Shown here: positions 1 to 64,000 of the stretch, in pieces | How the letters are laid out: each line of letters opens with the position of its first letter | Position numbering within the stretch: the first letter of the stretch is position 1 | NCBI GenBank assembly: GCA_965238005.1 | Contig: OZ250165.1 | Span: 1,664,001 to 1,728,000 of the forward strand | Length of the DNA: 64,000 bases | DNA from: Longimicrobiales bacterium | Lineage (GTDB): Bacteria > Gemmatimonadota > Gemmatimonadetes > Longimicrobiales > Gaopeijiaceae | Direction: 5' to 3' | Position numbers and translations under genes: made by a program | Notes under the pieces: generated by a model | Seen by the model: the letters and a program-made list of their open reading frames with translations, nothing else | Told to the model about the DNA's origin: nothing | Database searches by the model: none

Positions 1-2
1 AG

Positions 3-1364
3 ATCTACCGCAAGCGACTGAGCGACAGCGATGACCAAGATGAGGAGCTTGGCAGGTTTCTCGAAAGGGTAGGCCACACGGCCACTGGACACACAATCAA
101 GCTGTTCGATTCCTCAGTCGATCTTGCTGGCTGCGTCAAACAGGACGTGGCCGCGTGGCAGACACGAGTCATCCGCGACCGAAATCTTTCGGTTCGCCGA
201 CCCACCTTGCCCGGCGACGAGATGCGCCGGCGCCTGCTGATCTTGCTCGGCAAGGTACGAAAATTCTGGATAGAGGGCGTACTCGAGAGGTCCCTCCACA
301 ACACGGCCCTGATCGAGCTCGGGCGGGAAGAGTCATCCGACCTCGTGGACAATCCGTGGCACGGGGTGATGGAGCTTCCCGATCAAACGCGCCGCGGTAT
401 GCCTACGGCCACGAAGCTGCTGGACGTATTTGAAGAGGCTGGGCGCGCCCTACTCATTCTCGGTGACCCCGGCGCCGGAAAAACCACGACGCTGTTGCAG
501 CTCGCACGTGCCCTGGCAACCCGAGCTGAGCGCGACGCTACCGAGCCCATTCCGGTGGTGTTCAACCTATCCTCTTGGGGCCTCTCCCGGCCGGCTTTGC
601 GCGACTGGATGGTCGCAGAGACGAACCGCCAGTATCAGATCCCCAAAGGAGTGGCACGTCAATGGATCGACGGAAATCACATCCTGCCATTGCTCGATGG
701 TCTCGACGAGGTGGAGGAGGGTGCCCGGGTCGAGTGCGTTGAGGCCGTCAACGCCTTTGCAGAAGACAGCGGACTCGCGGGCCTGATCGTGTGCAGCCGG
801 CTAGACGAATACCAAGGGTTGCCTCTGCGCCTGACACTCAATGCAGCGGTTTGCCTTCAACCGCTCGCTCTCGTTCAAGCGGATCTCTATCTGCACCAGC
901 TAGGCCCGGGGTCGGCGGGACTTCGCAGCCAGCTCGAAGCTGATCAGACGCTGCAAATTCTCAACGAGGGCATCCGGCTCTCGCTTCGGACCATGTCGTA
1001 CTGCTTTCTAGCCACGATAGGACTGTTGAGCATCGTGGGCGCAGCCGTGGGGCTAGGTTTGGGCAACGGTCTGCTAGGTCTCGGGCTGGGAGCGGTGGGG
1101 GGACTGGTACTCGCTCTACCCGTAAGTCTCTGGTTTGGTGGCTTTGACGTCATTCAACATTACGCGCTTCGCCTGGAGCTTCTTCGCCGCAGGCACATGC
1201 CTCTCAGGTACGCACGCTTCCTCGATCACGCCTCTCGGATCGGAATCCTGCAGAAAGTGGGCAGCGGCTATTTGTTTAGCCAAGCGCGCCTGCGGCAGCA
1301 CTTCGAAGCAATGACCCCGATCGCTGGATCGGGAGCTGCCCCCATCCGTCGCCAGCCTTCTTGA
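3..1364 (+). CDS. NACHT-type STAND NTPase with C-terminal membrane segments; 5'-partial (probable DUF4062-like N-terminal domain); appears internally deleted
   Basis: Frame is open from nt 3 (IYRKRLSD...FLERVG...LFDSSVDL). Walker A GDPGAGKTT and Walker B LLDGLDE. C-terminal GG..IQHY.LR...P.RYARFLD.A....ILQKVG.GY.F motif typical of membrane NACHT proteins. Confidence 0.8.
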   Translation: MYRKRLSDSDDQDEELGRFLERVGHTATGHTIKLFDSSVDLAGCVKQDVAAWQTRVIRDRNLSVRRPTLPGDEMRRRLLILLGKVRKFWIEGVLERSLHNTALIELGREESSDLVDNPWHGVMELPDQTRRGMPTATKLLDVFEEAGRALLILGDPGAGKTTTLLQLARALATRAERDATEPIPVVFNLSSWGLSRPALRDWMVAETNRQYQIPKGVARQWIDGNHILPLLDGLDEVEEGARVECVEAVNAFAEDSGLAGLIVCSRLDEYQGLPLRLTLNAAVCLQPLALVQADLYLHQLGPGSAGLRSQLEADQTLQILNEGIRLSLRTMSYCFLATIGLLSIVGAAVGLGLGNGLLGLGLGAVGGLVLALPVSLWFGGFDVIQHYALRLELLRRRHMPLRYARFLDHASRIGILQKVGSGYLFSQARLRQHFEAMTPIAGSGAAPIRRQPS

Positions 1365-1595
1365 CTATAATAGGGAGGCTCCCTCGCATAGTACCGGCCG
1401 CAGGGATTAGGCATGAAAAGGCCCTTTCCGAGTGCGGCACGCTGCTTGCGCGAGCCGATACACCCCACCAACCTCCCGTCGCGAGGCCGTGCCCAGGCCA
1501 AGGTGCCCGCTCGCTGTATCCGCATACAAGGATGGGATGAGCGATGCGTGGATGGGCGATTCACGGCTTCGGATCAATCCCATTGTAGCCCTGTA

Positions 1596-1855
1596 CAGAT
1601 GAGCAAGCCGATAACGGCCCTCTAAGCCACGAGGGTACTCCAGCCTACCCTGGATACCGAATAAAGCCCGAAGACGCTCGGAACACCTTTACGGGCGTCT
1701 GAACGGGTTCAGCTTGCGCCTCCCAGCCCCCTCATAGGACATTGACCACGGTCTGATCCCGGAGTGCGCCCGTATCTGATCGAGTTACCCGCCTCAATGC
1801 CGCCCTCTCGGATCGCTACACCATCGAGCGTGAGCTGGGCGAGGGTGGCATGGCG
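1596..1855 (+). repeat. Kinase 5' stub: conserved upstream region plus first ~28 codons of the Ser/Thr kinase (SDRVTRLNAALSDRYTIERELGEGGMA)
   Basis: Aligns by eye with 13827-14070 (intact kinase) and 22465-22745. Confidence 0.85.
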
Positions 1856-1898
1856 CAGGCCCACTTCCGTCGTGTCCTAGAAAGGGGAGATCTGCGAG

Positions 1899-2567
1899 AT
1901 GGCTGATCAATGGCTGTTCAAGAGCGAAACTTATGATAACTGCAATTGCGCTGTGAATTGCGGTTGCCAGTTCAACTTGGCGAGCACCCACGGCTATTGT
2001 CAGTCGGCCTTCGTCGGTAACATCGTAGAAGGCCATTTCAACGATACGCCGCTCGCTGGGCTGAATTGGGCGGGGCTGTACAAGTGGCCTGGGGAAATCG
2101 CGGAGGGAAACGGAAAGCGCCAGATCGTTATCGACGAACGTGCGGATAAAGCCCAACGGGTTGCACTTGAAAAAATTATCTCGGGCGGCGCATGCGAACC
2201 ATTGAGCAATCTTTTCTCCGTATTCGCGCACACATGCTCGGAATTTTGCGAGACATTGTTTCTTCCGATAGGTCTCGAAGCGAACTTGGAACTGAGAACC
2301 GCAAGGGTTGATATACCGGGCATCATGACGAGCAGCGGCGGACCGATAATCAACGAATTTAATGGCCAACCGTTCCACGTTGCGCTGGCACGCCCTAGTG
2401 GCAGTTTCGAGTTTACTTACGCAGAAATCGGACTAGGCACGACCTCGGTGACGGGTGATATGGAGATGGCGTTCGAAGATTCATGGGCGCATTATTGTGT
2501 TCACCACTTCAATCAGGATGGCTTGGTCCGCGAAAGATCAAGGCTCACAGCATGGCTTGACGCATGA
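1899..2567 (+). CDS. DUF1326 family protein (putative metal-binding)
   Basis: N-terminal CNCAVNCGC...GYC motif, IDERAD.AQR.AL..I..G pattern, RBS GGGGAG upstream. Confidence 0.8.
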   Translation: MADQWLFKSETYDNCNCAVNCGCQFNLASTHGYCQSAFVGNIVEGHFNDTPLAGLNWAGLYKWPGEIAEGNGKRQIVIDERADKAQRVALEKIISGGACEPLSNLFSVFAHTCSEFCETLFLPIGLEANLELRTARVDIPGIMTSSGGPIINEFNGQPFHVALARPSGSFEFTYAEIGLGTTSVTGDMEMAFEDSWAHYCVHHFNQDGLVRERSRLTAWLDA

Positions 2568-2647
2568 GTCTGCGCTCCCGTGAAATGGTTCGATGAATCC
2601 GGCGAGCCCTACGCGATGTTTGAGAAGAGTGATCTACGGTGTACCGC

Positions 2648-2698
2648 CGACCCTGAGCATCACCCATAGCTTGAGCGCATGGGCATGTACTCGTGGGA
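2648..2698 (+). repeat. Kinase 3'-flank repeat (partial copy)
   Basis: AGCATCACCCATAGCTTGAGCGCATGGGC matches 16853-16880 and 30127-30156. Confidence 0.75.
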
Positions 2699-2754
2699 CC
2701 TCGGTCGCGAGCAGATTCGCGAGACGGTAGGCGTCGAGGGAGAAGCAACATCGA

Positions 2755-3180
2755 GTGATTCGTAAGTACGCCCCCAACGACCTCGCCGAGTTGTTGCAGG
2801 TTTGGCATGACGCTTCGCAGATCGCTCATCCGTTCTGGACTCGCGATTTGTTCGAGCAGGAACGGAGGGATATCACGCAAGAATTCCTCCCGATTGCGGA
2901 GACCTGGGTCTTTGAGAGGCAGGGGCATGTGGTCGGATTCGTTTCATTGTTGGGCGACGAGGTAGGGGGACTCTTTGTAGCTCCGACGTGCCACAGACAG
3001 GGGATTGCTCGTGCGCTGATGGACCATGCCAGAGCGTCCCGCGATCACCTCGAGCTTGACGTGTTTGAGGCCAACGAGATTGGCAGGGCATTTTACGATG
3101 CCTATGGCTTCGCACTCATCGAAAAGCGACGGGACGAAAAGACGGGGCTGCGGCTGCTCCGGTTACAGCTCGACTCGTGA
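2755..3180 (+). CDS. GNAT family N-acetyltransferase
   Basis: GLFVAP..HRQGIARALM acetyl-CoA motif; LDVFEAN...RAFY..YGF. Confidence 0.88.
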   Translation: MIRKYAPNDLAELLQVWHDASQIAHPFWTRDLFEQERRDITQEFLPIAETWVFERQGHVVGFVSLLGDEVGGLFVAPTCHRQGIARALMDHARASRDHLELDVFEANEIGRAFYDAYGFALIEKRRDEKTGLRLLRLQLDS

Positions 3181-3190
3181 CAGGCGATTG

Positions 3191-3290
3191 CTGAACGGGC
3201 TCCTGCTTGCGCCTCCCGGACCGCTCTCGGATGTTGACCTCGGTCTGATCATTCCATTCGGAGCGGGTTACGATGTCCGATGCCATTTCG
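3191..3290 (+). repeat. Kinase 5' stub (partial upstream region plus ATG TCC GAT)
   Basis: CTTGCGCCTCCCGGACCGCTCTCGGATGTTGACCTCGGTCTGATC nearly identical to 13930-13973. Confidence 0.7.
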
Positions 3291-3826
3291 ACCACTGAGG
3301 GCGTCCCGGCGGCGGCTCCCGGAGTTCCCTAGGTGCTATACATATCTCGAATCAAGCTCGTGGACATCAAGTGCTTCCCGGGCAAGACGGTGATTGATCG
3401 GCTTAGAGGGCAGATTGGTGAGCGGCCCCGAGGCCATAGCTGAATTCTACCGCGACGAGTTCAGTCGGAGCTTCGAGGGTTTATCGCTCCGCGACTTTGA
3501 GTTCGACTCGCCTCGGCCATTGAGCCCGCAGGTCGGGCTTGTGAACGGTGGATGGATCGTCGACGGCGTGGCTGTCGTGGCTTGGATTCACTACTCACCG
3601 CGGTTTTGCTCCGTTACACCCTTTGTTCGCCGGTGTTACTGGAAGACGCATGCCAGGAACTCCATTTTGTGTGCTCTCGAATTCTCAACGGGATTGCCGA
3701 CCTCGAGCACGTGCGTTCGTTACGCCGGCGTAAGGTGAGGGGGTACCGCCGTTACCGCAGGTGGGAACGAATTTCGCAACGGAGGGATAAAGAAACGCAC
3801 CAACCCGCAAGAGCACGGAGTCGAGA

Positions 3827-4225
3827 ATGAGACACACTCGAAGAAAGTTTCTCGCGACCACCTTGACCGTTCTCGCCACCAGCGCGTTGTCGTGCGGCGG
3901 CGGCGGCGGCGACGAGGGCTCCGACGGCCTCACCCCACCGACCGATGTGGACTGCCTTTCCAACGGAGCTGGGGCGATGATTGGGGGGGCCGCCGGGGCG
4001 CACCGCCACCTGTTGTCGGTCCCCCCAGAAGACGTGCGGGCAGGCGTGGACAAGACCTACGTAGCCCAAAGCCCGAGCACCCACCCACACAGCGTGACGC
4101 TCACGGCCGACCACTTCGCCTCGCTCCAGGCCAATCAGTCCGTATCGGTCGGCGTCACCACCTGGACCAGCCCCACCTCCGGTAATCAACACAGTCACAA
4201 CTTCGCAGTGATCAGCTGCTCCTGA
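3827..4225 (+). CDS. Putative Tat-exported lipoprotein with repeated HxH motifs
   Basis: TRRKFL signal, LSC lipobox, HRH/HPH/HSH motifs, terminal Cys. Confidence 0.65.
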   Translation: MRHTRRKFLATTLTVLATSALSCGGGGGDEGSDGLTPPTDVDCLSNGAGAMIGGAAGAHRHLLSVPPEDVRAGVDKTYVAQSPSTHPHSVTLTADHFASLQANQSVSVGVTTWTSPTSGNQHSHNFAVISCS

Positions 4226-4754
4226 CGAGTGGAGCTAATCACCTTGCTGCGCGTGCCGGCGCCTGGTCCATGCCCGACGCCAGCGTCTCGGAGTCTCGTC
4301 GAAGAGCTGTGAAACGTTCCGCAGGTTTGTTCTCGACGAATGCCCGGCCATGGAGACGATGCAATGCATCTGTGAGGGCTCGAAACACTTCGGAGGAACG
4401 ACGGGCGAGGGTGTTACCATGACGCGGGAACACGGTGGAGCATTCTCCTCCGGCTTCACCAAGGGCTTCGACATCTCGCGGCTGGAAGTCGAGAGAAGCG
4501 ACGGGTCCACAGTGTTCTTTGACGTTCGAACTCGATACCGTCCTTCAGTTCTGGGAGGACTTCTTCGAGAAGTCCCTTGAGCCGCGAGGTGACCTGACCG
4601 TCTAGCGAGCCCCAGTAGCCGCACAACCTAACCGCAAATATCAGGGATTTCCCCACTAGCGCAGAATCACGGTGGGGGCGCATAGTGACGGGAAGAGCAG
4701 TAGGACCGACGACCTACTTGCGTGTCCACCAAAATTCGGCCTAGGGGGTCCGAC

Positions 4755-4940
4755 ATGGTAAGTCACACGGGCGTACCCGGTAGGGTAGCGCTCGGCACGC
4801 TTGGAATCGTCCTCTGCGCCCCGCATCCTGCTGCGAGCCAAGTGACGAGACCCTGCCGGGAGCTCTCCATGAACGCGCCACTTGACGCCGTAGTTGCTTG
4901 CGCCGAGAGCGGGGATGCTCAGGCGGCGTACATTATCGGG
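4755..4940 (+). pseudogene. N-terminal stub of a Sel1-repeat protein (paralogue of 53746-55098)
   Basis: TGVPG..LG.L.IVLCAPHP..SQ signal shared with the 53746 gene; stops after the first GDAQAAY..G. Confidence 0.7.
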
Positions 4941-5355
4941 GCACCATCCCCAGAACCCCAAGGTTAGTGACCACATCCCGTCGCCGGCGACGGACTATCT
5001 GCAACAGGCTCAGGAGAGTATCCATGCGCCAGCCGGTGCGATCATGCTGTGTGGCAGTGCCGTAGACGCTATGCTGAAAGCTCACAACTACACCACGGGG
5101 TCGCTCTATTCCCGAATCGACAAGGCCAAGGAAGACGGCATCATAACGGAGGGCATGGCCAAGTGGTCGCATAGGGTCAGGCTTGACGCAAACAAGCCTC
5201 GCCACGCTGACAAGGACGCTCCACTACCAGATGAGAAGGACGCGAAACGATCCTTCGAATTCTCCATGGCCCTCGGTGAGATTCTGTTCGTGCTCCCAGC
5301 CCGGGTCACGAGCGGGATCGCCAGTGGTACCGGCGGTGAAGACGAATCCAACTAG
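4941..5355 (+). pseudogene. DUF4145 domain protein, 5'-truncated
   Basis: A.AGAIMLCGSAVDAMLK...GSLYSRID.A...GIIT..M..W.H.VRL.AN..RH pattern. Confidence 0.7.
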
Positions 5356-5557
5356 GGGGACGAACTACTCCGCAGCCTCCCGCAACTCCCGCGCTAGTTC
5401 AAGCCCGCGCTCGCGTGCTATGGCGTGCAGTTGGTCGATGAGCGCACGCACCTCATCGTCCTCGAGGTCCTTAGTGCACGTAGCAAGTGGGCGCGTTTTG
5501 GGCACCAACACCCTCTGCTCACCGTCGTCCGTGAGGACCGTCACGCTACGCCAATAG

Positions 5558-6286
5558 GTGATGCCGGGGGGGGGGTATGTAGGCGAGGGCGTTCTTTTCC
5601 CGAAGGGAGTCACCACCATGGACGACACCAGCCAAGCCAAGCTCACCGCGGCCCTACGTACCATCATACCGGATGGGCCACAACGGACCCACGTGCAGGC
5701 CCGACCGGGTCATGTAGAGTACTCTGGGAGCCCCCTTTCGTACGAAGCCTACTACGGCACGCGGGACATCGAGGGCACGCCCGTACGTGAGGGCGACTTC
5801 CTAATCAAGGCACGGCTCTCGGGTGGGAAGTTCATCAACGATGGGCGGACAGCCATACACGGCACCTTCGAGCGCGTACCCCGAGGCTGCTTTCCTGTTA
5901 TCGCCGAGCACGCCGATAGCGCTCTACGGTTCCTAGAGGGCACCTACGGCAGGGACGTGGCCGACCTAGCGACGTACCTGACCCACCGCATGGCGCTTCG
6001 TGGGTCCGACGCCACGTCCCAGATTCTGATAGTGCGCCCGTTTAGCGCCCCCGGTGAGCGAACCGATCCAGGCCAGCACCGACGACGCGGCGATCTTCGA
6101 GTTGATTACCGCGACGGGCGGGCGGATGCCGGAGGTGGGGGGCGATTCCGAATGGGCGCGTACGTCGTTGCTTGGGTCGGTGGCTTGCTATCTCCTTACG
6201 CTGAAAATGGCACTGTGCCGTGTGACTCCACTGACTCGTACTTCGGCGCGATACGTGCCGGCGGCCAACTCGAAGGCCCTGTATGA
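5558..6286 (+). CDS. Hypothetical protein (3' end uncertain, possible frameshift)
   Basis: Long ORF with no recognised motif; overlaps the convergent gene at 6188-6286. Confidence 0.3.
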   Translation: MMPGGGYVGEGVLFPKGVTTMDDTSQAKLTAALRTIIPDGPQRTHVQARPGHVEYSGSPLSYEAYYGTRDIEGTPVREGDFLIKARLSGGKFINDGRTAIHGTFERVPRGCFPVIAEHADSALRFLEGTYGRDVADLATYLTHRMALRGSDATSQILIVRPFSAPGERTDPGQHRRRGDLRVDYRDGRADAGGGGRFRMGAYVVAWVGGLLSPYAENGTVPCDSTDSYFGAIRAGGQLEGPV

Positions 6287-6880
6287 ATTTGTGCCAGGAG
6301 TAACGTATTCAGTGGCCTGCTCTACTGTCCGCCCAGTTTGGAGGTCCATGATGACCAGTGTGACTGTTTCTCCTCCATAGCCGTAGACGTAGAGAATCGG
6401 AGCTTCTCCAGGGCCGAAGCTGTCCTTTGCGGGCGGTCGAGACTCGACCTCCACGTCCTGAAGCCGAGTGACGATGAGGCCGGACTCTGCGACTGCTTGT
6501 GAGCCACTTAGGCCACGCACTGAAAGTTCATAACGTCCCGTCGGGAGAGAACCTATCCGCGGCTCCATGGTCAAGGCGGCGAGTCGGTACGTTCCCGTGT
6601 AGCGCAGAGTGTAAGAGAACTCTGCCTTATCTCTCCGTGTCGTTCCCACGTCCCGTACCACTTCCTGACCGTCCGGGTCCTGTAGGATGAGTCCGGGGCT
6701 TACTGCCCTCGATGTCATGATAACATGTATGCGCCGACCTTCATCGCCGCTGAACTCCCAAAGATGATATGGGTTGGCTCCTCCAAGTAGGGGATCTGCC
6801 GACGTCAGGCGCGCCTCCAGCATGGAGTTGACCCGCTTTGGTGGACACCTCAGTAGTGAGGGAGACAGGAGGAGTCCACG

Positions 6881-7195
6881 ATGCCAAGAACACATGCGCC
6901 GTACCCGCCGGAGTTTCGGCGGCAGATGGTCGAGTTGGTCAGGTCGGGCCGCTCCGTGGAGGAGCTGGCCCGGGAGTTCGAGCCCTCAAACGGGGCGATA
7001 CGGAACTGGGTCAAACAAGCTGACTTGGATGAAGGCCGTCGCAGTGACGGGCTGACGACGGAGGAGCGTGGGGAACTCAGGCAGCTTCGGCGTGACAACA
7101 AGCGTCTGCGCATGGAGCAGGAGATTCTAAAAAAAGCCGCCGCCTGGTTTGCTCGGGAGAGCAACTCGATCCCGGAACGGGGTTCGAGTTCATGA
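6881..7195 (+). CDS. IS3 transposase OrfA
   Basis: YPPEFR HTH, EL.QLRR....LRME.EILKKAAAWFA. Confidence 0.95.
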   Translation: MPRTHAPYPPEFRRQMVELVRSGRSVEELAREFEPSNGAIRNWVKQADLDEGRRSDGLTTEERGELRQLRRDNKRLRMEQEILKKAAAWFARESNSIPERGSSS

Positions 7196-8043
7196 AGACG
7201 AATCAGGCCGACTTCCCTGTGCGGGCGATGTGCCGTGTGCTGGATCTCTCCCCCAGCGGCTACTACGCCTGGTTGGATCGCGAGCCTTCGGCTCGGGCGA
7301 AGCGAGATGAGGAGCTCACAGAGCGGATCGAGACGGTCTGGCGCGAGAACCGAAGGGTCTATGGCCGGCCCCGCATCTACGCGGACCTCAAGGAAGCTGG
7401 CGAGCGGGTCGGTGAGAAGCGGGTGGGCCGGCTCATGAAGCAGGCCGAGATTGTGGGAGCTAGCCGGAGGCGGCGCGGCCCGAAGACGACCAGGCGCAAC
7501 GAGGACGCCCGTCCCGCGCCGGATCTCATCGAGCGGGACTTCAGCGCAGACGGGCCAGACCAGTTGTGGGTGGCCGACATCACCTACATCCCGACCTGGG
7601 CGGGGTTCTTGTACCTCGCGGTTGTGCTCGACGTCTGGAGCAGGCGGGTGGTCGGGTGGTCGATGGCTACGCACCTGCGCACCGAGCTCGTCCTGGACGC
7701 GCTGAACATGGCGACCTGGCAGCGCCGGCCCGAATGCGTCATCCATCACAGTGATCAGGGAACCCAGTACACCTCGATCGCCTTCGGCCTACGCTGCAAC
7801 GATGTCGGTGTGCGGCCCTCGATGGGCTCCGTGGGCGACGCCTACGACAACGCGATGTGCGAGAGCTTCTTCGCGACGCTCGAGTGCGAGCTACTCGACC
7901 GGCAGCGCTTCCGGACCCAGGCCGAGGCGAAGATGGCCGTGTTCGACTTCATCGAGGGCTTCTACAACCCCCGGAGGCGACACTCGGCACTGGGTCAGCT
8001 GTCGCCCATCAACTTCGAGCGTCGCCACGGAGCGGCAGCATGA
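7192..8043 (+). CDS. IS3 transposase OrfB (rve DDE domain)
   Basis: W.ADITY, HHSDQGTQY, DNA.CESFF motifs. Confidence 0.95.
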   Translation: MKTNQADFPVRAMCRVLDLSPSGYYAWLDREPSARAKRDEELTERIETVWRENRRVYGRPRIYADLKEAGERVGEKRVGRLMKQAEIVGASRRRRGPKTTRRNEDARPAPDLIERDFSADGPDQLWVADITYIPTWAGFLYLAVVLDVWSRRVVGWSMATHLRTELVLDALNMATWQRRPECVIHHSDQGTQYTSIAFGLRCNDVGVRPSMGSVGDAYDNAMCESFFATLECELLDRQRFRTQAEAKMAVFDFIEGFYNPRRRHSALGQLSPINFERRHGAAA

Positions 8044-8702
8044 GAAACCTGCGTGGCCAAGTTGCCCTTTACTCCCCCGCTGCGCGGGGGAAGCTTTCCT
8101 CTCCCCAGCGAGGGGGACAGACTATAAACCTCAGTGTTCACCCGTCCACTGAAACGGGACAGCTCCAGCAATAGCAGTGCACTCTCGCTCCTCGACGCAC
8201 CGCATGTTCTCGAAATGCCGGACGAGTGAGGGTAAGGGGGTGATCAGCGGCTCGGGGACGACTCCGCATCCACCCACCAACATTGCGGCTGCTGTGATCC
8301 ATAATAAGCGCGAGACGTAGGGGAACTCCATGAGGGGGTATTCCCTCCTGTGTCATGCCCCGCTCCCGCGAGCTCCACGGACATCAGGACTCCTGCAAGC
8401 GCACGTGGGACCGGAGGCGGTTGCTTTGTGCCCCCACCATTCTGGCATCTCAGGGGGAGGGGCACCAGTGGAGTTGAGGCACTCGCCCCTGAAATGACGG
8501 TAGAGTAATTTGTGGGCACACCTTTCGACCCGACTGAAACAGCGCATGGACGAAGGCTCTGCCACTGGCGACCTTTCAGCACCATGACGATATCAACCGG
8601 TAGACGTGTGTGCCCTATACGGTCCCTAAACGTGATTGGTGCCCTGAACGGGCTTAGGGTACAGAGTCGTAAAACATTTATAACATAGCAGTTATAAGGT
8701 TT

Positions 8703-8743
8703 GTCCCCGTAGCTCAGCTGGATAGAGCGACTGCCTCCTAAGC
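8703..8743 (+). other. 5' half of tRNA-Arg(CCT); att-site relic
   Basis: 41 nt identical to 31156-31196, ending just after the anticodon loop. Confidence 0.9.
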
Positions 8744-8893
8744 CCTGTCGGGCTTGGGGGGCTTTCGCATCTTTGGCGTACTTCTGCGGATTTCTTCACT
8801 ATGACTGTGAACTGTTCAATGGCGTTTCACAGGGTTTCCGCATCCCAACATGCACACCAACATGCACACACCTGACTCGACTAGGGATCTGAT

Positions 8894-9260
8894 CTCTCTC
8901 CTCATCCCCATCCTCAAATCCGCCCGATGCCCCCCAATTGGGTCCCATACGCACCCTTTAGATATTGATACCCCCTGCGAGGCTACATCGGCGACTGAAA
9001 AGAATGTTCAGCGGATAATGTTCGGGAATTGGTGAGGCGGGCATATCAGCCCCACCTGCCGAAGCCCCCCAAACGGGACTCCTATTCTATGGATGTTAGA
9101 AACTACCCTAGGCGAGGCTGGATGAGCGGTTGGGATTAATGTTCAGTGGATATTGTTTTGGAGATCCGGCAGAGGAATCAGGCTGAGAAGATTCATGCCG
9201 CTGAAGCATGAGGCCGTGAGTTCGACTCTGGTCGCTGTCAGCATCGGCAGCGGCGAGTAC
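8894..9260. repeat. ~370-bp non-coding duplicated element, copy A
   Basis: Near-identical to 19361-19624 plus 22357-22459. Confidence 0.9.
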
Positions 9261-9491
9261 CGTTAGGTTTACGGTCATGGACTTGACACCTGATGAGCAA
9301 CCCGTCGTCCGTCGTGCTGTGGTGGCGTACCACGAGGCGAAGAAGGGGCACAAGGGGCTGTTCAGAGGCACAACTGCCGACGAGATTCTCGAAGAATTGA
9401 AGCCGTCTGCCGTCCGTTGGGCTGAACTCGCCGCGTTTGTGATCGGAACGGCGGAAGGACCCAAACGAGGGAATCGATAACCGAGGACTTC

Positions 9492-10523
9492 GTGATGTCT
9501 GCTCTCAGCTCGTGCCTCGATTTCGCCCCTAATCTCGGTCGGCCCTGGGTAGGCGCTTTGGTCGTGCCACTGTTGTTGTCCGGTTGCTCTGGGGACACGA
9601 ACGGTGAGGCCGGGGCGACCCAGTCACAGTTGCTGAGATCCATCCGATCGCAGACCTACGCGTACAAGACCGTCGATGGGCTCCAGATCAAGGCAGATGT
9701 CCATCGCTTTGACGACGATGTGGCTCGTCCGGTGGTCATATGGATTCACGGCGGTGCGCTGATCATGGGCAACCGTGGAGGGGTGTTTGGCGTCACCGAG
9801 ATGATGCTGGAGGCCGGCTACGTGGTCGTGTCGATCGATTATCGTCTCGCGCCGGAGACGGGGCTCTCCTCCATCATCGAAGATCTAGAAGACGCGTTCG
9901 CTTGGGTGCGCACACAAGGGCGTGAGTTGTTCAATGCGGAAACGAGCAAGATCGCGGTAATGGGATCGTCGGCGGGTGGGTATCTGACACTCACAGCCGG
10001 ATTCCGCACCGAGCCCCGACCAACGGTCTTGGTCTCGTTCTGGGGCTACGGCGATCTTGTCGGAGACTGGTATAGCCAACCGAGCGAATATCCCCGACAC
10101 AATCAGAGAGCGATCTCGGCGGAGGAAGCCTATACGCAGGTCGGCGGACCGCCCATCTCGGACGCCCGTGATCGCGACGGGAATGGAGGGATCTTCTACA
10201 ACTACACCCGCCAGAACGGGCTTTGGCCGAGAGAGGTGTCCGGATGGGACCCGCACACGGAGACTGAGAAATTCTACCCTTTCATGGCTGTAAGGAACGT
10301 GACGGGTGACTATCCACCGACGATGCTCGTTCACGGGACCGACGACACTGATGTGCCGTACGAACAATCGCTGATGATGGCCTCGGAGCTTGAAGAGCAC
10401 GGTGTGTCCTACGAACTCGTCACGATTAGGGAAGCCGAGCACGGATTAGCAGGTGCGGACCCAGAACGCGTGGCCACTGTGTACGATGAGGCGTTGGCCT
10501 GGGTGAACCGATACATGCGTTAA
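9492..10523 (+). CDS. Alpha/beta hydrolase (esterase/lipase-like), probable lipoprotein
   Basis: HGGA oxyanion motif, DYRLAPE, GSSAG nucleophile, HGT.D..VP, HG; LLSGC lipobox. Confidence 0.88.
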   Translation: MMSALSSCLDFAPNLGRPWVGALVVPLLLSGCSGDTNGEAGATQSQLLRSIRSQTYAYKTVDGLQIKADVHRFDDDVARPVVIWIHGGALIMGNRGGVFGVTEMMLEAGYVVVSIDYRLAPETGLSSIIEDLEDAFAWVRTQGRELFNAETSKIAVMGSSAGGYLTLTAGFRTEPRPTVLVSFWGYGDLVGDWYSQPSEYPRHNQRAISAEEAYTQVGGPPISDARDRDGNGGIFYNYTRQNGLWPREVSGWDPHTETEKFYPFMAVRNVTGDYPPTMLVHGTDDTDVPYEQSLMMASELEEHGVSYELVTIREAEHGLAGADPERVATVYDEALAWVNRYMR

Positions 10524-10652
10524 AGAGACCCAATCAGCCGGTTCGTAGGCTGAGTTCGATCAACTGAAAGAGCGGGCTCCAACTGATGTCCGATCCCATC
10601 GTCCGCCTGAACACAGCCCTAGAAGGCCGCTACGCTATCGAGCGTGAGCTAG

Positions 10653-12253
10653 GAGTCTGCGCCGCAGAACCCTGCGGCGGCTATCTTTGGTGGTAGCGAA
10701 GGCATTGGGAAGGCTTGCGGATCACCGAGGGGGGTGAATGGGAACGACATTTCGACCGTACGATCCGGAGCAGATGTTGTTGCTGCCTCCGGATCTTCGG
10801 GAGTGGGTGTCGGAGGGTCATTTGGCGCACCATGTGAGCGACCTGGTGGACGCGGTGGAGCTGAGCGCGTTCTACGGGCGGTACCGGGGGGACGGGCGGC
10901 GCAACTCGCCGTACGACCCTCGGATGATGGTCAAGGTGCTGATCTACGCGTATGCGACGGGCACCTTCTCGTCGCGGAAGATGGCGAGGAAGCTGGAGGA
11001 GGATGTCGCGTTTCGGATGCTGGCGGCGGAGAACTTCCCGAAGCACCGGACGCTGTGCGAGTTCCGCAAGCGCCATCTCGGGGATTTCCGGGCGGTGTTT
11101 GTGGAGGTGGTGATGCTCGCGCGGGCCTTGGGGCTGGCGGGGCTTGGCAGGGTGTCGGTGGACGGGACGAAGGTTCGGGCGAACGCGAACAAGCGCAAGG
11201 CGATGAGCTACGGCCGGATGGTGACCGGGGAGCCTCGGCTGGAGGCGGAGATCCGGGGGCTGTTGGAGAGGGCCGAGGCGGTGGACGAAGCGGAAGACGA
11301 GCGCTACGGCGAGGAAGCATGCGGAGACGAGGTGCCGGAGGAGCTCAAGCGGCGCGAGGACCGGCTGGCGGCGATCCGGGAGGCGAAGGCGCGCCTGGAA
11401 GCCGAGCAGAGAGCGGCGGACGACGCACGGGGCCGCAAGCCGGGGCAGACGCGCAACCCGAAGGGCGGCAGGCCCTACAAGCGGGAGTACGGAGAGCCGG
11501 ACGAGGCGGCGCAGAGCAACTTCACGGACCCTGAGAGCCGGATCATGAAGACGAGTTCGGAGGGGTTCCAGCAGTGCTACAACGCACAGACGGTCGTGGA
11601 GGGGGAGAACCAGCTGGTGGTCGGGGCCGAGGTGACGGACAACGCGAGCGACCAGGGCCAGCTGGTGCCCATGGTCGACGCGGTGGCGCAAGCGTACGGC
11701 GAGACGCCGGCGCAGGTGCTGGCGGACACGGGCTATTGCAACGAGCGGGATCTCGAGGAACTGGAAGAGCGAGACATCGACGGGTATGTGGCGCTGGCCC
11801 GGGAGGGCAAGGCCGCCCCCACGGTTGACAAGGAGGAATATCCGGCGAAAGTCCGCATGGCGGAGAAGCTGGCGAGCGAAGATGGCCGCAGACGCTACGC
11901 ACGGCGAAAGTCGCAGGCCGAGGCGCCCATCGGCTGGATCAAGGAAGTGATGGGCTTTCGACGATTCAGCTTCCGGGGCCTCGAGAAGGTCCGGGCCGAG
12001 TGGACCCTCGTGTGCCTGGCACTCAATGTGAAGCGGCTGCACACCCTTCAGGCGGCATGACTGCACGAGGGTTCACCCGCATCTGCCGGCGCGAGGGCTC
12101 TCGTAGCTCTCTTGCCCCCCCAACGCATCCATTCCGCTCTCCCGATCCGTCGCAGACACAAGTCCTCAACCTCCCAATCACCCGGATCCGCCTCGCCGCG
12201 GACGGCTCGATGACCATTCGGCTCAGTCAGCTGTGCTTCTGCGGCGCAGAACC
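10653..12253 (+). mobile_element. IS1182-family insertion sequence, copy 1
   Basis: GAGTCTGCGCCGCAGAA terminal IRs (right IR has 2 mismatches); CTAG duplicated at 10649 and 12254. Confidence 0.95.
10738..12060 (+). CDS. IS1182-family DDE transposase
   Basis: PYDPRMMVKVLIYAY, SSRK, DGTKVRANA, NFTDPESRIMK, ADTGY, Y.RRK..AE..IG.IK. Confidence 0.95.
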   Translation: MGTTFRPYDPEQMLLLPPDLREWVSEGHLAHHVSDLVDAVELSAFYGRYRGDGRRNSPYDPRMMVKVLIYAYATGTFSSRKMARKLEEDVAFRMLAAENFPKHRTLCEFRKRHLGDFRAVFVEVVMLARALGLAGLGRVSVDGTKVRANANKRKAMSYGRMVTGEPRLEAEIRGLLERAEAVDEAEDERYGEEACGDEVPEELKRREDRLAAIREAKARLEAEQRAADDARGRKPGQTRNPKGGRPYKREYGEPDEAAQSNFTDPESRIMKTSSEGFQQCYNAQTVVEGENQLVVGAEVTDNASDQGQLVPMVDAVAQAYGETPAQVLADTGYCNERDLEELEERDIDGYVALAREGKAAPTVDKEEYPAKVRMAEKLASEDGRRRYARRKSQAEAPIGWIKEVMGFRRFSFRGLEKVRAEWTLVCLALNVKRLHTLQAA

Positions 12254-12995
12254 CTAGGTGAAGGCGGGATGGCTACGGTCTATCTGGCCGACGACCGACG
12301 CGATGAACGGAAAGTCGTGCTAAAGGTCCTCAAACGTGAGGAAAATCGGTGAGTACGGACGACGGCGGCGTTTGGGATCGTGCCCAGAAAGCCCTGGACG
12401 AGAGCTCGTCGCACATGGCCGAGCGGAGCGCCCTCAGGGTGCGACTCACGGCGTACATCGCTGAGCGGAGCGCCTGCGAGGCTAAGGGCACAGTCCCTCG
12501 CGGCGTTCGGAGACGGGGGGAGCGGCTCCTCGAGGAAGTCTCCGCTCTTGAGGAGCGCTTAGACCCGGTCGCCGATCGGATAGCAGAAGGAGACGCAGCC
12601 GTCCTCGTGGACGATGGAGCCACAAAAGCAACCGCCCCCACACGCCGCCTTGACACGGTGGGGGGAGAGGCTAAGCCTCCGCCTCCGCCACCTCCTTCGC
12701 CTCGAGTAACGCGTCCTCCGAGCCGAGGGTGTGGGGGTTGAGAAGGCGCTCGAAGTCCCGGCGAGGTCTGAGTAGCATCCACTCAGGAGGGCATATGTCG
12801 GGCAAAGCGATACGGGAGACACTTGGGTTCGTCGCAGTTCTCGCGGGACTGGTGCTCGTCAGGCTCTGCCCGAGTTGTCCTTAGAGATGATTCTGACTAT
12901 CGCCTGGGGAGGTCCTGCCAATCCGACCGCTTGGGGGGCAAGCTCTGCAAATCCCTCAGTGCCCCGTGTGCGTCGGCCCAGCCGCTCTCAGCTAA

Positions 12996-13547
12996 CTATT
13001 CGCAGTAAGACGCATCTTGGGGCTCAGGCGCAGGGAAATCGAAACTTCCGGTCACGGTTGCTCGCTCGCCCGAGCTGTTGCTCGCACTGAACTCGAAAGA
13101 ACCCCGAACCGGGTCCATCGAGCCGCCCAACGTTCCCTCAGGCAGCGATACAAGAGTGAGAGTTCCCTCAACCTGCCTGTTGAAGTAATCGACGGTCGAC
13201 CCCAGCTCTGCCCGTACCTCGAATTTGGTGCCAGTCTCGAACGGATTGACGTTCTCCAATGCGTATGTGCCTGCGTTTAGCGCACTCCCGATCGGGATCG
13301 TGAACGTGATGCCATTCTCACGGACGCCACGAGCGTCGGCAACAACCGAGTAACGGGGCAGCTTGACTACACGAGACTCATAGGCTGCGACGCAGAAGAA
13401 CGTCCCTGGGCCGGATAGTGCTGCCTCCCGATCCCCACTCACGCTGGCCACGAATCCTTCTTGCTGATAGCTGCCACCAGCGCCTTGCAGAAGCGTCATC
13501 GCGCCAAGAGCCGTTACAGCGACTGTGAGCAATGGAACCGGACGCAT
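12996..13547 (-). CDS. Hypothetical secreted protein
   Basis: Signal peptide, RBS AAGGAG, beta-rich body. Confidence 0.6.
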   Translation of the reverse strand: MRPVPLLTVAVTALGAMTLLQGAGGSYQQEGFVASVSGDREAALSGPGTFFCVAAYESRVVKLPRYSVVADARGVRENGITFTIPIGSALNAGTYALENVNPFETGTKFEVRAELGSTVDYFNRQVEGTLTLVSLPEGTLGGSMDPVRGSFEFSASNSSGERATVTGSFDFPAPEPQDASYCE

Positions 13548-13984
13548 GTTTATCTCCTTCTCAACGTGCTACGGACCCGGTCCCCAAGGATGCGTGGAAC
13601 GCATCGTCGGGCCGCATCTCGCATGAGGGTTAGGCGCACCGCGCGGGGCGGGCTCGCATGGCAATGCCGGTGAAGCAACCAATCATCCGCTCATTGTGTT
13701 GTCAAACGACTTGGGCGCGGCGCTGGAGACGGTGGGCTTCGTGAGCGTGATCATCGTGTCGGGGATCTCCGCGCTGGGGCTGCCGTTCGTGCTGCTGTAG
13801 GCGCGTACACCGCAAGCGCAGCGCGTTAACGCCCCTCTAGGCCACGAGGACGCTCCAGCCTACCCAGGATACCCGAATAAAGCCCGAAGACGCTCAAAAC
13901 GTGTTTGCAGGCGTCTAACAGGCTTCTCCTTGCGCCTACCGGCCCGCTCTCGGATGTTGACCTCGATCTGATCCCGGAGTGCCC

Positions 13985-16744
13985 GTGTCCGATCCAGTTG
14001 TCCGCCTTAATGCCGCCTTAGAAGGTCGCTACTCCATCGAGCGTGAGTTGGGCACTGGTGGCATGGCCACGGTCTACCTCGCCGCCGACCTCAAGCACGA
14101 ACGCAAGGTGGCCCTCAAGGTCTTGAAGCCTGAATTGGCTGCAGTAGTCGGCGCCAAGCGGTTCCTCTCCGAGATCAAGGTCACCGCCAACCTGAATCAT
14201 CCGCACATCCTGCCTCTCCACGATTCCGGGGAAGCAGACAGCTTCCTCTTCTATGTGATGCCCTACGTCGAGGGCGAGTCGCTCAGGGACCGCATCGACC
14301 GCGAGAAGCAGCTTCCGGTGGATGAGGCCGTTCGGATTGCCACAGCTGTGGCCAACGCACTCGACCACGCCCATCGCCACAACGTCATCCACCGGGACAT
14401 CAAACCTGCCAACATCCTGCTCCAGGACGGCGAGCCAGTGGTCGCGGACTTCGGGATCGCGCTGGCTGTCGGAGCAGGAGGCGGCACCCGACTCACCAAG
14501 ACGGGAGCCAGCGTCGGCACGCCGCACTACATGAGCCCGGAGCAAGCGACGGGTGATCAGCGGGTGGGCGCTTCCACCGACACCTACGCGCTGGGGTCCG
14601 TGCTGTACGAGATGCTGGTGGGAGAGCCTCCCTATCCGGGCACGACCGCCCAGGCGGTCCTCGGCAAGATCATCCAGAGCAAACCCGTCTCGGCTTCGGA
14701 ACGGCGGCCATCGATTCCCGCGAACGTGGATGCGGCGATCCGTTGTGCGCTGGAGAAGCTCCCGGCGGATCGGTTCACTTCGGCGCAGGACTTCGTGAGG
14801 GCGCTGGGGGATGAGCACTTCCGGTACGGGGAAGAGGCAGCGGCAGGCGCAGGTGCCGCCTCGGGTCCGTGGAAGCGACTGAGCATTGGGCTCACGGGAC
14901 TCGCGACACTGCTCGCGGTGACCGTGGTCGTACTCACTTCGAGACCGCCCGAGCGGCTGACGCCCGAGGTGGTGCGCTTCAGCGTGCCGGTGGGTCGGGA
15001 CTCTGAAGTCTACTTGGGTGGATTCGACGCGTTTGTCGGGCCTCCCGCTTACACGTCACTGGCGTTCTCACCCGATGGGGACCTATTGGTCTATTCGGCC
15101 CGGGACGAGGACTCGTGGCAGCTGTACCAGCAGAGACTGGACCAGGAGAGTGCCGAGCCCATCGAAGGTACGGAGGGTGGCTTTGCCCCGTTCTTTTCGC
15201 CGGACGGTGCATGGATCTGTTTCTTCGACGGGTCGTCGTGGAAGCGAGTCTCACTGGCTGGCGGCAATGCGGAAACAATCGCCCCGGACATTGAGAGTCG
15301 GTTTCCTTATGGGGCGACATGGGGCGACGACGAGACGATCGTAGTTGCCGTTAGCGGTGCTAGCGATGCTCTGTACCAGGTAGCGGCTACCGGTGGGGAA
15401 CTGGAGTTGCTGGCCGAGGCAGACCCGCTGCCGGGCGAGTTTTTCGTCTACTCCCAGCCTCACATGCTACCGGGCAGCGAGGCACTCCTGTTCCAGGTCA
15501 TGCGATCTCGCGATCCGGAGCAAGCCGAGATCGTCGCGTTGGACCTCGCCACCGGAACGCAGAAGACGGTGCTGACCGACGCCATGGACCCGCGCTTTGT
15601 GGAGACGGGACATCTTCTCTTCATGCGCCAGGGCACGCTCATGGCCGTCGGGTTCGACCTCGAACGAGTCGAAGTACAAGGCCAGCCAGTGATCATGCTT
15701 GGGGGGGTCATGCACTCGCTGTTCATGCCGAATTCCAATTGGAATACGGGCGCCGCGCAGGTTGCCGTCTCGGCGTCCGGTCATCTCGCCTATGCGCTCG
15801 GTGGTGTCTATCCGGAGGTACCTAACATGGCCGTGCGCGTCACCAGTACCGGTGACACCATGCCTCTCGACATGGACAGACGTGAGTACGGCCGCTTTCG
15901 GGTTTCCCCCGAGGGCGACCGTCTCGCCTTTGCCGCCGGACCGGGACTGCATAAAGAGATCTGGGTGCACGATCTAATCCGAGGTGTGAGTCAGCGTCTG
16001 AACACCGGGGGCTTCGTCAATTTTTTAATGGAATGGAGCCCTGATGGCCGATCGATCGCTTTCAGCTCGGACCATGACCAGGCTCGAAGCAATCTGTATC
16101 GCCTCCCGGCGGACGGCAGCGGCGAGCCGGAGCGGTTGGCTCCTTCTGACCGAACTCAACAGATGTCATCGTGGTCTTCCGAGGGGGTCATCGCCTGGCT
16201 GGAGGCAGGCAACATCTGGCTGTTGCCGCCCGACGGTGCTCCGGCACCCTTCTTTACGTCGGAGGCAACTGAGAGGTACCCGACCTTTTCTCCCGACGGT
16301 CGGTGGCTTGCGTATACGTCGAACGAAAGCGGGCGGTTTGAAGTCTACGTGCGACCCTATCCAGGCCCGGAACCTGCGACGCTGATCTCCGGCGACGGCG
16401 GCTCGGATCCGGCTTGGTCGCCCGATGGTCGGCAGATCTACTACGCACAGCCTCCCGATCCGCCCTCCGTTTTGATGGCTGTCGACGTAGCCCCGGGGGA
16501 TGAGTTTCAGGCGGGTCGCCCGGTGCCACTCATCGATGGCTGGACTTTCCTACGGACCCCCGTGCGGGGCTACGATGTCTTCGCCGACGGCTCGTTTGTC
16601 ATCGCCGTGCAGGACGATGACAACAGCCAGACGGGCGGGGATGGACAGTCGATTGTCGCGAGGAGGCTCGAGCGGTTCGGGGCTACTGAGTTGCACGTCA
16701 TCCTCAACTGGTTCGAGGAACTCAAGGCACGGGTGCCCAATTGA
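13985..16744 (+). CDS. Hanks-type Ser/Thr protein kinase with TM helix and C-terminal TolB/PD40 beta-propeller
   Basis: GTGGMATVY, VALK, HRDIKPANIL, DFG, GTPHYMSPE; many FSPDG repeats; ends ILNWFEELKARVPN. Confidence 0.95.
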   Translation: MSDPVVRLNAALEGRYSIERELGTGGMATVYLAADLKHERKVALKVLKPELAAVVGAKRFLSEIKVTANLNHPHILPLHDSGEADSFLFYVMPYVEGESLRDRIDREKQLPVDEAVRIATAVANALDHAHRHNVIHRDIKPANILLQDGEPVVADFGIALAVGAGGGTRLTKTGASVGTPHYMSPEQATGDQRVGASTDTYALGSVLYEMLVGEPPYPGTTAQAVLGKIIQSKPVSASERRPSIPANVDAAIRCALEKLPADRFTSAQDFVRALGDEHFRYGEEAAAGAGAASGPWKRLSIGLTGLATLLAVTVVVLTSRPPERLTPEVVRFSVPVGRDSEVYLGGFDAFVGPPAYTSLAFSPDGDLLVYSARDEDSWQLYQQRLDQESAEPIEGTEGGFAPFFSPDGAWICFFDGSSWKRVSLAGGNAETIAPDIESRFPYGATWGDDETIVVAVSGASDALYQVAATGGELELLAEADPLPGEFFVYSQPHMLPGSEALLFQVMRSRDPEQAEIVALDLATGTQKTVLTDAMDPRFVETGHLLFMRQGTLMAVGFDLERVEVQGQPVIMLGGVMHSLFMPNSNWNTGAAQVAVSASGHLAYALGGVYPEVPNMAVRVTSTGDTMPLDMDRREYGRFRVSPEGDRLAFAAGPGLHKEIWVHDLIRGVSQRLNTGGFVNFLMEWSPDGRSIAFSSDHDQARSNLYRLPADGSGEPERLAPSDRTQQMSSWSSEGVIAWLEAGNIWLLPPDGAPAPFFTSEATERYPTFSPDGRWLAYTSNESGRFEVYVRPYPGPEPATLISGDGGSDPAWSPDGRQIYYAQPPDPPSVLMAVDVAPGDEFQAGRPVPLIDGWTFLRTPVRGYDVFADGSFVIAVQDDDNSQTGGDGQSIVARRLERFGATELHVILNWFEELKARVPN

Positions 16745-16821
16745 CCCGCCCGGTCCCCTGGCTTCGCGTCATGGTGGAAGGCGCGGTGATCGGGGGCAAA
16801 TTGGAGAACTAGCGGCCCTCG

Positions 16822-16920
16822 CATCAGCCCCATCCAGCCATCGCCCAACATCAGCATCACCCATAGCTTCAGAGCATGGGTATACCTCCTGGGGCAGCTT
16901 CGGGTTTAGCTCGGGCCGTT
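16822..16920 (+). repeat. Kinase 3'-flank repeat (native position)
   Basis: Matches 2648-2698, 19031-19150 and 30100-30230. Confidence 0.8.
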
Positions 16921-17023
16921 TCACTGCCGACCCTGCCCCGTCCCCCTGTCACATTCGGGGCTCCTCATTCGTTTCCATGGGCGATGAGAACTCCTAGCCG
17001 GGACTGAAGTAACGGAGTAACCA

Positions 17024-17377
17024 ATGAGATCAGGTTGTGTCTTCGCGCTGGTGGCCGCGGTGGTAGTGGCGTGCGGTGACGGCCCGACCGGCCCTGAGAT
17101 GGGAACCGTCGAAGTGGAGGTGACTGCGTCAGGGGAAAGCATCGACATAGGCGGACTGGTCGTCAGTCTGGACGATGGCGCCCAGATCAAGGACCTCGAC
17201 GCCTCAGGCAGCGTCACCTTTGAGGTGGAGGCCGGCGATCACACCGTGGAGCTGACCGATATCGCCTCGAACTGCACGGTGGATGGCGACAACCCCGTCT
17301 CCGTGACGGTGACAGCGGAAGAGACCTCCACCGTGAGCTTCGCGCTTACCTGCGCGCCTATCCCTCCCCCAACCTAG
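17024..17377 (+). CDS. Small lipoprotein (PEGA/Ig-like domain)
   Basis: VVAC lipobox; G.HTVELT.IASNC.V.G.NP.SVTV pattern. Confidence 0.75.
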   Translation: MRSGCVFALVAAVVVACGDGPTGPEMGTVEVEVTASGESIDIGGLVVSLDDGAQIKDLDASGSVTFEVEAGDHTVELTDIASNCTVDGDNPVSVTVTAEETSTVSFALTCAPIPPPT

Positions 17378-17671
17378 GCAGGAGTTCGAGGTGGAGACGG
17401 ATCAGCCAGGGGAGTGGCCGGTGCCGTTTTGTAGTGAGACGGTACGGCGGGTGGTGGTGGAGTAGCTTTCAGCTCTTTGGTTGTATCTCTATAAGGGAGA
17501 TGATGACGACCATCTTCAACGTGCCGACGAATCCACCGAGCGAGCCGTCCATCCGGCACGATGCCGGTGAGCAGCTTAGGGACGCAAGCCCGGTGCGTCA
17601 TCGCGCCTCCTGAACGAGAAGACGGCCACCTCCGAACGATGGGGGTGGCCGTCGCTCGAACTTCGATCCGT

Positions 17672-18922
17672 CTATTGCCTGGGATCGACCATCCTGCCCA
17701 TGAAGAGGATCGTCCCGGAGAGGCGCTCACGAATAGCGAAGAGGAACGGGCGGTCGATGACGAACGTCGCCGGCGCGCTTCTCTCATTGACTACGACGGA
17801 CGTGACGGCGGCCGCCTCGGTGCCTTCCTCGTTCACCTGGACAAACGTCTTGTGCTTCACCTCGCTGATGTAGAGATCACCCGCGGGGTTGATCTTGGTG
17901 AAATCGGCGGCTCCCGTGAAAGCAACGCCCATTCCCAGGGAAGTCAGCACGTCGTTCAGGCTGATCTCGTACTCGAACGAAAACTTCGGCATTACGACGA
18001 ACGCCTCGGTCTCGTGAAGATTCGCGATCCACAAGGCCCACCGTTCGGCGTCGAGCGCCCCGACCACCGATTGGAGCGAGACGTCAGGGTGCGGCAACAG
18101 CACCGTCATCGTGAATGCGTCCCCGCCGTACGGCATCTCGACAACGGATACCAGATCGTCCCAGGCCGTGCGTACGTCGGCTTTCTCCTTGTGAGACATC
18201 GTGGACGTCGTGATTTCGGTACCGTCGAGCAGCGTGAACGGAGCGTCTCGTGTCAGGTCCTTGTCGAACTGATGCCTCCAATTGCCCTTGAAGTAGACCG
18301 CGTTGATCAGGAACATGACGGTCAGGGGATCAATCGGATCGTCGACGATCTCCTCGATCCGTCTATTCGTACCATCGCTCACCCACTGGTTCATGACGTC
18401 TGCGGCACCGGGCGCGCTGAAATCCAGAGCTTCCACCTGAGCGTCGAAGAAGGTGCGGTTGATATCGAGGAATGAGGGTTCAACGAAGAAGCCCTCCCGG
18501 TACCAGATGGAATTGGCCAACTGCCACTCGATCTGAGGGTCCAGATCGAACAGCAAGTCGATGAGATCCCGGTAGCCCTGATTGACGTCGTCCAAGTTCA
18601 GGCCCTGGAACTCGAGCGTCTGAGCCATGGCCTGCTGCGTCTCGCCGGCGGCGCCGTTGTAGGTCATCCCGAGCGCCATGCTGACGCTAAGCGGCGACAC
18701 GAAGATGTTGGAGCCGGCAGCCTCCTGCGCATCGATCTCACGGAACAACTTCAATGCGAAAGCATTGTCCGCCTCGATCAGATTGAGCTCCGCCTGGCTC
18801 AAGCTTCGCGGCAACTCGGTGATGAGGGCCGGCAGTGAACCCGGTCCGGTGGGATCGCTAAAGCAACTGATGGCGATCAGTGTGATGAGGCCTACGAGCG
18901 GCAAACAAAGAACGGGTTTCAT
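17672..18922 (-). CDS. Serpin (serine protease inhibitor), probable lipoprotein
   Basis: NIFVSPLSVSMALGM, NAVYFKG.W, EEGTEAAAVT hinge, F.IDRPFLF.I....ILFMG; start reassigned to MKPVLC. Confidence 0.93.
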   Translation of the reverse strand: MKPVLCLPLVGLITLIAISCFSDPTGPGSLPALITELPRSLSQAELNLIEADNAFALKLFREIDAQEAAGSNIFVSPLSVSMALGMTYNGAAGETQQAMAQTLEFQGLNLDDVNQGYRDLIDLLFDLDPQIEWQLANSIWYREGFFVEPSFLDINRTFFDAQVEALDFSAPGAADVMNQWVSDGTNRRIEEIVDDPIDPLTVMFLINAVYFKGNWRHQFDKDLTRDAPFTLLDGTEITTSTMSHKEKADVRTAWDDLVSVVEMPYGGDAFTMTVLLPHPDVSLQSVVGALDAERWALWIANLHETEAFVVMPKFSFEYEISLNDVLTSLGMGVAFTGAADFTKINPAGDLYISEVKHKTFVQVNEEGTEAAAVTSVVVNERSAPATFVIDRPFLFAIRERLSGTILFMGRMVDPRQ

Positions 18923-19030
18923 ATGACCTTCCGACCGAAGGTAGTCTCCTAGTCTAGGAAGAAACGCTCGAGGGCCAGCATTTGTGACAAGACGCTTACG
19001 CAGCTCGTACCGGGAGCGGTAACAATGGAG

Positions 19031-19150
19031 CCACCGCATCGCCCGATCATCGCACCTAGCTTGAGGCGCTTGGGCATTTCATCCTGGGGCAGCTTCGGGT
19101 TTGGCTCAGTTCAGCCGCAGACTCGTACTCCTTGGCTCGCGGTCCGATGC
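19031..19150 (+). repeat. Kinase 3'-flank repeat
   Basis: TCCTGGGGCAGCTTCGGGTTTGGCTCAGTTCAGCCGCAGACTCG shared with 16887-16912 and 30163-30196. Confidence 0.75.
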
Positions 19151-20253
19151 GAACCCTTCGGTGACACCCGCACGCTCACGACACTGACGGGGCCGGTGAA
19201 GACGTTCCGGGCAGGCTTCTTCGTAAGCGACCGAGTATCGATCGAACCGAGGATCGACTTCGATTACATCAAGCCTGAGGGTGGGGATGCTTTCACCAAC
19301 GTGGGCCTTTCGCTCGGTGGTCTCTTTCATTTCACTCCGGAGCGGGAGCGTTCTCAGACTCTCTCTCCTCATCCCCATCCTCAAATCCGCCCGATGACCC
19401 CCATTTAGGATCCATACGCACCCTTTAGATATTGATACCCCCTGCGAGGCTACATCGGCGACTGAAAAGAATGTTCAGCGGATAATGTTCGGGAATTGGT
19501 GAGGCGGGCATATCAGCCCCACCTGCCGATGACCCCCAAAAGGGACTCCTATTCTATGGATGTTAGAAACTACCCTAGGCGAGGCTGGATGAGTGGTTGG
19601 GATTAATGTTCAGTGGATATTGTTTGGAGCTGTCCCGTTTCAGTGGACGGGTGAACACTGAGGTTTATAGTCTGTCCCCCTCGCTGGGGAGAGGAAAGCT
19701 TCCCCCGCGCAGCGGGGGAGTAAAGGGCAACTTGGCCACGCAGGTTTCTCATGCTGCCGCTCCGTGGCGACGCTCGAAGTTGATGGGCGACAGCTGACCC
19801 AGTGCCGAGTGTCGCCTCCGGGGGTTGTAGAAGCCCTCGATGAAGTCGAACACGGCCATCTTCGCCTCGGCCTGGGTCCGGAAGCGCTGCCGGTCGAGTA
19901 GCTCGCACTCGAGCGTCGCGAAGAAGCTCTCGCACATCGCGTTGTCGTAGGCGTCGCCCACGGAGCCCATCGAGGGCCGCACACCGACATCGTTGCAGCG
20001 TAGGCCGAAGGCGATCGAGGTGTACTGGGTTCCCTGATCACTGTGATGGATGACGCATTCGGGCCGGCGCTGCCAGGTCGCCATGTTCAGCGCGTCCAGG
20101 ACGAGCTCGGTGCGCAGGTGCGTAGCCATCGACCACCCGACCACCCGCCTGCTCCAGACGTCGAGCACAACCGCGAGGTACAAGAACCCCGCCCAGGTCG
20201 GGATGTAGGTGATGTCGGCCACCCACAACTGGTCTGGCCCGTCTGCGCTGAAG

Positions 20254-21629
20254 GGTCAAGTCCCGATTTGTGTGTAAAAGCGGAGGAAGCTCCTCGCCTT
20301 CGGCTAGGCTGCTTGGGCGACCTCCTGTTTCTGGAGGAGTGACAGGTCGAGGTAACGCCGGTCGCCCCAGACGTGTGTGGTCCTGAGTGCGACGGCCGTG
20401 ATGAGCCTGAGGGCGCTGGCCCGGTCCGGGAAGGCGCCGGCGGCCTTGATCCTGCGTTTGATCTCGCCGTGCAGCCGCTCGAGGCTGTTGGTGGTACGCA
20501 GCCGGGGCCAGTGCGCCTCGGGGAACGCGTAGAACTGCGTCGCTGCCCCGAAGCCCCGCTCCAGGACCTCCACGGCCTCGGGCAGCTCCTTCTTCCAGCG
20601 TGCGCCGAACTCGCCCAGGAGCTTCTTCGCCTCGGCGAGTCCGGATGTCTGGAAGATCACCGAGACCTCACGCGCCACGCGCTTGCGTAGGCGGTGGGGG
20701 ACCCTCGCCCCCACATTACGCTGCAGATGGACCGTACACCTCTGACGGCGTGCCTCGGGCAGGAAGCGGCGGACCGCAGCTGCCAGGCCTGCGTGCTCAT
20801 CGGCGATCACGAGCTCGACACCGCCGAGGCCGCGGTCCTGGAGTTGCTCGAGGAGCTCCGACCAGCTCTGCTGCGACTCCTCAGCGCCCAGCGTGACGGC
20901 CAGGAGCCGTCGGTGACCCTCAGGGCCCACTGCATACGCCACGAGCGCACTCACGTTCTCGACTTTGCGGGCCCAGCGGGCGTCCAAGAACGTGGCGTCC
21001 AGGTACAGATAGGGGTGAGGCCCCTCGATCGGCGCACGGCGCAGCCCTTCCACGGCCTCGTCGAGCCGTTTTGCCACACGACTCACCGTCGAGCGCCCAA
21101 CACGCTCGCCCATCAGCGCCTCGGTGACGTCGCCCATCTTGCGCTGTGACACGCCGCTCACATACGCCTCGACCATCATCTCGTCGAGCTCGGGGCTCCT
21201 GCGCTGGTAGCGGCCGATCACGTCGGCCGGCGAACCGTTGTCCCGGCTCCGGGGCATGGCGACCTCGATCTGCCCCAGGCTCGTCAGCAGCCGCCTCAGG
21301 TATGTGCCGTTCCTATGGTCCTTCCGGCTTCCCACCCGCTCGAAGCGGCGTGCACCTACCATGGCCTTCAGCTCCTCTTCCAGCACCATCTCGAGCGTCA
21401 GCCGGATCGCGCCTTGAAACAGCTCGCGCAAATCATCGCGTAGCTCGTCTTGCGTGGCCCGACCGATCTCCACAATCTCTTGCATCGGAAGCTCCTCTCC
21501 GGTTCCGAGCCTGCTCTGCAGACCCGGACTCCCGGGTTCATGTGACAGTGAACAACAACAGAGGAGCTTCCGTTTTTCTTTCCCTCCTGTCCAGCTTATC
21601 CGCTTTTACACAAATCTAGGGACACTACC
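20254..21629 (-). mobile_element. IS256-family insertion sequence
   Basis: Imperfect IRs GGTCAAGTCCCGATTTGTGTGTAAAAGCGGA / GGTAGTGTCCCTAGATTTGTGTAAAAGCGGA; 8-bp TSD CGCTGAAG. Confidence 0.96.
20304..21485 (-). CDS. IS256 (Mutator) transposase
   Basis: RNG.Y.R, YLYLDAT, QRC.VH..RN, RTTN.LER...EIKRR. Confidence 0.95.
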   Translation of the reverse strand: MQEIVEIGRATQDELRDDLRELFQGAIRLTLEMVLEEELKAMVGARRFERVGSRKDHRNGTYLRRLLTSLGQIEVAMPRSRDNGSPADVIGRYQRRSPELDEMMVEAYVSGVSQRKMGDVTEALMGERVGRSTVSRVAKRLDEAVEGLRRAPIEGPHPYLYLDATFLDARWARKVENVSALVAYAVGPEGHRRLLAVTLGAEESQQSWSELLEQLQDRGLGGVELVIADEHAGLAAAVRRFLPEARRQRCTVHLQRNVGARVPHRLRKRVAREVSVIFQTSGLAEAKKLLGEFGARWKKELPEAVEVLERGFGAATQFYAFPEAHWPRLRTTNSLERLHGEIKRRIKAAGAFPDRASALRLITAVALRTTHVWGDRRYLDLSLLQKQEVAQAA

Positions 21630-22464
21630 CGCTGAAGTCCCGCTCGATGAGATCCGGCGCGGGACGGGCGTCCTCGTTGCGCCTGGTCGTCTTCGGGCCG
21701 CGCCGCCTCCGGCTAGCTCCCACAATCTCGGCCTGCTTCATGAGCCGGCCCACCCGCTTCTCACCGACCCGCTCGCCAGCTTCCTTGAGGTCCGCGTAGA
21801 TGCGGGGCCGGCCATAGACCCTTCGGTTCTCGCGCCAGACCGTCTCGATCCGCTCTGTGAGCTCCTCATCTCGCTTCGCCCGAGCCGAAGGCTCGCGATC
21901 CAACCAGGCGTAGTAGCCGCTGGGGGAGAGATCCAGCACACGGCACATCGCCCGCACAGGGAAGTCGGCCTGATTCGTCTTCATGAACTCGAACCCCGTT
22001 CCGGGATCGAGTTGCTCTCCCGAGCAAACCAGGCGGCGGCTTTTTTTAGAATCTCCTGCTCCATGCGCAGACGCTTGTTGTCACGCCGAAGCTGCCTGAG
22101 TTCCCCACGCTCCTCCGTCGTCAGCCCGTCACTGCGACGGCCTTCATCCAAGTCAGCTTGTTTGACCCAGTTCCGTATCGCCCCGTTTGAGGGCTCGAAC
22201 TCCCGGGCCAGCTCCTCCACGGAGCGGCCCGACCTGACCAACTCGACCATCTGCCGCCGAAACTCCGGCGGGTACGGCGCATGTGTTCTTGGCATCGTGG
22301 ACTCCTCCTGTCTCCCTCACTACTGAGGTGTCCACCAAAGCGGGTCAACTCCAGTTTTGGAGATCCGGCAGAGGAATCAGGCTGAGAAGATTCATGCCGC
22401 TGAAGCATGAGGCCGTGAGTTCGACTCTAGTCGCTGTCAGCATCGGCAGCGGCGAGTACTCCTT

Positions 22465-22745
22465 CAGATCAGCAAGCCGATAACGGCCCTCTAAGCCACG
22501 AGAACGCTCTGGCCTACCTCGAAACCCGAAGAAGCCCGAAGACGCTTAGAACGTGTTTGCAAGCGTCTGACAGGGTTCTGCTTGCGCCTCCCGGCCCACT
22601 TTCAGATGTTGACCACGGCTGATCCCGGAGTGCGCCCGTGTCCGATCCAGTCGCCCGCCTGAACGCAGCCCTGGAGGGCCGCTACGCCATCGAGCGTGAG
22701 CTGGGCGAAGGCGGGATGGCGACGGTCTACGTGGCCGACGACCTG
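22465..22745 (+). pseudogene. Kinase 5' stub (upstream region plus MSDPVARLNAALEGRYAIERELGEGGMATVYVADDL)
   Basis: Aligns with 13827-14092. Confidence 0.85.
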
Positions 22746-22855
22746 CTCCGTTGGGAGGCACGGTTGCATGGGCGCGGGCGTATGGCGTGTAGGACCACTC
22801 CTAGGAGGAAACTGAAGAGGACGGCTCACCCGCAAAGGAGTAGCCACCGAGCAGA

Positions 22856-22948
22856 ATGATCTACAACTTCACCGATGGCGTTCGAAAGGTGTTGGCCACG
22901 GCCCGTGAAGAAGCCATCCGCCGCCAACGTGACTACATAGGCGGCTGA
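22856..22948 (+). pseudogene. ClpC-like Clp N-terminal domain fragment
   Basis: MIYNFTDGVRKVLATAREEAIRRQRDYIG resembles the ClpC N-terminus. Confidence 0.7.
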
Positions 22949-25465
22949 TAGGGATGAACCCGAGGACGACGTGCACCGGGGGCGCACGGGATAGCCGACT
23001 GCCCTGTGGATTACTCGGAGAACATGAAGCTGACCGAGAAGCTGGGGAATCTGGTGTGTCCGATATGAGGGGGTCCGCTCTATCCCTGCGGTCTGAGGAA
23101 TTCCTCAGCGAACGGCGGATAGTCCCTCAGCGACTCGAACCGGCGCCACGATACATACGGGTCGTGCCCTTTGGTGGGCCTATATCCAGTTTCACGCAAT
23201 AGCTCCATCGCTCGCTCCCGCTCGCCTAGAGCCGCCTCAATCCAAGCGCGAACAACGAGGTTGTTCGACCAACCGGTTACGCCGACCGCCCTGTAGGCTT
23301 GGTCACGCTGGCCCTGGCTTGCCAACACATACGCCAGCTCCAATGCAGCGTTGTTATGCTCGCTGCTTGGAAAAGGAACGGCCTTCAGTACGTCTTCCAG
23401 GATTGCCTGGGACTCGTCCCAACGTCCGGCTTGACTGAGCAACGTCGCATATACGTAGGACTGGCCGGGATCCTGTCTCCAATCGGAGGTCCTGCCTTCA
23501 AACCATTCCAGGGTATTGTCCGCCAAGTTTGAGGCTGCCGCCGGATCTCCGTGGACGCGAAGCTCCTCGAAAGCCCTACGCGGGATCCCGTTCACAAAGA
23601 GGTTGGTGGGGGAACGTTGGATTTCCTCTGGAATACGGGCGGCCAGTTCCTCGATGCGCCCCAACGCAGCCAAGGTACGGAACTCAACCATTTTCGTCCT
23701 ATATGATTCGGGGTGCAGCTGACGCATGCGGTCGAGGGCCTCGAGCTCCGCCTCGTAGTTGTCGATCTGGTGATAAGCCCGGGTCAGTCTAACCCAATAG
23801 CGAACCCGCTTGCGCAACCATCGGCCTTCAGGATCGGCCCGCGTCAAGAACTCGATTCCCTCTTCGGGGCGGTTGAGCTGGAGCGCAGCATATCCGGCCC
23901 ACAAGAGGAACTGAGAACCGGGAGCGATTTCCACAAACCGACGCATGGCCTCCAGAGCGCCCTGTACATTACGGAGGCCCTTGTGATCACGGCGATAAAA
24001 GGCCAGCTGATAATCCAGGAATAGACGCTCCAGATGGGCCAGTTGAGCACGCCGCCCATTGAGCGCCTGGCGTATGGAATCTCCCGAGTATCCGTATCCG
24101 AAGGCGGCCCAAAGCAACGCCATCGGGAAGTCGGGATCCAGGGCCGCCGCCCGCAGGAAATACGGAACCGCCTCCCCCGTTTTCAGATTCGAGTGGAGCT
24201 CGATTCCCTCGACAAACTCCGCATACGCTTCGAGCGTCGGCGGTTGGCTGGCATTGCGCATCCACTTGGCCAGCCGGGGATCGGTGAGGGTGGCCAGGGC
24301 GGTCATCACCCTGTTGCGTAGGCGCTCGAGGGCGGCAAGGGGAGCATCGACCGGCCCGCGTACCGAATCGATGGTCGCCAGCTCCTCACCCGTGGCGGCG
24401 TTGGTCACGTGTGCGAGGAAGTGCAGACTATCGTCCCGCAACTCGTAGCTGCCCCACACCACCGTCCCCGTCCGATTGGCCCGAGCGAGGGCCTGCAGGT
24501 CGACATGCTCCAGCGAAAAACTCGTGCCTGCACCCACGGGCTCGAGCGACAGCAGCCGCGTGCCGAGGCTGACGACGTCTACGAAGTAGGTATTGGTGAG
24601 GCCCGCCGTGATCAGGTCCGTGGCCATGCGCCCCAAAGCATCGAACGAAGGATCACCGGTTTCATTCTGGAAGATGTCCACCAGGACGCGGGTGGGATCG
24701 AGCGCCGGCGCGTCGCCTCGGCCATTGCTCATGACGCTTGCACCGACCGCCGCGATGGCACCCAGCACCACGATCGCAGCGGCCGCACGCACACGAGTGC
24801 GCCAGGAAGCGCGTGGTTGGGTCGTGATACTCGCGAGCGCCGCGTCGACCGGTTGTTTCGTGAGCGGAGCACTCGGTAGCACGGCTGCGTTCGCCTCCTC
24901 CCTAGCCCGCACCGATTCGATCAGTGCCGTCGTCTCCGGCGCCGGTTCCGCCTCGTAATCCTCGTGTAGCCGCTAAAGCTTGGCGAACGCCTCGTATTCC
25001 CGGATCGCCCCGGCGCGATCACCCAGGCGGTCCAGAAGGTCGATGACACGGCGCAACACGCCCTCGTCGTCGGGAGAAAACGCCAGGGCTCGCCGGCCCC
25101 ACTGCGTCGCCTGCGCCGTCCGTCCCTCGGCTAGGGCTTGCAGAGCGAGTGACCACGTGGCCTCCGCCGCCCGCTGCTCTAATCGCCGCCGCTCATCCTC
25201 CAACCAGCGCTCGAACTCGAGACACCCCGAGAGATGAAAGCCGTCCAACAGTGCGCCGCGATAGAGGGCTAGGAGTCTGCGCCGCAGAAGCACAGCTGAC
25301 TGAGCCGAATGGTCATCGAGCCGTCCGCGGCGAGGCGGATCCGGGTGATTGGGAGGTTGAGGACTTGTGTCTGCGACGGATCGGGAGAGCGGAATGGATG
25401 CGTTGGGGGGGCAAGAGAGCTACGAGAGCCCTCGCGCCGGCAGATGCGGGTGAACCCTCGTGCAG

Positions 25466-26788
25466 TCATGCCGCCTGAAGGGTGTGCAGCCGCTTCACAT
25501 TGAGTGCCAGGCACACGAGGGTCCACTCGGCCCGGACCTTCTCGAGGCCCCGGAAGCTGAATCGTCGAAAGCCCATCACTTCCTTGATCCAGCCGATGGG
25601 CGCCTCGGCCTGCGACTTTCGCCGTGCGTAGCGTCTGCGGCCATCTTCGCTCGCCAGCTTCTCCGCCATGCGGACTTTCGCCGGATATTCCTCCTTGTCA
25701 ACCGTGGGGGCGGCCTTGCCCTCCCGGGCCAGCGCCACATACCCGTCGATGTCTCGCTCTTCCAGTTCCTCGAGATCCCGCTCGTTGCAATAGCCCGTGT
25801 CCGCCAGCACCTGCGCCGGCGTCTCGCCGTACGCTTGCGCCACCGCGTCGACCATGGGCACCAGCTGGCCCTGGTCGCTCGCGTTGTCCGTCACCTCGGC
25901 CCCGACCACCAGCTGGTTCTCCCCCTCCACGACCGTCTGTGCGTTGTAGCACTGCTGGAACCCCTCCGAACTCGTCTTCATGATCCGGCTCTCAGGGTCC
26001 GTGAAGTTGCTCTGCGCCGCCTCGTCCGGCTCTCCGTACTCCCGCTTGTAGGGCCTGCCGCCCTTCGGGTTGCGCGTCTGCCCCGGCTTGCGGCCCCGTG
26101 CGTCGTCCGCCGCTCTCTGCTCGGCTTCCAGGCGCGCCTTCGCCTCCCGGATCGCCGCCAGCCGGTCCTCGCGCCGCTTGAGCTCCTCCGGCACCTCGTC
26201 TCCGCATGCTTCCTCGCCGTAGCGCTCGTCTTCCGCTTCGTCCACCGCCTCGGCCCTCTCCAACAGCCCCCGGATCTCCGCCTCCAGCCGAGGCTCCCCG
26301 GTCACCATCCGGCCGTAGCTCATCGCCTTGCGCTTGTTCGCGTTCGCCCGAACCTTCGTCCCGTCCACCGACACCCTGCCAAGCCCCGCCAGCCCCAAGG
26401 CCCGCGCGAGCATCACCACCTCCACAAACACCGCCCGGAAATCCCCGAGATGGCGCTTGCGGAACTCGCACAGCGTCCGGTGCTTCGGGAAGTTCTCCGC
26501 CGCCAGCATCCGAAACGCGACATCCTCCTCCAGCTTCCTCGCCATCTTCCGCGACGAGAAGGTGCCCGTCGCATACGCGTAGATCAGCACCTTGACCATC
26601 ATCCGAGGGTCGTACGGCGAGTTGCGCCGCCCGTCCCCCCGGTACCGCCCGTAGAACGCGCTCAGCTCCACCGCGTCCACCAGGTCGCTCACATGGTGCG
26701 CCAAATGACCCTCCGACACCCACTCCCGAAGATCCGGAGGCAGCAACAACATCTGCTCCGGATCGTACGGTCGAAATGTCGTTCCCAT
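25466..26788 (-). CDS. IS1182-family transposase
   Basis: Protein identical to 10738-12060. Confidence 0.95.
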   Translation of the reverse strand: MGTTFRPYDPEQMLLLPPDLREWVSEGHLAHHVSDLVDAVELSAFYGRYRGDGRRNSPYDPRMMVKVLIYAYATGTFSSRKMARKLEEDVAFRMLAAENFPKHRTLCEFRKRHLGDFRAVFVEVVMLARALGLAGLGRVSVDGTKVRANANKRKAMSYGRMVTGEPRLEAEIRGLLERAEAVDEAEDERYGEEACGDEVPEELKRREDRLAAIREAKARLEAEQRAADDARGRKPGQTRNPKGGRPYKREYGEPDEAAQSNFTDPESRIMKTSSEGFQQCYNAQTVVEGENQLVVGAEVTDNASDQGQLVPMVDAVAQAYGETPAQVLADTGYCNERDLEELEERDIDGYVALAREGKAAPTVDKEEYPAKVRMAEKLASEDGRRRYARRKSQAEAPIGWIKEVMGFRRFSFRGLEKVRAEWTLVCLALNVKRLHTLQAA

Positions 26789-27034
26789 TCACCCCCCTCG
26801 GTGATCCGCAAGCCTTCCCAATGCCTTCGCTACCACCAAAGATAGCCGCCGCAGAAGCACAGCTGACTGAGCCGAATGGTCATCGAGCCGTCCGCGGCGA
26901 GGCGGATCCGGGTGATTGGGAGGTTGAGGACTTGTGTCTGCGACGGATCGGGAGAGCGGAATGGATGCGTTGGGGGGGGGCAAGAGAGCTACGAGAGCCC
27001 TCGCGCCGGCAGATGCGGGTGAACCCTCGTGCAG

Positions 27035-28357
27035 TCATGCCGCCTGAAGGGTGTGCAGCCGCTTCACATTGAGTGCCAGGCACACGAGGGTCCACTCGGC
27101 CCGGACCTTCTCGAGGCCCCGGAAGCTGAATCGTCGAAAGCCCATCACTTCCTTGATCCAGCCGATGGGCGCCTCGGCCTGCGACTTTCGCCGTGCGTAG
27201 CGTCTGCGGCCATCTTCGCTCGCCAGCTTCTCCGCCATGCGGACTTTCGCCGGATATTCCTCCTTGTCAACCGTGGGGGCGGCCTTGCCCTCCCGGGCCA
27301 GCGCCACATACCCGTCGATGTCTCGCTCTTCCAGTTCCTCGAGATCCCGCTCGTTGCAATAGCCCGTGTCCGCCAGCACCTGCGCCGGCGTCTCGCCGTA
27401 CGCTTGCGCCACCGCGTCGACCATGGGCACCAGCTGGCCCTGGTCGCTCGCGTTGTCCGTCACCTCGGCCCCGACCACCAGCTGGTTCTCCCCCTCCACG
27501 ACCGTCTGTGCGTTGTAGCACTGCTGGAACCCCTCCGAACTCGTCTTCATGATCCGGCTCTCAGGGTCCGTGAAGTTGCTCTGCGCCGCCTCGTCCGGCT
27601 CTCCGTACTCCCGCTTGTAGGGCCTGCCGCCCTTCGGGTTGCGCGTCTGCCCCGGCTTGCGGCCCCGTGCGTCGTCCGCCGCTCTCTGCTCGGCTTCCAG
27701 GCGCGCCTTCGCCTCCCGGATCGCCGCCAGCCGGTCCTCGCGCCGCTTGAGCTCCTCCGGCACCTCGTCTCCGCATGCTTCCTCGCCGTAGCGCTCGTCT
27801 TCCGCTTCGTCCACCGCCTCGGCCCTCTCCAACAGCCCCCGGATCTCCGCCTCCAGCCGAGGCTCCCCGGTCACCATCCGGCCGTAGCTCATCGCCTTGC
27901 GCTTGTTCGCGTTCGCCCGAACCTTCGTCCCGTCCACCGACACCCTGCCAAGCCCCGCCAGCCCCAAGGCCCGCGCGAGCATCACCACCTCCACAAACAC
28001 CGCCCGGAAATCCCCGAGATGGCGCTTGCGGAACTCGCACAGCGTCCGGTGCTTCGGGAAGTTCTCCGCCGCCAGCATCCGAAACGCGACATCCTCCTCC
28101 AGCTTCCTCGCCATCTTCCGCGACGAGAAGGTGCCCGTCGCATACGCGTAGATCAGCACCTTGACCATCATCCGAGGGTCGTACGGCGAGTTGCGCCGCC
28201 CGTCCCCCCGGTACCGCCCGTAGAACGCGCTCAGCTCCACCGCGTCCACCAGGTCGCTCACATGGTGCGCCAAATGACCCTCCGACACCCACTCCCGAAG
28301 ATCCGGAGGCAGCAACAACATCTGCTCCGGATCGTACGGTCGAAATGTCGTTCCCAT
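27035..28357 (-). CDS. IS1182-family transposase
   Basis: Protein identical to 10738-12060. Confidence 0.95.
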   Translation of the reverse strand: MGTTFRPYDPEQMLLLPPDLREWVSEGHLAHHVSDLVDAVELSAFYGRYRGDGRRNSPYDPRMMVKVLIYAYATGTFSSRKMARKLEEDVAFRMLAAENFPKHRTLCEFRKRHLGDFRAVFVEVVMLARALGLAGLGRVSVDGTKVRANANKRKAMSYGRMVTGEPRLEAEIRGLLERAEAVDEAEDERYGEEACGDEVPEELKRREDRLAAIREAKARLEAEQRAADDARGRKPGQTRNPKGGRPYKREYGEPDEAAQSNFTDPESRIMKTSSEGFQQCYNAQTVVEGENQLVVGAEVTDNASDQGQLVPMVDAVAQAYGETPAQVLADTGYCNERDLEELEERDIDGYVALAREGKAAPTVDKEEYPAKVRMAEKLASEDGRRRYARRKSQAEAPIGWIKEVMGFRRFSFRGLEKVRAEWTLVCLALNVKRLHTLQAA

Positions 28358-29154
28358 TCACCCCCCTCGGTGATCCGCAAGCCTTCCCAATGCCTTCGCT
28401 ACCACCAAAGATAGCCGCCGCAGGGTTCTGCGGCGCAGACTCCTAGCGCCTCTTCCTCTTTTCCGCCGTCCAGCAGCAGCTCGAACGCCACGGCGTCGCA
28501 CCACACCATGGCTTCATCGAGCGCGATACGGTTGCCGCTGCCGGTCGCGAAGACGTCGTCCCCGAGATCACGTCGCAGCGATCGAAGGAGCTGGTTCAGG
28601 GCGTCGCGTGCGTGCCGCTCGTCCGACTCGGGCCAGAGGAGCGCGATCAGCGTATCACGCGAGTGTGGGCCGCTCGACTGCGAGATAGGTGAGGAGCGCG
28701 TTCCGCTTGACGTGTGCCAGCGCGATCGCCGAGTCAGAACCGGCATCCTTCCGGACCGCGAGTCCACCGAGCGTGAACAGTCGAATCATTCGTGGGCACC
28801 TCGAATCGGCTCGAGTGCGACACACGAGCCCGCGCACCTGAATAATGCGCTCCCGACAGTCTTTCCCCGTAGCCTACACCCTCGGTGGAAAGAATGCCCA
28901 CTCGGGAAGCAACCACGCAAGTAACGCGGGGCGGACGGGAGGGCGAGAGATGGTCACGAATCACCGGAGAATCACCGGGGAATCAGTAGTCTCGTTCATA
29001 TTGCCTTCCATGTCAGACGCGACCTCGGTCCAGATCGAGGTGCCTGGGCCCAATTCGATCACCGACCCGGGCACACCAAGGGTCGGAGGCGGCGAAACGG
29101 CCATCGTGGCTGAGCTCACCGACTTGTCGCGACACTCGAACGATGGAGGAACGC

Positions 29155-29905
29155 ATGAAGTCTAATCTCACGAAGGTATCGGTCGCCCTCTTGTCCGCGG
29201 CGTTCCTGCTCAGCTGTCAGGAGCAGGGATCGGAGCCGGTGGGGCCGGATGGTCTGGAGATTCAGGCCATGAAGGGAGGCAACGGAAAGGGAGGCAAGGG
29301 AAAGGGAGGCGGCGGTGGCACTACAGCGGCCAGGTTGGACCTAGCAGGCGGCATGCAGGCCCACGGCCCTTCCCGTGGGCGTGAAGGACACCGACACGAG
29401 GCTCACCGTCAACAACGGCGACTTCACGCACGACATCCAGATGAAGTTCATGAAGCCGGACTCAGCAGACTATCAAGTCGGCGATTGCACAGTGATTGCG
29501 GGGGACAACGGGAGCCGTGGCCTCCCCCTCGATAAAGGGGTCTACGGTAATCTCCTGGATGAGCTCACAGCGCCGGTGGACGGCGGGTTCTTCACAATGG
29601 AGTTCCTCAAGAGGAACCTGGGCTTGCCTTCCGGCGATCACCTGCTTCTCGTCGAACGAGACGGCACATTCGAAAGCGGCACACATGGGAACACCCGGAT
29701 CATGCTCGGCCCCACTGATGATGAGGTTGGGGTCGGGCCCGGCACCGTAACGGGCGGGCCCGACACGTTCGTGTTCACCGGCCCGGTCTGGGTGTGGGCA
29801 CACGGAGTGGGCGGCGGCGGCGGCAAAAGGAGCGACCGCATAATAGCCTGTGGGGGGGCCGGCGACAACACGGTGACGGCGACCATCGACCGGTCTCCAG
29901 CTTAA
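29155..29905 (+). pseudogene. Gly-rich lipoprotein, frameshifted near 29360
   Basis: GGAGG RBS, LLSC lipobox, KGGNGKGGKG linker; continues in the 29375-29905 frame. Confidence 0.6.
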
Positions 29906-29932
29906 TCAAGAAGATCGGGTTTCCAAACCCCG

Positions 29933-29999
29933 ACCAGAGCCTGGTCCGACCAGGCTCTGGTTGACAGAGGGGCGGTTGCTTCGTGGGGCGCCCCTTTTC
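29933..29999 (+). terminator. 13-bp perfect hairpin followed by a probable intrinsic terminator
   Basis: ACCAGAGCCTGGT-CCG-ACCAGGCTCTGGT, then AGGGGCG...CGCCCCTTTT downstream of the 29905 stop. Confidence 0.55.
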
Positions 30000-30059
30000 A
30001 TCCTGGCCTCGGGCGTAGTGCCCCGAGCGCCCCAGCGCCGTTCGGGGCTTTCCGCCGAT

Positions 30060-30230
30060 AACTTCTTCGAGGAGTTGAAGGAGCGGGTGCCGAACTAGCG
30101 TATCAGTCCAGCCATCGCCCAACCTCAGCATCACCCATAGCTTGAGCGCATGGGCGTAGCTTCCTTCGGATTTGGCTCAGTTCAGCCGCAGACTCGCACC
30201 GCTCGCCTCACGATCCGCTGCGAGTATCCA
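30060..30230 (+). repeat. Kinase 3' stub (NFFEELKERVPN*) plus 3'-flank repeat
   Basis: Matches 16706-16744 and 16822-16912. Confidence 0.85.
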
Positions 30231-30607
30231 GGCACGCTCATGCCACCCACCGAGTCCGATGCTCACCTTCGTGCAGTTGCATGGATTGGGCACGGAGCAG
30301 ATCACCCTCCACGTGGATCGGCTCGATGAGGCGCTAATGGACGACGGCGCGTTAGAGGGACTCTATGTGCAGTCACGGAACGAGCGTAAGACCTCGCTAG
30401 CCTGGCGGAGGTGACTGTCAGCGGTCCATGACTTAAGCGAGCCGCCCAAGCATCGTTCGATCTAAGAATTCTTCAACGACCATGCGTTATCCATTCATTA
30501 CGTTGGCCCTTGCAAATTGTCGGGGTTTTCAGTCTTGAGCCGGGACGCCAAGAACAACCCACGGTTGATGGCCATCGCTGACGGTCCGCTTTGCTCATCT
30601 CCTGAAG

Positions 30608-30952
30608 GTGTGTCCCGATTGTGTCCCGGAGGGCGGCGATGGCCAGAACACGGAGGTTAAGGTGAAGGAGATCAAGGACAAGCTCAGCCCGGAAGAGCAG
30701 GCACTAGCGACGGCAGCCAACACGCCCAACACAGGCCAAGGGATTGAGGCCCGCGTCGTGACGGACCTTTGGGTTTCCCACCGGCTGCGAGAGATGACCG
30801 ACCAGATGATTCAATCGAATGAGAAGCTGGCCGGTGCCAATGATAAGCACACCGAGGCGCTGGTGAGGGCCACCAACTGGCTGGCGGTCCTGACTGGGCT
30901 TCTCGTGCTTGTGACGTTGGCCCAGTTCCTGCCCCTACTCCCCTGGCCATAA
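30608..30952 (+). CDS. Hypothetical protein with C-terminal TM helix
   Basis: Coiled-coil followed by hydrophobic WLAVLTGLLVLVTLAQF. Confidence 0.5.
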   Translation: MCPDCVPEGGDGQNTEVKVKEIKDKLSPEEQALATAANTPNTGQGIEARVVTDLWVSHRLREMTDQMIQSNEKLAGANDKHTEALVRATNWLAVLTGLLVLVTLAQFLPLLPWP

Positions 30953-31155
30953 TGGGGAAGTAACCGGTTTCATCTTGGGACCGGTTTTGGGTCGCCCGTC
31001 CCGTCGTTATCTTCCCCACATGACCATGTTCTCGGTATTCACGGCTGAGGGTTATAGCGGAGTGGTGAGTGTACCCCATGAGCACCCCAGGCAGGAAAAA
31101 TGCCCGAAGAAACGGAGGTTCTGAAGACATCTAAAATCTTGCTAGACAACCACTT

Positions 31156-31229
<74 letters not shown>

Positions 31230-31644
31230 CTTGTAAGAGAGTAAAGGACAAAGAGTTACGAGGTAGGGCGAGAATCCTCTGGTGAGAGGACTTCAGGTGC
31301 GTGCGCCGTGCGTGCGCGGCCGAGAGTGATTCGGGGTGACTCGTATGACTCACTGGGCCACTCTCCCCGCGGCGAATGGCACGCTCGTGGTCACGCAGCG
31401 ATAGATCACGAGACGTCAGAAAACACCCTGGGGGACACATGCCCAACGAGAGTACGGAAGCTCTTATCGAGGCGGTAGGGGCACCTGCAGCGGCTCGGGT
31501 CCATGCGGACATGGCGGCCCTCGAACACATCCTCCCACTGGAGACCATCCGGCGCGAGTACCTGGAACCCATTCTCCGGTGAGAGGCAAGTCAAGGCAGA
31601 GCGGGCTGGGCGCACGGAGGTGAGCCGGTCGTGGAATGGGACCA

Positions 31645-32006
31645 TCGATGCGGTCGGTCTTGAGGCGTCGTCGTCGTCGGTTGACCTCGATGGATGCGGA
31701 GTCGACGACGAGGTTGAAGCAGGCTGGCTGGGCCTCGAGGAAGCGATGGATCCAGAAGCCATCGCGGCCGGCCTCGTAGCACGAGATGAGAGGCGCGGAG
31801 TCGGGGAGGCGGAAGCGAATGCGAGCGAGAACGATCTCCCGGATCAGGGCGTCGAGGTCTCGGGCCGGAACGTTGTGGAGGCGGGGCTGCTGGCCGTGGC
31901 CGGTGGAGAAGGCCAGTTTCCAGGAGCGGGTGGAGAGTTCGAGCGCGAGATAGAGTGCGGGTGGCTCCGGCAGCGTGGGATCAGTGAAGCGGGTCGTCGC
32001 GGACAT
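31645..32006 (-). pseudogene. IS110-family transposase N-terminal (DEDD) fragment
   Basis: LALELS..SWKLAF, CYEAGRDGFWIHR, KTDRID; truncated thereafter. Confidence 0.85.
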
Positions 32007-32184
32007 GATGCACCTGTTTCGGGCTTTATTCGGTATCCTGGGTAGGCTGGGGCGTTCTCGTGGTTTAGAGGGGCGCTAATGGCTTGCTGATCTGTAAGCG
32101 ACTACAGCAGCACCATACGCCATCTCGCGCACCTCCCTTGGGTTGGTTAGTCTATCTCAGGTTCACTCGAAAGGAGCGTGAAAC

Positions 32185-34416
32185 ATGTCAATCAGAAGAA
32201 GTGCATCATCATGTCTCCGTCTGGCTGGCTTCCTGGCTTTCCTTGCAGTTCACGCCGTGGACGGTTCAGCGCAGGTCCCCGCTGAAACTCAGAATCGGTT
32301 GCGGGCGATCTTCGAACAGGGTGAGTTGAATGCCAAGTCCTTTAGCGCGACCTGGCTCCGAGATGGCTCGGGTTACGTCGTGCGTGAACCAGTTTCCGGA
32401 TCGGGAGAACCGGCGCTTGTGCGCTATGACGCTGCAAGTGGCGATCGCACTGTGGTGGCTTCACCGTCACAGCTCAAACCTCAGGGGGCGGACACGCCAC
32501 TCGAGGTCGTAGACCACGCATTCTCACCGGATGGTAGTTGGCTGTTGCTGCAGGCGTTCCGGGATGAGGCCGGAAACCGTGTCGTTGATTACTGGACGCT
32601 GGAGAGGTCATCGGGAGCGCTTCGAAGAGTGGTTGCCGGGGTGTCTTCCTCATCCAGCAACAGCATTGCCCCCGACGGGCAGCGTTTCCTCTATTCCGAT
32701 AAGGGAAACCTGCACGTGTACGATCTGCGCCGTGACCAGACGATTGCTCTCACGAAGGACGGGGTCGTCGGCTCGGTTTCGAACGGTCGCTCGGTCTGGA
32801 GCCCAGATGGAAAGCGGATCGCTTATGTGCGGTCGGACAGGTCCGACGTCCGGTTGCGATCAATGCTTGTCCCGGGGGATCCAACGTATCCCGAGGTTAG
32901 AGAGGTCCGCTATGCCAGAATAGGCGGGACCATCGCGACACTTGGTGTCGGCGTCGTCGCTGCCGAGGGCGGCGAGACAAGCTGGCTCTCCATTCCTGCG
33001 CCGGCGGAGGGTTTCTATCTCGGACAGATCGGCTGGGCCGGAAATTCCGATGAGCTGCTGGTGGAGCAGTGGAGCAGATTCAGGGACAAGCGGGAGTTTC
33101 TCATTGCCGACGTCCGCACTGGTAAGATCACCAGTATGTACGAGGAATCCGATCCGGCCTGGGTCATCGCGAGCTACCGTAAGAATGCCGGACTGGAGTG
33201 GATCCGCGACCACCGCGCATTCATTGTAATGAGCGAAAAGGATGGCTGGCGGCATGCCTATGTCTACTCACGCAAGGGCGAGGAGCAAGCCCTGTTGACA
33301 CCAGGCGCTAGCGATATCATCGAACGTAATATGGTGGACGAAGCAGGAGGTTGGTTTTACTACAACGCATCCCCTGACAACGCGACCCAGAAGTATCTCT
33401 ATCGTGTGCGGCTGGACGGCAGCGGAGAGCCCGAACGGGTCACACCCATGAACCAGCCCGGTACGCATGACTACGTCTTCTCCCCCGACGCTAAGTGGGC
33501 GTTCCATACCTACTCCACCTTTGACACGCCTCCGGTCACCGAACTCGTGGAACTACCCGAGCACCGGGTTGTGCGTGTGCTTGAGGACAATCATGAGGTG
33601 CGCGCCAAAATGGAGTCCCTTGCCGCCCGGCCAGCCGAGTTTCTTCAGCTTGATATTGGCAACGACGTGGTGATGGACGCATGGATGCTCAAGCCCAAGG
33701 ACTTCGACCCTTCGCGGAAGTATCCCGTCTTCATTTATGTGTACAGTGAGCCACACGCACAGACCGTGCTGGACCGCTGGGGGGGCAGCCGAAACGATTA
33801 CCATCGCGTGATCGCCGACCTCGGTTATCTCGTCGTGAGCATGGACAGCCGTGGCACACCGGCGCCGAAGGGCGCTGCATGGAGGCGGGCAGTGTTCGGT
33901 AGCCTTGGCCCGATTTCTACCGAGGAGCAGGCATCGGCTCTGCAGGAGCTTGGCCGTACCCTGTCCTATGTAGACTTGTCCCGGGTCGGGATCTGGGGCT
34001 CGAGCGGTGGAGGTTCGAACACCCTCAATGCCATGTTCCGGAAGCCGGATGTCTATCACGTAGGGATCGCCAAAGCAGCCAAGCCGCAACCGCACCTCTA
34101 CAATGCATCTTTCCAGGAGATCTACATGAATACCCCGGAGGTGAATCCGGATGGATACCGTGAGTCTGCCCCAATCAACTTTGCCGAAGGCCTCAAGGGC
34201 GACCTCCTGATCATCCATGGCACGGGAGAGACCAACACCCATGTCCAAATCATAGAGGGTCTGGTAGATCGCCTCATAGAACTGGGCAAGCAGTTTGATT
34301 ACATGACCTACCCCAACCGTAACCATGGTATCCGGGTGGGTAAGGGCACATCGCTACACCTGCACAATCTTATGGCACGGTATCTGTTCACGCATCTGCC
34401 GGCCGGTCCCCGGTAG
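32185..34416 (+). CDS. S9B dipeptidyl-peptidase IV family peptidase
   Basis: Signal peptide, beta-propeller repeats, KYPV...VY, GIWGSSGGG nucleophile, HGTGE.N.H, YPNR.H. Confidence 0.93.
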   Translation: MSIRRSASSCLRLAGFLAFLAVHAVDGSAQVPAETQNRLRAIFEQGELNAKSFSATWLRDGSGYVVREPVSGSGEPALVRYDAASGDRTVVASPSQLKPQGADTPLEVVDHAFSPDGSWLLLQAFRDEAGNRVVDYWTLERSSGALRRVVAGVSSSSSNSIAPDGQRFLYSDKGNLHVYDLRRDQTIALTKDGVVGSVSNGRSVWSPDGKRIAYVRSDRSDVRLRSMLVPGDPTYPEVREVRYARIGGTIATLGVGVVAAEGGETSWLSIPAPAEGFYLGQIGWAGNSDELLVEQWSRFRDKREFLIADVRTGKITSMYEESDPAWVIASYRKNAGLEWIRDHRAFIVMSEKDGWRHAYVYSRKGEEQALLTPGASDIIERNMVDEAGGWFYYNASPDNATQKYLYRVRLDGSGEPERVTPMNQPGTHDYVFSPDAKWAFHTYSTFDTPPVTELVELPEHRVVRVLEDNHEVRAKMESLAARPAEFLQLDIGNDVVMDAWMLKPKDFDPSRKYPVFIYVYSEPHAQTVLDRWGGSRNDYHRVIADLGYLVVSMDSRGTPAPKGAAWRRAVFGSLGPISTEEQASALQELGRTLSYVDLSRVGIWGSSGGGSNTLNAMFRKPDVYHVGIAKAAKPQPHLYNASFQEIYMNTPEVNPDGYRESAPINFAEGLKGDLLIIHGTGETNTHVQIIEGLVDRLIELGKQFDYMTYPNRNHGIRVGKGTSLHLHNLMARYLFTHLPAGPR

Positions 34417-34634
34417 GTGTGGTTAGTGTCTGACCGATACTCGAGTGGGTGTGGTGGTTCAACTATCACCGCCTCCTAGGAAGGCGACTGTCGGTAGGTA
34501 CTGTCGGTTACTGTCGGTTTACTGTCGATTCGAGGCGGCAGATGCCGACATTGGCTGAGGCGGATGACGGCATACCGTGCAGCCCGCCAACGGTTTATGC
34601 GGTCTAATGTCGGAATCCCGTACCCGCTTGAACT

Positions 34635-34679
34635 TGCCTCCTAAGCAGTAGGCCGCAGGTTCGAATCCTGCCGGGGACG
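34635..34679 (+). other. 3' half of tRNA-Arg(CCT); att-site duplicate
   Basis: TGCCTCCTAAGCAGTAGGCCGCAGGTTCGAATCCTGCCGGGGACG, with compensatory T-stem change relative to 31185-31229. Confidence 0.9.
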
Positions 34680-34928
34680 CTTAGGTAAGTGAAGGCCCTG
34701 CTTGGACTTAGATTGTCTGAGCGAGGCTTCGTCGTAGGTGCTGACTCACCGTACTGTCGGTGGGCTGCTGATCAAGCGGGAGAAAGCCACCGGAAGCAAA
34801 CTCTCTACTCTGCTCCCCCTCTCTTCCAAACGGGACCGACGCCGCAGGGCCGTTGAGGGGCCTTATTCTTTTATCCTTTCTATTGCTGGCATACCGGTTC
34901 CGGTTTGCTGGACAAGTCGGCGGCCTAA

Positions 34929-35822
34929 TCAAGCCGCCTTCAGGGTGAGCTCCTGACGGACCTGGGCCGGGGTCCGATACCCATGCCGCTCTAGGAGCCA
35001 CCCGCGGTTGTAGCGTTCGATAAACGCGTCGATCTCCTGTCTGGCCTCCTCGAGACTCTTGAAGTCGTGGAGGTACAAGCACTCCTCCTTCAGCGTCCGC
35101 ATGAAGCGCTCTGCGACGCCGTTGCACTCCGGCTCTCCCACGTACGAGGCCGTCGAGCGGATCCCGAGCCAGGCCAGCTCCCCCTGGAACTGATGCGCCG
35201 TGTACTGCGGTCCCCAGTCGTGCCGTAGGCCGAGCCCCAGAGCGATCTTGGGCGCGTAGTCGTCCATGTGGGTCCGTACGCCCTGGCGGATCGGCTCGAG
35301 CGCTGCCCACCGATCGCCCTTCTTCGCCACGTGCCAGCCCACCACGTCCGTGACGCAGTGATCCACCGCCACGAAAAACCAGCACCACCCATCCTCCTTC
35401 GTGTAGAACCGCGTCGCGTCCGTGCCCCACAGCTCGTTCGGCACGTCCGTCGTGATCCGGCCACTGTGGCTCCGGTCCCCATGCGGATGCTTCCCGCGTC
35501 GTACAGGGGCCAGCAGCCCATTCTCCCGCATCAGCCTGAGCACGCGGTTCTTGCCCACATGGATCCCCTTCGGCCTCAGGCGCGCCCTCACCTTTCGATG
35601 ACCCTCGCCCAGGAAGTCGCTCTGCTTCAGCACCTGTCGGATCTCCTCTACCAACTCCTCGTCGCTCAGCTTCGTCTTCGGTCCTCGTTTCTTCGGCTCT
35701 GCCGGCCCCTCGCTCTCTTCTCGATCCCGGGCCGCATAGACCGTCGAGCGCCCCACCCGCCAGGCCTCGCAGATCATCGTCAGAGGGTAGGGCCGCCCGG
35801 TCCCCGGACTCACTCGCGTCCA
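34929..35822 (-). CDS. Transposase OrfB (rve integrase core); start uncertain
   Basis: WGTDAT, LRHDWGPQY, NGVAERF.RTLKEE. Confidence 0.85.
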   Translation of the reverse strand, partial: WTRVSPGTGRPYPLTMICEAWRVGRSTVYAARDREESEGPAEPKKRGPKTKLSDEELVEEIRQVLKQSDFLGEGHRKVRARLRPKGIHVGKNRVLRLMRENGLLAPVRRGKHPHGDRSHSGRITTDVPNELWGTDATRFYTKEDGWCWFFVAVDHCVTDVVGWHVAKKGDRWAALEPIRQGVRTHMDDYAPKIALGLGLRHDWGPQYTAHQFQGELAWLGIRSTASYVGEPECNGVAERFMRTLKEECLYLHDFKSLEEARQEIDAFIERYNRGWLLERHGYRTPAQVRQELTLKAA

Positions 35823-36172
35823 CGCTTCAAGAGCGTCCGTAGCTCGTCCCCGTACCCCCTTTTTTCCAGGAGCTCTCTCGCAAGCTCCAGTCGCATCGTC
35901 AACTCTCCCAGCTTCGCCTGGGTCCGGGTCAGCTCTCGTTCTCCAGGGTCCCGGCCCCGGCGCCTCAGCCCCTGCTGACCGGTCTCCAGAAACACCCGCC
36001 GCCATTCCTCCAACTCCGGTGGTGAGACCTGCACCTCGCGGCTGACCTCCACCAGATCCTCCCCCCGCAGCAGGCGCAGCACCACCTCCGTCTTATGCTG
36101 TGCGCTCCACCGCTCGGGTACCTTCTCACGACCTTCGGTCGCCTTCTTTTCCCTCGGCTTCTGGGCCATCAC
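35810..36172 (-). CDS. Transposase OrfA (HTH)
   Basis: RWSAQHKTEVVLRLLRGEDL..VSRE, AKLGELTM. Confidence 0.85.
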   Translation of the reverse strand: MMAQKPREKKATEGREKVPERWSAQHKTEVVLRLLRGEDLVEVSREVQVSPPELEEWRRVFLETGQQGLRRRGRDPGERELTRTQAKLGELTMRLELARELLEKRGYGDELRTLLKRGRE

Positions 36173-36235
36173 GTCCCTTTCTCTCTGGACCCGCTCTCTT
36201 TGCCAATCTACTGTCCAGAGAAACCGGGGGCGCTA

Positions 36236-36778
36236 AAAGAGGGTCTGTCGCGCTCTCCGACCTCAAGATCGAGGATAAAGTTGCCGGTGGAGTTGAAGGT
36301 CTTGGATCGGCTGATCGCCCAGTTGATGTGGGGCTTGGGTTTTCTGCGGTCGTCGAGCACACAGTAGACTCTCTGATCCGTAGCGACAAGCCAGGTGCGT
36401 TGCTTCCTAGTTTGGAAGAAGAGTAAGGTCGCCGCACCCTCCAACTGCTCCTCCCCGGATCGGAAGTTCTTGGAGTGAACCACATAGCCAGCGATATCCC
36501 CGGGATCCATGAAGTCGCGAAGTCCGAAGAGAGGTTCATTCCTCAACCTCCTCCGGAGTCGAAGTCTGTACAACCGCACTACTGCCTTCGAGAAGGTTGT
36601 TCAGGATCATCGGCCATCCGACCGCTACGGCGATGGCGGCCTGGATATTCGGCTGGAGGATCTGGGCCGCCGCACTAATGAGACCGACAATGCCTGCCGC
36701 GACTGCCCACCCTAGTAGGACCGCGTAGCGGTTCTTCTCCCCGTAGCTGATGTCGAGGAATGATCGTCCTTCCCGCAC
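36236..36778 (-). pseudogene. Fragments of two hypothetical genes (membrane protein C-terminus; second gene truncated by IS)
   Basis: ORFs 36536-36778 and 36208-36579; the latter runs into the IS end. Confidence 0.4.
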
Positions 36779-36813
36779 GGGAACTCACGCTTCAACCCAC
36801 TCTCTCCAATGGC

Positions 36814-38838
36814 CTAGGCTTCTCGGGCAAACTCACTCTTGGGCATTGAGCGAGCGATCTCCACTCGGGCATCGTTGAAACAGGCGCCCCCACCGACCAC
36901 GTTCAAATGGGTCGGGCAAAGCGCGGTTGAGGTCTTGCCGTTCATCGAGGACTTTCGCCACGCGCCTTTGGGCATCGACACCACCCCCTCCCGAACGCGT
37001 TCGTCGACCCGCGCATGGCAGATTACCTCACCCAGCTCGTTGAAGACCCGGACGGTCTCGCCGTCGACGATCCCCCGACGCTCGGCATCGGCCGGATGGA
37101 CGGAAACCGCCAGCACCGGATAGTTGAACTCGCCCAGCGTGCTCGACACCATCTTGGTGCTCGCCGGACTGATGAGCGCGAGGGGATACCGTGCGTCCCT
37201 ACCAGATTCGTAACGGTACGGATGCGGACCCAGCTCGGGCGGGGTGAGGTGGATCTTTCCGTCATGGGTTCGGGGCATGATGGTGCGGAGCTGGATCGCG
37301 CCGTCGGGAAAGTCGAGGACGTCCAGGCGCCCGGCTGACAAGGCCTCCACGTTCGCCGCACGGCCCTCCATGCTGACGCCGTCGGCGACCTTCCGCAGAT
37401 GGGTCTCGCTGTCCCAGGCGAAAGGAGCGTCGTCCCAGCCCATGGCCCGCGCCAACAGGGCGAACACCTGGTCGTTGGGCTTCGCTTCCCCCATGGGGTC
37501 GATCACGGGACGAATGCCCCCCACCACGTAGTTGCCATAGCCGACCCGTATGTCCCGCTGCTCCAGAAACGTCGTTGCGGGCAGCAGGATGTCGGCGTAG
37601 CGCGCCGTATCGGTCATGACCTGCTCGAAGACGACCGTGAAGAGGTCCTCCCTGGCCAGTCCCCGAAGAACCGCATTCTGGTCGGGCACAGTGACCGCCG
37701 GGTTGCAGTTGTAGACGAAAAGACCCTTGACCGGCGGGTTCGGGTCGCCCGTGAGCACCTCTCCAAGCCGGGTCATGTTGATGACGCGGGTCTGCCAGTC
37801 GCTGTCTCCGTAGACGCGACTGGTGTCCAGCTTGACGGCCCCGCCGTTGCTCATGGTGTACCCGCCACCCAGGACACCGAACTTTCCCATGATCGCGGGC
37901 ATGGCCAGGATGGCCGCCACCGCCTGACCACCGTTGCGATTACGCTCCAGGCCTCACCCACACCGGATGACCGCGGGACTCCCACCCGCATAGGCGCGCG
38001 CCAGCGTCTCGATGTCTTCGGCGGGGACCCCGCTCTCGCTGGCGGCGGCGTCCAACGTCCAGCGGTCCGCCTGTTCCAGGAGTAGCTCGATTCCATCCGC
38101 GTGCTCCGCCAGGAACGTCTCATCGAGCTCTCCCGCCTCGTGCCACAGCCGAATCATCGCAAGCGCCAAGGGCAGGTCAGCCCCCGGAAGAACCGGTAGG
38201 TGAAGGTCTATCTCGTTGTCGGAAAAGCGGTTCCAGGGGTCGACCACGGCGATGAAGGCACCGTTGCGCTTCGCCTCGCGAAGGTACGGCACTAGATGGA
38301 TGTTGGAAGCCTTGGGGTTCGCCCCCCAAATGATGATCGTTCGGGCACTCGGATAGGCCTCGAACGAGACCCCTGGCATCTTGCCGTACATCCCGACCAC
38401 CTGGGTGGTCGGGACCGCACAGATGGTCTTGCCCAGGCGGGACGCACCCAGCCGTGCGAAGTAAAGTCCGTCCAGGCCTCCATCGCTCAGGAGTCCGTTT
38501 GAGCCACCATAGTGATAGGGGAGGATGGCCTCGCCGCCCCATTCCCGTCTGATCCCCTCGAACCGTTTCGTGATCTCGCCGATCGCCTCGTCCCATGAGA
38601 TGCGGACGTACTCGTCAGAGCCCTTGGCGCCCCCGCGGCGCATGGGGTGGAGCACGCGGTCGGGATGATAGGCTCGCTGACCGTATTGGCGGACCTTGTC
38701 ACAGATGAATCCGTTGGTCACGCTGTCGTCGCGGCTGCCGGTAATCCTCTGCACCTTGCCCCCCTCTACGCTCACCTCGAGGGCACAGGTGTCCGGGCAG
38801 TCCATGATGCAGGTCGTGGCCAAGGTTTTCGGCACCAT
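36814..38838 (-). pseudogene. Molybdopterin-dependent oxidoreductase with one in-frame TGA (37954-37956)
   Basis: CIMDCPDTC Fe-S motif, LGKTIC, TDTA.YADILLPA, molydop_binding C-terminus; the two ORFs are in the same frame across IRCG*GLER. Confidence 0.9.
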
Positions 38839-38939
38839 CGGTCTCCCCTAGTGGTACGCAGGCCTGACTGACGGGGTCACGTCGTTCATCCCCGGTATTC
38901 GGACGCCTCGACTCGAACGCCGAAAGTTAAGCCAAGCGT

Positions 38940-39221
38940 CTACTCCATGCGCCTATAGCGATAGAGTCGGTATCCATCCCGCTGCTCGAAGGCGTCGGGT
39001 TCGTAGCCTTGCGCAAGTATGGCGTCGAGGACCATCGCCATCCCCGCACCCATGAGATCCTGATCGCCGGCGAAGGTCATCCTGTCCGCGATCGCGAGCT
39101 CGAAAGAAGGACCTTCAAGTTTGGTCGCTACGACGTGGGCGTGAGCCGATTGGGCCGACTCAAAAATAGTCATCGTGCTCAGCTGCGAAAGAACATCAAG
39201 AGTTACTCTTTGGAGAGCCAT
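38940..39221 (-). CDS. Hypothetical protein
   Basis: 93-aa ORF MALQRVTLD...YRLYRYRRME. Confidence 0.45.
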   Translation of the reverse strand: MALQRVTLDVLSQLSTMTIFESAQSAHAHVVATKLEGPSFELAIADRMTFAGDQDLMGAGMAMVLDAILAQGYEPDAFEQRDGYRLYRYRRME

Positions 39222-39315
39222 ACGTATCTCTACGTCGCAAATATACGTACGAGGCCGTGCTGCGGCATGTAGTTTTGCCACGAGGCGACAGCCGAGCAGC
39301 CCTTCTGCATGGCGG

Positions 39316-40644
39316 TCATGGCGTCGCCTCCAAAGAACTGTGGACGCTGTCGGTGGGTCTGGGGCGTAGAGCCTCGAGGTCGCTGCCTGCCGGCTCCTGG
39401 AAGGCCTGGAGCCCGAACTCCGGGAGGCTCGCGATGAGGTGGTCGAAGATGTCCGCCTGCAGTCCCTCGTAGTTTCCCCAGTCCGTGTCATTGGAGAAGC
39501 AGTAGATCTCCAGGGGCAGGCCCTGGGGCCCAGGCTGGAGCTGCCGCAGGAGGAGCGTCATCCCCTGGTGGATCTTGGGATGGCTGCCCAGATAGTGCCG
39601 CACGTACGCCCGGAACGTGCCCACGTTCGTGAGGCGTCGTTGGTCCGGAATGAGGTCATCGCCCGGCACTTCCCGGGCATTGGCGACCTCCAGCTCACTC
39701 CGCTTGGACTGCAGGTATTCGTGCAGGAACTCGAAGCAGGAGAGCCGGGCCACCTCCTCGTCCGACAGGAAATGGATGGAGTTCATGTCCAGGTGGATCG
39801 CGCGCTTGATGCGCCGGCCGCCGGACTCACTCATCCCCCGCCAGTTCTTGAACGACTCGGAGATGAACTTGTGGGTGGGGATCGTGGAGATGGTCTTGTC
39901 CCAGTTCTGGATCTTCACCGTATGCAGCGCGATGTCGATGACGTCGCCGTCGGCGTCGGCCTGGGGCATCTCGACCCAGTCCCCGATGCGGATCATGTCG
40001 TTGGACATGATCTGGACGCTGGCCACCAGCGAGAGGATCGTGTCCCGGAAGACCAGCATCAGGACCGCCGTGAGCGCTCCGAGACCCGACAGGAAGACCA
40101 CCGGCGAGCGATCCCCCAGGATGGAGATCACCACGACGCCCGCGATCACATAAAGGAAGAGACTGATGACCTGGAGATAGCCCTTGATGGGGCGGTTCCC
40201 GGCCTCGGCGTAGGTCTCGGCGTAGATGTCGTTCAGGGCGTTCAGGAGGCCCCCGGCGGCCGTGGTGAGGGCCACCACCACCCATGCCAGGGACACCCGG
40301 CGCACCAGGATCGCGCCGGCGAGCATGAGTCCCTCCCGACTCGTGGACTGAAGGTCCACGGCCGGGGCGTCAACCAGGGCGTCAGGACCGACCCCCAGCG
40401 CCCATCCAATTCCAGCGTAGGTCACGAGCGCCGGCGCGATGTTGGCCAGCCGGTGGAAGACCCGTCGTTCGATGATGCGATCGTCCCATGTGGACCGGGT
40501 CCTGCTCGCCACCCGGTGGGCCAGCCCCAGGAATACGCGGCGGGCCACGACGTTGGCGGCCCACGCCAGGATGGTGAGTGAAAGGAGCCCGCCTACAGCC
40601 CGAAGCCAGTCGTTCGCGGCTATGCTCGACAGCAAGTCCTGCAT
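39316..40644 (-). CDS. MscS-family mechanosensitive channel (YbdG/MscM-like)
   Basis: GLGALTAVLMLVFRDTILSLVAS, GDW.EMP..ADG.V.DI.LHTVKIQNWDKTI, NWRGM.ESGGRRIKR. Confidence 0.93.
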   Translation of the reverse strand: MQDLLSSIAANDWLRAVGGLLSLTILAWAANVVARRVFLGLAHRVASRTRSTWDDRIIERRVFHRLANIAPALVTYAGIGWALGVGPDALVDAPAVDLQSTSREGLMLAGAILVRRVSLAWVVVALTTAAGGLLNALNDIYAETYAEAGNRPIKGYLQVISLFLYVIAGVVVISILGDRSPVVFLSGLGALTAVLMLVFRDTILSLVASVQIMSNDMIRIGDWVEMPQADADGDVIDIALHTVKIQNWDKTISTIPTHKFISESFKNWRGMSESGGRRIKRAIHLDMNSIHFLSDEEVARLSCFEFLHEYLQSKRSELEVANAREVPGDDLIPDQRRLTNVGTFRAYVRHYLGSHPKIHQGMTLLLRQLQPGPQGLPLEIYCFSNDTDWGNYEGLQADIFDHLIASLPEFGLQAFQEPAGSDLEALRPRPTDSVHSSLEATP

Positions 40645-40805
40645 GGTCTTTCCCTTTCAGGCTGTGCGGGGGCGGGCCTCATGCCGCAGCATTTTCGCCC
40701 AAGAAATAGTGTAAACCGCGCGCCCGCCTCAAGACAGGCACGGCAAGCTGTCATGCCAGGATTCGTGTAGTAAGTCTCCAATGGCTGCACCCTTTAGCGA
40801 GATGT

Positions 40806-41216
40806 CTTCGAGACCGCCCGAGCGGCTGACGCCCGAGGTGGTGCGCGAGGACTCGTGGCGGCTGTACCAGCAAAGACTGGACCAGGAGCGTGCCGCTCCA
40901 ATCGAAGGTACGGAGGGTGGCTGGTTCCCGTTCTTTTCGCCGGACGGTGCCTGGATCGGTTTCGCGGTCGGAAGGTCGCTGAAGCGAGTCTCACTGGCTG
41001 ACGGCGATGCGGAAACAATCGCCCCGGACATTGAGAGTGGGCTACGACGTCTTCGCTGACGGCTCGTTCGTCATCACCGTGCAGGATGATGACAACAGCC
41101 AGACGGGTGGGGATGGAGAGTCGATTGTCGCGAGGAGGCTCGAGCGGTTCGGGGCTACTGAGTTGCACGTCATCCTCAACTGGTTCGAGGAGTGGAAGGA
41201 GCGGGTGGGGAACTGA
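40806..41216 (+). pseudogene. Internally collapsed kinase/TolB-propeller paralogue
   Basis: Three joined blocks matching ~14937-14978, ~15106-15298 and ~16567-16744. Confidence 0.88.
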
Positions 41217-41326
41217 ACCGTCAGATCTCGCTTGCTAGGAAGCTCGCCGAGTCGCTCTTCGAAGAAGCGTACGTATCTTTATCTCGTGAGTATACGTACG
41301 AGGCGCGGCTGCGGCATGTAGATGCA

Positions 41327-42166
41327 TCAGCCTATCCGCCCCACGAGCTCGTCCACCGGAATCAGAATCTCGCCGGCCTCGGCCTTGAGCCGCTCGAACA
41401 TGCGGCTCACCTCGTCCGCCGCATGCCGCGCTTTCTCGGGATCGGCTCCGGCGGCTAGATCGAGGGCGCTCTTGAGCCTGACCTCGAAGTCTTCCTTTGC
41501 CGCCTCGTTCCCGACCTGAGTGCTCAGAACGTCCCACTGCGTCGCAATGTCGGTCAGCTTGTACCCTGCCCGCACCTGTTGGCGCTTCCGCTCCTCCACC
41601 ACGGTGTAGCGGGCCGCCCGGGGCAGGACAGCGAAGAGCATCTCCTCGAACTTATCCCCCAAGCCGTCCATGGCTCGTTCGACCCGGAGGATGAAGAACC
41701 CCACCAAAAACCCGAGGATGTTGGGTCGGATATAGGTGCCTTCCAGCCCACCGTCTGCGGTCACCTTGGACCACGCCCACCACACGACGAAGAGGTAGGC
41801 GAATGCCTGTGCCACGCGGTACGAGTGCTCACCCCAGTAGCCGCCCAGATCCCAGTCGTCGCCCTTCAAGCGAGCCGTGCCCATGATGAACAAGAGGACG
41901 CCGGCCAAGCACGTGAGATATGGGATCAAGTACGATTGGGCCGGTGCCGGCTGCGCTGAGGTCCCAGGGGTCGGGGAAGCGAAGAACTCGTCTCCATAGA
42001 TCACCGACAGGGGGACGATGATGAGGATGACCGCCACGGAGACTCCGAACAGAAACCAGTTGCGTCGTAGGATCTTGGCCTGCTCGTTCTTCGCCTCTTC
42101 CTCTTCGGTCTCGTGCGTGGGGGTGCCTGTGGTCCTTGGATCTTCCACCGGATTGTCTGCTGCCAT
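41327..42166 (-). CDS. Hypothetical membrane protein
   Basis: About 4 TM segments plus a soluble C-terminus; GGAG RBS directly after the upstream stop. Confidence 0.65.
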   Translation of the reverse strand: MAADNPVEDPRTTGTPTHETEEEEAKNEQAKILRRNWFLFGVSVAVILIIVPLSVIYGDEFFASPTPGTSAQPAPAQSYLIPYLTCLAGVLLFIMGTARLKGDDWDLGGYWGEHSYRVAQAFAYLFVVWWAWSKVTADGGLEGTYIRPNILGFLVGFFILRVERAMDGLGDKFEEMLFAVLPRAARYTVVEERKRQQVRAGYKLTDIATQWDVLSTQVGNEAAKEDFEVRLKSALDLAAGADPEKARHAADEVSRMFERLKAEAGEILIPVDELVGRIG

Positions 42167-42175
42167 CTGAGGCTC

Positions 42176-43114
42176 CTATTTCTCGAAGGCTCTCACGTAG
42201 AGCTTGCCCTGTCTGCGCGTGATGCGGACCAGGTCCTTCTGCCTCTTGTAGAGCGGTCCGAGCGGGCCCGTGAATCGGGCCGAGCTACCGACTGCTCCCC
42301 ACGCACCGGGAAAGTCCCGCCAGGGTTCCTTCACGATGAGACGCATGTCGGACTTCCAAGTGCGCCACTCGTAGGTGTACTTGCCCGGGTTGCCGACGCT
42401 GGGATGCGTGGGGTGGGCGTTCTTGTTGACGAAGACGATGCGATGTCCATTCTCGAACTGCTCGAGGCTGGTGAACCGAAGGACATTGCCCGTGTTGTGC
42501 TGGGCGAAGTAGACGTGGCTCGGAGGCTTCTTCTTCTTAAGGGCGTTGCTGCTCACGATGAACGAGAGATGCTCCCAGTCCCCCTGGTGCGTGTGGATGC
42601 CCCACCACTCGTTCAGCTCGTAGAAGAACCAGTAGAGAACCCGGTAGGAGTCGGCGGCCGGGTTGTATTGCGCGTCCAAGAAGACCGGCGCGGACACCTC
42701 GCTGCCCACGGGTGGTGGCCCGCTCGTGTCCTTGGGCAGTCTCTCGTCCCTCTGAAGAAAGAGCCCGGTCGGTGTCGTGCGGCCCGGCGTGGCGTGGATA
42801 CTGCGACCGTCGAAAGGACGAATGTTGCGGCTCATCCAGGGCTGCAACGTCCACGGTCCGGGCAGACGGTCGAGAGATTCATCGCTGATCACGTCCCAAT
42901 CGACCGCGAAGTAGGGGTCCGTCTCGTCCTTCGACTGGACCCACTCGTCACGGTCCCTGTTCCAGCCCCGGTCCTTCTTCAGATAGAGGGACTCACGAAA
43001 GCGCGACGCCTTTCTGAACTCCTCGGGATCGGACGGAAAGTGGACCTCACTGCGGTCGAACCGGACCAGCGGTGCATACCGTGTGGCCCAGTCGACGATA
43101 TTTCCTTCGGTCAC
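42176..43114 (-). CDS. Vps62-like hypothetical protein
   Basis: YAP.V.F...E..FP, YWFFY..N....H.GDWEH, YFAQH, F.G.WG...GP.GP motifs. Confidence 0.65.
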   Translation of the reverse strand: MTEGNIVDWATRYAPLVRFDRSEVHFPSDPEEFRKASRFRESLYLKKDRGWNRDRDEWVQSKDETDPYFAVDWDVISDESLDRLPGPWTLQPWMSRNIRPFDGRSIHATPGRTTPTGLFLQRDERLPKDTSGPPPVGSEVSAPVFLDAQYNPAADSYRVLYWFFYELNEWWGIHTHQGDWEHLSFIVSSNALKKKKPPSHVYFAQHNTGNVLRFTSLEQFENGHRIVFVNKNAHPTHPSVGNPGKYTYEWRTWKSDMRLIVKEPWRDFPGAWGAVGSSARFTGPLGPLYKRQKDLVRITRRQGKLYVRAFEK

Positions 43115-43163
43115 CCGGGACCGGGGAAGAGCCCCTGAAACGACTCTTGCACGTCGGGCTCCG

Positions 43164-44342
43164 CTAGTCGCTTGACCCCGCCTCCATCACGGACGCCGGG
43201 AAGATCTCCTTGAACGCCTTCATGAAGCGCCCCATGTCCTCCTCGTTGCCCACCGAAACGCGCAGGTGCTCCAGCATGGGCGGGAAGGGGCGGCCGACGA
43301 GGACGCCTTTCTTTCTGAACTCGTCCCGAACTGCCTGGACCGGGCGGCCGATGTGGACCATGAAGAAGTTCGTCTCCGACGGGATCACGCTGTGACCCAT
43401 GGCTTCGAGTTGTGCCGCGGTCTTCTCTCGCAGCTCGCGATTGACCTTCCGGACCCAAGCCTCCCGCTCCCTGTCCTTGAGACACGCGACCGCACCCCAT
43501 TCGGTGGCGACGCTTGTGCTGCCGGTCATGTAGGGGCGCATCCGGCGAAGCATCTCCGGTGACGCGATGGCGTATCCCAGGCGTACGCCGGCCATACCGT
43601 AGATCTTCGAGAACGTGCGCGTGATGATGACCGGGCGCCCCTCGAGAACGTGAGGGATGGAGGTGGCGTATTCCGGGTCCTCCACGAAGTGGTGATATGC
43701 CTCGTCGATGAGCACGGGCACGTCCTCCGGGATCCCGTCGAGCAATTCCTGAACCTCGGACTTGCTGACGGTGCGACCCGTGGGGTTGTTCGGGTTGCAG
43801 AGGTACACCAATCCCACATCCCGGTAGTTCGCCCTGGTGGCCTCGATGATCGAGGGAATGTGCTGACGGTAGTCGTCGAGCAGCGGCACCTTGATGATGT
43901 CCACCTTTAGACCACTGGCGTGGCGGTAGAATGAGTCATACGAAGGATCGACGCCTATCAACTTCTTGTCCGGCAACAAGAAGGTCAGGCCCGCGACCTT
44001 CAGCGCCTCCCCGGAACCCGCTGTGGTGAGGATGTTCTCCGGCTCTACGCCGTCGCGCTCGGCGATGGCCGCACTGAGGTCTTCCCCGGGATCGCCGTAG
44101 GTGTGGGCGTACTTGAAGGCACGCGTCATGGCCTCGATCACCGGCTCCGACGGGCCATACGGGTTCTCGTTGCTGCTGAGGCGAACGAACGAGTCGAAAT
44201 CGAATTCTTGGGCATCGAGGGGAGGTGAGTTCCAATCCCCGAGTCCCTGGGCCCATAGGTCGGCGCCCGGCTTGATGCTGAGGTAGCCCAAGGCGGCGGC
44301 GGCTCCACCCACGAAACCACGGCGCGAAACTCTGTTCTTCAT
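43164..44342 (-). CDS. Tat-signal PLP-dependent aminotransferase (HisC-like, class I/II)
   Basis: SRRGF signal, NENPYGPS, YLCNPNNPTG, DEAY, RTFSKIYGMAG.RLGY. Confidence 0.9.
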   Translation of the reverse strand: MKNRVSRRGFVGGAAAALGYLSIKPGADLWAQGLGDWNSPPLDAQEFDFDSFVRLSSNENPYGPSEPVIEAMTRAFKYAHTYGDPGEDLSAAIAERDGVEPENILTTAGSGEALKVAGLTFLLPDKKLIGVDPSYDSFYRHASGLKVDIIKVPLLDDYRQHIPSIIEATRANYRDVGLVYLCNPNNPTGRTVSKSEVQELLDGIPEDVPVLIDEAYHHFVEDPEYATSIPHVLEGRPVIITRTFSKIYGMAGVRLGYAIASPEMLRRMRPYMTGSTSVATEWGAVACLKDREREAWVRKVNRELREKTAAQLEAMGHSVIPSETNFFMVHIGRPVQAVRDEFRKKGVLVGRPFPPMLEHLRVSVGNEEDMGRFMKAFKEIFPASVMEAGSSD

Positions 44343-44453
44343 GATCATGAGGACCTCCGTTAGCCAACGTCCGCACAGTCCGGTGGGTGTCGGACGGAAC
44401 ACCCGACTTCGCAGTCTTGGCCACGGACCGGGAGTGCGCAAGCCTGCGGGGAG

Positions 44454-44506
44454 GAGGTGTGGGGTGAGCTGGCAGGGACTGAGGTGTGGGGTGAGCTGGC
44501 AGGGAC
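44454..44506. repeat. 27-bp tandem duplication
   Basis: GAGGTGTGGGGTGAGCTGGCAGGGAC twice. Confidence 0.85.
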
Positions 44507-44663
44507 GAGGCTCGAGGCGGTCCCCCAGGGCTATGTTTCTTTCTGGTTCGCTTGGGCCACGTTCGTACCGGGCACGGAGATCTGGGCAGGCTGAGCTGAC
44601 CCACTCGCGTCCCCAGGACGCGCTTCTCGCACGCAACTTCCTGACGTCATATCTTTGGACCCC

Positions 44664-45572
44664 ATGCGCACCGTGCTCTTCCTCGTGCTGGCCGCGTTCG
44701 GCGTCACCTACACGGTGCGATGGGTGCAGAGCGCCCGGGACAGAGATCACGCCGGGGCCGGAAGCCACGCGGGCGGGGGGGGCGGCGGCCTAACTTCGCC
44801 TCTCCTGGCCAGCATCGGCTTCGTCACCAACTTCTTCGACACGCTGGGCATCGGCTCGTTCGCGCCGACGACCTCCTGGTACAAGCTTCAGAAGCTGGTC
44901 CCCGACGAGCGCATTCCGGGGACCATGCACGTCGGTCATACCCTTCCTGTCATCGTGCAGGCGTTCATCTTCATCGCCATCATCGAAGTCGACATGGCCA
45001 CGTTGACCACCCTCATCGGAGCCTCGGTGCTGGGGGCTTGGCTGGGAGCGGGCGTGGTGGCCCGCTGGCCCCGCCGACGTATTCAGATCGGTATGGGCAT
45101 CGCCCTGTTGCTGGCGGGAGCGACCTTCGTCATGGCCAACCTGGGATTGGCGCCTGTGGGTGGCGAGTCCATCGGCCTGGCGGGCGTGGTCCTCGTCTTG
45201 GGCGTCGTCGGCAACTTCATCCTCGGTGCGCTCATGACCCTGGGCATCGGCATGTACGCCCCATCGATGATCATGATCAGCTTGCTCGGGATGAACCCGG
45301 TGGTGGCGTTCCCGATCATGATGGGATCATCGGCGTTTCTCATGCCGGTGGCGTCCGTCCGTTTCCTGAAGGCCAACGCCTACAAGCATCGCCCGGCCCT
45401 GGGTCTCGCTCTGGGTGGAGTGCCTGCGGTTCTCATCGCCGCCTTCATCGTGAGGTCGCTTCCGCTGACCACCATGCGTTGGCTGGTGGTGATCGTCGTG
45501 ACGTACGCCGCGTTGGCCATGTTACGGTCCGCCTGGGTGGAGCGCCTGGTTCCGGTACCCGAGGCCACCTGA
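44664..45572 (+). CDS. TauE/SafE-family permease
   Basis: NFFDTLGIGSFA, GALMTLGIG.YAP, AFPIMMGS; multiple TM helices. Confidence 0.85.
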   Translation: MRTVLFLVLAAFGVTYTVRWVQSARDRDHAGAGSHAGGGGGGLTSPLLASIGFVTNFFDTLGIGSFAPTTSWYKLQKLVPDERIPGTMHVGHTLPVIVQAFIFIAIIEVDMATLTTLIGASVLGAWLGAGVVARWPRRRIQIGMGIALLLAGATFVMANLGLAPVGGESIGLAGVVLVLGVVGNFILGALMTLGIGMYAPSMIMISLLGMNPVVAFPIMMGSSAFLMPVASVRFLKANAYKHRPALGLALGGVPAVLIAAFIVRSLPLTTMRWLVVIVVTYAALAMLRSAWVERLVPVPEAT

Positions 45573-45578
45573 GGGACG

Positions 45579-46088
45579 GTGACGGAGCCCGGCGCAGTGA
45601 CCGTATCGGTCACTCATCATCCCATCGACGACGCCCGCCCGCCGGCCCCTATCCACCTGACGGCCCGTGGCTGTGATCCCAACACACGCACGCACGTGAT
45701 GGTGGGCATGGGCGGCGAAGCCGAAGTCAGCGTGGACTGGGAGCAAATGGAGTTTGTGGCGGAGCGGTTCGATCACCTCCTGACCTCGGAGGGCACGCTC
45801 TTCCTGGCGGCGGGCACCCTGTGCGCAGCCGTGGCGCTGGAAGCGCGGGCAGTCCGGCACGAGTCGGAAGAGCTGCTCGTTTGGCGGCTGGAGCGTCGAG
45901 GGCCCTACGTGCTGCTCCTCGGCGAGGTGGGCTGCTCTCTCTTCACCCCGGAGGGCCTCCACATAGACTCGGTTCCGGTGGACCCTCCGTACGAGATGCA
46001 GGACTCCGACGAAGGCATCGTGTTCGAGTCGCCGGTGGAGGGGACGCAGGTGCTCAGATACCCGAGGCCCTTGGGCGAGGCCGAATAG
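45579..46088 (+). CDS. Hypothetical protein
   Basis: ORF directly downstream of the permease, with RBS GAGGG. Confidence 0.55.
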   Translation: MTEPGAVTVSVTHHPIDDARPPAPIHLTARGCDPNTRTHVMVGMGGEAEVSVDWEQMEFVAERFDHLLTSEGTLFLAAGTLCAAVALEARAVRHESEELLVWRLERRGPYVLLLGEVGCSLFTPEGLHIDSVPVDPPYEMQDSDEGIVFESPVEGTQVLRYPRPLGEAE

Positions 46089-46104
46089 CACTGGCTCTCC
46101 TGTC

Positions 46105-46346
46105 GCACCGTGCCCTCGACTGGCCGAGACACTTTGGTAGCGGGACGCTAGCCCCTAACTTGGAGCTTTCGCGGCGAGTCGCGGGCTGTGGTTCGAGACA
46201 AGCGGAGGTGGTCCAGTGTCTGGAGGTGGTTCGGTGACATCTCGACCACGGCCCGGACGGCGTACAGAGGCCGATCTCCTGAGGGCTAGTGTTCCGTTTC
46301 GGATGCACCGCGCCCTCGACTGGCGGAGACACTTTGGCAACGGGAC
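46105..46346. repeat. Two ~42-bp direct repeats exactly 200 bp apart
   Basis: GCACCG(T/C)GCCCTCGACTGGC(C/G)GAGACACTTTGG.A.CGGGAC at 46105 and 46305. Confidence 0.8.
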
Positions 46347-46353
46347 AATAGGG

Positions 46354-47676
46354 ATGAAAATCGTATCGAAGTCGAAGCTCGCTCTCTACCTGGCGGGATT
46401 GCTGCTCCTTACGGCGTCCACGACGACGGCGCAGGTGACGGCCATTCGGGCGGGGCGTCTCGTCGACCCCGAAGCGGGTACGATCGCTGCCAATCAGATC
46501 ATCCTGGTGGAGGGAGGGACCTTCCAGGCCATCGGTGCGGACGTGCCGATCCCCTCGGGCGCAGAGGTCATCGATCTGTCGGAGCTCACGGTTCTACCAG
46601 GCCTCGTGGACGCCCACAATCACTTGGCGCTGACCTATAAGGAAGAGCCCGAGAGCAACATCTACTACCTGACGTACGTCATGGAGAGCACAGCTCTCAG
46701 GGCCATCCAGGCGGCCTCGAACGGCATGCAGATGCTGTCGTCGGGCTTCACCATTGTCCGGGACATGGGCAACAGCGGGAACTACACCGACACCGCGCTT
46801 CGCATGGCCATCGAGCAGGGGTGGATTCCGGGACCCGTGATCATCAATTCGGGCATCATCATCGGCGGTATGGGTGGACAGTTCTCGCCCACGCCCGAAA
46901 TGGCCATGGACAAGAACATCGTCTATCCCGAGTACCTCGACGCCGACACACGGGACGAGATCATCAAGGCGGTCCGCCAGAACGCCCTCTTCGGCGCCAC
47001 CGTCATCAAGATCTGCGTGGACTGCCAGCCGTGGGGGTATTCGGTGGACGACATCCGGCTCTTCATCAGTGAGGCGGCGCAGATCGGGCTCAAAGTGGAG
47101 GGTCACGTGCAGTCGGAGCGGGGAGCGGCCCGGGCCATCGAAGCCGGCATCTGGTCCATCGCTCACGACTCGGGGCTGACCGACGAGCTGCACAAGCGCA
47201 TGGCCGAGAAGGGGATCTTCCGTGCCGGCACCGAAACACCCATCACGCTGGTGGGCCACACGACGGAGCGGCGCTACGAGCGGACGCTGGCCGGGCTCAG
47301 GAATGCCTACGAGAACGGCGTGCCCCTCACCTACTCCACCGATGCGGACTACTACATTCCCGGGATGACCCGGGGCGAGGTGGCCATCGAGTTCATCCGG
47401 ACGTGGCACGATGCCGGCATCCCCGACGTCGACATCCTCCGGGCCATGACCGTGAACGGCTACAAGGTCAGTGAGACCGAGAACGAGCGGGGCCCCATCA
47501 GGACCGGTCTGGTGGCGGACCTGATCGCGGTGTCGGGCAACCCCCTGGAAGACATCGACGCGCTACGTGACGTCCGGTTCGTGATGAAGGACGGCGTCGT
47601 GTTCAAGCAAAACGGGATCATGACGCCCGAGAAGTTCTTCCACGGCGGGCCCGTGAACGGCTGGAATATCCGGTAG
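46354..47676 (+). CDS. Secreted amidohydrolase family protein
   Basis: Signal peptide, PGLVDAHNH, GFT.VRD.G, STDA, G..ADLIAV.GNPL.DI. Confidence 0.9.
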   Translation: MKIVSKSKLALYLAGLLLLTASTTTAQVTAIRAGRLVDPEAGTIAANQIILVEGGTFQAIGADVPIPSGAEVIDLSELTVLPGLVDAHNHLALTYKEEPESNIYYLTYVMESTALRAIQAASNGMQMLSSGFTIVRDMGNSGNYTDTALRMAIEQGWIPGPVIINSGIIIGGMGGQFSPTPEMAMDKNIVYPEYLDADTRDEIIKAVRQNALFGATVIKICVDCQPWGYSVDDIRLFISEAAQIGLKVEGHVQSERGAARAIEAGIWSIAHDSGLTDELHKRMAEKGIFRAGTETPITLVGHTTERRYERTLAGLRNAYENGVPLTYSTDADYYIPGMTRGEVAIEFIRTWHDAGIPDVDILRAMTVNGYKVSETENERGPIRTGLVADLIAVSGNPLEDIDALRDVRFVMKDGVVFKQNGIMTPEKFFHGGPVNGWNIR

Positions 47677-47706
47677 ACGCGAGTGTAGAGTCAATCGGAA
47701 GGCCGC

Positions 47707-48073
47707 GTGAGGGACCAACCATTGAGCCCTGAGTTCGAAGTCGCCGTTATTGGCGGTGGGCCGGCTGGCGCCGCTGCGGGACGACTCCTCGCTCAGTGGG
47801 GGCGAAAGTCCACAGTCTCGGATCTTCTGGCCCGTCACTTGGACCTGGATTCCGGTCGGGTCTTGCTCGACGGTCGCGATCTCCGGGATCTGCCCCTGGC
47901 TGACATCCGGCGACACGTGGTCACGGTGGATTAGCAGCCTTTCGTCTTCAACGCTTCCATCGCCGAGAACATCGGAGAAGGCGCCCGAGGCGAAGATCTA
48001 CGCGATCAAGGTGTTCGGACGGACCCTGTCGACATCCACCGGCGTTCTGGTACAAGCCATCGACGATCGGTAG
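47707..48073 (+). pseudogene. Mosaic of FAD-oxidoreductase, ABC ATPase and S8 peptidase fragments
   Basis: VAVIGGGPAGAAAG...; KSTV.DLL.R..D.DSG.V.LDG.DL; APEAKIYAIKVF...L.QAID. Confidence 0.7.
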
Positions 48074-48209
48074 AGCAGGGGGCCCGAATCGTGAATCTGA
48101 GTCTTGGAACGGCCAGGCCCGAGCACGAGTCGGCGACAGACATCGTAGAGCTACTGGAGGGAGAGGGTGGCTTCCGGTAGACTTGAGGCCCACCACATGC
48201 ACCTCAGCC

Positions 48210-48875
48210 ATGACCTTTCAGACACCCCCATCTCCAGAGGAAGAGCCACCCCGCCAGCTGCCCGGTGTGCCGTGGGTTGCCCTCATCGTCGTCGGCGCCC
48301 TGCTCATCGCGGCGGTTCTGTTTGTGATGTCGAGCCTTCAGAGCCCCGAGCTCCAGTGGTATCCGGTCTCGGCCGTGGAGCCAAGGGAGGTGGGGGACAG
48401 CCTCGCAGGTCCCGCGGTCTATACGGTGGACGGTAGGGCAGACCGACTCACCTACTTCGATTTCTCGAGGGGATCCGTGATCCAGGACGATCCTGATCCT
48501 CTGGGATGGGACCTGGCGTTCCGTCGATTCACGGTTCTGGTCAACGGCGGCTCGGGCCTGAGCGGGCAGGGCGGCATTCGCGACCTGGGAGAGGTGTCGT
48601 TCGACTCGGTCACCAGCGTTCCTGCAGACGGGTATGCCGTCAATGACGCCATGCCGGAGTTGGGCAACCCGGCCATGGCCCAGTGGTACGATTACAGTTG
48701 GACGAGCCACGTTCTGAAGCCCAAGCGGAAGGTCTTCGCGGTGCGCACAGCCGACGGACGCTACGGCATCTTCGAGATTCTGAGCTACTACTGTCCGGGA
48801 GCTCAAGCAGGCTGCATCACCATCCGCTACGTGTACCAAGGGGCCGGCGGCACCAGCTTCGAACGTGGACTCTAG
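48210..48875 (+). CDS. HmuY-family heme-binding protein
   Basis: YFDFS.G, WDLAFRR..V..NGG, WY.Y....H.L.P...VF.VRTADGRY...EI.SYY. Confidence 0.85.
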   Translation: MTFQTPPSPEEEPPRQLPGVPWVALIVVGALLIAAVLFVMSSLQSPELQWYPVSAVEPREVGDSLAGPAVYTVDGRADRLTYFDFSRGSVIQDDPDPLGWDLAFRRFTVLVNGGSGLSGQGGIRDLGEVSFDSVTSVPADGYAVNDAMPELGNPAMAQWYDYSWTSHVLKPKRKVFAVRTADGRYGIFEILSYYCPGAQAGCITIRYVYQGAGGTSFERGL

Positions 48876-48917
48876 TAGCCGGTGGCTGCCGGATCTGAAC
48901 CGCACTAGACTAGCCCC

Positions 48918-49889
48918 ATGAGCACGGCACTGGACCTTGAGGCCGCCCGGAAGGCCGTGGCGGGATTCATCACCCGGACGCCTCTGCTGTGGGCCCCGGA
49001 CCTCACGGCGCGGGCGGGATCGGACATATACCTGAAGCTCGAGAGCCTTCAGGTGACGGGCTCCTTCAAGATCCGTGGAGCGGCCAACCGCATGACGGCC
49101 CTGACCGAGGAGGAGCGCACTCGGGGGGTGGTTACCTGCTCGAGTGGAAATCACGGGAGAGCCGTGGCCCACGTGGCCGGCATGATGGCCATTCCGGCCA
49201 CCATTTGCGTTCCGGACTGGGTAGATCCGGTGAAGCACAGGGCCATGGAGACCGCCGGTGCTCAGGTGTTTCTCGCAGGGAAGACGTACGACGAGGCCGA
49301 GGCACGGGCCTGGGAGCTCGAGAGCGAAGAAGGGTTCACCTTCGTGCACCCGTTCGACGATGAGTGGGTGATCGCCGGGCAGGGGACGGTGGGGCTCGAG
49401 ATCCTCGAAGAAATGCCTGACCTGTCGGAGGTGCTCGTGCCTCTTGCGGGTGGTGGCCTGGCGGGCGGCATCGCTTATGCGGTAAAGGAGGCCCGTCCGC
49501 AAGCGATCATCACGGCCGTGTCCGCGGAGCGCGCGGCCGTCATGTTGGGGAGCCTCGAGGCCGGCCGGCCCATCGAGATGGAAGAGGAGGAGACCCTGGC
49601 GAGGGCTCTTTCAGGCGGGATCGGACTCCAGAACCGACACAGCTTCGAAACCGTCCGTGACTATGTCGATCGGCACGAGACGGTGTCGGAGGAGGCCATC
49701 GCGGGAGCCATGGGTTACGCCGTGCGAGAGCTCCACCTGGTCGTGGAGGGAGGGGGGGCGGTGGCACTGGCTGCTGTTCTGACGGGAGCATGGAAGCCCA
49801 TGCGCCGCGGGGCGCCCGTGGCCATCGTGGTCAGTGGGGGGAACGTCTCTGCGGAACGGATCCGCGAAGTGGCGGAAGGTGCCGGCTAA
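48918..49889 (+). CDS. PLP-dependent threonine/serine dehydratase
   Basis: LKLESLQ.TGSFKIRGA, SSGNHG, HPFDD..VIAGQGT, GGGL..GI, SGGN. Confidence 0.92.
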   Translation: MSTALDLEAARKAVAGFITRTPLLWAPDLTARAGSDIYLKLESLQVTGSFKIRGAANRMTALTEEERTRGVVTCSSGNHGRAVAHVAGMMAIPATICVPDWVDPVKHRAMETAGAQVFLAGKTYDEAEARAWELESEEGFTFVHPFDDEWVIAGQGTVGLEILEEMPDLSEVLVPLAGGGLAGGIAYAVKEARPQAIITAVSAERAAVMLGSLEAGRPIEMEEEETLARALSGGIGLQNRHSFETVRDYVDRHETVSEEAIAGAMGYAVRELHLVVEGGGAVALAAVLTGAWKPMRRGAPVAIVVSGGNVSAERIREVAEGAG

Positions 49890-50029
49890 CGACCTTTCGC
49901 CAATCCCAAGCCTCGGGGATCCGCGCCCCCCTCGAAGCTGACGGGCCTGCCCCCGGAGTCGTACTCGATCATGAGGCCGTGGGCGTTTCCGATCCCGCCG
50001 ACGATCCGGAGGGAATGTCCCATTGCCGC

Positions 50030-50238
50030 GAGGGCGTCCCGGGCACGAGCCAAGGACGCCCGTCCTTCTTACGGATGCGGCCGCTGGGGTTGAGGAAGCG
50101 TGACCGGCGGGAGGCGGCATCGTAGACCAGGATGGTCCCGTAGCCGCCCACGCCCGACATCATGGGCTCCACCACGTTGAGGGCGGCGGCCACGGCGACG
50201 ACTGCCTCCTGGCACCCTATTTCGTTCGCACCACCCAC
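50030..50238 (-). pseudogene. Gamma-glutamyltransferase fragments
   Basis: AAALNVVEPMMSGVGGYG..L.YD joined to KDGRPWLV.GTP, which normally lies far downstream. Confidence 0.7.
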
Positions 50239-50274
50239 ACCTGAATGTCCGAGCCGAGCGCCTCACCGCCGCTC

Positions 50275-50662
50275 TGAACAGCGCACCTGATCGTTGACAC
50301 AATGGTGCCAGCTGATGGTTAACAGATTGGGTTACGTCCTGTGTTACCGTGGGTGTCGCAAATGACGAAGAGTTCTTCGTCAAACCACCCGAGGGTAGTG
50401 GGTCCGAAGTAGACCTGCCACAGAGCGGGACCGATGGGTTCGAGCCCGATGAAGTCGTTGCCCAGAGCTGAGCTGACGTTGATCCAACGGGAGTGCCAGC
50501 GGATCCCTCCGTTCGTAGAAACCTTTCGGACCTCGAAGTGCTCGGGGTACTCGAGCGGAGGAAGGGTCTCAGGGTAGGCTTTAGAGGCAGATCGGTAGAC
50601 GGAGTCGGGAGTCGCATCGTCGAGAGCCTCGTGCGGCCGGATGTGATTGAAGATGTGGAGGA
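50275..50662 (-). mobile_element. IS481-family right-end relic
   Basis: FN..RPHEAL...TP..VY, RKV..NG.I.W; terminus ...TGTTCA with repeated subterminal motifs; cut by IS3. Confidence 0.75.
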
Positions 50663-50720
50663 TGGAGTTGACCCGCTTTGGTGGACACCTCAGTAGTGAG
50701 GGAGACAGGAGGAGTCCACG

Positions 50721-51035
50721 ATGCCAAGAACACATGCGCCGTACCCGCCGGAGTTTCGGCGGCAGATGGTCGAGTTGGTCAGGTCGGGCCGCTCCGTGGA
50801 GGAGCTGGCCCGGGAGTTCGAGCCCTCAAACGGGGCGATACGGAACTGGGTCAAACAAGCTGACTTGGATGAAGGCCGTCGCAGTGACGGGCTGACGACG
50901 GAGGAGCGTGGGGAACTCAGGCAGCTTCGGCGTGACAACAAGCGTCTGCGCATGGAGCAGGAGATTCTAAAAAAAGCCGCCGCCTGGTTTGCTCGGGAGA
51001 GCAACTCGATCCCGGAACGGGGTTCGAGTTCATGA
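50721..51035 (+). CDS. IS3 transposase OrfA
   Basis: Identical to 6881-7195. Confidence 0.95.
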   Translation: MPRTHAPYPPEFRRQMVELVRSGRSVEELAREFEPSNGAIRNWVKQADLDEGRRSDGLTTEERGELRQLRRDNKRLRMEQEILKKAAAWFARESNSIPERGSSS

Positions 51036-51883
51036 AGACGAATCAGGCCGACTTCCCTGTGCGGGCGATGTGCCGTGTGCTGGATCTCTCCCCCAGCGGC
51101 TACTACGCCTGGTTGGATCGCGAGCCTTCGGCTCGGGCGAAGCGAGATGAGGAGCTCACAGAGCGGATCGAGACGGTCTGGCGCGAGAACCGAAGGGTCT
51201 ATGGCCGGCCCCGCATCTACGCGGACCTCAAGGAAGCTGGCGAGCGGGTCGGTGAGAAGCGGGTGGGCCGGCTCATGAAGCAGGCCGAGATTGTGGGAGC
51301 TAGCCGGAGGCGGCGCGGCCCGAAGACGACCAGGCGCAACGAGGACGCCCGTCCCGCGCCGGATCTCATCGAGCGGGACTTCAGCGCAGACGGGCCAGAC
51401 CAGTTGTGGGTGGCCGACATCACCTACATCCCGACCTGGGCGGGGTTCTTGTACCTCGCGGTTGTGCTCGACGTCTGGAGCAGGCGGGTGGTCGGGTGGT
51501 CGATGGCTACGCACCTGCGCACCGAGCTCGTCCTGGACGCGCTGAACATGGCGACCTGGCAGCGCCGGCCCGAATGCGTCATCCATCACAGTGATCAGGG
51601 AACCCAGTACACCTCGATCGCCTTCGGCCTACGCTGCAACGATGTCGGTGTGCGGCCCTCGATGGGCTCCGTGGGCGACGCCTACGACAACGCGATGTGC
51701 GAGAGCTTCTTCGCGACGCTCGAGTGCGAGCTACTCGACCGGCAGCGCTTCCGGACCCAGGCCGAGGCGAAGATGGCCGTGTTCGACTTCATCGAGGGCT
51801 TCTACAACCCCCGGAGGCGACACTCGGCACTGGGTCAGCTGTCGCCCATCAACTTCGAGCGTCGCCACGGAGCGGCAGCATGA
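51032..51883 (+). CDS. IS3 transposase OrfB
   Basis: Identical to 7192-8043. Confidence 0.95.
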   Translation: MKTNQADFPVRAMCRVLDLSPSGYYAWLDREPSARAKRDEELTERIETVWRENRRVYGRPRIYADLKEAGERVGEKRVGRLMKQAEIVGASRRRRGPKTTRRNEDARPAPDLIERDFSADGPDQLWVADITYIPTWAGFLYLAVVLDVWSRRVVGWSMATHLRTELVLDALNMATWQRRPECVIHHSDQGTQYTSIAFGLRCNDVGVRPSMGSVGDAYDNAMCESFFATLECELLDRQRFRTQAEAKMAVFDFIEGFYNPRRRHSALGQLSPINFERRHGAAA

Positions 51884-52007
51884 GAAACCTGCGTGGCCAA
51901 GTTGCCCTTTACTCCCCCGCTGCGCGGGGGAAGCTTTCCTCTCCCCAGCGAGGGGGACAGACTATAAACCTCAGTGTTCACCCGTCCACTGAAACGGGAC
52001 AGCTCCA

Positions 52008-52400
52008 ACTGTCAGGAGCCCGGTGACCAGCGCCGTGTTGATCGCGTGGAGAGCCACGTTGAAGGCATGGAACGGGAAGGGACCACCGTCGCCCATGGTC
52101 CAGCTCACCGCGTAGCTCAGTGAGGTGATCGGCCTATAGGGTGAGCGACCCGGTGGGACGTGCCCCCGGTACGGTGAGGAGAGGATCTCCGCCGTATTGC
52201 CGATGCCGTGGACGGCAGTGTTCTCGACAATGTCGCCAACGTCGTCCAAGGCATGGCCGTTGCCCAGCGAGGGCAGATAGACGACGAGCGCCAGCAGGGT
52301 TGCAAGTCCGGCTGCACCGAGCGAGGACAGCCGGCCGAGGGGGCCAGCAGGGGGATTGGACTCTTCGCTCGAGTCAGGATAGCGCAGGTCAGGACTCCCA
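52008..52400 (-). pseudogene. TMTC-like (GT-C) membrane protein N-terminus, truncated by IS3
   Basis: Y.PSL.N...LDD...I..N, YRP.TSLSYA, FH.FNV.LH..N. Confidence 0.7.
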
Positions 52401-52429
52401 AGTTGGGGGTGGCTCTCCCCTCGGACGAC

Positions 52430-52870
52430 TCAGCCTGTGGATGACTCGGCCTCCCCGGACTTGAACCCGATCTCGTAGTGACTGTCATCGCAGAACGGCT
52501 TGATCTTGGAAGCGCCGCATCGACAGAGGGCGACGCGGGCGTCTGTGGTGACGACCCGGCCCTCATGATCGACGATCTCCACTCCGCCCCGGACGTAGAG
52601 GGGGCCGTCTACGACGAGCGAGATGCCCGGGTCCGCAGGCGCCTCCTGGGGTCCTCCGTCCGTGCGCTCGAAGCTGAGGGCACCGGTGGGGCAAGTAGCG
52701 ACTACGGCTGCGATCTCGTCAGGCGGGGCCGCCGTGGCGTCGATCCAGGGGCGCCGGTCGGGATCGAATACGGCTCGGAGGCCGTGAACACACTCCTCGG
52801 CGTGAATGCAGCGTCGCACATCGTACCGGACTACGATGCCTTCGCCTTCGTATTCCCTGATCTTGGCCAT
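52430..52870 (-). CDS. (4Fe-4S)-binding (Fer4_19) plus CDGSH iron-sulfur protein
   Basis: CIHA.EC, CPTGAL, LCRCGAS..KPFCD.SH. Confidence 0.9.
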   Translation of the reverse strand: MAKIREYEGEGIVVRYDVRRCIHAEECVHGLRAVFDPDRRPWIDATAAPPDEIAAVVATCPTGALSFERTDGGPQEAPADPGISLVVDGPLYVRGGVEIVDHEGRVVTTDARVALCRCGASKIKPFCDDSHYEIGFKSGEAESSTG

Positions 52871-52954
52871 GGCAGTCTCCGAGAGAGTGTGGGCTCGTAT
52901 GATGGATCACGCTGATACACCTAGGCAACTTCGGTAACCCGACCACGTCTGTCC

Positions 52955-53338
52955 GTGCGCCAGTGCCGGGCGGGCCCGCGGGAGGGAGCCGGCCAGTTGC
53001 GGCGGCTCGTCGCATCGGGTGCCCTGGGTCCTGGCGTTGCGCTCCCTTCCGTGCGCCGGCTCGCGGGCGACCTGGGCGTGAACCTGAACACGATCGCCCG
53101 AGCGTATCGACTGCTGGAGGGCGAGGGCTTTCTGGTCATCCGCGACCGTGCAGGTGTGACGGTTGCCGCTCCGGCGGACGAGCTCGAGCACTCCGTGCGC
53201 GCCGGGTTGCTGGATCAGATGCGGGCCACCCTCGCTCGGCTTCGCCAGGCGGGGATGGGAACCGAAGAGCTCCTCGGAAGCGTACGATACGAGGTCCAGG
53301 CCATGGACGGTGGATATACGGAGGTCCGTGATGACTAA
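52955..53338 (+). CDS. GntR (YtrA-like) regulator, probably 5'-truncated; followed by a membrane-protein fragment
   Basis: G.L.PG..LPSVR.LA.DLGVN.NT.ARAY..LE.EG. Confidence 0.8.
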   Translation: MRQCRAGPREGAGQLRRLVASGALGPGVALPSVRRLAGDLGVNLNTIARAYRLLEGEGFLVIRDRAGVTVAAPADELEHSVRAGLLDQMRATLARLRQAGMGTEELLGSVRYEVQAMDGGYTEVRDD

Positions 53339-53745
53339 AGCAGCCGTAGTAAATGCGTTCCTCACGGCACGGGTGCTCTTGGTGGGTGGGTTCCTTTTGG
53401 CGCTTCCACATATCACCCGCAAGGGACTGCTCTTCGGCGTGTGTACGTCGGCGAGGACCTTGCCGCGGGAGACGCCGCGCGCCGGCTCCGGCAGCGCTGG
53501 AATCGCGGTTGCGTGGCGGTGATGGTGATGTCACTCGCTATCGGCCTGGCGATCAGTTTCGCGGGTTGGCCGGTCACGGGTAACCTCACCGGTACGCCCA
53601 AGGTCTGGCACGGAACAGGTGGAGGGATAACTTGGGCGTGTGAGGGGACCGCCCCTTCCTTGCACGACAGTTCTACCGGCCGCATTCGCTTTCGCCGGGG
53701 TCACGGTCATCTTAAAGGACTAGGGTGACGACTGGAGGTTCAAAG

Positions 53746-55098
53746 ATGACAGGTCGCACAGGCGTACCCGGTGGGTTGGAGCTCGGCATGCTTGCAATCG
53801 TCCTCTGCGCCCCACATCCCGGTTCGAGCCAAGACGTGCAGCAAACCTCTTGCTCGGATATCAGCGTGTTGAGATCGGTGGAAATCCTGGTCTCGTGTGC
53901 CACCACCGGGGACGAGCTCGCTCAGTTCCGCCTCGGGCTGATGTACGATCACGGTTTGGGGGTGCCCGAAGACGATGTTGAAGCAGTCCGCTGGTTTCGG
54001 CTAGCGGCAGAGCAAGGGCTTGCTGAGGCTCAACACAACCTCGGATTCCACTACGCAAACGGTGAGGGCGTTTCCGAAGACGATGTCGAAGCAGTTCGCT
54101 GGTACCGATTAGCGGCAGAGCAAGGCGACGCTAGGGCTCAAAACAACCTCGGATTCCAATACAGAAACGGTTATGGCGTCCCCGAAGACGACGCCGAGGC
54201 CATTCGCTGGTATCGATCAGCGGCAGAGCAGGGCGACGCTATGGCTCAATACAACCTCGGGAACATGCACGCCATCGGGGAGGGCGTTCCCGAAGACGAC
54301 ACCGAGGCAGTCCGCTGGCTTCGGCTAGCCGCAGAGCAAGGCCATGCTCGAGCTCAGTCGAATCTCGGGATCATGTACGCCGACGGTGAGGGCGTTCCCG
54401 AGGAGGCTGCCGAGGCAATCCGTTGGCTTCGGCTGGCTGCTGAGCAAGGGCTTGCTCGGGCTCAATACAACCTCGGGCTCATGTACGCCAACGGGGAGGG
54501 CGTTCCTGAGGATGATGCCGAGGCAGTTCGGTGGCTTCGGCTGGCCGGTGAGCAAGGCTATGCTAGGGCTCAATACAACCTCGGGAACATGTACGCCAAC
54601 GGTGAGGGCGTTCCCGAGGATGATGCCGAGGCAGTCCGTTGGTATCGGCTGGCCGCTGAGCAAGGGCTTGCTCGGGCTCAATACAACCTCGGGCTCATGT
54701 ACGCCAACGGGGAGGGTGTTCCCGAGGACCATGCTGAGGAAGTTCGGTGGCTTCTGTTGGCTGCTGAGCAAGGCTATGCTCGGGCTCAATTCAACCTCGG
54801 GAACATATACGCCAACGGTGCAAGTGTGCCCGAGGATGATGTTGAGGCAGTCCGTTGGCTTCGGCTGGCTGCTGAGCAAGGGCTTGCTCGGGCTCAATAC
54901 AACCTTGGGAACATGTACGCCAACGGGGAGGGCGTTCCCGAGGACTATGTCCTCGCATATGAGTGGTACGACATCTCCGCGGCCCAAGGAAATGAGCTCG
55001 CGCAGAAGAACAAAGAGATAATCGTGCAGCGGATGACCCGCGAGCAGATCGCCGAGGCCCAGAGGCTTTCCCGCGAGTGGCTCGAACAGCATCGCTGA
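53746..55098 (+). CDS. Secreted Sel1-repeat protein (10 repeats)
   Basis: 36-aa AQYNLG.MY.NGEGVPED..EA.RW.RLAAEQG repeats; GGAGG RBS. Confidence 0.95.
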   Translation: MTGRTGVPGGLELGMLAIVLCAPHPGSSQDVQQTSCSDISVLRSVEILVSCATTGDELAQFRLGLMYDHGLGVPEDDVEAVRWFRLAAEQGLAEAQHNLGFHYANGEGVSEDDVEAVRWYRLAAEQGDARAQNNLGFQYRNGYGVPEDDAEAIRWYRSAAEQGDAMAQYNLGNMHAIGEGVPEDDTEAVRWLRLAAEQGHARAQSNLGIMYADGEGVPEEAAEAIRWLRLAAEQGLARAQYNLGLMYANGEGVPEDDAEAVRWLRLAGEQGYARAQYNLGNMYANGEGVPEDDAEAVRWYRLAAEQGLARAQYNLGLMYANGEGVPEDHAEEVRWLLLAAEQGYARAQFNLGNIYANGASVPEDDVEAVRWLRLAAEQGLARAQYNLGNMYANGEGVPEDYVLAYEWYDISAAQGNELAQKNKEIIVQRMTREQIAEAQRLSREWLEQHR

Positions 55099-55280
55099 GT
55101 TTGGAATCTGCGTCCTAAATGGGTCGGGCGTACTGCCCGACCTCGTCGGAGCCGACCTCGGCCAGACGAAGCTAACTGAGTGCGAATCTCGGCGAGGCGA
55201 AACTGGGAAGTGGATCCGGGGACGTATAGATTGGACTTCTTCGTAGCGCACGATTAGGGGGTTGCCTTGTGGCTTCTCCC

Positions 55281-55308
55281 TTGACAGGGGGCTTCTGGCG
55301 ATTAGCGT
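55281..55308 (+). promoter_or_regulatory. Putative sigma70 promoter for the cys leader region
   Basis: TTGACA (55281-55286), 16 bp, TAGCGT (55303-55308). Confidence 0.5.
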
Positions 55309-55360
55309 TGTTCTTTGGAGGATGGGTCACAAAACAGATGTGCGTAAAAGGACGCTGGTC

Positions 55361-55432
55361 GTGATACTCAACAGTTGTTGTTGCCGATGTTCTTGTCCGA
55401 GCCCGGTGGGGTGTCGGGGAGACGTCGTATAG
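55361..55432 (+). CDS. Cys-rich leader peptide 1 (MILNSCCCRCSCPSPVGCRGDVV; alternative ATG at 55322)
   Basis: AAAGGA RBS 8 nt before GTG; 6 Cys codons, 5 of them within 7 codons; TAG at 55430. Confidence 0.75.
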   Translation: MILNSCCCRCSCPSPVGCRGDVV

Positions 55433-55460
55433 GCATACACGCGACTGGATTCCCTGAAGC

Positions 55461-55488
55461 GCCACCGGAGACATTCGGTGGCTTTTTT
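55461..55488 (+). terminator. Attenuator terminator 1
   Basis: GCCACCGGA-GACA-TTCGGTGGC-TTTTTT; its 5' arm can alternatively pair with CCGGTGG (55403-55409). Confidence 0.85.
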
Positions 55489-55508
55489 GTGAGGATTATT
55501 TCCCAGAT

Positions 55509-55544
55509 CAAAAAGGCCATCGGGTTTCGCCGCTGGCCTTTTTG
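55509..55544. terminator. Bidirectional-type intrinsic terminator hairpin
   Basis: CAAAAAGGCCA...TGGCCTTTTTG 11-bp perfect outer stem. Confidence 0.7.
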
Positions 55545-55639
55545 TTCGAACCGGGTAGGACAGGCAGCGGAAGAACTGGAAAACTTAGGACGAGGTATTC
55601 GAAGGCGTGCGGTTCCATGAAGATCTGGAGGTTTTGGAG

Positions 55640-55720
55640 ATGACTCCACGGACGGCCATGTGTTGTTGTTGTTGTTGCACGGTAACGCCTAGAGAGGGGC
55701 GCGTTCCGACGAGTCGTTGA
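55640..55720 (+). CDS. Poly-Cys leader peptide 2 (MTPRTAMCCCCCCTVTPREGRVPTSR)
   Basis: GGAGG RBS at 55627-55631, ATG 55640, six consecutive Cys codons 55661-55678, TGA 55718. Confidence 0.88.
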   Translation: MTPRTAMCCCCCCTVTPREGRVPTSR

Positions 55721-55744
55721 GAAGAAACCAAGACTCAAGCGAAC

Positions 55745-55777
55745 GCCGCGGCCCCTCGAGGGTCGCGGCTTTTTTTT
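55745..55777 (+). terminator. Attenuator terminator 2
   Basis: GCCGCGGCCC-CTCGA-GGGTCGCGGC-T8; competes with antiterminator 55694-55757. Confidence 0.9.
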
Positions 55778-55829
55778 GGGTCTCAACTCTGGAAGAAAGC
55801 ATGTTGAAATTGAAATCGGAAGGCAGCAG

Positions 55830-56528
55830 ATGACTGCGGCGACAGCGGGTATCGAAGACGTGAGATGGATCAACGAACGGCTCGAGGGAGCACATCCTTC
55901 GGACGCCATTCGCTGGGCCGTCGAGAACGTAACGCCCGGGCGGCTGATCGTGGCTTCTTCGTTCGGGTCCACGGGGATGGTGAATCTTCACCTGCTCGCG
56001 GAGATCGCGCCTCAGGTGCCCGTTGCATTCGTGGACACGCTGTACCACTTCCCTGAGACCCTGGAGCATGCCGAGCGGGTGAAGGCACACTATGGCCTCG
56101 ATGTGCGCGTCTACCGGCCCGCCGCGTCACGTGCGGCGTTCCAGGCGAGGTACGGGGAGCGGTTGTGGGAACGTGACTTGGAACTCTTTCATCGACTCAC
56201 GCGGGTCGAGCCCATGAAGCGGGCCCTCCGTGGCGTGGAGGGATGGATCACCGGGCGGCGCCGGGACCAGGCAGCCAGCCGTGCCGCTCTGGCCCACGTG
56301 GAGGTTGGGGATCGCATCAAGATCAACCCGCTGGCCTCTTGGCCGGCCGAAGAGGTTTGGTCCTTCATCCGCGCGAACGGGGTGCCGTACAACCCGCTCC
56401 ACGACCTCGGCTACCAGAGCCTCGGCGACCAACCTCTGACAACGCCCGTTTCCGAGGAAGAGCACGAGCGGGCCGGTCGGTGGAGGGGGAGCCAACGTTT
56501 GGAATGCGGCATACACGCCCTGACGTAA
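55830..56528 (+). CDS. cysH: Phosphoadenylyl-sulfate (PAPS/APS) reductase
   Basis: SSFG, FVDTLYHFPET, WITGRRRDQ, KINPL..W, PYNPLHD.GY.S.G, ERAGRW, C-terminal ECGIH. Confidence 0.95.
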   Translation: MTAATAGIEDVRWINERLEGAHPSDAIRWAVENVTPGRLIVASSFGSTGMVNLHLLAEIAPQVPVAFVDTLYHFPETLEHAERVKAHYGLDVRVYRPAASRAAFQARYGERLWERDLELFHRLTRVEPMKRALRGVEGWITGRRRDQAASRAALAHVEVGDRIKINPLASWPAEEVWSFIRANGVPYNPLHDLGYQSLGDQPLTTPVSEEEHERAGRWRGSQRLECGIHALT

Positions 56529-56556
56529 AGCCTCATGCGGCACACGACTCAACGTC

Positions 56557-56607
56557 GCCGACCGGCGACCTGGATTCTCATAGCCGACCGGCGACCTGGA
56601 TTCTCAT
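56557..56607. repeat. 25-bp tandem duplication
   Basis: GCCGACCGGCGACCTGGATTCTCAT twice. Confidence 0.85.
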
Positions 56608-56728
56608 TTGGGATGGGAGTTGAAAAGGAAAATCGATGAGCGCGAATAAGGTTGAGCCATCGGAGCCACGGCATTGGAAGGGAAGGCTCAAGTGGCCCGA
56701 CTCGCGGTGACCGCACATCGGGGGAAGC

Positions 56729-57031
56729 ATGGCCCGGCTAGCCTCAAGAGCCGGCCAGGAAAAGTACATCGTCGACGGGACGCGGGGCGAGTACTGGCTC
56801 CCCGAGGAGATCTGGAACGAAGTCTGGGGTGTCATTGACGCAATAGCGAGGAATCACCGCTGGACGACGGCCGTGAAACCCGCACAGCGGGCCGCCATCG
56901 AGAGGCTGAGAGAGGTCCTGCTACACGTCGAGCAGAGCGGACTCGATCTCGCCACGATCGATAACCAGCAGCTGATCCGAGAACACCCGGGATGGCAGCA
57001 GGCCCGCGCTGCGGCCCCCGTAGGCCTTTGA
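56729..57031 (+). CDS. Hypothetical protein (possibly partial)
   Basis: LAS...QEKYI..GT..EY.LPEE...W...R.AA pattern; no family recognised with certainty. Confidence 0.45.
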   Translation: MARLASRAGQEKYIVDGTRGEYWLPEEIWNEVWGVIDAIARNHRWTTAVKPAQRAAIERLREVLLHVEQSGLDLATIDNQQLIREHPGWQQARAAAPVGL

Positions 57032-57244
57032 TTTTCCTTCCCTATCCTCACCCGAGTATGGCGTCCACTCTGCTCGTGAAGCCCACGATTGGTTCCTGCG
57101 CATGATACGCGACCACGAGGAATTCGAGGTGGTGACGGATGAGCCTGGGGAGTGGCCGATGCCGTTTTGTGGTGAGACGGTCAGGAAAGTCACGAGTCTG
57201 TGACGCGAATGATCATGCAAGAATCTGGGTCGATAAGGGCGATT

Positions 57245-57272
57245 ACTTGACATAATAGTGATTATAGGCACG
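57245..57272 (-). other. XerCD dif-like recombination site
   Basis: Minus strand CGTGCCTATAA-TCACTA-TTATGTCAAGT versus E. coli dif GGTGCGCATAA-TGTATA-TTATGTTAAAT (8/11 and 9/11). Confidence 0.65.
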
Positions 57273-57329
57273 TCAGGAAGCCGAGGAACATTATCACTAC
57301 GAAGAGGGCGATTCAGGGACCGCTGTCCG

Positions 57330-57692
57330 CTACGAGCCAACCGCGAAACTCCATGTCTCTGTTATCAACCCATCAATCATCAGTACGGCCACGTACGACC
57401 CACGGGGGAGGCTGGGGAAGGCTACGGCAACGTTTGTGCCCGCCTGGATATGGCCAGTATCTGTACCGGCTACCCGGCCTGATAGCTGCTGTAGAATGTT
57501 CACGGTGTATATCTTACCGCCGTACCCGACGATCTTCACGGCCACCACCTGACCGGTGCCGAAGTTGTGCATTCGTGGTGCTGATAACTCCGCCCAACGA
57601 GCCCGGTCGGTCGTGAACATCGCCTTCGTCGCACAGCCGGTGACCAAGAATACACTCAGGAACACGACTTGCCATCCAGCATGCCCTTTCAC
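57330..57692 (-). CDS. Small lipoprotein with Ig-like domain
   Basis: LVTGC lipobox; homologous by eye to the C-terminus of the 6188-6822 gene. Confidence 0.7.
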   Translation of the reverse strand: MKGHAGWQVVFLSVFLVTGCATKAMFTTDRARWAELSAPRMHNFGTGQVVAVKIVGYGGKIYTVNILQQLSGRVAGTDTGHIQAGTNVAVAFPSLPRGSYVAVLMIDGLITETWSFAVGS

Positions 57693-57902
57693 GTCGCCTC
57701 GCTGCTCTTGGGTCGGAATCTCGTGCCGGAGTGGAAGAGCGTACCGATAGATGTAGAAGCGGCTTTCCCATCCTGCACTCTACGCTCCACGCCTCTGTCT
57801 CTTGTTGTGTGTCAAATTACGTTACCGACCCTAGGAGCCACAACAGGGCCACCCATCTCGAGGAGGTACCGCGATCAGGGCGGCTCCGTCAGACTGGGCG
57901 AA

Positions 57903-58011
57903 CTCCACCATCCGCGCCTTGAACTCCGGCGGGTACCGTCCTCGGGTCCTTGGCATCGTGACACCTCCTGTACCTCAGTGTGGAAGTGTCCATCAAACCG
58001 GGCAAACTCCA
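57903..58011 (-). mobile_element. Left-end relic of a related IS3 element
   Basis: TGGAGTTTGCCCGGTTTGATGGACAC...ATG MPRTRGRYPPEFKARMVE, similar to the 6823-6935 left end. Confidence 0.8.
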
Positions 58012-58264
58012 CTCCAGGCACCTCGCCGACGCGTGGCTGCGGAGGGTAGAAGGGATTGCCGAGCTTGAGCCTCAGAAGGGAAGCCTCTGGCATGCATACA
58101 GGCGCAAGTGGGCCACTGAGAGAAAGCACCTTCCCGATGTAGACGTAGCTGCGGCTGGCGGCTGGAAGGGCACTGAGAGCCTCAAGACCGCCTACCAACA
58201 AGCGGACGAGGCCACTATCTTGCGTGTCGTCCTTGAGGCGGCTGAGTTGAGGGAAGCGAAGTGA
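58012..58264 (+). pseudogene. Tyrosine integrase C-terminal fragment
   Basis: WHAYRRKWATERK..P..DVAAAGGWK....L...Y catalytic box II, adjacent to a tRNA. Confidence 0.8.
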
Positions 58265-58361
58265 GAGCTTCCCCAACGTACACAGTAACGTACACACCCT
58301 CAGGTGAGGCCGGGTCTCCCAAGCCAGTCACATGGCTTCATTGTGGGAAGAAGGACCCTTA

Positions 58362-58435
58362 CGGGGCGTGGCGCAGTCCGGTAGCGCGCCTGCTTTGGGA
58401 GCAGGAGGTCCCCGGTTCGAATCCGGGCGCCCCGA
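58362..58435 (+). tRNA. tRNA-Pro (anticodon TGG)
   Basis: CGGGGCG/CGCCCCG acceptor, CCTGC-TTTGGGA-GCAGG anticodon arm, CCCGG-TTCGAAT-CCGGG T arm. Confidence 0.97.
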
Positions 58436-58526
58436 CTGATGTAACTGGTTGCTAGTATCAGCGTTACAGGAAACTCCTCTACGAGATTCTCGAGAGGGGT
58501 CTCTATGTTTCTCTCTTCGGCTGACG

Positions 58527-59936
58527 CTAATGCCCCCCCATGCCACCGTGGGAGCCCAGGGGCCCCGACCTCGAGCGGATGCGGTCCAGGAACTCCTGCT
58601 GTCGAGCCTGGAGCTGGGCCAATCCGATGAGGGCGACCAGATCGCCCTCGTTCAAGCCGCTCACGACCTGAGTGTAGTCCCAGTCATTCCAGTCGGTCAT
58701 CACCATGCGTGGCTCGATGGCTCCGTCCTCGCCCACCACGAACGCCACGGCGCGCCTCGCCCCCCGCATGGGCCCAGCCGCATTCGGGCCACCCCTGTGC
58801 CGCGCCGCCGCTGCGCCATCGCCGGACTGGTGAAACGCCCTACTCCGGCCCTCGCCGTCGCGTGAGTAGCCTCCCTCGTCCCCGTGATTCGCACCAGCCG
58901 GACGACCACCTTCGGGCCAGGCTCCAGAGCCGCCACCACGCTCGCGACCACCCGCCAACATGCTTTGCATGTCGATGGCATCGGCGTCGAGGCCGAGCAC
59001 CATCGCTGCGGGAATCGCATCCTGCGGCATGACCACGGCGTTGTTCGGAATCAACAGTACGTCGGGGACCTCAGCGATCTCGATCCCAACCTCGGAGTTC
59101 ATCCCGGGCCTGAGGAGCCGTGAGGCGTTGTCGAGTCGAACGATGACCGGGAACATGGTCACGTTCTGCTTGACAACGGCCTGGGGCTCAATCTTGTTCA
59201 CGACTCCGACGAACGTTCGATCAGGATACGCGTCGACCTTCACCATGGCCGTCATGTTGTCCAGGATCTCGCCCAATTCCGACTCGTCCACCAACGAGCG
59301 CACCTGCATAACCTCCAAGTTGGCCATGACCAGGAGTGTGGTTCCGCTAGAGACGTTCTGGGAAGCGGACTGGATGACCTGGCCCTCCTCCACGTTCTTT
59401 TCGAGGATCGTACCGGCAATGGGTGCACCGATCGTCACGTCCTCGAGGCGGAGCTGAGCCAACTCCATGTTGGTCTGGGCCTTTATGAGCGTAGCCTGGG
59501 AATTAGCGAATTCTAGGTTCCTGCTCTCGTGCTCCTGGGCCGAGATCACACCGGAGGCCATCAGCTCCTCTGAGCGTTTCAACTGCGCCTTCGAGATGTC
59601 GAAGCGCGTCTGGGCCACCTCGAGATCGGCTTTCGCTTGATCGAATTCGTTTCGAACATCCCGGGGATCGATCTCGGCCAGAAGGTCTCCTGGCTCTACC
59701 TCATCGCCGACGGCGACGTAGAGACGAAGAATCTCACCCGACGCCTTGGACTTGACCTCGACCTTCCGGATGGGCTCCACGTTACCGGTGGCGTCCACCG
59801 TGATCATGAGATCTCCACGTACCACGGCCGCGGTCTGGACTCCCGGAGCCTCTCCAGCTTCACCGATTCCGCAAGCAGCCAGGACCGGAAGCAGAAGAGT
59901 CGCTCCCCAGAGTCCAATCATTCGAGTCGGAGTCAT
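58527..59936 (-). CDS. Efflux RND/MacA-type periplasmic adaptor subunit (orphan here)
   Basis: Lipobox LAAC, ATG.VEP...VEVKSKASGEI, I.API.GTI, VDAYPDR.F.G.V..IEP. Confidence 0.92.
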   Translation of the reverse strand: MTPTRMIGLWGATLLLPVLAACGIGEAGEAPGVQTAAVVRGDLMITVDATGNVEPIRKVEVKSKASGEILRLYVAVGDEVEPGDLLAEIDPRDVRNEFDQAKADLEVAQTRFDISKAQLKRSEELMASGVISAQEHESRNLEFANSQATLIKAQTNMELAQLRLEDVTIGAPIAGTILEKNVEEGQVIQSASQNVSSGTTLLVMANLEVMQVRSLVDESELGEILDNMTAMVKVDAYPDRTFVGVVNKIEPQAVVKQNVTMFPVIVRLDNASRLLRPGMNSEVGIEIAEVPDVLLIPNNAVVMPQDAIPAAMVLGLDADAIDMQSMLAGGRERGGGSGAWPEGGRPAGANHGDEGGYSRDGEGRSRAFHQSGDGAAAARHRGGPNAAGPMRGARRAVAFVVGEDGAIEPRMVMTDWNDWDYTQVVSGLNEGDLVALIGLAQLQARQQEFLDRIRSRSGPLGSHGGMGGH

Positions 59937-60513
59937 ACTTCGACCCTCCTATCTCCGATCAAGACATCCCCCATGATCGTTCCATCCCCAATTATGACGG
60001 TAAGGGTAGCCAGAACAAAAGCCCTTTCACGGGTCGGGGGATAACTTGAGGGGGAGGACCAAGGCGGTCAACATAAAGCCTTACGCCAGCGTTTGGGGGT
60101 CAAGGGAAGACAGCTGGAGCCGTTGGAGGACTGGGATCGCGATCTCTGAGCCGGAGGGGGCCTGCTGGGGCAGGCGGTCTCTATGTTTGTCTCTATGTTG
60201 GGGACGAGATTGGTGGTGTTTGGAGGCTCGTCTGACCGATGAGAGGATGACTAGACTCCATCCTCTCGAATCGTGAGCTGGCGGTCTCTGGCGCGACAGG
60301 AGCTGAAGCCACCAAGACCAGGGGCCAATGCCATGATCCAGCTGAGACAGCTAGCCCGGTGGGTTCTCGGAACGGACGAGGCCATCAGGAGACCGGCAGC
60401 GGATCGGCTTGCCCCTCTTTGGGAGCGATAGAATCGGGTTGCCCCCCCCGGCCGCTCCCCCCGGCGGTCTGGCATCAAGTATCTGCGGGAATTCGTTAGG
60501 GTGCGTGCCCTAG

Positions 60514-62115
60514 GAGTCTGCGCCGCAGAAGCACAGCTGACTGAGCCGAATGGTCATCGAGCCGTCCGCGGCGAGGCGGATCCGGGTGATTGGGAGGTTG
60601 AGGACTTGTGTCTGCGACGGATCGGGAGAGCGGAATGGATGCGTTGGGGGGGGCAAGAGAGCTACGAGAGCCCTCGCGCCGGCAGATGCGGGTGAACCCT
60701 CGTGCAGTCATGCCGCCTGAAGGGTGTGCAGCCGCTTCACATTGAGTGCCAGGCACACGAGGGTCCACTCGGCCCGGACCTTCTCGAGGCCCCGGAAGCT
60801 GAATCGTCGAAAGCCCATCACTTCCTTGATCCAGCCGATGGGCGCCTCGGCCTGCGACTTTCGCCGTGCGTAGCGTCTGCGGCCATCTTCGCTCGCCAGC
60901 TTCTCCGCCATGCGGACTTTCGCCGGATATTCCTCCTTGTCAACCGTGGGGGCGGCCTTGCCCTCCCGGGCCAGCGCCACATACCCGTCGATGTCTCGCT
61001 CTTCCAGTTCCTCGAGATCCCGCTCGTTGCAATAGCCCGTGTCCGCCAGCACCTGCGCCGGCGTCTCGCCGTACGCTTGCGCCACCGCGTCGACCATGGG
61101 CACCAGCTGGCCCTGGTCGCTCGCGTTGTCCGTCACCTCGGCCCCGACCACCAGCTGGTTCTCCCCCTCCACGACCGTCTGTGCGTTGTAGCACTGCTGG
61201 AACCCCTCCGAACTCGTCTTCATGATCCGGCTCTCAGGGTCCGTGAAGTTGCTCTGCGCCGCCTCGTCCGGCTCTCCGTACTCCCGCTTGTAGGGCCTGC
61301 CGCCCTTCGGGTTGCGCGTCTGCCCCGGCTTGCGGCCCCGTGCGTCGTCCGCCGCTCTCTGCTCGGCTTCCAGGCGCGCCTTCGCCTCCCGGATCGCCGC
61401 CAGCCGGTCCTCGCGCCGCTTGAGCTCCTCCGGCACCTCGTCTCCGCATGCTTCCTCGCCGTAGCGCTCGTCTTCCGCTTCGTCCACCGCCTCGGCCCTC
61501 TCCAACAGCCCCCGGATCTCCGCCTCCAGCCGAGGCTCCCCGGTCACCATCCGGCCGTAGCTCATCGCCTTGCGCTTGTTCGCGTTCGCCCGAACCTTCG
61601 TCCCGTCCACCGACACCCTGCCAAGCCCCGCCAGCCCCAAGGCCCGCGCGAGCATCACCACCTCCACAAACACCGCCCGGAAATCCCCGAGATGGCGCTT
61701 GCGGAACTCGCACAGCGTCCGGTGCTTCGGGAAGTTCTCCGCCGCCAGCATCCGAAACGCGACATCCTCCTCCAGCTTCCTCGCCATCTTCCGCGACGAG
61801 AAGGTGCCCGTCGCATACGCGTAGATCAGCACCTTGACCATCATCCGAGGGTCGTACGGCGAGTTGCGCCGCCCGTCCCCCCGGTACCGCCCGTAGAACG
61901 CGCTCAGCTCCACCGCGTCCACCAGGTCGCTCACATGGTGCGCCAAATGACCCTCCGACACCCACTCCCGAAGATCCGGAGGCAGCAACAACATCTGCTC
62001 CGGATCGTACGGTCGAAATGTCGTTCCCATTCACCCCCCTCGGTGATCCGCAAGCCTTCCCAATGCCTTCGCTACCACCAAAGATAGCCGCCGCAGGGTT
62101 CTGCGGCGCAGACTC
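60514..62115 (-). mobile_element. IS1182-family insertion sequence, copy 4
   Basis: Perfect 17-bp IRs; CTAG duplicated at 60510 and 62116. Confidence 0.96.
60708..62030 (-). CDS. IS1182-family transposase
   Basis: Protein identical to 10738-12060. Confidence 0.95.
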   Translation of the reverse strand: MGTTFRPYDPEQMLLLPPDLREWVSEGHLAHHVSDLVDAVELSAFYGRYRGDGRRNSPYDPRMMVKVLIYAYATGTFSSRKMARKLEEDVAFRMLAAENFPKHRTLCEFRKRHLGDFRAVFVEVVMLARALGLAGLGRVSVDGTKVRANANKRKAMSYGRMVTGEPRLEAEIRGLLERAEAVDEAEDERYGEEACGDEVPEELKRREDRLAAIREAKARLEAEQRAADDARGRKPGQTRNPKGGRPYKREYGEPDEAAQSNFTDPESRIMKTSSEGFQQCYNAQTVVEGENQLVVGAEVTDNASDQGQLVPMVDAVAQAYGETPAQVLADTGYCNERDLEELEERDIDGYVALAREGKAAPTVDKEEYPAKVRMAEKLASEDGRRRYARRKSQAEAPIGWIKEVMGFRRFSFRGLEKVRAEWTLVCLALNVKRLHTLQAA

Positions 62116-62128
62116 CTAGGGGAGAGAT

Positions 62129-62398
62129 ATGCCCTCGCCGCGTCAGCGAATCTTGAAGGCCGTGGTCTCGGAACCGCCTTCTCAGTTCGTGTCGGACCAC
62201 CTTATAGAACGGATCCCATACCTGTTCTGGCGGCACGTCGGGTCCGGTCAGTACGATACCGTGCGTCTCTCCGAGGAAGCAGCCGAATACTTCCAGCGGC
62301 GGGACGTGGAGGTACAGCTGATGTCCACTCCCGAGGCGCTTACCGTGTGGAACGACGCGCCGAAGAAGAGCATCGGGCTCTTCCATGTGACATGCTGA
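62129..62398 (+). pseudogene. Mth938/DUF498-like C-terminal fragment with unrelated 5' part
   Basis: VGSGQ...V.LS.EA..YF......V....TPEA...WN.......LFHVTC. Confidence 0.6.
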
Positions 62399-62449
62399 TG
62401 CCCGAGGACAGCGGCGCCGCGTGGGGAGTGACGCCGCCTCGGTAGGGCG

Positions 62450-63376
62450 TCAATTCAACCCGTCGAAAAGCTGCTCCATGCGCCTTCGCATCCGCTCATC
62501 CGGCAGCCGCCCGAGCCCGGCCCCCATGTTATCGGCCAGATGCTCGGGGTCCGAAGTCGCCGGGATGACCGCCGTCACAGCCGGATGGGCCAGGATGTAC
62601 TTCAGGAAGAACTGCCCCCAACTGTTACAATCGAATTTGTCCGCCCACGCCGGGAGTTCGTGTCCCTGTACTACGCGGAATAGCCGGCCGACGTTATAGG
62701 GCTCGTTGACAAGGACCGCGAGTCCCTTGTCCTGCGCCAGCGGCAGCAGCCGCTCGGCGGCCTGCCGCTCCCCAATGGAGTAGTTGAGCTGCACGAAGTC
62801 CAAGGGCTCACTCCGCATCACCTGCTCCATTCGCTCGAACTGACGGGCGAATGATGTGGTGATGCCCACATACCGGGTGCGGCCCTCCTCTTTGGCCTTG
62901 CGGATCGTGGGCAAATGAATTTCCACCCCACGGAGATTGTGAACCTGGTTCAGATCGATGATGTCACGGCCCCAGGCGCGCATCGACGATTCCTGTTGTT
63001 GCATTCCGGCCTCGCGGCCGCCACGAGTCGAGACCTTGGTGGCGAAGAACAGCTCGTCCTGAATCCCCAGTTCCTGCACCAAAGCACCCGCCACTTTTTC
63101 TGAAGTGCCATAGGTGGGAGCCGTATCGAAGACCGTCCCACCGGCCTCCCGAAAGAGCCGGAGCACTTCCTTCAGGCGCGCGCGTTCGGCAGCCGACTCA
63201 CCCACGTTAAACGTTCGTGCGCTGCCGAGGCCCACGGCTGGAACGACTTCGCCCGACGACGGGATCGTGCGGGTGAGGATCGCGGGTGATTGGGCGAAAG
63301 CTGGGAAGCGGTTCAGGAACAGGGCCGCGCCGGTCCCGGCGCTGACCTGCAGCATTTCTCGACGGGTGATTTTCAT
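62450..63376 (-). CDS. Tat-signal aldo/keto reductase
   Basis: TRREML signal, P.VGLGS, DTAPTYG.SE, ATK, DL.QVHN, QLNYS, VIPATS...HL.DN. Confidence 0.92.
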   Translation of the reverse strand: MKITRREMLQVSAGTGAALFLNRFPAFAQSPAILTRTIPSSGEVVPAVGLGSARTFNVGESAAERARLKEVLRLFREAGGTVFDTAPTYGTSEKVAGALVQELGIQDELFFATKVSTRGGREAGMQQQESSMRAWGRDIIDLNQVHNLRGVEIHLPTIRKAKEEGRTRYVGITTSFARQFERMEQVMRSEPLDFVQLNYSIGERQAAERLLPLAQDKGLAVLVNEPYNVGRLFRVVQGHELPAWADKFDCNSWGQFFLKYILAHPAVTAVIPATSDPEHLADNMGAGLGRLPDERMRRRMEQLFDGLN

Positions 63377-63498
63377 ATTGATCGCTCCAAGTCGGCACGC
63401 ATAACCCACGTCCTCCCGGGAGCATCCCACATGTAAGGGCAGCATCGGCGGGCGCGAGTCAACGTGCAGCCAAGTGTCTGGCCGCCGCAAGCAGGCTT

Positions 63499-63570
63499 AT
63501 GGAGCGGATCTGGCGGGAGGAGGGGCTCAAAGTGCCCAGACGGCAACCGAGACGGGGCCGACTGTGGCTC
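63499..63570 (+). pseudogene. IS3 (IS407-group-like) OrfB fragment
   Basis: ERIWREEGLKVPRRQPRRGRLWL. Confidence 0.65.
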
Positions 63571-63754
63571 AGCAGCACCAGCGGCCGCTCGCGCTGGGGC
63601 TGCCGGTTTTGTTGTAGCGGTCAATTCGCGACGCTTCGTTTGCGTCGCCCGGCGGGAGACCGTAGCGTGTCGTACTTGCCAGATGGAGCCGGGGACGCCC
63701 CCCAAGCTTCGTCGCACTTCATCGCCGTAGCAGCGTAACCGTAAGGAGACCCTG

Positions 63755-64000
63755 ATGCCGGAATTCACGATCACTCGTCAGATCGCGGCTCCGGTGGAGA
63801 GAGTGTGGGAAGTGCTCGATGACTTCGGGGACATTCAGCGATGGAGCCCCGGCGTCACCAGCTCTGAACTGACATCCGACGGCCCGGTGAGCGAGGGGTC
63901 CACCCGACACTGCGACTTCGCACCACTCGGCGGCGTCAACGAGCGCATCGATAAGTACGAGCCGAATCGGCGCATGACGGTCAATCTCTATGAAACGTTC
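63755..64000 (+). CDS. SRPBCC family protein, 3'-partial
   Basis: AAGGAG RBS; I.AP.ERVW..L.DF..I..W.PGV..S...G....GSTR.C. Confidence 0.85.
   Translation, partial: MPEFTITRQIAAPVERVWEVLDDFGDIQRWSPGVTSSELTSDGPVSEGSTRHCDFAPLGGVNERIDKYEPNRRMTVNLYETF

Follow-up and report, generated by a model that had tools for sequence, protein, structure and literature searches.

Classical leader-peptide attenuators include trpL, hisL, pheL, thrL and the ilv/leu leaders of Proteobacteria as well as the trp and ilvB leaders of Actinobacteria, while same-ligand tandem riboswitches represent tandem elements reading one and the same signal. To our knowledge, cysteine alone among the amino acids lacks a described case of textbook leader-peptide attenuation of the terminator type. 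The published Cys leaders, from Actinobacteria and from one prediction in Deinococcus, are in the accounts given of them either without terminators or act on translation (PMC1262725, 10.1101/834739, PMC4007540). The attenuators of the mycobacterial 'Cys ribulon' are polycysteine leaderless sORFs; of these, Ms5788A is described as controlling translation, in that it releases a ribosome-binding site from sequestration (Canestrari et al., bioRxiv 10.1101/834739). Similarly, Actinobacterial Cys leader peptides are characterized by Seliverstov et al. 2005 as being without terminator hairpins (PMC1262725). For cysS of Deinococcus deserti, a Cys-codon leader peptide was predicted and transcription attenuation proposed; this frame is leaderless, comprises 10 codons with two Cys and precedes a tRNA synthetase gene, and the relevant part of the report describes no tandem (de Groot et al. 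2014, PMC4007540). Tandem attenuators are described in the mgtCBR leader of Salmonella, where mgtM and mgtP each have their own signal, the two being ATP and proline, and act additively (Lee and Groisman 2012, PMC3641672).

The locus reported here lies in a 64,000-nt stretch of DNA (the window), where two Cys-codon leaders precede cysH (Table 1). The distal one, leader 1 (55281-55543), is likely to be a classical ribosome-mediated (trp-type) transcription attenuator which senses charged tRNA-Cys and controls cysH, and its switch probably turns cysH on only under cysteine shortage. As in classical attenuators, an SD-led short frame carries a cluster of codons for the end product ahead of a biosynthetic gene, the regulatory codons lie in the 5' strand of a predicted protector, and the predicted antiterminator and intrinsic terminator are mutually exclusive. 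Unlike those systems, leader 1 is predicted to sense cysteine, belongs to Gemmatimonadota and has no Rfam match; in place of the classical four-segment design it has two serial terminators and a possible five-segment relay, and a second, unrelated leader follows it in the same 5' region. With the Cys ribulon, as described, the locus shares clustered Cys codons as the proposed stall sensor and a regulon without a protein regulator, in which several sulfur/cysteine loci each have a sORF (here cysH, in two copies with two leaders each, and cysG with sulfite reductase). However, unlike the leaderless sORFs reported from mycobacteria, leader 1 is SD-led and its promoter hexamers end 52 nt 5' of the start codon, the start site itself being a predicted one, and unlike the mycobacterial and Actinobacterial Cys leaders in the accounts cited above, hairpin and U-run terminators follow each sORF. 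The predicted D. deserti leader is similar in its Cys codons, in the transcription attenuation proposed for it and in its occurrence outside Actinobacteria, whereas leader 1 is SD-led, has 23 codons with six Cys and stands before cysH. As reported for mgtCBR, two short ORFs occupy one long leader, each with alternative stem-loops that would govern transcription into the coding region, but both leaders here would read a single signal, Cys-tRNA.

Table 1. Features of the two Cys leaders and of cysH (positions counted from the first letter of the window)
Feature	Position	Strand	Basis
Duplicated module: promoter, leader 1, leader 2 and cysH	55255..56546	+	second copy 25.8 kb downstream in the genome
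Promoter-like TTGACA (-35-like, 55281-55286)-N16-TAGCGT (-10-like, 55303-55308) of leader 1	55281..55308	+	read from sequence; function putative
Shine-Dalgarno AAAGGA of leader 1	55347..55352	+	sequence; 8 nt ahead of the start codon
Leader 1 sORF, 23 codons, MILNSCCCRCSCPSPVGCRGDVV and stop (start GTG 55361, stop TAG 55430-55432)	55361..55432	+	sequence and ORF list
Predicted protector (anti-antiterminator) hairpin	55380..55436	+	no-ribosome minimum-free-energy fold; RNAalifold, 10 sequences
Predicted antiterminator A:B with inner helices	55403..55468	+	minimum-free-energy fold 3' of a Cys-stalled ribosome
Terminator T1 (segments B:C), GCCACCGGA-GACA-TTCGGTGGC with T6	55461..55488	+	terminator scan
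A-run and terminator T2 (segments D:E, GGCCAUCGG/CCGCUGGCC) with T5 run	55510..55543	+	aligned as terminator hairpin in the Rfam scan
Conserved 34-nt block between T2 and leader 2	55585..55618	+	alignment of 4 tandem loci
Leader 2: SD GGAGG, sORF 55640-55720 (MTPRTAMCCCCCCTVTPREGRVPTSR and stop), terminator T3 55745-55769 with T8	55627..55777	+	sequence, ORF list, terminator scan
cysH (PAPS/APS reductase)	55830..56528	+	PF01507, E 1.3e-46

An earlier note on this DNA had described the promoter hexamers, the AAAGGA, the GTG frame and a terminator with a T6 run, and all of these are found where it placed them, the last by the terminator scan. The frame, nested in a longer ORF (55262..55432), contains six Cys among its 23 codons (55376-55384, 55388-55390, 55394-55396 and 55412-55414), against a Cys content of 0.59% of codons in 744 long ORFs of the genome. 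UGU accounts for 14 of the 18 Cys codons of the leaders but for 25% across the genome, which encodes one tRNA-Cys(GCA). A consensus promoter scan around leader 1 listed 0 sites and did not call TTGACA/TAGCGT, since the -10 hexamer agrees with TATAAT at only 3 of 6 positions; such a scan therefore cannot tell one promoter from two. On searching with a covariance model of leader 1 (R1), full-length homologues were obtained in 10 genomes, all from a single clade of Longimicrobiales (Gemmatimonadota), namely this one (G000), L045/G011, L044, L050/G002, L043/G138, L046, L049/G161, L047, L048 and L018/G146. At all 10 loci TTGACA is invariant and TTAGCGT, TTAGTGT or TTATGGT is retained, as are the sORF, the Shine-Dalgarno sequence, of which GGA is invariant in the alignment (A4), and the Cys run, which varies only between TGT and TGC and hence synonymously throughout. 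The start codon is ATG in nine of them and GTG in this genome.

The gene that follows leader 1, for which the earlier note had suggested a synteny comparison, is cysH in 10/10 genomes, directly downstream, and in this genome together with 151 family genomes R1 found leader 1 nowhere except before cysH. Weaker matches in L029/G147 (25 bits) and L033/G168 (24 bits) are also Cys sORFs ahead of cysH, and these two were retained as distant relatives from 21 further family genomes with matches at 20-30 bits; the other 19 were false, being hairpin-only or without cysH or a Cys sORF nearby. A DNA search of 61 relatives gave additional matches that were dropped, three as terminator-only (L005, L008, L009), one restricted to 24 nt of the T1-T2 spacer (L007) and one inside a coding gene (L006).

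The folding of leader 1 provides thermodynamic alternatives of the kind expected of an attenuator. In the fold predicted without a ribosome, the strand bearing the Cys codons is base-paired to the terminal part of the sORF, and this helix is capped by a local hairpin over CCCGGUGGGG; the protector helices are 91-99% paired over the 10 sequences, the RNAalifold consensus again pairing the Cys codons with the sORF end, and T1 is retained in nine of the sequences. The stalled state was modelled by removing the RNA 5' of a Cys-stalled ribosome prior to minimum-free-energy folding. With the ribosome at Cys 2 or 3, 6/10 sequences, this genome included, fold best into the antiterminator, in which CCGGUGG at 55403-09 (segment A) and CCACCGG at 55462-68 (segment B) are paired with each other around the inner helices CGGGGA/UCCCUG and GUCGU/GCGAC; the alternative helix proposed in the earlier note is thus recovered in full. 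In the other four (L050, L043, L048 and L018) the stalled-state minimum still contains T1. Pairing of A with B occupies the 5' arm of T1. The outer A:B helix is 94.7% paired over the 10 sequences with 10 of its 17 pairs never varying, and T1, found at all 10 loci, is 95.3% paired. These numbers describe close relatives in which most pairs never vary; the covariation score of the antiterminator state was reached by 57 of 500 shuffles and is not clearly above controls, the single-sequence fold z-score of leader 1 is modest (-2.24), and the terminator scan of 1.2 kb gave 2 terminator-like sites against 0.9 expected from shuffles. Additionally, some of the complementarity between segments comes free, since each of the five is a variant of the same CCGG-centred motif.

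Beyond T1, leader 1 includes a conserved second terminator hairpin, T2 (55515-55543), which had been overlooked previously and is present at 10/10 loci. Segment D (55510-55524) could base-pair with 55474-55489, which comprises segment C and the U-run of T1. As the 5' arm of T2 is thereby complementary to the 3' arm of T1, one stalling decision may set both terminators. When the C..D stretch was folded alone, C:D formed in all 10 sequences, with a free energy equal to or below that of D:E in each. The core C:D pairs likewise persist throughout, with U-A replaced by C-G in L018, a double change, and U-G occurring once, and column 188 in segment D pairs with C in 10/10 but with E in 3/10. With A:B enforced, the minimum-free-energy fold of the whole leader shows C:D in just three sequences (G000, L044 and L046), so the relay would rest on co-transcriptional order; in this genome the full stalled-state fold contains both A:B and C:D. 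A C:D relay, through which a single stall decision propagates past both terminators, may operate in this leader.

Leader 2, the poly-Cys leader adjoining cysH, is unrelated to leader 1, as the earlier note had proposed: the covariance models R1 and R2 each match their own leader only. It is complete in four of the 10 leader 1 genomes (this one, L044, L046 and L047, in which it is conserved) and has left remnants in L049 and L048. Its losses in L045, L043, L048 and L049 are independent and differ in their junctions, and in a sample of 151 family genomes searched with R2 it is missing from 149, which indicates that the double check is dispensable. Judged from these sequences, the distal leader 1 is the constant element of the clade and the proximal poly-Cys leader 2 comes and goes. 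R2 matches to 'C5...ERSVLPSG' leaders in L052, L053 and L055 (15-17.5 bits, E 0.03-0.12) are suggestive, and homology is not claimed for them. A different pair of Cys leaders stands in tandem before cysH in G168. Faced with the tandem, the earlier note had left the choice between a double attenuator and two leaders brought together by deletion; its recurrence, complete in four genomes and as remnants in two more, favours the double attenuator, in which both leaders may act in series on one transcript.

The module carrying both leaders and cysH is duplicated, the two copies being 99.85% identical across 1292 bp, of which the first 887 match exactly, and they hold the only PAPS_reduct genes of the genome. 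Besides the duplicated module, integrase and transposase fragments mark the cysH region as plastic. It had been argued that two such leaders close together are unlikely by chance, and a genome-wide count agrees. A filter for at least 3 Cys in 6 codons, in a short frame with a start codon and a terminator within 160 nt, passed 6 of the 386 Cys-clustered short frames in 4.84 Mb, as compared with 0, 0, 0 and 1 matches in four Markov-simulated genomes. The survivors include the two cysH leaders, each counted twice owing to the duplication of the locus, and one leader ahead of cysG, five in all; the sixth, G000:C1:4101284(-), with CRCGRC, was judged a chance match. This third Cys leader precedes cysG and sulfite reductase, in line with the small Cys-attenuation regulon that had been suspected, whereas leaders of this kind looked for before the sat and cysK-like genes of this genome were not found. 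Across the phylum, a Cys-rich leader is present at all 21 Gemmatimonadota cysH loci examined, in several unrelated types. An Rfam scan with E up to 10 gave terminator hairpins only, the best at 20.7 bits where the gathering score is 55; this match, to Thr_leader, and those to miRNA/sRNA families were regarded as terminator-shaped chance matches and none was accepted.

The folds and the conservation together support a Cys-codon leader with its own terminator/antiterminator switch, for which the following course of events can be proposed. Transcription would begin a few bases 3' of TAGCGT, and a ribosome loading at AAAGGA-N8-GUG would translate the 23-codon frame. If Cys-tRNA is ample, the ribosome should reach the UAG, located within the antiterminator region, so that A is held off B, and B forms terminator T1 with C; a polymerase that got past T1 would then meet the D:E terminator T2. 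If Cys-tRNA is scarce, the ribosome would stall on the Cys codons, mostly wobble-read UGU, and melt the protector hairpin, whose 5' strand these codons constitute. A could then pair with B (antiterminator 1), and the freed C with its U-run could pair with the A-run and D (antiterminator 2), such that neither terminator forms. The read-through transcript would enter leader 2, an unrelated poly-Cys leader with its own terminator, T3. With the relay stacked on this second, independent leader, cysH would be transcribed only past three terminators and under two independent Cys-stalling checks, and a lower basal level and a steeper cysteine response would be expected.

The main competing explanation, which we consider unlikely, is that the leaders are independent units: leader 2 would have a promoter of its own that has gone unrecognised and would really control cysH, while transcripts from leader 1 would mostly end at T1/T2 and add little, or act in trans, in the form of a small RNA or peptide that derives from the attenuator and is stable. 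Such an arrangement would suit the succession of two strong terminators behind leader 1 and the conserved 34-nt block upstream of leader 2, and a trans role of leader RNA and peptide has a described precedent in rnTrpL/peTrpL of Sinorhizobium (PMC7298713). RNA-library evidence consists of Logan contigs from relatives at 90-99% identity, giving no starts, ends or strand; those of run X16, which come from relatives and may contain DNA, have a depth of 17.2 over leader 1 against 2.5-4.2 over cysH, a weak hint of leader 1 expression and a difference in the direction expected of independent units. A joint from 55488 to 55796 in a run X19 contig was set aside as evidence, its shorter side being 29 letters at depth 2.6, and it may belong to a relative without T2 and leader 2. 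Promoter scanning listed no site between T2 and leader 2, a result that is also compatible with independent units because the scan is insensitive in this lineage and misses even the promoter of leader 1. Against them, the sequence between T2 and leader 2, the 34-nt block included, contains no TTGAC-type -35, unlike leaders 1 and 3. Moreover, leader 1 with T1 and T2 is the sole element before cysH in 5/10 genomes (L043, L045, L048, L050 and L018), where the gap from T2 to cysH is too short for a promoter, so that T1 and T2 must be passable.

The same five genomes bear on two further readings. That the frame is a functional Cys-rich micropeptide, metal- or redox-active, with the hairpins merely its terminators and the cysH link a matter of functional clustering, is highly improbable: cysH would then be without its own promoter wherever leader 1 stands alone. 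The peptide is strongly conserved past the Cys run (PSPVGCRG), as a micropeptide would be, but the 'PSPVG' codons are exactly the antiterminator strand A, invariant in nucleotides including third positions, and in other Gemmatimonadota the corresponding position before cysH is taken by unrelated frames rich in Cys. Barely credible is the other half of the alternative left by the earlier note, in which the attenuators of two different Cys-regulon genes were joined by deletion of an intervening gene. Though the unrelated sequences of the leaders and the plasticity of the region would suit it, none of the 10 genomes has a gene between leader 1 and cysH, leader 1 occurs alone in half of them, and R1 places leader 1 only before cysH in this genome and the 151 family genomes; joining by deletion is thus not supported.

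Attenuation of cysH by leader 1 may be part of a broader pattern. Tentatively, and with some doubt about the whole, we envisage a protein-free, phylum-wide cysteine regulon of Gemmatimonadota over sulfate reduction, built of fast-turnover classical terminator-type Cys leaders (at least four unrelated types before cysH); in this Longimicrobiales clade a five-segment relay, with one stall setting two terminators, would be stacked on a second Cys leader to give a same-signal tandem attenuator, undescribed so far. The locus is predicted to apply the classical attenuator design to cysteine, in a poorly studied and mostly uncultured phylum. The cross-complementary arms of its terminators suggest how one upstream decision may spread through both of them. 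Where two unrelated leader peptides read the same signal in tandem, much as same-ligand tandem riboswitches do, the response is predicted to be steeper and to leak less, and the repeated independent loss of leader 2 provides a natural one-leader/two-leader series that bears on this prediction. For annotation, such Cys frames should not be called hypothetical proteins, and the leaders described here offer a search model for regulated sulfur-assimilation genes in metagenome-assembled Gemmatimonadota genomes.

The distal leader of the window (leader 1, 55281-55543) is very probably a cysteine-sensing, terminator-type leader-peptide attenuator of cysH, predicted here and conserved in a Longimicrobiales clade. 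All of its elements described in the earlier note are present in the sequence where they had been placed, and its first terminator (T1) was also called by the terminator scan. On promoter scanning of 54900-56100 no promoter was called, TTGACA/TAGCGT being passed over because TAGCGT agrees with TATAAT at only three of six positions. An upstream in-frame ATG (55322) was considered as the start and rejected; since its frame is not kept in homologous loci, the start led by the Shine-Dalgarno (SD) sequence is taken as the real one. No Rfam family matched, with top scores of about 20 bits where the gathering scores lie at 40-88; the top alignments comprised terminator hairpins only. Directly upstream of the leader region lies a gene whose 457-aa product has ten Sel1 repeats (53725-55098), after which a Rho-independent-looking hairpin is found at about 55118-55147.

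Features of the cysH leader region, in window coordinates, and of the third Cys leader, in genome and locus coordinates
Feature	Position	Strand	Basis or detail
Promoter-like TTGACA-16 nt-TAGCGT	55281-55286 and 55303-55308	+	sequence
AAAGGA (SD)	55347-55352	+	sequence
Leader 1 frame MILNSCCCRCSCPSPVGCRGDVV	GTG 55361, stop 55430-55432	+	inside ORF 55262..55432
T1 hairpin GCCACCGGA-GACA-TTCGGTGGC, then T6	55461-55488	+	terminator scan
T2 hairpin AAAAAGGCCAUCGGG-UUUCG-CCGCUGGCC-U5	55510-55543	+	in 10 of 10 loci; absent from the earlier note
Leader 2 frame MTPRTAMCCCCCCTVTPREGRVPTSR and terminator with T8	ATG 55640; terminator 55745-55769	+	downstream of leader 1; sequence, terminator scan
cysH	55830-56528	+	PF01507, E 1.3e-46
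Third Cys leader MSRFDHCACCCCRMTLAREGGSGAGCP	G000:C1:3870700-3870990 (L011 4200-4480)	-	TTGACT-N17-TAATCT promoter-like site and terminator

A covariance model of leader 1 (R1), built from 55345-55548, was searched in 151 family genomes and in loci fetched around cysH relatives. Full-length strong matches among the family genomes were limited to the window's own genome, G000 (two copies), G011, G002, G138, G161 and G146, and among the fetched loci L043-L050 matched; merging records of the same genome leaves ten leader 1 genomes. In every one of them the leader stands directly 5' of cysH with no intervening gene, and the synteny comparison suggested by the earlier note thus gives cysH as the following gene throughout. 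The peptide is kept in homologues (MMLNSCCCRCSCPSPVGCRGDVA, MRLTCCCCRCCCQPSPVGHRGAH and MQTSRCCCRCYCPCPVGYWGTS, among others; the L047 frame is open far upstream and was identified by eye), as are TTGACA, the -10-like hexamer, the SD and the start codon, the Cys run varying only between TGT and TGC. The ten loci form one clade in the cysH tree (support 97/96, midpoint root, many inner forks unresolved). Weak R1 matches in G147 and G168 (about 25 bits) are Cys frames before cysH with a 'TGT CCG AGC C' core; the remaining weak matches, hairpins without cysH, were dropped.

Folding without a ribosome gave three parts, namely a long hairpin formed by pairing of the Cys codons with the frame end and topped by a small hairpin over CCCGGUGGGG, then T1 and then a second hairpin, and RNAalifold on the ten sequences returned the same three elements. 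To model the stalled state, everything 5' of a ribosome halted at the second or third Cys codon was removed from the RNA. Six of the ten sequences, that of G000 among them, then lose T1 and fold best with CCGGUGG (segment A, 55403-09) paired to CCACCGG (segment B, 55462-68), together with the inner helices CGGGGA/UCCCUG and GUCGU/GCGAC; this is the alternative helix proposed in the earlier note. T1 is retained in the minimum-free-energy fold of the stalled state for L050, L043, L048 and L018, and once the ribosome has reached the stop codon T1 alone can form. Pair counts stand at 95.3 % in T1 and 94.7 % in the outer antiterminator helix (10 of 17 pairs invariant), and in G002 the inner helix reads GCGCA/UGCGC instead of GUCGU/GCGAC. 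Covariation is thin because the sequences are close relatives: the antiterminator score was reached by 57 of 500 shuffles, and 4 of 500 matched the count of doubly changed pairs. The arrangement is that of a trp-type attenuator, with the regulatory codons in segment 1 and the stop codon within the antiterminator region.

In five genomes (L043, L045, L048, L050 and L018) no further element follows the second terminator, T2 (segments D:E), before cysH, and the gap is too short to hold a promoter; T2 must therefore be passable in the on state. Segment D (the T2 5' arm with its A-run) is complementary to segment C (the T1 3' arm with its U-run), and the C to D stretch, folded alone, forms C:D in 10/10 sequences, at an energy never above that of D:E (-20.3 versus -20.3 in L045, C:D being 2-5 kcal/mol lower elsewhere). 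All ten keep the eight core C:D pairs; at the central one, U-A occurs in eight, C-G in L018, where both sides have changed, and U-G in L050, and in just three can its D base pair with segment E. In the whole-leader stalled-state fold of G000, A:B and C:D occur together; C:D is part of the minimum-free-energy fold of the whole leader in G000 and L046 and, with A:B enforced, in L044, and in no other of the ten. Segments A-E are all variants of one CCGG motif. We infer a candidate two-terminator relay, a five-segment chain in which A:B pairing would free C and C would capture D before E is made, such that a single stalling decision would cancel both T1 and T2; in the off state, T2 would stop leakage past T1.

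As R1 and the covariance model of the cysH-proximal leader (R2; leader 2, 55627-55777) each match their own leader only, the two are unrelated in sequence, in agreement with the earlier note. Four genomes have the whole of leader 2, namely G000, L044 (with a run of eight Cys), L046 and L047. The stretch from within the Cys run to the U-run has been lost in L049, L048 retains just the 3' arm of the leader 2 terminator, and L045 and L043 have no leader 2, their junctions being different. Carriers and remnants fall inside an inner clade of eight in the cysH tree (99/98), which includes L043 and L045, the simplest account being a tandem in the ancestor of this clade and several later losses of leader 2. 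Across the 151 family genomes R2 found leader 2 in G000 only, plus one weak match. At 15-17.5 bits, R2 also weakly matches L052, L053 and L055, in each case precisely at the single leader; leader 2 may be the older type, though we do not claim this. A 34-nt block (TTAGGACGAGGTATTCGAAGGCGTGCGGTTCCAT, 55585-55618) between T2 and the leader 2 RBS is kept in four of four tandem genomes, with no obvious promoter or pairing role. G168 (L033 1440-1975) has a diverged frame of the leader 1 type, MPASCCGQTCGCPSRKGRRKVD, and then, nearer to cysH, another Cys frame (...GRCCCACS) and a terminator resembling that of leader 2 (T3); its congener G147 (L029) has only the first, distal leader.

Two readings of the tandem had been offered, a double attenuator and two regulon members brought together by deletion. 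The latter finds no support, as no genome examined has a gene between the leaders, and the double attenuator is favoured. Since no TTGAC-type -35 is seen in 55544-55639, unlike at leaders 1 and 3, we favour a single transcript, subject to two Cys checks, that would read through T1, T2 and T3, over the alternative of a weak promoter between the leaders.

A strict filter on the 4.84-Mb genome (at least four Cys in eight codons, a frame no longer than 90 codons and, within 200 nt, a terminator with a perfect stem) left five places, two of them leader 1, two leader 2 and one the third leader. Under a looser filter 6 of 386 Cys-clustered short frames survived, which exceeds the chance level of 0, 0, 0 and 1 survivors in four first-order Markov genomes; Cys codons amount to 0.59 % in 744 long ORFs of the genome. 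Directly 3' of the third leader are a siroheme synthase gene (PF00590, PF13241) and a gene for a 772-aa nitrite/sulfite reductase (PF01077, PF03460); the sat and cysK-like genes of the genome have no such leader upstream. UGU makes up 14 of the 18 Cys codons in leaders 1-3 of G000 versus 25 % in long ORFs, and the single tRNA-Cys gene has anticodon GCA; the bias may reflect slow wobble decoding or U-G pairing in the protector hairpin.

The module 55255-56546, comprising promoter, both leaders and cysH, is repeated 25.8 kb downstream (G000:C1:1745063-1746354; L012 7064-8355) at 99.85 % identity, the first 887 bp being exact. Its edges lie immediately beyond the -35 hexamer on one side and 18 nt past the cysH stop on the other, and the two copies hold the only PAPS_reduct genes of the genome. 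Further duplicated patches (60510-62121 and 50273-50472) show similar offsets, the DNA between patches being different. Integrase and transposase fragments surround both copies; a C-terminal integrase fragment (57980-58436) adjoining tRNA-Pro(TGG) suggests that an integrated element has its boundary a short way 3' of cysH.

Expression was viewed through contigs of relatives from RNA libraries, three of which had leader cover. A 246-nt contig in library X16 spans leader 1 at a depth of 17.2 versus 2.5-4.2 over cysH, and contigs in X19 and X20 cover leaders 1 and 2, respectively; the contig depth faintly hints that short leader transcripts accumulate.

A literature search, within openly available journals, found nothing on leader-peptide attenuation in Gemmatimonadetes and no terminator-type Cys leader before cysH. 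Among published systems, mycobacterial polycysteine leaderless sORFs act on translation (10.1101/834739), Actinobacteria have Cys leader peptides 'without obvious terminators' (PMC1262725), Deinococcus deserti has a predicted two-Cys leaderless peptide before cysS (PMC4007540), tandem attenuators of Salmonella mgtCBR answer two different signals (PMC3641672), and a premature-terminator survey names no Cys leader in the part available (PMC2965389). A Cys frame (at least four Cys in eight codons) within 800 nt upstream of cysH was present in 21/21 Gemmatimonadota loci examined and in 0/6 cysH loci outside the phylum. A terminator between frame and gene was called by rule in 20 of the 21, the remaining locus, L056, having one with a longer loop, identified by eye. 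The frames are of unrelated types (CCCRCSC, poly-C...TVTPREGRVPTSR, CCAMCC, C5...ERSVLPSG and others); L051-L058 and L061 carry unrelated Cys leaders before cysH, each with a terminator that in many cases sits 150-250 nt 5' of the gene. Beside the two-terminator relay, the same-signal tandem would be an additional, putative feature of this cysH control.

Follow-up and report, generated by a model that had tools for sequence, protein, structure and literature searches.

The window analysed here, a 64,000-nt stretch of a Longimicrobiales genome (Gemmatimonadota), contains a cysH gene of the PAPS-reductase type at 55830..56528, encoding a protein of 232 aa identified by model NF002537 at 238.9 bits (cut-off 154). 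The gene is monocistronic here, with no long same-strand frame downstream, and is the predicted regulated gene of the leader described below; all of these features lie on the forward (+) strand. The initial annotation had described the DNA directly upstream of cysH as a classical Cys-sensing attenuator, and the parts it listed could all be located in the sequence. An SD-like GGAGG (55627-55631) lies 8 nt before the ATG at 55640 of a short frame, sORF2 (55640..55720), which has 26 codons, ends at the TGA at 55718-55720 and is translated as MTPRTAMCCCCCCTVTPREGRVPTSR. Its run of six Cys codons, five TGT followed by TGC (55661-55678), occupies codon positions 8-13. Downstream of this frame, the terminator scan identified an intrinsic terminator at 55745..55777 with a 10-bp stem (55745-55769, 9 G-C pairs), a loop of 5 nt and a T8 tract separated by 52 nt from the cysH ATG. 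We refer to this element as stage B. Across aligned relatives the SD of sORF2 is purine-rich (GGAGG, GGAG or GGAA). A conserved block was also observed at 55594-55630, upstream of this SD and extending into it.

The competing antiterminator proposed earlier, GAGGGGC-GCGTTC with GAACGC...GCCCCTC, is present at 55694..55757 and overlaps the 5' arm of the terminator, sharing 6 of its 10 nt. It is formed by 55694-55706 with 55741-55757, in which the core pairs 55694-55700 with 55751-55757 and 55701-55706 with 55741-55746, and by an inner helix of 55711-55715 with 55732-55736. The 5' strand spans the interval from 15 nt past the final Cys codon to 12 nt short of the stop. Of the two extensions suggested for this helix, GAGTC/GACTC is kept in relatives, while the TTG/CAA pairs can form in only 2/15 and 1/15 sequences.

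Our results agree with the description of this region as an attenuator, but stage B would not be the sole attenuator of cysH: it is the second stage of a longer leader whose first and more widely conserved stage, stage A, had been missed. At the head of the leader is a promoter-like site, TTGACA-N16-TAGCGT (55281..55308), and relatives have the same two hexamers in the corresponding position. A consensus promoter scan of 55000-57000 did not flag this site, and neither that scan nor inspection by eye yielded a separate promoter for stage B. If transcription starts at the promoter-like site, sORF1, the leader frame of stage A, lies about 50 nt and sORF2 about 330 nt downstream of it, and the two frames would be carried on one transcript. 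sORF1 (55361..55432) has a GTG start and six Cys codons, five of them clustered at 55376-55396, and its translation is MILNSCCCRCSCPSPVGCRGDVV. It is conserved in 17 unique aligned sequences and three further variants.

Two terminators follow sORF1. T1 (55461..55488) has a 9-bp stem (55461-55482) and T6, with 97.4% of cells paired in the 17 sequences. T2 (55509..55544), an imperfect GC hairpin between an A run and a T run, was seen in masked folds; it occurs in 17/17 aligned sequences, with 78.6% of cells paired. The stage A antiterminator (55403..55468) joins the 3' half of sORF1 (55403-55428) to 55441-55468, which includes the T1 5' arm. It was seen in folds with a stalled-ribosome mask and is 92.1% paired in the same alignment. 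A putative relay helix (55470..55528) would join the T1 3' arm and U tract to the A run flanking T2 and the 5' arm of that hairpin. This helix forms only when T1 is open, and it is present in the minimum-energy fold with the ribosome masked on the CCC codons; its cells are 92.6% and 87.1% paired in 17 sequences, with weak covariation. Across stage A, 3-4 pairs show changes on both sides in these 17 sequences, with weak controls. Stage A stands ahead of stage B in 15/15 loci examined. The cysH leader thus comprises two Cys frames and three terminators, with T1 and T2 apparently linked by the relay helix.

Predicted folding of stage B

The two alternative structures of stage B have similar predicted energies, -20.2 kcal/mol for the antiterminator and -22.2 for the terminator. 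When the transcript was cut at 55757, the antiterminator was the minimum-energy fold, both for free RNA and with a ribosome on the Cys codons. Masking a ribosome at the sORF2 stop reduced the antiterminator of the cut transcript to its outer 6 pairs. In the full-length free leader RNA, the terminator was formed in the minimum-energy fold. In silico, the antiterminator and the terminator cannot coexist, a ribosome stalled on the Cys codons leaves the antiterminator strand accessible and one that has arrived at the stop occludes it, and the masked and unmasked folding proposed in the initial annotation gave cut-transcript folds that behave as an attenuator model needs. When the full RNA was folded at equilibrium with the ribosome stalled, an 8-bp terminator hairpin persisted, and read-through at stage B therefore depends on a kinetic argument. 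The anti-antiterminator (1:2) helix occurs in the full-length minimum-energy fold; it is variable, 86.8% paired and shows no compensatory change in 15 sequences.

Compared with shuffled sequences, the fold z-score of stage B was modest (-2.70), and the antiterminator, when scored for stage B alone, was not significant (z -1.51, p 0.085). The number of terminators across the window was no higher than in shuffles (2 found vs 1.7 expected). A cmscan of 54000-59000 (E <= 1) returned a tRNA and two chance microRNA matches, and no T-box, SAM riboswitch or amino-acid leader. Of the regulators that the initial annotation set aside, the T-box and SAM riboswitches are excluded, for 54000-59000 only.

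Conservation and distribution of the leader

We collected 19 copies of stage B, of which 16 were unique and 15 full length. The alignment (A3) leaves out three duplicates (L126, L127, L156) and one cut copy (L148). Part of this set came from a metagenome scan in which 56 stretches matched a pattern; 15 loci hold stage B and the other 41 were chance matches. Because 11/15 aligned copies were retrieved through an 18-nt pattern derived from stage B, the invariance of those 18 nt reflects ascertainment. The start codon (ATG, or GTG in one copy), frame and stop are kept in all 15 unique full-length copies, and so is the in-frame Cys run, the feature whose loss in relatives had been named as grounds for giving up the attenuator reading. 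The number of Cys codons ranges from 4 to 10, varying by whole-codon indels and TGT/TGC swaps, and the residues ahead of the run drift freely. In these 15 sequences, pairing reaches 97.3% of cells in the terminator and 99.0% and 96.2% in the two core helices of the antiterminator, the only changes in the latter being one-sided and compatible. Conservation in the 3' half of sORF2 extends to third codon positions, indicating a constraint at the RNA level.

Not all relatives carry the element. Four close relatives (L016, L018, L021 and L022) keep stage A and cysH and have lost stage B by deletion, and we therefore regard stage B as dispensable. Remnants of it, the terminator 3' arm and the 5' part of sORF2, persist in L021 and L022. 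Stage B is absent from G011/L018, and we considered whether it was an insertion specific to the analysed genome; this was rejected, as other close relatives carry it and L021/L022 keep remnants, which points to stage B being ancestral in this Longimicrobiales clade and lost by deletion. An origin as a copy of the cysG leader described below was also rejected, as blastn of stage B against its own genome matched only the two cysH copies.

These losses raise the alternative that stage B is a relic, dispensable or in decay, which adds at most a constitutive leak-stop, with regulation exerted by sORF1 and T1/T2. Individual copies show signs of weakening: the terminator stems of L019 and L103 contain a C/C mismatch with no compensating change, and the run in L019 and L119 is down to four Cys codons and includes a Trp codon. 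A mismatched position is also present in the antiterminator of L020. In addition, there were 0 double-sided changes in the terminator, antiterminator and 1:2 helix among the 15 sequences (shuffle controls were uninformative), although the element is too conserved for covariation to either support or contradict its helices. Against this, none of the 15 copies has lost the start, the reading frame, the stop, the Cys run or either helix while the residues before the run drift, which amounts to purifying selection on exactly the parts that an attenuator requires, and in some copies the Cys run has even lengthened, to 8 and 10 codons. We consider decay to a relic improbable.

The distribution of Cys-rich leaders was examined across the whole 4.84-Mb genome. 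A strict scan, which we regard as the decisive evidence against chance, found 135 short frames in which 4 or more of 8 codons encode Cys; five of these have a strong terminator behind them. The association with sulfate-reduction genes was exclusive: 5/5 precede cysH or cysG-sulfite reductase. Four of them are sORF1 and sORF2 at two identical copies of the gene, and the fifth is a leader ahead of cysG-sulfite reductase. This cysG leader is conserved in 3/3 other genomes with a full-length CysG homologue; locus L174 (genome G037, unpublished), also returned by that search, was set aside. A loose scan gave 66 hits and was noisy; one seemingly strong candidate, G000:C1:4101159-4101230, was discarded because a convergent GGDEF gene ends there. 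No Cys leaders were found before sat and two cysK-like genes of the same genome, in which CysD was not found with model TIGR02039. The leaders at cysH and cysG-sulfite reductase are in line with the proposal that Cys-tRNA controls sulfate assimilation, but with sat and the cysK-like genes lacking them the proposal was too broad.

The suggested search upstream of cysH in other Gemmatimonadota found a Cys-rich frame and terminator within 450 nt of the gene at 34/50 Gemmatimonadota-type loci, compared with 0/28 cyanobacterial and other loci in the same search. In 12/16 of the negative Gemmatimonadota-type loci, a long same-strand frame ends at most 184 nt upstream of cysH, as expected for an operon-internal gene. 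TGT, the rarer Cys codon, is favoured in the leaders (83% in stage B and 91% in stage A vs 28% in the long frames of the genome). In 28 leaders of several unrelated sequence types, 30-63 nt separate the last clustered Cys codon from the stop, and 19-30 nt separate the stop from the terminator. The best duplex with the terminator 5' arm falls in the 3' half of the frame; relative to shuffles its mean z was -1.65, with p <= 0.05 in 14/28, a count that includes two rows (stage A of the analysed genome and L023) in which the relay helix via T2 was scored and not an antiterminator.

A second alternative is that the Cys frames sense Cys-tRNA but exert their effect post-transcriptionally, on how cysH mRNA is translated or how stable it is, or via Rho, with the hairpins being incidental. 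Precedents exist, as the only experimentally studied Cys short ORFs are described as acting on translation (bioRxiv 10.1101/834739) and actinobacterial Cys leaders are presented without terminators (PMC1262725). However, the frames at the 34/50 loci are followed by canonical GC hairpins with 5 to 8 T, a frame segment complementary to the terminator 5' arm recurs in unrelated leader types, and the Cys tract of sORF2 was predicted to pair locally inside the leader, not with the cysH ribosome-binding site. This alternative seems to us very improbable.

Metatranscriptome contigs of relatives from four runs in four studies, 88-99% alike, cover sORF1-T1-T2, part of stage B and cysH. One such contig bridges T1 and T2 into stage B and another is without stage B; these RNA-library contigs carry no ends, strand or level and may include DNA, and thus permit no inference on termination. 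That sORF1 and sORF2 encode functional Cys-rich micropeptides, or that the leader is a small RNA gene with cysH merely adjacent, would fit the conserved C-terminal halves of the peptides and a short RNA-library contig spanning sORF1 to T2, but is hardly credible given that conservation reaches synonymous positions and coincides with the helices, that the length of the Cys run varies freely from 4 to 10, and that unrelated leader sequences have nothing in common beyond their architecture and their association with cysH or cysG.

Proposed mechanism of the cysH leader

Taken together, the conserved frame and Cys run, the retention of both helices and a geometry that fits ribosome masking support reading 55627-55830 as an attenuator. 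Judged from sequence and structure modelling, it is likely a ribosome-mediated, Cys-sensing transcription attenuator of the trp/his type, forming stage B of the two-stage leader of a solitary cysH.

In the proposed mechanism, transcription would begin at the conserved promoter-like site near 55281-55308, and translation of sORF1 would decide the fate of T1 and T2. Stalling of a ribosome on the sORF1 Cys codons would leave the 3' half of sORF1 free to pair with the T1 5' arm; the T1 3' arm and U tract thereby released could in turn capture the A run of T2 together with its 5' arm. Through this relay, one decision would open both terminators. Transcripts that pass stage A would enter stage B, where sORF2 may be translated from its own SD site. 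With ample Cys-tRNA, the ribosome would reach the stop at 55718 and cover 55694-55706, allowing the hairpin at 55745-55769 with its U8 to form and transcription to stop 52 nt short of cysH. When Cys-tRNA is scarce, the ribosome would instead stall at 55661-55678 and leave 55694-55706 free to pair with 55741-55757, blocking the terminator and permitting transcription of cysH. Since both frames are Cys-rich, a shared signal would be expected for the two stages, and two such checkpoints in series would be expected to multiply and sharpen the response.

A more extended interpretation, which taken as a whole we find possible though somewhat doubtful, is that the leader is a single-signal cascade of three terminators and two sensors that gives a near-digital response to Cys-tRNA. 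Here a stall in sORF1 would open two terminators via a domino of repeated CCGGUGG/CCACCGG-type segments, with pairings 2:3 plus 4:5 set against 3:4 plus 5:6, and sORF2 would re-test the same signal at the third terminator. Gain could have been tuned in evolution by loss or retention of stage B and by the number of Cys codons (4 to 10). Extended to the cysG-sulfite reductase leader and the other Gemmatimonadota leaders, this interpretation would place the reductive branch of sulfate assimilation mainly under the control of ribosome-mediated attenuation throughout the phylum.

Significance and relation to known leaders

Textbooks present cysteine biosynthesis as controlled by proteins (CysB, CymR), with T-box and S-box RNAs taking this role in Firmicutes. 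To our knowledge, demonstrated cases of Cys leader-peptide attenuation are confined to mycobacteria, where it works at the level of translation; for cysS it has been predicted. In the genome analysed here, a classical terminator/antiterminator device is predicted to guard the reductive steps of the pathway (cysH, siroheme synthase and sulfite reductase), and it is common in a phylum that has received little study and is mostly uncultured. Its tandem layout amounts to a natural experiment on the dose-response of attenuators in series, with two sensors of one signal, a relay coupling two terminators, variants without stage B and Cys runs of differing length. There is also a consequence for annotation, as gene callers miss such frames and the hairpins would pass for terminators of upstream genes.

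The logic of the cysH leader is of the classical trp/his type and is not surprising in principle. Classical leader-peptide attenuators, such as trpL and hisL of E. coli and Salmonella, combine a run of end-product codons with a terminator and use the position of the ribosome as their logic. The cysH leader resembles them in having short frames with end-product codons, an intrinsic terminator ahead of the structural gene, and an antiterminator 5' strand placed between the regulatory codons and the stop. Unlike trpL and hisL, it would sense cysteine, is found in a member of the Longimicrobiales (Gemmatimonadota), and consists of two units in series for the same signal, the first of which has two terminators. 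No sequence homology is implied by this comparison. Classical attenuators of amino-acid operons are summarised in the introduction of bioRxiv 10.1101/834739.

Full-text literature searches, with subscription-only papers outside their scope, found no Cys leader with a terminator before cysH or in Gemmatimonadota, and in the premature-terminator survey PMC2965389 cysteine occurs only in the reference list. The polycysteine short ORFs of mycobacteria (Canestrari et al. 2020) are described in bioRxiv 10.1101/834739 as leaderless frames that act on translation, with a transcriptional reporter being insensitive and the Cys tract pairing with the Shine-Dalgarno site of the next gene. Like them, the cysH leader has consecutive Cys codons upstream of a cysteine-related gene and is proposed to read Cys-tRNA by stalling. 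Unlike those leaderless ORFs, its frames are each preceded by a Shine-Dalgarno site, with canonical terminators behind them. For the actinobacterial Cys leader peptides (Seliverstov et al. 2005), PMC1262725 reports no conserved terminator hairpin and leaves the mechanism open, with Rho suggested. Those leaders likewise carry Cys-codon runs in short frames upstream of cys operons and were found by comparative genomics, but in the cysH leader the terminator is the most conserved part.

Other Cys leaders precede cysS. The uORFC-8-2 motif of Rhodobacterales has two tandem Cys codons near positions 14-15 and a U run consistent with an intrinsic terminator, and the leader of Deinococcus deserti cysS is given as 10 codons with two Cys codons. 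Both were proposed to act by ribosome-mediated attenuation sensing Cys-tRNA (PMC8632094, PMC4007540). The cysH leader shares with them a short upstream frame with Cys codons. Stage B does not match the description of uORFC-8-2, its downstream gene being cysH and its six Cys codons standing at positions 8-13. The cysS leaders are single units in other phyla before a tRNA synthetase gene, whereas the cysH leader is tandem, has 4-10 Cys codons and precedes a sulfate-reduction gene.

The closest likeness to the tandem layout that we considered is the Salmonella mgtCBR leader, for which PMC3641672 describes tandem attenuators, with mgtM answering to ATP and mgtP to proline-charged tRNA. As in mgtCBR, two short frames in one leader, each within its own attenuator, are predicted to act on downstream transcription. 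In contrast to mgtM and mgtP, both frames of the cysH leader are Cys-rich, and it is unlikely that they answer to different signals.

Anatomy of the cysH leader

The initial annotation had described a Cys frame, a GC-rich terminator and a mutually exclusive antiterminator upstream of cysH, and all three were recovered. A Shine-Dalgarno-like GGAGG (55627-55631, + strand) precedes sORF2, a 26-codon frame running from ATG 55640 to the TGA at 55718 (translation MTPRTAMCCCCCCTVTPREGRVPTSR, then stop) with six Cys codons in a row at 55661-55678, TGT five times and then TGC. The terminator scan placed a stem of 10 pairs, 9 of them G-C, with a loop of 5 at 55745-55769 (+), followed by T8. The competing helix joins 55694-55700 to 55751-55757 and 55701-55706 to 55741-55746, with a computed energy of -20.2 kcal/mol versus -22.2 for the terminator. 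The gene itself, of PAPS-reductase type (matching PF01507, and NF002537 with 238.9 bits where 154 is the cut-off), starts at 55830 (+). An Rfam scan of the leader region gave 0 family matches. A ~40-nt block just 5' of sORF2 (55594-55630) is highly conserved in all loci bearing this element, and inspection of it revealed neither a promoter nor an accounting helix.

Further upstream lie a second Cys frame, sORF1 (55361-55432, +; GTG start, MILNSCCCRCSCPSPVGCRGDVV, then stop), a terminator T1 3' of it (55461-55482 plus T6, +) and a hairpin T2 with an A run on one side and a T run on the other (55509-55544, +), together termed stage A. A promoter-like TTGACA-N16-TAGCGT (55281-55308, +) stands at the head of the leader as a whole, with counterparts in relatives; a consensus promoter scan of the stretch from T2 to sORF2 found none. 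Because sORF1, T1 and T2 lie upstream and the single promoter-like site is at the head, the reported element is stage B of a larger leader of ~500 nt with two Cys frames and three terminators. Transcription would start at the head and carry both stages on one transcript. The earlier reading of a Cys attenuator at cysH is thus sound at its core and incomplete in anatomy, having missed sORF1, T1 and T2. An 8-codon frame (55338-55364, ATG to TGA, one Cys codon) overlaps the sORF1 GTG with its end; in L017, L019 and other relatives' loci the matching ATG is in frame with sORF1, which gains two more Cys codons.

The promoter-like site, both leaders and cysH form a 1292-nt cassette that occurs twice in the genome, at 55255-56546 and G000:C1:1745063-1746354. 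The copies are 25.8 kb apart and differ at 2 positions (56142 and 56532), none in the leader. Both are solitary, with genes for transposases or integrases nearby. A gene for a 440-aa DDE transposase (60708-62030, - strand) has many genomic copies, one of which adjoins the second cassette; the genome scan picked up an off-frame 46-codon stretch of it, with CCCC, dozens of times. Directly after the cassette are two tandem copies of a ~25-nt unit (56547-56610), and to about 57330 there are ~800 nt without a frame of at least 120 aa on the cysH strand. A tRNA gene lies at 58362-58435, and upstream of the leader (53725-55098) is the gene for a 457-aa protein that contains 10 Sel1 repeats. About 4 kb downstream of its cysH, genome G011 carries a cobA-like gene in the same orientation.

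Conservation of stage B and distribution of Cys leaders

CysH is patchy, matching in 11 of 61 related genomes including our own. A profile search with one genome per species gave 80 loci, the nearest in assemblies labelled Longimicrobiales or other Gemmatimonadota and the farthest in cyanobacteria. Stage B is carried by L017, L019 and L020 (CysH identity 86-89%), absent in L016, L018 and L021, and reduced in L022. Because L021 retains the terminator 3' arm and L022 the first half of sORF2, stage B is ancestral to this clade and was then lost by deletion. A pattern scan of metagenome contigs produced 56 matches and, among them, 15 further loci with stage B; of the 19 copies in all, 16 are unique, 15 of these at full length. 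One metagenome contig (L116) has both stages intact and cysH reduced to its last ~20 codons, the gene being deleted and the leader kept.

The initial annotation had staked its reading on the Cys run persisting in the same frame in relatives, and run, frame, start (GTG in one) and stop are kept in every copy. The run holds 4, 5, 6, 7, 8 or 10 Cys codons, differing by whole codons and TGT/TGC swaps, and the five or six residues preceding it vary; the 3' half of sORF2 and the hairpins are near-invariant, third codon positions included. Among the 15 aligned sequences, 11 of which were recovered with an 18-nt pattern from inside the element, pairing is 97.3% for the terminator and 99.0% and 96.2% for the antiterminator core helices. 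Where a pair differs, one side alone has changed and pairing is kept (U-A becoming U-G in 6 sequences and G-C becoming G-U in 1), and none of the 15 sequences showed changes on both sides of a pair. Uncompensated mismatches occur in the terminator stem of L019 and L103 and in the antiterminator of L020. All 15 loci examined have stage A upstream of stage B. Conservation is selective for the parts that attenuation requires; the reading of stage B as a dispensable relic, which the deletions in other relatives favour, is improbable.

Of 50 Gemmatimonadota-type loci (one further being too short), 34 have a short Cys-rich frame plus terminator no more than 450 nt ahead of cysH, against 0 of 28 cyanobacterial or other loci; the figures become 33/49 versus 1/29 when L039, titled Gammaproteobacteria, is regrouped. 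These counts take in kin, which are not independent. A long same-strand frame ends at most 184 nt upstream of cysH in 12 of the 16 negatives, as expected if cysH there is not the first gene of its operon. The leaders comprise several unrelated sequence types, such as those ending in CCCCRQAPGDRSALPSG or reading M..TAMCCAMCCC..RGGSGRRRA before the stop, and every type has, in the 3' half of its frame, a segment similar to the terminator 3' arm. In the 28 leaders compared, the stop follows the last clustered Cys codon at a distance of 30-63 nt, and a further 19-30 nt separate the stop from the start of the terminator. The best duplex with the terminator 5' arm outscored dinucleotide shuffles on average, with a mean z of -1.65 and p <= 0.05 in 14/28 (two rows scored T2); stage B alone gave z -1.51, p 0.085. 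An A-U to G-C exchange separates terminators of members of one leader type, type II. TGT makes up 83% of Cys codons in stage B leaders, 91% in stage A and 28% in long frames of our genome.

A third Cys leader (G000:C1:3870796-3870879, - strand; L014 8733-8880) encodes MSRFDHCACCCCRMTLAREGGSGAGCP before its stop, followed by a hairpin of 11-12 bp plus T8. It directly precedes cysG (siroheme synthase; NF007922 at 402.5 bits) and a gene for a 772-aa NirA/sulfite-reductase-like protein. It is kept before cysG in G001, G002 and G005, all 3 of the other genomes in which a full-length homologue occurs. Its 3' half looks like the cysH leaders of type II found in other Longimicrobiales. Judged by sequence, Cys leaders are exclusive to reductive sulfate assimilation genes. 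The proposal that sulfate assimilation as a whole is so controlled fits cysH and cysG and was too broad, as the sat and cysK-like genes of this genome, checked for a Cys leader, have none.

Chance level and predicted folds

Local statistics are weak, with 2 terminator-like sites in 55000-57000 against 1.7 expected and a fold z-score of -2.70. A strict scan of our whole genome (4.84 Mb) is decisive on whether the arrangement exceeds chance: of the 135 short frames that have 4 or more Cys codons in 8, just 5 have a strong terminator behind them (8 or more stem pairs, 6 or more T in 8), namely sORF2, sORF1 (280 nt upstream of the stage B finding), the identical pair at the second cysH copy and the cysG leader.

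The alternative folds depended on where a ribosome was masked. With none, or one at the stop, T1 and T2 both form in the predicted stage A fold. Masking a ribosome over the first Cys codons opens both: the sORF1 3' half, starting at 55403, is paired to 55441-55468, a stretch that contains the T1 5' arm, and in the same minimum-energy structure the freed T1 3' arm and U tract pair with the T2 A run and 5' arm (55470-55528). Pairing over 17 unique sequences is 97.4% for T1, 78.6% for T2, 92.1% for the antiterminator, and 92.6% and 87.1% for this relay helix; just 3-4 pairs changed on both sides, and controls were weak. The modelling points to a relay, in which a ribosome stalled on translating sORF1 would open T1, and the relay helix would then open T2.

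The stage B transcript cut at 55757, before the terminator 3' arm, adopts the antiterminator fold when free or when a ribosome occupies the Cys codons; placing the ribosome at the stop leaves just the outer 6 pairs. In the full-length free RNA the terminator forms, alongside a 1:2-type helix between 55649-55657 and the region of 55697-55708. At equilibrium an 8-bp terminator hairpin persists in the full RNA even with a stalled ribosome, and read-through therefore needs a kinetic argument: on stalling, the antiterminator would form before the terminator 3' arm, allowing read-through into cysH, and termination would otherwise occur at the T tract. Action after transcription or through Rho, weighed against the strong terminators, is quite unlikely. 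Functional micropeptides or a small RNA are very unlikely. Two classical Cys-tRNA-sensing attenuators in series before cysH are, in our judgement, the probable arrangement.

Relation to known Cys leaders

By analogy, the cysH leader would work like the trp and his leaders. Mycobacterial poly-Cys sORFs form a class to which the cysH leader does not belong: they start leaderless, base-pair to the ribosome-binding site, have no terminator and control translation (bioRxiv 10.1101/834739). Actinobacterial Cys leaders are likewise described without terminators (PMC1262725), whereas the cysH leader has them. Other reports describe Rhodobacterales uORFC-8-2, predicted Cys-codon leaders before cysS with a terminator-like U run (PMC8632094), a two-Cys leader predicted before cysS in Deinococcus deserti (PMC4007540), and tandem attenuators in one leader, with two frames reading different signals, in Salmonella mgtCBR (PMC3641672). 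Searches of the open full-text literature found no Cys leader with a terminator described ahead of cysH, nor one from Gemmatimonadota. What is new here is the tandem arrangement, together with the apparent T1-T2 relay and the presence/absence polymorphism of stage B.
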